From positions 48,268 to 68,267 of the IMG/VR virus record IMGVR_UViG_3300008107_000123: DNA of 20,000 nt, one strand, 5' to 3'. Within the stretch, counting starts at the first letter, position 1; each line of letters begins with the position of its first letter. Under the pieces are notes generated by a model. The model was not told the origin of the DNA, did not search any database, and saw nothing but the letters and a program-made list of their open reading frames with translations. The translations under genes were made by a program, and so were the position numbers. Of this stretch, positions 1 through 20,000 are shown one piece after another. Source of the DNA: an uncultured virus (IMG/VR IMGVR_UViG_3300008107_000123). Lineage: Duplodnaviria > Heunggongvirae > Uroviricota > Caudoviricetes.

Positions 1-1
1 C

Positions 2-22
2 GAGGTGGCTTCGGCCTACTAG
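2..22 (+). CDS. 3' end of an upstream gene (...EVASAY*), possibly the major capsid protein; partial
   Basis: Open frame ending in TAG at 20-22, overlapping the AGGAG RBS of the next gene. Identity is inferred from position only. Confidence 0.3.
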   Translation, partial: EVASAY

Positions 23-30
23 GAGTCCTG

Positions 31-441
31 ATGGCACTCACCGTCACGATCAACAAGACCGACACCGTCGGTCGCTACCTCAAGGTCAAGACCGGAACGA
101 TCACGTTCGACTCCTCGTACCCCACGGGGGGCGAGTCCCTGTCGAAGAGTGACCTCGGCTTCTCGTCCTCGGTGGAGACGTTCGTGGCGTCGCCCAACGG
201 CGGCCTCATCTTCGAGTACGACTTCACCAACTCGAAGCTCGAGGCGTTTTACCCCACTGGTGGTTCGGCCACCCCGGCGTCGCTTGCGGCGCCGGCGGTG
301 ACCGTCCCCGCGGGGGCCACGGGCGTGACGTCCAGCGCCGCCCAGCCGAATCTCACCGAGACGGCCGGGATCGCGGCAGAGGTTGGTAACACCACCGACC
401 TCTCGACCATCACCACCTACTTCATCGCTTTCGGTTACTAG
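31..441 (+). CDS. Virion structural protein, probably capsid decoration or minor head protein (136 aa)
   Basis: AGGAG RBS; Thr/Ser/Gly-rich, beta-strand-like sequence (TITFDSSYPTGGESL); located in the head region ahead of the adaptor gene. Confidence 0.7.
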   Translation: MALTVTINKTDTVGRYLKVKTGTITFDSSYPTGGESLSKSDLGFSSSVETFVASPNGGLIFEYDFTNSKLEAFYPTGGSATPASLAAPAVTVPAGATGVTSSAAQPNLTETAGIAAEVGNTTDLSTITTYFIAFGY

Positions 442-918
442 ATGAAGCTCGCCAGCACTCCCGTCAATGAACTGCTGTTCCCCGACTGGCGTTTCGTGGA
501 GGAGGATCTCCACAACGTGTCCACTCGGGTGCAGGAGTACGACGCGGAGGCCCGACTGGCCCGGGACGATGTCTCGGGCCAGTTGGGTCTGGCGAGGCGT
601 ATCTCCAACCCCGACCCGACCGGTACCGGTTCCATCTGGGTGATCGCCAAGCGCCTGATGGACTCTGAAGACGAGCCCCTTGTGGGCGAGCCCGATGCGC
701 GTGTGCTGGAGCAGCAGCGGGCCTCGGATGCGTTCCGCATCCAGAACATGGCGGCGTGGCACCGCACCCAGGAGAAAGTCTGGGAGGCGAATGAGCGCCG
801 CCGCATCCAGCGCGAGATCGAGAAGAACATGGCGAACGCCGAGGAGTTCGTCTGGACGGCACGCCGGAAGGACTTGCACCAGGCGGCCCCCATCACCGTT
901 GCTAAGGACGTCGCGTAG
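442..918 (+). CDS. Hypothetical phage protein (158 aa)
   Basis: ATG immediately follows the upstream TAG; phage-like codon usage; its stop overlaps the next start (TAGTG). Confidence 0.75.
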   Translation: MKLASTPVNELLFPDWRFVEEDLHNVSTRVQEYDAEARLARDDVSGQLGLARRISNPDPTGTGSIWVIAKRLMDSEDEPLVGEPDARVLEQQRASDAFRIQNMAAWHRTQEKVWEANERRRIQREIEKNMANAEEFVWTARRKDLHQAAPITVAKDVA

Positions 919-1616
919 TGGCAAGCGGCGACTTCGCTGACCTCTACACCAAGGCGATCTACGGATCGCGCCGCGACCCCTCTGACTCCTTCGACGTCGC
1001 CCGCGCGAAGGACGCCGTCAACGAGGCACTGCAGGCCGTCTCCTTCACGGGCGACCCGTGGAACTGGCTTGAGCGCGAAGGCGAGATCACGCTGCAGGTC
1101 GGCGCTGACGTCTACTCCTACGCGACCATTTCGACCGCCCTCGGCGTGACCATGGCGGAGATCCTGTCTCTGGTCATGGACAACCAGGACGGCGGATACC
1201 GCCTTGAGTCGATGTCGTGGGACGCCCTCGAGAACGTGACCTACGGAACGCAGGACGACGAGCAGGCGGGCGAGCCGATCTTCTGGGCTGATTGGGATTC
1301 CAAGATCCGCCTCTACCCGAAGCCCGACGAGGCGTACACCCTCGGCGTCTTCTACCGGGCGTACCAGTCCGAGCTGGTCAACGACTCCGACACGCCGCTC
1401 ATGCCCCTTGAGTGGCGCACCCGCCTTGTCGTTCCCTACGCCTGCATGCGTCTGCTCCGACAGGAGGGCGGCGGCGAGGCTGCGTCTGAGGCCGACCGCT
1501 ACGCGGGCGAGTACCAGAAGGCGTTCAACGACTGCCGCGCGGTTTGCGCGACGATGCACTCGCCTGAGATGCGCCTCGCCTCTCCGTCTTGGCGCAGTCA
1601 GATGTGGATGGGTTGA
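918..1616 (+). CDS. Head-tail adaptor / tail tubular protein A-like (232 aa)
   Basis: Adaptor-like pattern (AVNEAL...WNWLE, IRLYPKPD...Y, DSDTPLMP...LVVPYA); size and position ahead of a nozzle-sized gene. Confidence 0.75.
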   Translation: MASGDFADLYTKAIYGSRRDPSDSFDVARAKDAVNEALQAVSFTGDPWNWLEREGEITLQVGADVYSYATISTALGVTMAEILSLVMDNQDGGYRLESMSWDALENVTYGTQDDEQAGEPIFWADWDSKIRLYPKPDEAYTLGVFYRAYQSELVNDSDTPLMPLEWRTRLVVPYACMRLLRQEGGGEAASEADRYAGEYQKAFNDCRAVCATMHSPEMRLASPSWRSQMWMG

Positions 1617-1617
1617 C

Positions 1618-3846
1618 ATGAGGCAGATGGTCGTCGCACGACCCTTTGCCGGCGGCTACCGGACCGACGTTCCCGACTACGCGCTCAACCCCAACGAGTG
1701 TGCGTACTCGCAGGATCTGATCTACCCCTTCGGCATCGCCCAGCAGAGGTGGGGCTGGTCGTATGACGGGACCACGGCCGACGTCGCGGCGAACCTCGTT
1801 GGCGTCAATAGGTCGCGGTACCCAATCCCCGGTCGCACAGTGACAATCACCGCAGACGCCGACGGTGACTTCTGGACCCACAATGCGTCCGCCGCCGGGA
1901 CACTTGCCTTTAGGGATCGCGCCCCTTCCAGCGCCGTGTGGATTCCGCGCTGCATGTACAACGGTGACGTCATTTTCTGCGCCCAAGACGGCGAGACACC
2001 GCTCCTTCGTTACTCGGGATCGCAGATGTCCGCCAGTAGCTACATGGGCTCAGGGAGCTGGACTTTCAGCATCCCCAACGGTTCCTCGACTATCAAAGTC
2101 AACACATCGGTTTCGTGGCCTGCTGGCCCAGATCCGGATCCTTTCCCGCCAACGACAGACGTTCCGGCATTCGTGTATGTCGACCGTTGGAACGCGACGA
2201 CGTTCGGTGCATTTGCTCCCATCCCGAAAGTGAGTTTGCGCGCTCTTGCGACCGCCAACTCCACCATCTCTGGCAACACCTTCATATCCCAACTGACTCT
2301 TGAGGCGGTGAGAAACAACCAAGGTTCCGCGACTTATGGGACTCTCGTTTCCTCACTGAAGGTGCTTCCGGTGGGTTTCGCGTGGCCCGGGGTATCCATC
2401 AACGACACAGGTTCTGTCGTGAGCCGTGCGAGCGCGGTCTACACCCTTGAGGGCGTGAACCTTTCGGGTATTCCCCTCATCGACAGCAGCAAGGACTACC
2501 TGGACGCGCTACTTGTGATCAACCCGACTAACGGGGGCGATCACTACATCACGAACGTCAACTCTTACACGGCGACGACAATCAACGGCGACTACTTCCC
2601 GTCGTGGTCGGTGAACAACACCCAGTACCGAATCCTGCGCCGCTTGCCGTTCAAGGACGCGACCGTCCACAAGAACTCGTTGTGGGGTACGGGCGTCAAG
2701 CAGTACCCCAACCGTGTCTACGTTGCCCCACCGCTCTGGAACATGGGCATACCGCCGGGTGCAGTTGAGCCGTGGGATCCCATGGACGGGTTCCAAGACA
2801 TTGACGAGTTCACCCTTACTCCCATCGATGTCCCATCGCGTTACGACACCGACCCGGTTGTCGCCCTCCTTCCCACCCCGGGACCGCTGCTCGTCCTCAA
2901 GGGGGCGTCGGTGTACGGGATCTACGGAACCTATCCCAGCTATGAGCAGACGATCCTCACGACGGGCGCCGGGTGTATTGACCTCCGCTCTGCAATATCG
3001 GTCGACGGCATCGCCTACTGGGCAGGCCGTGACGGCGTCTTCATGTACACGGGCGGACAGATCGTTCCGATTAGCCGCGGTCGGATCGAGCGCGAGTGGC
3101 AGGCGCTCATGCGTGGCTATGTGCAGGGGACCTCGTATGTGTCTGCCGCTGTGGTCGCAGGCCACCTGATCATCTCTGCTGGCGGACTGACCAGCACCGC
3201 CACCAGTGAAGCCAAGATCGGGCCCGACTCTTCCAATCCGACGGAGCGCACCTTCATCTACGACCTCGAGGCGAGGCAGTGGACGTCGCGGATGAGCAAC
3301 GCCCGCATCCGCAACATGGCGTCGGTGCGCGTGCCGGGTGAGGTCGACTCGATCTTCGCCGTGAGCGACGACCGGCAGGGTCGGGTCATCGACCTCACGC
3401 CGACGATCACCGGCACCAAGTGTACGAACCGCGCGTCGCAGACACTGGCTGACGCCGACTCCACCGACGCGGCCGGCACGGGCCCGCGCCTGCGGGCGTG
3501 GTCGTCGGCATCCCTTGCTCAGGCAAGCGGGATCGAGGGCGAGGCCCGCATGATGGACATGTCGATCCACACGAACCTCTACGACTCCGGCACGCCGGCC
3601 ACCGCGTCTCTTGCGATCAGCACCGCGCATGGCGAATCGCTGAACCAGGACGCGACGGCGGTCGTGGTTCATTCACCGGTTGCAGGAGACAACACAGACC
3701 GCGTCGACCGCAGCAAGCGCCGCATCAACCGGACCGGCCGCCTGCATCAGCTTCGCGTCGACCTTGCGACGACATCCGCAACGACCAAGAAGACGCAGAT
3801 CCCCGAAGTCACGGCGACTTTCCGTGACAACCGGAGGATGACATGA
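1618..3846 (+). CDS. Tail nozzle / packaged-DNA stabilisation protein, P22 gp10 or T7 gp12-like (742 aa)
   Basis: ATG 1 nt after the adaptor stop (ORF-track start 1408 rejected). N-terminal FAGG...LNPNE motif and beta-propeller-like segments (LLVLKGASVYGIYG, GAGCID, YWAGRDGVFMYTG, TFIYDLEARQW). Confidence 0.75.
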   Translation: MRQMVVARPFAGGYRTDVPDYALNPNECAYSQDLIYPFGIAQQRWGWSYDGTTADVAANLVGVNRSRYPIPGRTVTITADADGDFWTHNASAAGTLAFRDRAPSSAVWIPRCMYNGDVIFCAQDGETPLLRYSGSQMSASSYMGSGSWTFSIPNGSSTIKVNTSVSWPAGPDPDPFPPTTDVPAFVYVDRWNATTFGAFAPIPKVSLRALATANSTISGNTFISQLTLEAVRNNQGSATYGTLVSSLKVLPVGFAWPGVSINDTGSVVSRASAVYTLEGVNLSGIPLIDSSKDYLDALLVINPTNGGDHYITNVNSYTATTINGDYFPSWSVNNTQYRILRRLPFKDATVHKNSLWGTGVKQYPNRVYVAPPLWNMGIPPGAVEPWDPMDGFQDIDEFTLTPIDVPSRYDTDPVVALLPTPGPLLVLKGASVYGIYGTYPSYEQTILTTGAGCIDLRSAISVDGIAYWAGRDGVFMYTGGQIVPISRGRIEREWQALMRGYVQGTSYVSAAVVAGHLIISAGGLTSTATSEAKIGPDSSNPTERTFIYDLEARQWTSRMSNARIRNMASVRVPGEVDSIFAVSDDRQGRVIDLTPTITGTKCTNRASQTLADADSTDAAGTGPRLRAWSSASLAQASGIEGEARMMDMSIHTNLYDSGTPATASLAISTAHGESLNQDATAVVVHSPVAGDNTDRVDRSKRRINRTGRLHQLRVDLATTSATTKKTQIPEVTATFRDNRRMT

Positions 3847-4430
3847 GTACGCAGTTCTCATGGGGCTTCCCCGAGGACGGTGCGGGCGTCGACGTCATGG
3901 CTCCGCAGCCCGAGGCCATGATCCGCGAAGCCTTGCGCGTCGGCGTCAACGCATCGACGTTTCCCCCGATGGAAGCCTCGCCAAACGGTCAAGGTTCCTC
4001 GGGGCTTGGCATCCAGAACGTCAAGCGCGGGTACCTCAACCTGGTCGTCCCCTACGACAGCTCCGTCGTCGGGGTGGACTTCCAGACCTCATCCAAGAGT
4101 TTCGTTGATGTCAGCGCGGAGCTGACCGGGTCGCTTCTGACCTCGGGACGGCCGGTCATGATCATGATCCGCTGCGGTGAGAATGGGTCACTCGGCGCTA
4201 GCGACACCGTCTACTTCAGCGTGCGTATCGACGGTGCCGAGGTAACCGGGAGCCTCGGGCTCGTCTACAAGAAGGCCGGTCCCGTCCCGATGACGACGGG
4301 AGTGTGGTTCGCGCAGCCGAGCGCCGGGACCCACACCTACTCCATGGTCTGGAAGGTCGACGCGCTTGCCACGACGACGCCGCTCATGACCCGCTCCTCC
4401 CGTCCCTTCCTGACAGTGGTGGAACTGTGA
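3843..4430 (+). CDS. Short tail fibre / receptor-binding-like virion protein (195 aa)
   Basis: ATGA overlap with the nozzle gene; C-terminal beta-sandwich pattern (GRPVMIMI...VYFSVRIDG...SAGTHTYSMVWKV) resembling fibre tips. Confidence 0.55.
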   Translation: MSTQFSWGFPEDGAGVDVMAPQPEAMIREALRVGVNASTFPPMEASPNGQGSSGLGIQNVKRGYLNLVVPYDSSVVGVDFQTSSKSFVDVSAELTGSLLTSGRPVMIMIRCGENGSLGASDTVYFSVRIDGAEVTGSLGLVYKKAGPVPMTTGVWFAQPSAGTHTYSMVWKVDALATTTPLMTRSSRPFLTVVEL

Positions 4431-5332
4431 GTACCAACTACTTCAACCCGATCACCTACATACCGCGCGCCCCGACGCAGACGCCGGTTCGGCTGCCGAA
4501 CCAGACGTCGGTTACGTTGCCAACAGCGAACCCCAACTGGACGACCGTAACGGGCTACTCGCCCATTGGTCCGAACAATCAGGCTGCCGCGCCGAACCAA
4601 GGGAACATCGCGTCATTGGCTGCTGGCCTCTACGGATCGGGCACGCCTGGGCAGCCGGGGTACGTCCCGGGCTTGAACGAGCGCGTTGCGACGCAACTCG
4701 GTCAGGCGCGCAACAACGCACGCGACGCCCTTCGAGGCTTCGGCGGCGTCTCGTTCCGCGCCGACGACCCGTCGACGCCGAACGTCGATGAGTCACTGAT
4801 GATGGACTACAGGCCCGACCAGCTCGGCAGGAACGAGCGTCAGGCTGTTCTCAGCGCCCGCGCTCAGGCGAACGCTCGAGGGATGCTTAGTTCTGGGTTC
4901 GCTGATCAGATGGTCGGGTCCGCCCTCCAGCGCGTTGGCGAGCAGGCCCGCGCCATCGTGAACCAGTACTCGAACCAGATCAACGAGATCGCCAACCGGA
5001 ACTTCGATCCGTTGACCGGCCTTGCCGTTCAGACGCTCGGCCAGATCCAGAGCCTGTATGGCGCTGACACGCAGTGGGCTGCAACTCAGGAACTTCAGCG
5101 GCCAGCGCCGACGCCGGCTGCTACGCCGCCTGCGTCGGAGCCCGTGTCTGCAACTCCTCCTCCCCCGTCAACTCCCGCCCGCGCATCAGGGTCGACCCTC
5201 TGGTCGGGTAGGTCGCAGCCGACGACAACGTGGGCCGATAGCCAGTTCGGCCCCGGCAACTACCGGATCGTGCAGGAGTCGCAAATCGTCAATGGACGTC
5301 GCGTCCCCAAGTGGGTAGTGAGGGCTAGGTAG
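4427..5332 (+). CDS. Probable internal virion / DNA ejection protein (301 aa)
   Basis: GTGA overlap gives a GTG start at 4427. Ala/Gln/Asn-rich helical core with ARGMLSSG, then a Pro-rich linker. Located after the nozzle and fibre genes. Confidence 0.6.
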   Translation: MSTNYFNPITYIPRAPTQTPVRLPNQTSVTLPTANPNWTTVTGYSPIGPNNQAAAPNQGNIASLAAGLYGSGTPGQPGYVPGLNERVATQLGQARNNARDALRGFGGVSFRADDPSTPNVDESLMMDYRPDQLGRNERQAVLSARAQANARGMLSSGFADQMVGSALQRVGEQARAIVNQYSNQINEIANRNFDPLTGLAVQTLGQIQSLYGADTQWAATQELQRPAPTPAATPPASEPVSATPPPPSTPARASGSTLWSGRSQPTTTWADSQFGPGNYRIVQESQIVNGRRVPKWVVRAR

Positions 5333-5334
5333 AC

Positions 5335-6966
5335 ATGGCACGCCGACGCAGGTACCCCCAGTTCCGCCTTCCCACCGACAACGGGTTCATCCCGCAGGCG
5401 AACTTCGACGCCCCTGGTGGCCCGCGCTTGGTGACCCAGCCGCGCCCGGGGCGCGTCGTGCGCGAGCGTATGGACACGCCGGAGTTCGCCCTCCCGAACG
5501 TCGGTGGCCTGCGCGTCGTGCGCCGCCGCGTCGGCAACGGGGTCCGTGACCTGGTCATGGATCAGCAGGGGAACGTCCTCCTCAACATTGCGGGCACCGG
5601 AGCGCGCCCGACGATCCAGCGGTCCAACACCGGACCCGATGGCCGCGGGCGCCTTGTCGTCAGGCGTCCCGGGGCTGCCCCCGGGGCCGGTGCCGCTCCC
5701 ACCGGCCCCGGCGCGGGCGGCGACGTCGTTTGGACGGGGCGCGTCAACCCGAACACCACGACCCTCAACACTCGCTTTGGCGAAGGCAACTACGTCGTCG
5801 CACAGGAGAACGGTCGTTACGTCGTGCGCCGCAAGCCCGTCACTGCGCCGGGCCCGCCCGACCCCTACGCGGACTACAACGACTACCCCTTCATCAAGAA
5901 CTACTTGAGGGGGATGGACGACACTTACACGGGCTTCCAGAACTACCTCACCAATACCTACAACCCGCAGATCACCGCAGCGTCGCAGGCGCTGACCGCG
6001 CAGCGGCTGGCGGCCGGCGGGTCGTACAACAACGCGATCCAGAACTACGCGGGCTCGGCCGGCAACGTCGCCGCTGCGATGACCACGCCGCAGGTGGCGG
6101 GCATGACCGGCGGCACGGTCCAGGCTCCGAACCAGAACGCGCTCGGCGCCGCGCAGTCGATGGCAGCGACGGCCGCCGCCGCCCGCAATATCGACGCCGG
6201 AGCGCGCACCGCGCTCGGCGGGCTCGAGGCCGAGAAGATGGGTCAGTCGTTTCTCGGATCGGCCATGGGCTACGGAGCCGGGCTCCTCAACCAGTACGGC
6301 CAGAAGCGCCAGTCCGAGCGGCTGAAGATGGATCAGTGGATCGCGGAGCAGAAGGCCGCCGAGAAGGCCGCGAAGGACAAGATGGATCTGGAGATGCTGA
6401 AGCTTGATCAGTCGATGATCAACTCGCTGATCGTCTCTGGTGACCGGGCTGCGGCACGCGCTGTGACCCAGCGCGGTCAGGACATCGCTGCTGCGGATGA
6501 CGCCGCAGACAACGCCCGCGCCGGCCAGTTGCAGCCAAGCGACCTCTTGCGCGGTTACAGCAAGCTGCCAAAGGGCGCAGGCGCTAAGTGGCGTAAGCCG
6601 GGTGCGGTGCAGGATGCGAACGGCGACTGGTGGAACCCGAAGCCGGGCGGTTCGGGTGGCGGTTCTGGCGGCGCTCCGTCTGACTCTGCTCGGGCTGCTC
6701 GCATCAATGACTTCAAGAACAAGTGGTCACCGGGTGAGACTGACCCAGCGACGGGTCAGGCGAAGCCCTCTACTTGGGGTAAGACGCCACAGCAAAGGAT
6801 TTCTGCTGCTGCGGTCTTCATCAAGACGAACATCAGCCTCTTCCCCACCCTCAAGAAGGGTAAGCGCGGCGAGGTCGACAGTTTCTTGATCTTGGCTGGA
6901 GTCACTAACAAGAACGTCAGGAACGCGATCATCGACCAGGCGATCCAGTTGGTCGGCCGTGGCTAG
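5335..6966 (+). CDS. Probable internal virion / DNA ejection protein (543 aa)
   Basis: GAGG RBS; Arg-rich N-terminus and Ala/Gly-rich coiled-coil core; no Cys; position within the ejection-protein cluster. Confidence 0.6.
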   Translation: MARRRRYPQFRLPTDNGFIPQANFDAPGGPRLVTQPRPGRVVRERMDTPEFALPNVGGLRVVRRRVGNGVRDLVMDQQGNVLLNIAGTGARPTIQRSNTGPDGRGRLVVRRPGAAPGAGAAPTGPGAGGDVVWTGRVNPNTTTLNTRFGEGNYVVAQENGRYVVRRKPVTAPGPPDPYADYNDYPFIKNYLRGMDDTYTGFQNYLTNTYNPQITAASQALTAQRLAAGGSYNNAIQNYAGSAGNVAAAMTTPQVAGMTGGTVQAPNQNALGAAQSMAATAAAARNIDAGARTALGGLEAEKMGQSFLGSAMGYGAGLLNQYGQKRQSERLKMDQWIAEQKAAEKAAKDKMDLEMLKLDQSMINSLIVSGDRAAARAVTQRGQDIAAADDAADNARAGQLQPSDLLRGYSKLPKGAGAKWRKPGAVQDANGDWWNPKPGGSGGGSGGAPSDSARAARINDFKNKWSPGETDPATGQAKPSTWGKTPQQRISAAAVFIKTNISLFPTLKKGKRGEVDSFLILAGVTNKNVRNAIIDQAIQLVGRG

Positions 6967-9900
6967 CAACCCGCTTGTCGGAGTACTCCAGCGTTCGGGG
7001 ATTAGCCGACCCGCGCCAAAGGCGCCGCAGAAGCGCAGCCCGCAGAAGCGCACTGACGGCGGTCGCATACTCCTTGTCGATAAGAAGGGCCGCTCTGTTC
7101 GCGTTGCTGGACCGCCGGCGCCGGTAAAGCTTCCCGGCGGTGGCTATGCGCGTATCGGGACTCAGGTTATCCGCGTTGACCAGTTGCCGAAGAGACGTAC
7201 ACCGGCACCGAAGAAGACTGTTGCTCCTCGCGTGGAGCGCGGGTCCGTCATCCCATTCGTGTCAGTCGGCGGGCGCCGCATCCCCCTTTGGCAGCCTATC
7301 GACGACAGCGGTCGCGAACTCCCGAGGAACATCACTGAGTCAGAGCGCCGCGCAGTCCAGTACGCGCGCATTCGCGCTGGCAATCAGCGTGCTGCGCTCC
7401 GTGACCAAGGCAACGTCGTCACCAACTACATCGGTGAGACGGCCAGCAACCTTGCGGGGCAAACGGCCAAGTTCATCGCTGGCGCTCCGGTCGCCATTGC
7501 CGCACCGATCATCGGGACCGCCCGTGACCTGTTCACGGCCACGAACCCGGTATCGCTCACCTACGCCAACAAGCAGGAAGGCCGCCAGGCAACCAAGCGA
7601 CTTGTGACCCGCCCTGCCGACTTCGCGGAGAACGTCGGCCGGCAGACCGTTGACCTTGCGACCAACTTCGTCAAGGACCCGCTCGGGACATTCCGCGAGC
7701 GCCCGCTCGAAGTCATCCTTACCTTTATGGGCGGGAAGTCGGTGGTGGGGTCCGCGACGGGTGCCACTTCCCGCACTGTTGGCCGTACCGGACGCCTTGC
7801 CCGTGACATCAAGCAGGGCGGCGGCGTCCGTGGCGCCCGCCAGATCAGGCGGAGCCGCCCGACCAAGTTGCCGCCCGGTGCGGAGAAGCGGTTCCGTAGC
7901 GCGCTTGAGAGCATTGACGACGACCTGCAGGCGTTCGGTTCGGTATTCGGCAAGCGTGCGTACCGCGCCAGCCAGCGTGCCGCTGACTTCGGCAGCAAGT
8001 CAACGCTGCCCGGCGCCCCTCGCTCCCGGGGCACGCGCACCGTAACCCCTGAGGCCATTGAGGTTGACGGCCGCATCGTCCGACCTGCAAAGGACATCGA
8101 AGTCCCACTGCGCCCGCGGTCCGCTGACCCGATCACTCGCGCAACCCAGCGCCGGGTCTACGAGCCGATCCGCCGCACCCTTGGCCTTCAGCCCTCCTAC
8201 CAGTCACTTTCCCGCAAGGACGCTTTGGGCGCGGGATACCAAGTTCTTGAGGACCGCTCCAAGATCGTTGGTGCCGTCGCAGCTCCCTACATCTCCTCGC
8301 TTCGCGCGATCAAGGGCACGGGGAAGAAGGACGGCCTGCCAGCGTCTGAGGTTGAACTGGTCAGCGAACTGCGCGACCTTGTCCTTTCTGGCAAGGCGCA
8401 GCCTATCCGTGGCAGCCGCCGCTTCGGTCTTGATCGCGAGATTGAGAACGTCAAGCGCACCCTCGCAACCGACGGTTTGTCGCCCAAGGAACGCACGCGC
8501 TACGAAGGACGCCTTGAGCGCCTAGAGGCGATCCCCGAAGAGTGGCTTGACCCAGAGACGCGCCCAGCGCGTGTGCAGCGGGTCATCGACACTGCTCGTC
8601 CGCTGTATGAGGGTTCGACCGCCATGAAGTTGAGGAGCCGCGTCATCAGCCCCTCGGCTGCACAGTTCGCTGGTGAGCGCCCACTCATCCAGGCGCTGGG
8701 CGGAACGTCGGTTATGCGCGCCAAGGCGCAGGCCGCTGGCGACAAGCCCGCCATCAAGGCGATCAATGAGGAGGCGCTCCAGCGGAGTACGCGCTACCAG
8801 GCAGCCGCTGCACGCCTTGAGGACATCGACGCCGAGATCGCCGCACGCAAGGCTGCCGGCGTGAAGGTCGGGAAGGATCTCCAGCGCCAGCGCAAGGCTG
8901 CGAAGGGCGAGGAGAGGCGGGCCAAGGACTTTGCCAAGAGCAAGATGTATGTGGGCTACGACGAGGATGAAGTGGCCCGCCTTGAGCCCGGAACCTACGT
9001 CCCGCAGCGCCCCATGTTCGAGGAGCGGCAGGGTTTTATGCGGACGGTCTTTGGCCGTCGTCCGGTGTCACAGAGCATCGCTGCCCGCGTGTCCTCTGCG
9101 CGAATGGCGCCACAGCGGGATAGGTTCAACGCAGGAACCCTCTACGAGCGCGGTGATGTCGGTGCGACCCCGAACCTCCCTATCACCGCGTTCACGGAGG
9201 CCACTGACTCTGTGGTCCGCTCGGAGCAGGCTGCGGGGATCATCGACCGGAACGCCCTCAAGGACGCGGAGACGGGCCAGCTCATCACCGGGCGGTCCGC
9301 TGAGAAGTTGGTGGAACGCAACCCCAAGGACTTCCAGCTCGTCACTCAGGCCCAGCTCGCCAAGATATCCACCGCGTCGATTGACACCCCCGCGGGTGCG
9401 CGCCTAGCTAAGGCAATTGACGAGTCGAACATCCCGGGCGCTGGTCAGAAGTATGTGATTCCGAAGTCTGTCTATGAAGGCTGGGTCACCGCTCTTGGCC
9501 CCTCCCCCACGCGCACCGGTCGCGCCGTCGACTACTTGGTGTCTCTTTGGAAGGGCAACGTGCTGGCGCTCAACCCGCGCTGGTACATCATCAACATGGT
9601 CGGTATGTGGGGCCAGTTCGCGCTTGGCGCGGGAGCCGACCTGCAGGCGATCTCCATGGCCCGCAACCCGGCACTCCTCACTGCGCTGCCTGGCCGGATC
9701 GCGTGGCGCGGCCTTCCTGAGGAGATGGGTGAGTACGCCCGTCGCTCGTCTGGCCTGCCCTCGCGCAACGTGTACCAGCGAATCATCTACAAGGGCTTCG
9801 AGATCAATGAGATGTTCGAGTCCGTCCCGCGCAAGGCGATGTTCTGGCACGCGGCAAAGCAGGGGCTGCGCGACGCAAACATCATCGGCCCGGGGCCGGT

Positions 9901-10945
9901 AAGCGAGGCCCGTCTCGCCGCCGCGTGGCTGGACGTTGCGAAGAGCGCAGCGAAGGGTGACACGGGCGCCAACCAGATCATCGACGAGGCGATACTCGTC
10001 ACCGAGCGGTTCATGGGCAACTACTCCCGGTACAACGGGTTTGAGAAAGCCGTCATGCGGCGCGTGTTCCCGTTCTACGGATGGATGCGCTCAATCCACC
10101 GCTTGGCTTTTGCCCTCCCCTTCAAGCACCCTAAGCGTGCCGCACTCCTCGGGATCGGTTCGATGATGGCTTACGACCTCTATGGACTTGAGGCGAGTGA
10201 GTCCGCATACAGCCGTCCCGGTGCGATCATGTGGGGCGGGAACCTGCTGACCAATGTAGGCCCGGCCAACATCTTCGAGTCGGCTCGAGACAGCTCAGAT
10301 TTCGTTGTCCGCTTCGGCGAGAGGGTCCAGACGGCAGGCAACGACCCGCTTGCATTCGTCGGTCGCACGGCAACGGACCTCATTCGCTTCGGCGCGCAGC
10401 AGGCGGGTCCGGTGTTCGGTGAGCTTTACACCGCTGTCAGCGGAGAGACGCCCGCCGGCGTGCCGCTCAGGTTCAGCCCGGGCTCACAGGCGCGCTTTGA
10501 CACGGGGACCGGGAACGTCATTTCATCCAGTCCGACAACGGGTGGTAACCGTTTCGACCGTCAGGAGACTGACCTCGCTGACCGCGTGATCCGCGCCTTC
10601 ACACCGCAGGCGCCAACCCTGCGTCGATTCCTCGCAGGCGGAGAGCCCTACGAGGATGCGTCGATGCAGCAGTTGTTCTCCTACTGGTACGGAGGCCGGA
10701 AGCCGGAAGAGACTGCTCGCCTGGTAGCGCCCGACCCACGCATCCCATCGTCTGTGCCGCGCGACGCCATGGCCTTCATCACAGGGCTCGCTGGTTTCCC
10801 GACGACGCGCGTCGACCGAACGCGCACCCCCGGCGCTCAGGCGTACCGATCGCAGGTCCGGACGGTCCGCGCACGAACGCGGAATAGGAACGCGCTCAAG
10901 CGCGGAGAGAATCAGGCGCGTGCCGCCAAGAGGAAGGAAGGGTAG
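6959..10945 (+). CDS. Large internal virion / DNA ejection protein (1328 aa)
   Basis: Longest ORF in the window. The C-terminal half has WKGNVLALNPRWYIIN and YSRYNGFEKAVMRRVFPFYGWMR segments, which resemble giant podovirus-type virion proteins. No tape-measure periodicity is evident. Confidence 0.65.
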   Translation: MASNPLVGVLQRSGISRPAPKAPQKRSPQKRTDGGRILLVDKKGRSVRVAGPPAPVKLPGGGYARIGTQVIRVDQLPKRRTPAPKKTVAPRVERGSVIPFVSVGGRRIPLWQPIDDSGRELPRNITESERRAVQYARIRAGNQRAALRDQGNVVTNYIGETASNLAGQTAKFIAGAPVAIAAPIIGTARDLFTATNPVSLTYANKQEGRQATKRLVTRPADFAENVGRQTVDLATNFVKDPLGTFRERPLEVILTFMGGKSVVGSATGATSRTVGRTGRLARDIKQGGGVRGARQIRRSRPTKLPPGAEKRFRSALESIDDDLQAFGSVFGKRAYRASQRAADFGSKSTLPGAPRSRGTRTVTPEAIEVDGRIVRPAKDIEVPLRPRSADPITRATQRRVYEPIRRTLGLQPSYQSLSRKDALGAGYQVLEDRSKIVGAVAAPYISSLRAIKGTGKKDGLPASEVELVSELRDLVLSGKAQPIRGSRRFGLDREIENVKRTLATDGLSPKERTRYEGRLERLEAIPEEWLDPETRPARVQRVIDTARPLYEGSTAMKLRSRVISPSAAQFAGERPLIQALGGTSVMRAKAQAAGDKPAIKAINEEALQRSTRYQAAAARLEDIDAEIAARKAAGVKVGKDLQRQRKAAKGEERRAKDFAKSKMYVGYDEDEVARLEPGTYVPQRPMFEERQGFMRTVFGRRPVSQSIAARVSSARMAPQRDRFNAGTLYERGDVGATPNLPITAFTEATDSVVRSEQAAGIIDRNALKDAETGQLITGRSAEKLVERNPKDFQLVTQAQLAKISTASIDTPAGARLAKAIDESNIPGAGQKYVIPKSVYEGWVTALGPSPTRTGRAVDYLVSLWKGNVLALNPRWYIINMVGMWGQFALGAGADLQAISMARNPALLTALPGRIAWRGLPEEMGEYARRSSGLPSRNVYQRIIYKGFEINEMFESVPRKAMFWHAAKQGLRDANIIGPGPVSEARLAAAWLDVAKSAAKGDTGANQIIDEAILVTERFMGNYSRYNGFEKAVMRRVFPFYGWMRSIHRLAFALPFKHPKRAALLGIGSMMAYDLYGLEASESAYSRPGAIMWGGNLLTNVGPANIFESARDSSDFVVRFGERVQTAGNDPLAFVGRTATDLIRFGAQQAGPVFGELYTAVSGETPAGVPLRFSPGSQARFDTGTGNVISSSPTTGGNRFDRQETDLADRVIRAFTPQAPTLRRFLAGGEPYEDASMQQLFSYWYGGRKPEETARLVAPDPRIPSSVPRDAMAFITGLAGFPTTRVDRTRTPGAQAYRSQVRTVRARTRNRNALKRGENQARAAKRKEG

Positions 10946-12052
10946 ATGTCAGTACCCACACGCGAAGGATTCCGGCGCGCACTGGCCGGCACACCGATGG
11001 CACGCGAGGCGGACCGCATCTATGACGTCGCGTCACGCGGAGGGATCAACCCGGCGCTGGTCGTCGGCATCGCTGGTGCCGAGAGCAACTTCGGTCGTCT
11101 CGGCTACGCCGTTGGCAAGAACAACCCCTACGGCCTCATGGGGTTCCGCTTCGGCAACTACACCCAGGCAACGCAGAAGCTCGTTGAGACGCTGAATAAC
11201 AAGGGCCTCGGGTACCGGCAGGCGTATGGCAAGTCGGGGCTCGTAGGGATGATCAACATCTACACCCCTCGAGGCGCGGCCAACGGACCGAACAACGACC
11301 CTGACGGCCACACGCGGAACATCATCAACATCGGCCGCAAGAGCGGTGGTGACGCGTCGAAGGCATACATCAGCCCGGGCGCCGTACCGGCCGCTGCGCC
11401 TGGTGCGACACCCAGCGGCACCATCGCCGGCGGGCTCAACACAACCAACCTGATGAACCTGATGCGCCAGCAGACCGAGCGCATCAAGAGCGGCCAAGGG
11501 TACGACCGCGAGCTGGGGCTCAAGATCCGCCAGTCCGTGATCGACGGCATCGGCACTAGGAACATCGGCGGGGGGAACGTGCCTGCCGCTGGACCGAACC
11601 CGCAGCCGCAGGGCGGCGACATTGACGTTGGCTCGCTCGGCATCCCCTACGGAGGTGTCGACTCGCGCGGCATCACTAGGGGTGGCGCGGGTGGCAATTG
11701 GGGCGGCTCCATGCCGAGGGCTCTCCAGTTCCTGCAGTGGGCGCAGCAGACCGGCTACAAGCCGAACACCGCAGGCCGCTGGCTCTCGCAGAAGCGTTCC
11801 CGCCAGAACACAGCATCAGGCGGAGTGTCCGACCATTGGCAGGGAAGCAGCACTGCGTATGGCCTTGATCTCGGAGTCCCGAACGTGGCCGAGGGCGACA
11901 AGCTCCTCGGCAACTTGATGCGCTACTTCGGGCAGCCGTCCTACAGGGGCGGCTCCTGGCTCAATATCAACAAGGGCGGCTACCGCTACCAGATCGGATG
12001 GCGCACGCCGGGCCACTTCGACCACATCCATGTGGGCGTCAGGAAGCTGTAG
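10946..12052 (+). CDS. Two-domain peptidoglycan hydrolase: lysozyme-fold (glucosaminidase/SLT-like) N-terminus plus M15/LAS-type Zn peptidase-like C-terminus (368 aa)
   Basis: GINPALVVGIAGAESNFG...KNNPYGL (catalytic ES motif); C-terminal SDH...AYGLD...HFDHIHVG Zn-ligand pattern. Confidence 0.75.
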   Translation: MSVPTREGFRRALAGTPMAREADRIYDVASRGGINPALVVGIAGAESNFGRLGYAVGKNNPYGLMGFRFGNYTQATQKLVETLNNKGLGYRQAYGKSGLVGMINIYTPRGAANGPNNDPDGHTRNIINIGRKSGGDASKAYISPGAVPAAAPGATPSGTIAGGLNTTNLMNLMRQQTERIKSGQGYDRELGLKIRQSVIDGIGTRNIGGGNVPAAGPNPQPQGGDIDVGSLGIPYGGVDSRGITRGGAGGNWGGSMPRALQFLQWAQQTGYKPNTAGRWLSQKRSRQNTASGGVSDHWQGSSTAYGLDLGVPNVAEGDKLLGNLMRYFGQPSYRGGSWLNINKGGYRYQIGWRTPGHFDHIHVGVRKL

Positions 12053-12078
12053 TTAGGAATGCGTAACGTCATGCACAA

Positions 12079-12369
12079 GTGCAAGGATATGAAGCAGTGA
12101 ACCCCGATCCCTCGCCCGTCAACCACGGCCAGATCCAGTGGCGCGTCGATCAGTTGGAGAACCGCATGGACCGGCTCGAGCAGTCGGACGCGGCGCGCAC
12201 CGAGATCCTCGCACGCATGGATGAGAGGCAGAACGTCCTGGCAGAGGACGTCAAGCTGCTCGGCCGAGACATGGCTGGGATCAAGCGTTCCCTCTACACA
12301 CTCCTGTTCGCGCTGGCGCTCGCTGTCGTCAGCACCGCCATCGACATCGCAGTGAGGCTGACGACATGA
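12079..12369 (+). CDS. Coiled-coil protein with a C-terminal TM helix (holin-like / lysis accessory)
   Basis: Heptad pattern (VDQLENRMDRLE) followed by a hydrophobic stretch (LYTLLFALALAVV); ATGA-coupled to the endolysin. The start may instead be GTG 12097. Confidence 0.6.
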   Translation: MQGYEAVNPDPSPVNHGQIQWRVDQLENRMDRLEQSDAARTEILARMDERQNVLAEDVKLLGRDMAGIKRSLYTLLFALALAVVSTAIDIAVRLTT

Positions 12370-13055
12370 AGCTTGACCCCCGCTGGATCGGACGCAAGAA
12401 GCGGCTGAAGGCGTATGCCCTCTCGAAGGGGATCGCCATCCCGAGCGGCTACCGCATCAACCCCTACTGCGGCTCGGCCTGCCGCGAGCTGATCAAGCGC
12501 GTTCAGCGCCACCTCTACGGCGAGGCCGGCGTCACCGGTAAGTGGAACGGCGGCCTTGACGCCGCCATCGCGCCGAAGCTCACCACTCCGCAGCGCGCTC
12601 TGAGGTTCGCGCAGGGCGAGATCGGCATCAAGGAGCATCCGCCCGGCAGCAACAGTGGGCCAAGGGTCCGCGAGTTCCAGGCGGCATCGTCGCTCGGGGG
12701 GACGGGATGGCCATGGTGTGGAGCCCTGATGGCATGGGCGTATGGCAAGGCCGGCAGGCCGCTCAAGGGCTTCAACAATGCCTACGTCCCTGACTACGTC
12801 GCGACCGCCCGGCGCAATGAGGATGGCCTGCGCGTCGTCTCCGCCGAGAGGGCCCGCCCCGGGGATCTCGTCTGCTTCGACTGGGGCGGAGACGGGACTT
12901 CAGACCACATCGGGATTCTGGAGACGCCGGTTCGCAGCGGCCGTTTCCAGAGCATCGAGGGCAACACCTCGTTCAGCAACAACTCAAACGGCGGAGAAGT
13001 GATGCGCCGGGACCGCAACGTGTCCCAAGTGCAGTGCTTCATCCGCGTCGTGTAG
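12366..13055 (+). CDS. Endolysin with a C-terminal CHAP domain (229 aa)
   Basis: WPWCGALMAW (catalytic Cys), PGDLVCFDW...DHIGI (His) and IEGNTS are CHAP motifs; flanked by membrane-protein genes. Confidence 0.88.
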   Translation: MKLDPRWIGRKKRLKAYALSKGIAIPSGYRINPYCGSACRELIKRVQRHLYGEAGVTGKWNGGLDAAIAPKLTTPQRALRFAQGEIGIKEHPPGSNSGPRVREFQAASSLGGTGWPWCGALMAWAYGKAGRPLKGFNNAYVPDYVATARRNEDGLRVVSAERARPGDLVCFDWGGDGTSDHIGILETPVRSGRFQSIEGNTSFSNNSNGGEVMRRDRNVSQVQCFIRVV

Positions 13056-13076
13056 CAACCACCGAAGGAGCGTTAC

Positions 13077-13340
13077 ATGAAGGTCCCTGTTGGTATCTCG
13101 ACGGTCGTCGCCGTCCTCACCATCGCTGCCGCCGCCATCGGCGCAGTCATCACCGGGCTTGACGGCGCAGGCACCGCCGTGCCGCTCACGCTTTCGATCA
13201 TTGCCGGAGTCGTCACCAGTGTTCTCTCGGTGCTGCGCTCCTGGCAGGCCAACACGCTCGCCATCTGGTCAGACGACGGGCCCGACAACGGCGCGCAGGC
13301 GGTCAGCGTTGAGGGCTTCCTCGCCGGGCTTGACGACTAG
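13077..13340 (+). CDS. Holin with two TM segments (87 aa)
   Basis: AAGGAG RBS; two hydrophobic helices and an acidic tail; directly follows the endolysin. Confidence 0.7.
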   Translation: MKVPVGISTVVAVLTIAAAAIGAVITGLDGAGTAVPLTLSIIAGVVTSVLSVLRSWQANTLAIWSDDGPDNGAQAVSVEGFLAGLDD

Positions 13341-13342
13341 CC

Positions 13343-14239
13343 ATGCGCGTCGTCCATATCTCCGAGCAGTTCGACACCGGAGATGAGTTCACGCTGATCC
13401 CCACGGGCGACTGGCACCTCGGCGCAGCAGACTGCGACGAGGCGCAGATCCGTGCGGATCTCAAGAAGCACCAGGACAACCCGAACGCCCGCCTGATCCT
13501 CATGGGCGACATCGGGGAACTCATCGGGCCCGGCGACAAGCGGTGGCACCCACAGGGCTACATGCCCCAGCGGTATGTCGACGCGATGCTTGACCCCGAC
13601 GGCGGGATCCCGACCGAGACGGTCAAGCACGCCGCGGAGATCCTCGAGCCGTGGGCCGGGCGCATCTGGGGCGTGGCATCGGGCAACCATGAGATGACCA
13701 TCTCCAAGCACTGCCAGCGCGATCTGATGACCGAGCTGGCGAAGGAACTCGGCGGAGGTCTGTTCAACCGACTGATCGGTTACTCCGGCTTCATCCATGT
13801 GACCTGGACCCACAAGGTGCAGAAGAAGGTCGTCGGGTCGATGAAGTTCCACATCCACCACGGCTGGCAGACCGCCGGCCGCGCGGGCTCGGGGAACCTC
13901 ATCAACGGCATGGAGCGCGAGCTTGGCTACACCGATGCGGATGTCCTGCTGCGCGGCCACAGCCACGCGCCGCGCATCGCCCAGGTGATCCCGTCGCTTC
14001 GGGTCAACCGTACAGGCGTCGCTGAGTGGCCCCGGCTTGTCGCATCGACCGGCACCTACAAGGTCGGGCACATCGAGCCCAAAGCTGGCGACCACGCGCC
14101 GACGACCTACGAGACGTTCAAGAACTACCGACACAAGATGCCCGGCGCGCACCTCGGCCCGCCGGTCATCACGATCAAGCCTCGCCGGGTAGGCGAGCAG
14201 AAGGAGCGCAGCCCATGGACTCTGGAAGTGACGCTGTAG
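13343..14239 (+). CDS. Calcineurin-like metallophosphoesterase (298 aa)
   Basis: All five motifs present: GDWHLG, MGD, SGNHE, HHG and GHSH. Confidence 0.88.
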   Translation: MRVVHISEQFDTGDEFTLIPTGDWHLGAADCDEAQIRADLKKHQDNPNARLILMGDIGELIGPGDKRWHPQGYMPQRYVDAMLDPDGGIPTETVKHAAEILEPWAGRIWGVASGNHEMTISKHCQRDLMTELAKELGGGLFNRLIGYSGFIHVTWTHKVQKKVVGSMKFHIHHGWQTAGRAGSGNLINGMERELGYTDADVLLRGHSHAPRIAQVIPSLRVNRTGVAEWPRLVASTGTYKVGHIEPKAGDHAPTTYETFKNYRHKMPGAHLGPPVITIKPRRVGEQKERSPWTLEVTL

Positions 14240-14508
14240 TGAGCGGGGCCGACCCGTGGCCCTTCATCCGTGAGGAGATTCCCCGGGCGTGGGTCGAGGT
14301 AAAGGCGATCTTCATGGAGCCCCAGCCGGGCTTCATGGAGTTGGCCGAGGCGCGCTTCCGCGCAGGAGAGAAGGAATACAAGGGCACCTCAGGCGAGTGG
14401 CTCAGAAAGCCGCCCGACTGGTTCGACAACGAGCGGTACCAGGAACTCTGCGATTTGGTGCTGTACACGGCCATGCGTCGGGTGCTGCACCCCGACACCG
14501 GTTTCTGA
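14239..14508 (+). CDS. Small all-alpha NTP pyrophosphohydrolase-like (MazG-like) protein (89 aa)
   Basis: GTG overlaps the upstream TAG; RFRAGEKEY...ERYQELCDLVLY resembles the R..G..KY / E..EE..D...Y pattern. Confidence 0.5.
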   Translation: MSGADPWPFIREEIPRAWVEVKAIFMEPQPGFMELAEARFRAGEKEYKGTSGEWLRKPPDWFDNERYQELCDLVLYTAMRRVLHPDTGF

Positions 14509-14516
14509 TCTAAGGC

Positions 14517-14545
14517 TTGCGTACTCGCATCGCGAGGCGTATGAC
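14517..14545 (+). promoter_or_regulatory. Putative rightward promoter TTGCGT-17-TATGAC
   Basis: Intergenic; same -35 hexamer, same 17-nt spacing and same GCGTATG as the repressor promoter. The -10 lacks the final T. Confidence 0.4.
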
Positions 14546-14579
14546 TACTTGTCCTTTCGTACTGCAAGTGGAGGGACAT

Positions 14580-14795
14580 ATGTCATTGTCCGAACTGAAC
14601 CCACCTTCGACTCCCCCCCCTCTCGATTTACAGGCGGCTGAAGTTCGTCGGGTGATCCGCGAGATGCGACGGTCCGCCCGCAGGCTCGGACCGTGCGCTA
14701 CTTCTTCTTGGCTGACCGCGGCGGCGGAGTCTGCCGCCCGGGAGCTTTGCCGATGGGAGTCTCAAGAGCTGACTTCATCGCCGCCGCCGACCTAG
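14580..14795 (+). CDS. Hypothetical protein (71 aa), convergent with and overlapping the repressor 3' end
   Basis: GGAGGG RBS at 14570-14575 before ATG 14580, with a candidate promoter upstream. Confidence 0.45.
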   Translation: MSLSELNPPSTPPPLDLQAAEVRRVIREMRRSARRLGPCATSSWLTAAAESAARELCRWESQELTSSPPPT

Positions 14796-15030
14796 TTGCC
14801 GGCGCGGGGTCATCGGTGATCCCCACCAGGTAGTCGATGGAGACGTCCAGCACCATCGCAAGGCGCGACAGCGTCTCTACCGATGGGAAGGACTGGCCCT
14901 GCTGGATCCGGCACATGGACGCTGATGTCACGTTGGCGATCTGCGCCAGCGCCTTCTGCTGCGTCGTGCCACTGAGGCCGTAGAGCCTCTCTAAGAACTT
15001 GGTCCGGTCGATCAGCGATTCGTCGCTCAT
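14698..15030 (-). CDS. XRE/HTH_3 family immunity repressor (about 110 aa)
   Basis: QKALAQIANVTSASMCRIQQGQSFPSVETLSRLAMVLDVSIDYLVG is a canonical XRE HTH; divergent from the early operon. Alternative start GTG 15039. Confidence 0.88.
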   Translation of the reverse strand: MSDESLIDRTKFLERLYGLSGTTQQKALAQIANVTSASMCRIQQGQSFPSVETLSRLAMVLDVSIDYLVGITDDPAPATRSAAAMKSALETPIGKAPGRQTPPPRSAKKK

Positions 15031-15069
15031 GGTCGTCACGCTGCTCCGTGTCATTGGTGGTGTGGTGCG

Positions 15070-15098
15070 ACCATACGCACGCGCAACGGCAAACGCAA
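15070..15098 (-). promoter_or_regulatory. Repressor promoter TTGCGT-17-TATGGT
   Basis: On the minus strand, -35 at 15098-15093 and -10 (TANNNT) at 15075-15070, exactly 17 nt apart and about 40 nt upstream of the repressor ATG. Confidence 0.6.
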
Positions 15099-15240
15099 TG
15101 CGACGAGTGACCCGATGACGAGAATCTGAGACAGCCTGTCCCCTTACTAGCCGTAAGTATAGGTTGTCGCTCGTAGCGAGGAAATCTTTCTTGCGCGCCC
15201 CCCCGTCCGTATAGGTGCCGTCCGACCCCGTCGTTAGGTT

Positions 15241-15258
15241 TACGCAAACGCATACGCA
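15241..15258. repeat. Tandem hexamers TACGCA-AACGCA-TACGCA, candidate operator
   Basis: Directly after a TAGGTT (-10-like) hexamer at 15235-15240; a related 6-nt-period array occurs at 15074-15097. Confidence 0.45.
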
Positions 15259-15283
15259 GACACATGGGAACAAGGAGGGCACT

Positions 15284-15520
15284 ATGAGACAGCCGGTGGT
15301 TGTGACACCTGAGCAGATGCCGCAGCTAGTGGAGTGGGTCAGCGACTTCGGCCTGGACATGCTCAAGACCGCGTTCCGGTATCGGGACGAGATGAGTTCG
15401 GAGGCTCGCGGGGCCTTCGACAGCAACGTCAAGAACTTCACGGCGAAGGTCGGTGAGTTCTACCCAATCGAGGATCTCATCGCGGCTGCGATGGAAGAGG
15501 GGTCCGACGATGAGTCGTAA
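15284..15520 (+). CDS. Hypothetical early protein (78 aa, acidic)
   Basis: Strong AAGGAGG RBS at 15272-15278; first gene of the rightward early operon. Confidence 0.75.
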   Translation: MRQPVVVTPEQMPQLVEWVSDFGLDMLKTAFRYRDEMSSEARGAFDSNVKNFTAKVGEFYPIEDLIAAAMEEGSDDES

Positions 15521-15623
15521 TCGCGTCGACGCCGCAGCGACGGTGTTCTTCGTCGGGGCATTCCTCGCCGTGATCACCGTCGCCCTGTACTACGCGGTCG
15601 ACTCCGCGTTTGGTGGCATCTGA
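15510..15623 (+). CDS. Small single-TM membrane protein (37 aa, MSRNRVDAAATVFFVGAFLAVITVALYYAVDSAFGGI)
   Basis: Absent from the ORF track. GAGGGG RBS; fills the gap exactly; TGATG-coupled to the next gene. Confidence 0.65.
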   Translation: MSRNRVDAAATVFFVGAFLAVITVALYYAVDSAFGGI

Positions 15624-16477
15624 TGCCGCCGCGTACCGCAGTCCAGAAGAAGGGCGGCAAGCGCCGCTACGTCCGCGTCGTGGACGGGGTCCCGACCGAA
15701 CACATCAACGTGACCGGTTGCACCCGCTACTGGGGCGAGATGAATTGGGCCGTCCCCTACGGCGCGAAGACCGTCAGCGAGAAGTTCCGCGCTGGCAAGG
15801 AGAGCGGGATCCTTGACGCGCTGTATGACGCCGACCCTGAGTCGGCCGTGCAGTGGCTCAAGAAGGCCCCGTATGAAGACCGTGACGCCGCCGGCGCCAA
15901 GGGCACGAAGGTGCATCAGGCGTTTGAGGAGTACCTCAAGGCGGGCACCGTGCCGGAGATCGACGACCTCGACGTCGCGAAGATGGTCGATGACCTGGTC
16001 GACATGTGCGGCGTCTACGGCATCGAGTGGGAGCGGTCTGAGCAGACCGTCTTCAACTCCGAGGTCGGCTACGCCGGGACCATGGACGGGATCATCACGA
16101 TCCAGTTCCCCGGCGAGACGGAGCGCCGCCGCTGTGTGGCGGACATCAAGACCAGCCGGAGCGCCAACAAGGCTGAGTACGCACTCCAGCTTGCGGCGCT
16201 GAAGTACGGCGCGACCATCGTGCATGACGACGGCTCCGAGGAGCCCATGCCCGAGACGGATGAGATCGGCGTGATCCTCTGGGTTCGCCCTGAGCAGGAT
16301 CCGCAGATTCTCCCCGCCGTGCTGGACGACACGACGTTCCAGCACTTCAAGTTCTGCGTGGCGATGGCCTACGCGGAGAAGGTTGCCGACGACCGGGTGC
16401 TGTTCCTGCCCCCGCTTGGCGACCCCACTGACGACACCAAGCTCCTCACGGAGCGGGAGGTAAGTAGCAATGAGTGA
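15623..16477 (+). CDS. PD-(D/E)XK exonuclease, Cas4/RecB-like (284 aa)
   Basis: GTKVH, EQTV...YAGTMD, ADIKTS and QLAAL motifs. Confidence 0.85.
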   Translation: MPPRTAVQKKGGKRRYVRVVDGVPTEHINVTGCTRYWGEMNWAVPYGAKTVSEKFRAGKESGILDALYDADPESAVQWLKKAPYEDRDAAGAKGTKVHQAFEEYLKAGTVPEIDDLDVAKMVDDLVDMCGVYGIEWERSEQTVFNSEVGYAGTMDGIITIQFPGETERRRCVADIKTSRSANKAEYALQLAALKYGATIVHDDGSEEPMPETDEIGVILWVRPEQDPQILPAVLDDTTFQHFKFCVAMAYAEKVADDRVLFLPPLGDPTDDTKLLTEREVSSNE

Positions 16478-16967
16478 TGTGATCATCAGCGACGACGTTC
16501 TCGCCGGCCTTCGCGCCGAGGCGAGCAGCAAGGGTGGCGGAGGAGACTGGGTCCGCCTCCAGGCCAAGGGTGAGTGGGTATCCGGCGTGGTCGTGGACCG
16601 CGGCATGGAGGAGGCCCCCTTCGGTGAGGTGGAGACACTGATCCTCAAGGGCGTCCGCACCCACGACGAGGACTACGACGCCGACCGCGAGATCGAGTTC
16701 CGCCTGGCGTCGACCGTTCTCCAGCGCGAGCTGGGCGAGCAGGCTGAGGACGGCGGCGCGAAGCCGGGGCTCCTGATCTTCGTGGAATGCACGGGCGAGC
16801 GGATGTCCAAGGCCGGCCGCGCCTACCTCGGGTTCAAGTGCGTGAAGATGGACCCGAAGTCCGCTGACAAGGCGGGCAAGGAGGCGGCGAAGGCCGCGCC
16901 CAAGCCGAAGCGCAAGCCGGAGGACGTCCTCAAGGAGGACTTCGGCGGCGAAGAGGCGCCCTTCTAG
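16470..16967 (+). CDS. Probable single-stranded DNA-binding protein (165 aa)
   Basis: GGAGG RBS; OB-fold-like beta pattern; acidic tail ending EDFGGEEAPF; follows the exonuclease. Confidence 0.65.
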   Translation: MSDVIISDDVLAGLRAEASSKGGGGDWVRLQAKGEWVSGVVVDRGMEEAPFGEVETLILKGVRTHDEDYDADREIEFRLASTVLQRELGEQAEDGGAKPGLLIFVECTGERMSKAGRAYLGFKCVKMDPKSADKAGKEAAKAAPKPKRKPEDVLKEDFGGEEAPF

Positions 16968-16971
16968 AGGA

Positions 16972-17175
16972 ATGCCTGTCGCCGGGATCGGGTGGTCCGA
17001 GGAGCGGACGGCCACGGGAGCGCGCAAGCGCCGTCGCCGTAGCCGCGGACGCCCGGTCCCCGGCGGTGGGTGCGCCTGCTGCCAGGACCGCAGACGGATC
17101 CTTGAGCGGTGGGTGCTGGAGGACCGGTACGGCCCGTATGTCTGGGTCGTGTGTCGATGGTGCGACGAGGAGTGA
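16972..17175 (+). CDS. Small Cys-rich, putative Zn-binding protein (67 aa)
   Basis: CACC...CRWC pairs and a basic N-terminus; fills the gap between the SSB-like gene and xis. Confidence 0.45.
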   Translation: MPVAGIGWSEERTATGARKRRRRSRGRPVPGGGCACCQDRRRILERWVLEDRYGPYVWVVCRWCDEE

Positions 17176-17179
17176 AGTG

Positions 17180-17404
17180 GTGGAGAAGATGGTTTCGGTG
17201 GGCGAGGCAGCCGAGGTTGTTGGCGTCCACCCAAAGACGCTCGGGCGACTGATCCGAAACGGCGAGGTTCCTGCCGTGCGCGTCGGCCGGCAGTGGCGCA
17301 TCCGCCTGTCCGACCTCGAGCCGGGCTACCAAGCCCCGAGGAAGGCCGCCGCGAAGCGCGAGCCGACTGGCACGTTCACGCGGATCGCAGCCGAGCTTCC
17401 GTAA
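17180..17404 (+). CDS. xis: Excisionase / HTH_17 recombination directionality factor (about 74 aa)
   Basis: MVSVGEAAEVVGVHPKTLGRLIRNGEVPAVRVGRQWRIRLSDL; GAGGAG RBS at 17167-17172 (start 17177, 17180 or 17189); adjacent to the integrase. Confidence 0.85.
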   Translation: MEKMVSVGEAAEVVGVHPKTLGRLIRNGEVPAVRVGRQWRIRLSDLEPGYQAPRKAAAKREPTGTFTRIAAELP

Positions 17405-18395
17405 ACAGATGCGCGTAGTGATCAAGAGTCACCTTGGGCGAGTGCCCGAGCCACGACGCGACGGTCATGAGGTCGTGCCCGTCCGCGATCCATTGGCTGG
17501 CCGCCGTGTGCCTGAGGTCGTAGGGCACGCCCGTGAGGCCGAGCGTGGTGCGGGCCGGGGACCAGACCTTGCGCGTCCACATCTGCCAGTTGAGGTACTT
17601 GCCCCTGAGCGGCGGCGCGACCAGGTCGTACTGGTTTCGGCCCTCGGGTCCATACTTGGCGATGGCCTTCTTGAGCAGCGGGTCGGTTGGGATCGCCCGC
17701 TGGTGGACGCCCTTCGCCAGTTTCTCAGCCCCGTACTGCACGGAGCGCCAGACGCGCACCGACTCACCGATGTCGCGCCACTCGAGGGCCACCACCTCGG
17801 CGGGGCGCAGACCGGCGTAGGCCATGACGGCCACGATGAGGCGGTCACGGTCGGTCGGCATGGCCGCGATGATCTTGGCGACGGTCTTCCGGTCCCATGC
17901 GCGTCGGTCGGTCGGGGGCTCGGGCACCTTGCCGAGCAGCCTGACCGGGTTCCCGGGGATGAGCCCGTCGGACTCGGCAACTCCGAGCGCGGCGGACAGG
18001 ACCCGCGTGGCGTTGTTGGTGTTGACCGGCGGCGAGCCGTCACGCACGATCTCCGCGCGCCACTCCCTGACCCGGGCCCGACCCAGCTCGCGCAAGGGAA
18101 CGTGCCCGATGTAGGGATCTATCCACTTGTCCATGAGGGACGCCCGGCTGGTGCGCGTGGTCTTGGCCCACGCCACGCCGCTGGTGCGGACCCACTGGAT
18201 CAGCCAGTCATGCAGCGGCATGTCCGACGGCTCGGTCGGAGCGAATGCCCCGAGCCGCCGGCGACGGAGCATCTCGCCCTCATGGGCCTTGGCTTCGTCT
18301 TCCGAACGGAATGTTCGCGACCGGTTCCTGGTGCCCTCGCGCCAGCGAACCTCGAAGCTTGTCCCGCCCTTCCCCTCACGGCGATGTATCGACAT
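17376..18395 (-). CDS. int: Tyrosine integrase (339 aa)
   Basis: N-terminal arm-binding-like domain (FEVRWREG...SRTF); catalytic residues in AGLRPAE, YDLRHT, LGHS and HYAH. Confidence 0.95.
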   Translation of the reverse strand: MSIHRREGKGGTSFEVRWREGTRNRSRTFRSEDEAKAHEGEMLRRRRLGAFAPTEPSDMPLHDWLIQWVRTSGVAWAKTTRTSRASLMDKWIDPYIGHVPLRELGRARVREWRAEIVRDGSPPVNTNNATRVLSAALGVAESDGLIPGNPVRLLGKVPEPPTDRRAWDRKTVAKIIAAMPTDRDRLIVAVMAYAGLRPAEVVALEWRDIGESVRVWRSVQYGAEKLAKGVHQRAIPTDPLLKKAIAKYGPEGRNQYDLVAPPLRGKYLNWQMWTRKVWSPARTTLGLTGVPYDLRHTAASQWIADGHDLMTVASWLGHSPKVTLDHYAHLFTEARLRSA

Positions 18396-18402
18396 GAGCA
18401 GG

Positions 18403-18408
18403 AAGGTA
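18403..18408 (-). promoter_or_regulatory. Putative -10 (TACCTT) of a leaderless integrase transcript
   Basis: TANNNT ends 7 nt before the int ATG, and there is no SD sequence upstream of int. Confidence 0.45.
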
Positions 18409-18486
18409 CCCCAAGGAACAGAAGGATGTACGGATCCGTTCGCAACTGGGGAAATCAGGTTGATGGTCTAACTAGGAGGGAAGTCC

Positions 18487-19104
18487 TTGTTTAGCAGGCG
18501 ATTCAAGAAAAGCGGGCGACCGGGCTCGAACCGGCGACCGTCAGCTTGGGAAGCTGTTTCTGGGCAACGTCGCCCTGTTCCCAACGGTACCCGATCCTCC
18601 CGTCGCACGGGGCGATCCGGCCATTCCGTCATCCGTCGTGGTCCCTTCGTGTTCCTCTCTGCGGCGGGCCTCATGTTCGGAATCGGTTCGCAGATCGGCG
18701 TGGCAGGTTCATGGTCTAAGGCTTACGCAACTACATGTGCAAAGCATCAGGCACAGGAGAAGCGCGCCTGCGTCAAGCAGGCCAAGCGAGACGCCGTCCG
18801 CTGGCCCGCGTACCCCGTCACCACGACGGACCTCACTCGCCGTGACGTAGCGATCTCACGCTGGGTGAACCTCGGCCGCTGCGAGGCGGGCCACGGCTCG
18901 GGCTACGGCGGCGTGCGTTGGAACACCCCGAGCGGCTGGCGGTATCAGGGCGGCCTTGGCATGTACGACCGCAGCCACGCCTCCACCAGCCACCCCTACG
19001 GGTATGACGCCGGGCAGTGGAACTGGCAGACCCAGGTTCTTGTCGGCCAGAGGCTGATGGAGAAGTACGGGATCACTGCGTGGTCCGCATGGAGGTGCTG
19101 GTGA
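18487..19104 (+). CDS. Secreted or membrane-anchored resuscitation-promoting-factor (Rpf)-like transglycosylase (205 aa)
   Basis: AGGAGG at 18474-18479, 7 nt before TTG. Basic region, hydrophobic segment and AYA cleavage-like site. C-terminal WVNLGRCEAG...W.T..G.RYQGGL...Q..V..RL...G..AW...C matches the Rpf core (Glu at 18883). Alternative starts GTG 18649 or ATG 18673. Confidence 0.75.
   Translation: MFSRRFKKSGRPGSNRRPSAWEAVSGQRRPVPNGTRSSRRTGRSGHSVIRRGPFVFLSAAGLMFGIGSQIGVAGSWSKAYATTCAKHQAQEKRACVKQAKRDAVRWPAYPVTTTDLTRRDVAISRWVNLGRCEAGHGSGYGGVRWNTPSGWRYQGGLGMYDRSHASTSHPYGYDAGQWNWQTQVLVGQRLMEKYGITAWSAWRCW
18511..18556 (-). other. attP: attP common core: 3' half of tRNA-Gly(CCC)
   Basis: Minus strand reads CAGC-TTCCCAA-GCTG (anticodon arm, CCC), ACGGTC, GCCGG-TTCGAGC-CCGGT (T arm), CGCCCGC-T (acceptor 3' strand and discriminator). 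There is no matching 5' acceptor strand or D arm. It lies 115 nt upstream of int. Confidence 0.85.
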
Positions 19105-19967
19105 ATGCCTCCCCACCCCTCACAGCCGGATCTCTTTTCTCAGGCGTCGGTGGCATGGACATCGGGCTCGAGTGGGCCGGGTTCCAGCACAAGTTCTTCG
19201 CTGAGATCGATCCCTACTGCCGAGCAGTCCTTGAGGCACGGTTCCCCGGCGTCCCTGTCTACGAAGACGTCAAGCTCGTCGACGCCGACGCGGGCTACGT
19301 CGACCTCCTCTGCGGAGGCTTCCCCTGCCAGGACCTCAGTGTCGCCGGCAAGCGAGCCGGGCTCGCAGGCGAGCGCAGCGGACTCTTCTTCGAGTTCATG
19401 CGAATCGTTGACGCTCTTCGTCCCCGAGCCATCCTCATTGAGAACGTCGAAGGGCTCTACAGCTCTGGAAGCCCTAAAGGCGCAGACTTCGGGGTCGTCC
19501 TCGACTCGCTGGCCGAACGCAGGTATCTGGCGTCGTGGCGAACTCTTGACGCGCAGCACTTCGGGGTGCCACAGCGAAGGCGACGCGTGTTCGTGTGCGC
19601 CATCGCTGACGGAGATCCTCGAGCCGAACGCATCGGAGAAGTACTCGCTGTCGCAGAAGGCAGCGGCGGGGATTCTTCGACGAGCGACCCGGCGTGGCCG
19701 CTCTCTGCCTCCGCAGTTGGACGAAGCACTGAGGGCAGTGGCGGGCGAATCGTCGGAGCCCTGTCAGGACGAAGCGTGACGCGCTTGGACGAACAGTGCG
19801 TGGGGGGGGGTCAGCTTGTGACTGCGGCTGTGACCTCCAAGTGGGCAAAGGGGAGCGGCGGCCCTGCCGGCGACGAGATCCAGAACGTCGTGTGGTCGGC
19901 GCGCTCTCCGCTCGCGGATACACCAAGTACACCGATCAGGAGTTCGTCCGACGGGGGCAACTCGTGA
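19101..19967 (+). CDS. DNA (cytosine-5) methyltransferase, motifs I-VIII; the frame ends without motifs IX/X
   Basis: GGAGG RBS with GTGA overlap; SLFSGVGG (I), GGFPCQDLS (IV), IENVEG (VI), QRRRRVF (VIII). The coding signal appears to continue in the -1 frame from about 19892. Confidence 0.9.
   Translation: MNASPPLTAGSLFSGVGGMDIGLEWAGFQHKFFAEIDPYCRAVLEARFPGVPVYEDVKLVDADAGYVDLLCGGFPCQDLSVAGKRAGLAGERSGLFFEFMRIVDALRPRAILIENVEGLYSSGSPKGADFGVVLDSLAERRYLASWRTLDAQHFGVPQRRRRVFVCAIADGDPRAERIGEVLAVAEGSGGDSSTSDPAWPLSASAVGRSTEGSGGRIVGALSGRSVTRLDEQCVGGGQLVTAAVTSKWAKGSGGPAGDEIQNVVWSARSPLADTPSTPIRSSSDGGNS
19105..19779 (+). CDS. Alternative-frame protein nested in the MTase gene (putative beta-type subunit)
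   Basis: 224-codon +1 frame ORF; C-terminal RWPNAG...G...SLTEILE...KYSLSQKAAAGILRRATRRGRSLP..L..AL looks like structured protein. Confidence 0.6.
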   Translation: MPPHPSQPDLFSQASVAWTSGSSGPGSSTSSSLRSIPTAEQSLRHGSPASLSTKTSSSSTPTRATSTSSAEASPARTSVSPASEPGSQASAADSSSSSCESLTLFVPEPSSLRTSKGSTALEALKAQTSGSSSTRWPNAGIWRRGELLTRSTSGCHSEGDACSCAPSLTEILEPNASEKYSLSQKAAAGILRRATRRGRSLPPQLDEALRAVAGESSEPCQDEA

Positions 19968-20000
19968 CGAATCACGACGTTATCCGCACCGGCAAGAACG
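19892..20000 (+). CDS. Frame-shifted continuation of the MTase variable region (partial, runs off the window)
   Basis: VVGALSARGYTKYTDQEFVRRGQLVT repeats the in-frame unit IVGALSGRSVTRLDEQCVGGGQLVT; GC3-rich codons; no stop before the window end. Confidence 0.6.
   Translation, partial: MVGALSARGYTKYTDQEFVRRGQLVTNHDVIRTGKN

Follow-up and report, generated by a model that had tools for sequence, protein, structure and literature searches.

A putative attachment site within the signal-peptide coding region of a phage Rpf-like gene: a possible link between integration state and expression

Results and discussion

In the freshwater phage described here, the putative attachment site (attP) is probably placed not in an intergenic region but within the 5' part of a gene for an Rpf-like protein, the real start of which would lie to the left of the attachment core. 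The source genome, known from freshwater metagenomes, is that of a temperate phage, and the 20-kb stretch of DNA analysed (the window) forms its right-hand part. The best explanation of the locus as a whole, to which we assign a probability of about 0.65, is that a long form of the protein is translated from TTG 18487 and that the intact precursor can be made only from unintegrated DNA. That this arrangement acts as a functional switch, with the gene silent in lysogens, is proposed more tentatively, at somewhat less than even odds. Of the interpretation given in the preliminary description, the start to the left of the core and the separation of ribosome-binding site (RBS) and start upon integration have stood up to the present analysis; the switch itself is what we infer from them.

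The integration module and the putative attachment core

The tyrosine integrase of the phage (339 aa; 17376..18395, minus strand; PF00589, E 1.4e-13; phrog_1, E 3.7e-44) is divergent from the Rpf-like gene and adjoins the putative attP core at a distance of 115 nt. Homologues of 48-60% identity occur in five further lineages, where the neighbouring architecture is the same. On the minus strand, the core (46 nt at about 18510..18556) corresponds to a tRNA-Gly(CCC) in its 3' portion, extending from the anticodon stem as far as the discriminator, and is thus antisense to the Rpf-like gene; read on the plus strand, it forms codons 9-24 of that gene, SGRPGSNRRPSAWE. Because other organisms' tRNA-Gly contigs, from four metagenomes, match the phage only over 18507/18510/18511..18553/18556 (with 4-5 mismatches), the identity block was placed at approximately 18510-18556, and this block is conserved in five lineages. 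An Rfam tRNA match on the minus strand (18513-18575, anticodon loop TTCCCAA) scored 17.9 bits (E 0.52) and so fell short of the gathering score, and ARAGORN detected no whole tRNA.

The core is flanked by copies of the motif GTTC[GC]. In the candidate P arm (18411..18473), which coincides with the divergent intergenic region between the integrase and Rpf-like genes, the motif occurs at 18415 in the minus and at 18438 in the plus orientation; in the candidate P' arm (18557..18729, plus strand), which overlaps the rest of the presequence, it occurs at 18577, 18651, 18675 and 18686. The P-arm motifs lie at -94..-96 from the core in four of four lineages and at -71..-73 in three of the four, and the P'-arm offsets of +66, +140, +164 and +175 are common to the lineages. 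The full set of conserved offsets (-95, -81, -72, +66, +131, +140, +164 and +175, each in 2-4 of 4 lineages) shows a spacing of 9-11 bp, and the motifs form invariant islands in alignment A3. The repeats may represent arm-type binding sites of the integrase, and they appear to mark an attP of about 290 bp that overlaps the signal-peptide coding region. A rightward promoter, if any, must fall within 18411..18473; a promoter and terminator scan of 18250-18800 found neither element, including no sigma-70-like promoter.

Search for integrated copies and the host

All 11 core-carrying sequences are in the attP form, as are the bridging contigs of 4/4 metagenome runs, and two pattern scans of IMG/VR for the core returned attP-form contigs only. 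No attL/attR junctions were found in 17 related loci, the two IMG/VR scans, the four metagenome runs or 401 + 301 genomes, although the absence of junctions in sampled data does not show their absence in nature; likewise, no phage::host junctions were present among the contigs of the four runs. A scan of genome contigs for integrated copies recovered only L008, a contig of a Nanopelagicales MAG that carries a serine recombinase and does not contain the core, and the MAG itself has no matching tRNA-Gly. In the 401 genomes of the MAG's class, the core pattern was not detected with up to 2 mismatches, and no exact host tRNA was found. At E<=1e-40, none of the 301 genomes from the MAG's order matched the integrase profile, and a scan with the integrase as a single protein yielded a near-identical contig only. 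In run X1, one loose end before 18510 carries ATTAGCAGG at a phage-like distance; it could be the end of a related prophage.

The absence of any junction or lysogen, the missing tRNA and integrase matches in the genomes of this class and order, and the score of the block under the Rfam threshold would all fit a tRNA-like block that is not an active crossover site, either as a relic or in a phage that does not integrate or integrates elsewhere, in which case the gene would never be split. We consider this very improbable. The locus has the standard layout of a tyrosine-integrase module, with the integrase beside a block that spans the 3' part of a tRNA and phased repeats on both arms. Moreover, a G/A polymorphism at position 18524 of the phage core is paralleled by a G/A polymorphism among the tRNA-Gly contigs of the same samples, and another lineage, whose integrase has diverged, has in the same place a different core that is likewise tRNA-like. 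That no lysogens turned up would be explained if, as is probable, the hosts are uncultured. We regard 18510-18556 as the presumptive crossover site.

The start of the Rpf-like gene

The Rpf-like precursor is encoded by a single ORF of 205 aa (18487..19104, plus strand). The preliminary description had reported a perfect AGGAGG at 18474-18479, with a spacer of 7 nt to TTG 18487, and a frame that stays open from this codon through the antisense tRNA-Gly core (codons 9-24) into a signal-peptide-like segment and an Rpf domain; the former is exact to the base and the latter, with these codon numbers, was confirmed, the final segment being of Rpf fold. It is also correct that no in-frame ATG, GTG or TTG intervenes between 18487 and GTG 18649, the next being ATG 18673 and GTG 18700. 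The Shine-Dalgarno (SD) sequence (18474..18479, plus strand) forms a duplex of -10.7 kcal/mol with the 16S tail, whereas a strength of -10 kcal/mol or lower is attained by just 2.8% of the window's 1597 ATG/GTG/TTG triplets. The start codon of the long form (18487..18489, plus strand) is replaced by GTG in a natural variant of 3% divergence from metagenome run X9 (18487 T>G, start to start) and by ATG or GTG in L003, L012, L013, L027 and L039.

Six lineages carrying the integrase family were compared (WIN/L002/L009; L003/L004/L010/L011; L012; L013; L027; L039), two of which, L027 and L039, were retrieved by the core pattern and the integrase profile and not via the Rpf-like protein, and have the same design; in L039 a different, tRNA-like core of T-arm type occupies the same place. 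The preliminary description had proposed to look in relatives for a conserved RBS, start and open frame, and all six lineages show them. A strong SD and a start codon (TTG, GTG or ATG, according to lineage) stand to the left of the core by 24-34 nt in every lineage, with pairing energies of -10.7 kcal/mol in the window and -11.8 to -12.7 kcal/mol in the other five; the pre-core length differs by an in-frame 3 nt (8 vs 9 codons). Since so few triplets pair this well and the site is kept in 6/6 lineages, the association of SD and start with the core is more than would be expected by chance. From the start to +162 there are no stops in the reading frame of any lineage, and the other two frames contain 18 stops in the same span over 12 lineage-frames. 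Shuffled flanks remain open with P 0.30-0.51 each, for a product of 0.0014, a value that overstates independence because the six lineages are related.

The octamer TTAGCAGG (18491..18498, plus strand; columns 121-128 of alignment A3) is invariant in five lineages and reads TTTGCAGG in L039. Its possible role as a genome-wide operator was ruled out, as only 4 copies occur in 68 kb, with no enrichment. A minus-strand ORF at 18468-18674 (68 aa) was dropped as a candidate gene; it has no PHROG match.

A functional start to the right of the core, at GTG 18649 (18649..18651, plus strand) or ATG 18673 (18673-18675), would render integration harmless, the left SD and start being incidental or a dispensable tail and the gene an ordinary att-adjacent cargo gene. 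GTG 18649 would produce MFLSAAGLMFGIGSQIGVAGSWSKAYA, which includes a usable h-region with the AYA site, and an in-frame ATG or GTG at +162/+164 is kept in five of the six lineages. Public gene calls begin at these positions, the 99%-identical protein P0004 at ATG 18673 and the mosaic relative P0025 at the equivalent of GTG 18649; the upstream GC3 is flat, and L005, L016 and L008 are relatives whose presequences are short and ordinary and have starts of their own. Nevertheless, we judge a right-of-core start to be improbable in the lineages compared. The two codons show weak SD pairing, with energies of -2.7 and -5.5 kcal/mol for the window itself and of +0.8 to -6.0 kcal/mol for their equivalents elsewhere. 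Right-of-core starts in general pair more weakly than the left start, the ranges being -1.4 to -9.0 kcal/mol for L039 and +0.8 to -8.9 kcal/mol for the remaining five lineages and the strongest being TTG +8 inside the L039 core (-9.0) and GTG +54 in L013 (-8.9). The internal starts leave no K/R ahead of the h-region, which in WIN and L013 is upstream of, or bisected by, the +162 ATG, and the conservation of this ATG coincides with a GTTCG arm-type motif (ATGTTCG). Such a start would, in addition, leave unexplained the strong SD and start in all six lineages, the turnover among TTG, GTG and ATG, and the frame that is always open.

The presequence

The long form from TTG 18487 would carry a presequence composed of an Arg-rich n-region, an h-region, FVFLSAAGLMFGI (residues 54-66), and an AYA cleavage-like site. 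By hydropathy and charge, a signal peptide with a basic n-region, a hydrophobic h-region and a small-residue cleavage motif is predicted in 6/6 lineages: the best 13-aa hydrophobic window has a mean KD of 1.94-2.35, the preceding 12 aa contain 2-4 K/R, and AYA, AAA or TAA immediately precedes the conserved PC/TC of the mature part. The n-region is unusually long (53-68 aa) and contains 9-15 K+R vs 1-5 D+E.

The link between core and mature domain measures 180, 180, 183 and 180 nt in four lineages. Its conserved length and the GTTCG islands show a constraint at the level of the DNA, i.e., of attP, and this might account for some of the conservation even if the stretch were not translated. GC3 in the link is flat (0.58-0.65) compared with that of the mature domain (0.85-0.90); GC3 periodicity was discarded as a coding test, since undisputed signal-peptide codons also lack high GC3. 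The N-terminal extension is rich in R, S, G and P, as the translation of GC-rich non-coding DNA would be.

The mature domain and the neighbouring methyltransferase

The predicted secreted, mature part (18730..19101, plus strand) consists of a helical N-terminal portion and an Rpf-fold catalytic domain. The earlier designation of the protein as Rpf-like is upheld by fold and by profile, but not at the threshold of Pfam itself. The whole protein gave no match in Pfam (E<=0.01) or PHROGs, and its C-terminal 94 aa scored 11.3 bits against PF06737 (E 0.57), as opposed to a gathering cut-off of 27. The mosaic relative P0025 reaches 32.6 bits, and PF06737 is present in 89 of the 132 profile-search matches (E<=0.001). 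When the profile was compared with the PDB, only RpfC and RpfE were found, and HMMER paired CEaG with the CESG of RpfC. The catalytic Glu and the cysteine pair (Cys132-Glu133 and Cys204) are invariant in 23/23 sequences of alignment A1.

An AF2 model of residues 83-205 (pLDDT 95.3, pTM 0.85) displays the lysozyme-like Rpf fold. It supersedes a model of the full 205 aa (23 sequences), in which the overall pLDDT was 49.6 and the first 88 residues were below 50. Among the Foldseek matches listed, every PDB entry at ranks 1-15 is an Rpf structure (4cge, 3eo5, 4emn, 4ow1, 5e27 and 1xsf; RpfE, RpfB, RpfC and an Rpf domain). The crystal-structure chains were matched with a probability of 1.00, a TM(target) of 0.70-0.84 and an rmsd of 1.7-2.5 A, at E-values of just 0.03-0.5; full-length RpfB entries have a lower TM, 1xsf has a probability of 0.93 and a TM of 0.58, and c-type lysozymes rank next. 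The model thus supports an Rpf fold with an intact catalytic Glu for the mature domain, and the protein may have muralytic or growth-stimulating activity.

The Rpf-like gene is followed by a gene for a C-5 cytosine DNA methyltransferase (19101..19967, plus strand; PF00145, E 4.7e-47), the GTG of which, at 19101, overlaps the Rpf-like stop codon (GTGA), so that translational coupling of the two is plausible. Relative to the 426-aa methyltransferase of L003, its homology changes frame near a run of nine G residues (19802-19810). A repressor-like gene with an HTH motif is encoded separately, at 14698-15441.

Proposed consequences of integration

According to the preferred reading, the AGGAGG would direct the ribosome to TTG 18487, between the integrase gene and the core, and the ribosome would then pass through the antisense tRNA-Gly(CCC) core and the P' arm, the translation of which would serve as a long, Arg-rich, cleavable n-region. 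An n-region tolerates nearly any basic sequence, and an att site can therefore sit there. Beyond the h-region and the AYA site would follow the secreted domain of Rpf (lysozyme-like) fold. As the gene most likely starts to the left of the core, integration would inevitably part the gene body from its RBS, its start and its first 8 codons. A crossover at any point of 18510-18556 would keep the SD, the start and these codons, and probably the promoter as well, beside the integrase gene and the rebuilt tRNA at one end of the prophage; the opposite end would receive the headless gene body with the translationally coupled methyltransferase gene. With start signals and body at opposite prophage ends, the full secretory precursor would be made only from unintegrated (i.e., infecting, excised or replicating) DNA. 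The weaker internal GTG 18649 could still give rise to a secreted product from the prophage.

The latter possibility leads to a reading in which both states are used: the long form would be made from unintegrated DNA, and a shorter form, from an internal start or host signals, would serve the lysogen as a lysogenic-conversion factor, integration altering the amount or export route of the protein without acting as an off-switch. The Rpf-like gene adjoins the integration module in all relatives examined, whatever the type of module (tyrosine integrase with tRNA-Gly; tyrosine integrase with a sense tRNA-Ser fragment in L016/L017; serine recombinase in L008/L014 and L005), and this is the classic position of cargo expressed from prophages. 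Internal in-frame starts are found in every lineage. The L016 gene carries an SD and an ATG of its own to the right of the core; once the phage had integrated, this gene would stand immediately downstream of the rebuilt tRNA and be oriented like it. In the tRNA-Gly lineages, however, the gene is antisense to the tRNA, so that read-through from the tRNA cannot drive it, and the internal starts are weak; we therefore hold this reading to be unlikely, though less so than a right-of-core start. Because L016, at least, does start to the right of its core, the proposed switch is not general to the Rpf-like gene family.

Returning to the preferred reading, the locus can be pictured in a broader, and still more tentative, form that we consider possible but somewhat doubtful. 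In a family of freshwater actinophage-like viruses, attP would lie where the leading gene of an operon encodes the n-region of its signal peptide, with the antisense tRNA serving as coding sequence; the operon, for the Rpf-like protein and a DNA methyltransferase, would be decapitated in the prophage and rebuilt upon excision or infection. It would thereby constitute an integration-state switch of effector genes, in which a cell-wall-remodelling and possibly dormancy-breaking factor, together with methylation, is timed to lytic growth. If true, an effector operon would join the repressors (BPs) and integrases (SSV) as a target of control by an attP within a gene, under the simple rule that enzyme and coupled methyltransferase are made solely from unintegrated DNA. 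The sequence-tolerant n-region of a signal peptide could then house a recombination site, with translation of the antisense tRNA, and a phage enzyme of Rpf fold would be tied to the lysis-lysogeny state in freshwater bacteria, among which dormancy and slow growth are common. For annotation, the case carries a warning, in that gene callers would truncate such genes, as in P0004, called from an internal ATG.

Comparison with known systems

Our literature searches, which covered a collection of open-access papers only, turned up no report of an attP that lies within the 5' end of a secreted-enzyme gene, and a blastn search with 17300-19200 gave no match in the phage collection. Dependence of expression on contiguity across an att site is known from lambda sib retroregulation and from the circularisation-dependent expression of Tn916-type elements, which act via an RNA processing site or a promoter across the joint. 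In the present locus, by contrast, the translation start and the first codons themselves would be severed.

Like mycobacteriophage BPs and its relatives, the phage has its putative attP in a coding sequence beside a tyrosine integrase. In BPs, the site is in the 3' part of the repressor gene 33, and the protein becomes active when integration strips it of a C-terminal degradation tag. With attP inside the coding sequence, the gene differs between virus and prophage, and integration is itself a regulatory event (PMC4557955). Here, the split gene encodes an Rpf-fold protein and not a regulator, the site is in its 5' part, and removal of the RBS, start and first codons would be expected to cause loss, rather than gain, of expression. 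The locus thus appears to resemble the BPs-type system in principle without being a member of it. The 'suicidal' integrases of the SSV type, in archaeal viruses and plasmids, contain the att site inside the int gene, so that integration splits a gene of the element itself to opposite prophage ends and excision rebuilds it; the review PMC8371274 describes them as found only in archaea. The likeness would lie in this splitting and rebuilding, but in our locus, which belongs to a bacterial virus, the integrase gene is intact and a cargo or early gene would be split.

The encoded protein shares with RpfB, RpfC and RpfE of M. tuberculosis (PF06737) the fold, the catalytic Glu in CE(A/S)G, the flanking Cys pair and the secreted location (predicted here), and differs from them in its score below the Pfam threshold and in an additional helical N-terminal part of about 40 aa. 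An Rpf-like motif 1 is also present in the tape measure protein of mycobacteriophage Barnyard; PMC1796659 documents that phages employ such muralytic motifs and links peptidoglycan hydrolysis to the infection of non-growing cells. The protein of the window is, in contrast, a free and predicted secreted protein, not a tape-measure motif. Relative to the known architectures with an attP within a gene, i.e., the BPs repressor and the SSV integrase, the locus is new in that the gene that would be split is one for a secreted enzyme, and in that the site lies at its 5' end.

Genomic setting of the Rpf-like gene

The virus record measures 68,267 bp and has a completeness rating of 91%; the window is its final 20 kb. 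It carries virion genes, an endolysin gene (12366-13055), a minus-strand HTH repressor-like gene (14698-15441), exonuclease genes and a minus-strand tyrosine integrase gene (17376-18395; PF00589). To the right of the integrase lies a 205-aa ORF (18487-19104, the Rpf-like gene), whose stop is overlapped, as GTGA, by the GTG start (19101) of a C-5 cytosine methyltransferase (MTase) gene. Seventeen DNA runs with freshwater, lake or "fungus metagenome" labels contain 50% or more of the words sampled from 18200-19300. The related locus L009 (4515-6615) runs 2.1 kb past the window end (20000), and this extra sequence has no match to the start of the window's contig, from which it follows that the record lacks sequence at this end and is not circularly closed.

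The homology of the MTase gene to the single 426-aa MTase of the related locus L003 changes frame just past a G9 run (19802-19810; region 19824-19890), both in the window and in L009; the run is absent from locus L002. Possible causes are phase variation of the tract, a frameshift and a fault in the assembly. At 19270-19305, a contig of metagenome run X9 has 106 other letters in place of 34 nt of the gene, which marks a variable segment within the methyltransferase.

Rpf-like domain

The Rpf-like label of the preliminary description holds for the fold, the profile matches and the residues Cys132, Glu133 and Cys204, which are invariant, but not at the threshold of Pfam PF06737, where the window domain scores 11.3 bits versus a cut-off of 27. 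Against the PDB sequence set, a profile of 23 homologues matches RpfC and RpfE alone (E 0.017-0.029), with CE(A)G aligned with CESG. In a set of 1.84 billion proteins, the same profile retrieves 149 cluster representatives (E<=0.001); most of these, together with the window's mature domain, made up a Pfam scan set of 132 sequences, 89 of which contain PF06737 and five also G5 domains, as in RpfB. The AF2 model of the mature domain, built with an expanded alignment, has a pLDDT of 95.3. Its best Foldseek PDB matches are all Rpf structures, followed by c-type lysozymes; for RpfE (4cge) the TM(target) is 0.82-0.84, the rmsd 1.7-1.8 A and the probability 1.00, but the E-values are no better than 0.03-0.5. 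The window protein is a divergent, putative enzyme of the Rpf fold, to which a further helical segment of about 40 aa is added at the N-terminal side.

Start of the gene left of the core

The preliminary description placed the start at TTG 18487, behind AGGAGG (18474-18479) and a 7-nt spacer and ahead of an antisense tRNA-Gly(CCC) core, and all of its coordinates are correct. The next in-frame ATG/GTG/TTG is GTG 18649, followed by ATG 18673. Relatives were gathered independently of existing gene calls: protein-based scans, run on contigs of viral, genome and metagenome origin, yielded 17 loci. The same antisense core occurs in eight of them, representing four lineages (L002 and L009; L003, L004, L010 and L011; L012; L013); L027 came from a core-pattern scan and L039 from an integrase-profile scan. 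L039 has an integrase of 48% identity and, in place of the shared core, another sequence resembling a T arm. The ribosome-binding site, the start and the open frame across the core are kept in all six lineages.

In each of them a strong Shine-Dalgarno (SD) sequence (AGGAGGGAG, AAGGGAGTGAG, AAGGAGG or TAGGAGG) stands 5-10 nt ahead of a start codon located 24-34 nt left of the core. The pairing of these sequences with the 16S tail amounts to -10.7, -12.7, -12.0, -12.7, -11.8 and -12.0 kcal/mol; among the window's 1597 start-like triplets, just 2.8% reach -10 kcal/mol. The window has TTG as the start codon where the other lineages have ATG or GTG, and a natural variant from run X9 (about 3% divergent) carries 18487 T>G, a change from start to start. 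The frame from the left start into the mature domain contains no stops in any of the six lineages, versus 18 stops across the 12 other lineage-frames; dinucleotide-preserving shuffled flanks remain open with P 0.30-0.51 each, the product of 0.0014 being optimistic because the lineages are related. The length of the pre-core segment differs among lineages by exactly one codon. In-frame starts right of the core pair more weakly (+0.8 to -8.9 kcal/mol in five lineages, -1.4 to -9.0 in L039), the best being GTG +54 of L013 (-8.9) and TTG +8 within the L039 core (-9.0). We consider it likely that the gene starts left of the core.

Codons 2-4 include TTAGCAGG (18491-18498), which five lineages share without any change, even at third codon positions, amid neighbouring codons that vary; its L039 equivalent is TTTGCAGG. 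The loose end of a run X1 contig bears ATTAGCAGG at the same distance from a tRNA-Gly block.

Presequence and signal peptide

In all six lineages the presequence comprises 82-87 aa, with a very basic n-region of 53-68 aa (9-15 K+R versus 1-5 D+E), a hydrophobic window (mean KD 1.9-2.35) and an AYA/AAA/TAA motif directly ahead of the (P/T)C-x-x-H that is conserved in the mature protein. As had been proposed, the basic n-region depends on the left start: initiation at GTG 18649 would retain the h-region (FVFLSAAGLMFGI, residues 54-66) without positive charge, and ATG 18673 would split that region in half. In distant relatives of another build (L005, L016 and L008) the signal peptide is short and of the ordinary kind, and each gene has its own start. 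Given the h-region and these short signal peptides, the mature part is clearly a predicted secreted protein, and the long n-region is peculiar to lineages with the att core inside the gene. A 116-aa metagenome protein, P0025, combines the window's signal peptide (VFLCAAGLMFGIGSQIGVAGSWSK) with a different, Pfam-positive PF06737 domain, a mosaic that suggests cargo exchange downstream of an attP-embedded presequence.

Anatomy of the putative attP

The minus strand carries the tRNA-like element, whose anticodon loop reads TTCCCAA. The Rfam tRNA score of the element (17.9 bits, E 0.52) is below threshold because the 5' half is absent, and ARAGORN finds no whole tRNA. The tRNA-Gly genes of other organisms, on contigs from four metagenomes, align just to 18507/18510/18511..18553/18556 and then continue into the tRNA 5' half; these limits define an identity block of about 18510-18556, and the core indeed corresponds to codons 9-24. 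At 18524, a T-loop position, G/A separates the window from L002/L009, and the same G/A is found among abundant tRNA-Gly contigs of the same samples, which fits a functional att core.

Outside the core, the sole invariant islands of the five-lineage alignment are the integrase start, TTAGCAGG and paired GTTC motifs in both arms. Relative to the core, the GTTC[GC] motifs occupy conserved positions (-94/-96, inverted, -81, -72, +66, +131, +140, +164 and +175), with a spacing of 9-11 bp, and are read as candidate arm-type integrase sites. The attP would then span about 18411-18700 and overlap signal-peptide codons, where GTTC motifs fall within the codons for MFGIGS (ATG TTC GGA ATC GGT TCG). Such an overlap would account for the constant core-to-mature-domain link (180, 180, 183 and 180 nt, despite diverged sequence), the conserved FG-x-x-S peptide and the P0025 mosaic. 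DNA-level constraint thus explains part of the conservation in the overlap, and GC3 of the link is flat (0.58-0.65, versus 0.85-0.90 in the mature domain), providing no independent coding signal.

Predicted consequence of integration

Given the leftward orientation of the tRNA, two junctions would result from recombination at any point of 18510-18556. The first would join the integrase gene, the P arm, the SD, the start, eight codons and the core to the host tRNA 5' half, rebuilding the tRNA; the second would join the host 3' flank and the core to the P' arm, the Rpf-like gene body and the MTase gene. The full precursor would require unintegrated DNA, as probably would transcription from any promoter in the 91-nt intergenic region between the integrase and Rpf-like genes. 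Every one of the 11 core-bearing sequences has the attP form, and so do the bridging contigs in four of four runs; searches for a lysogen or an exact host tRNA gave 0/401 and 0/301 genomes. The architecture is probably real, and we assign a probability of roughly 0.65 to the statement as a whole, namely a left start combined with attP function. The functional integration switch and the dormancy-breaking role are hypotheses.

Association with other integration modules

In every relative examined the Rpf-like gene adjoins an integration module, and beyond the tRNA-Gly type further arrangements are found. In L016 (2740-2905), L017 (2722-2800) and L006/L018, a sense tRNA-Ser(TGA)-like 3' fragment and a same-strand tyrosine integrase immediately precede the Rpf-like relative, and after integration the gene would stand directly behind the rebuilt tRNA gene. 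In L016 an SD and an ATG belonging to the gene itself lie right of the core; an ATG of L017, which has a fair SD (-9.8 kcal/mol), stands 18 nt left of the tRNA-Ser-like fragment, and its frame is open. In L008/L014 a divergent large serine recombinase gene is located about 40 nt from the Rpf-like gene, and in L005 a serine recombinase gene lies 1.2 kb downstream; these make three module types in all. The L008 contig belongs to a Nanopelagicales MAG, and the TTG start of its Rpf-like gene (86% identical) is overlapped by a perfect inverted repeat, GTTTGC-ttcc-GCAAAC (about 3880-3905), which may be the attP of the serine-recombinase module or an operator.

Proximity to attP characterises the Rpf-like gene family, and the split-gene design is confined to the tRNA-Gly integrase family, perhaps with L017; this distribution leaves room for the gene being prophage-expressed cargo in some lineages. 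For the tRNA-Gly lineages themselves, the split of start and gene body remains the preferred reading.

Comparison with known systems

Among the open-access full texts searched, no description was found that places an attP at the 5' end of a gene for a secreted enzyme, or in which an antisense tRNA doubles as coding sequence for a signal peptide. Further comparators are lambda sib retroregulation and the circularisation-dependent expression of Tn916. Rpf-like muralytic motifs are known from mycobacteriophage tape-measure proteins and have been associated with the infection of cells in stationary phase (PMC1796659), and SSV-type integrases, whose own gene is split on integration, are described as exclusive to archaea (PMC8371274). 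The nearest analogue in logic is the integration-dependent immunity of mycobacteriophage BPs, in which attP is located inside the repressor gene, in its 3' part, and a degradation tag is lost on integration (PMC4557955).
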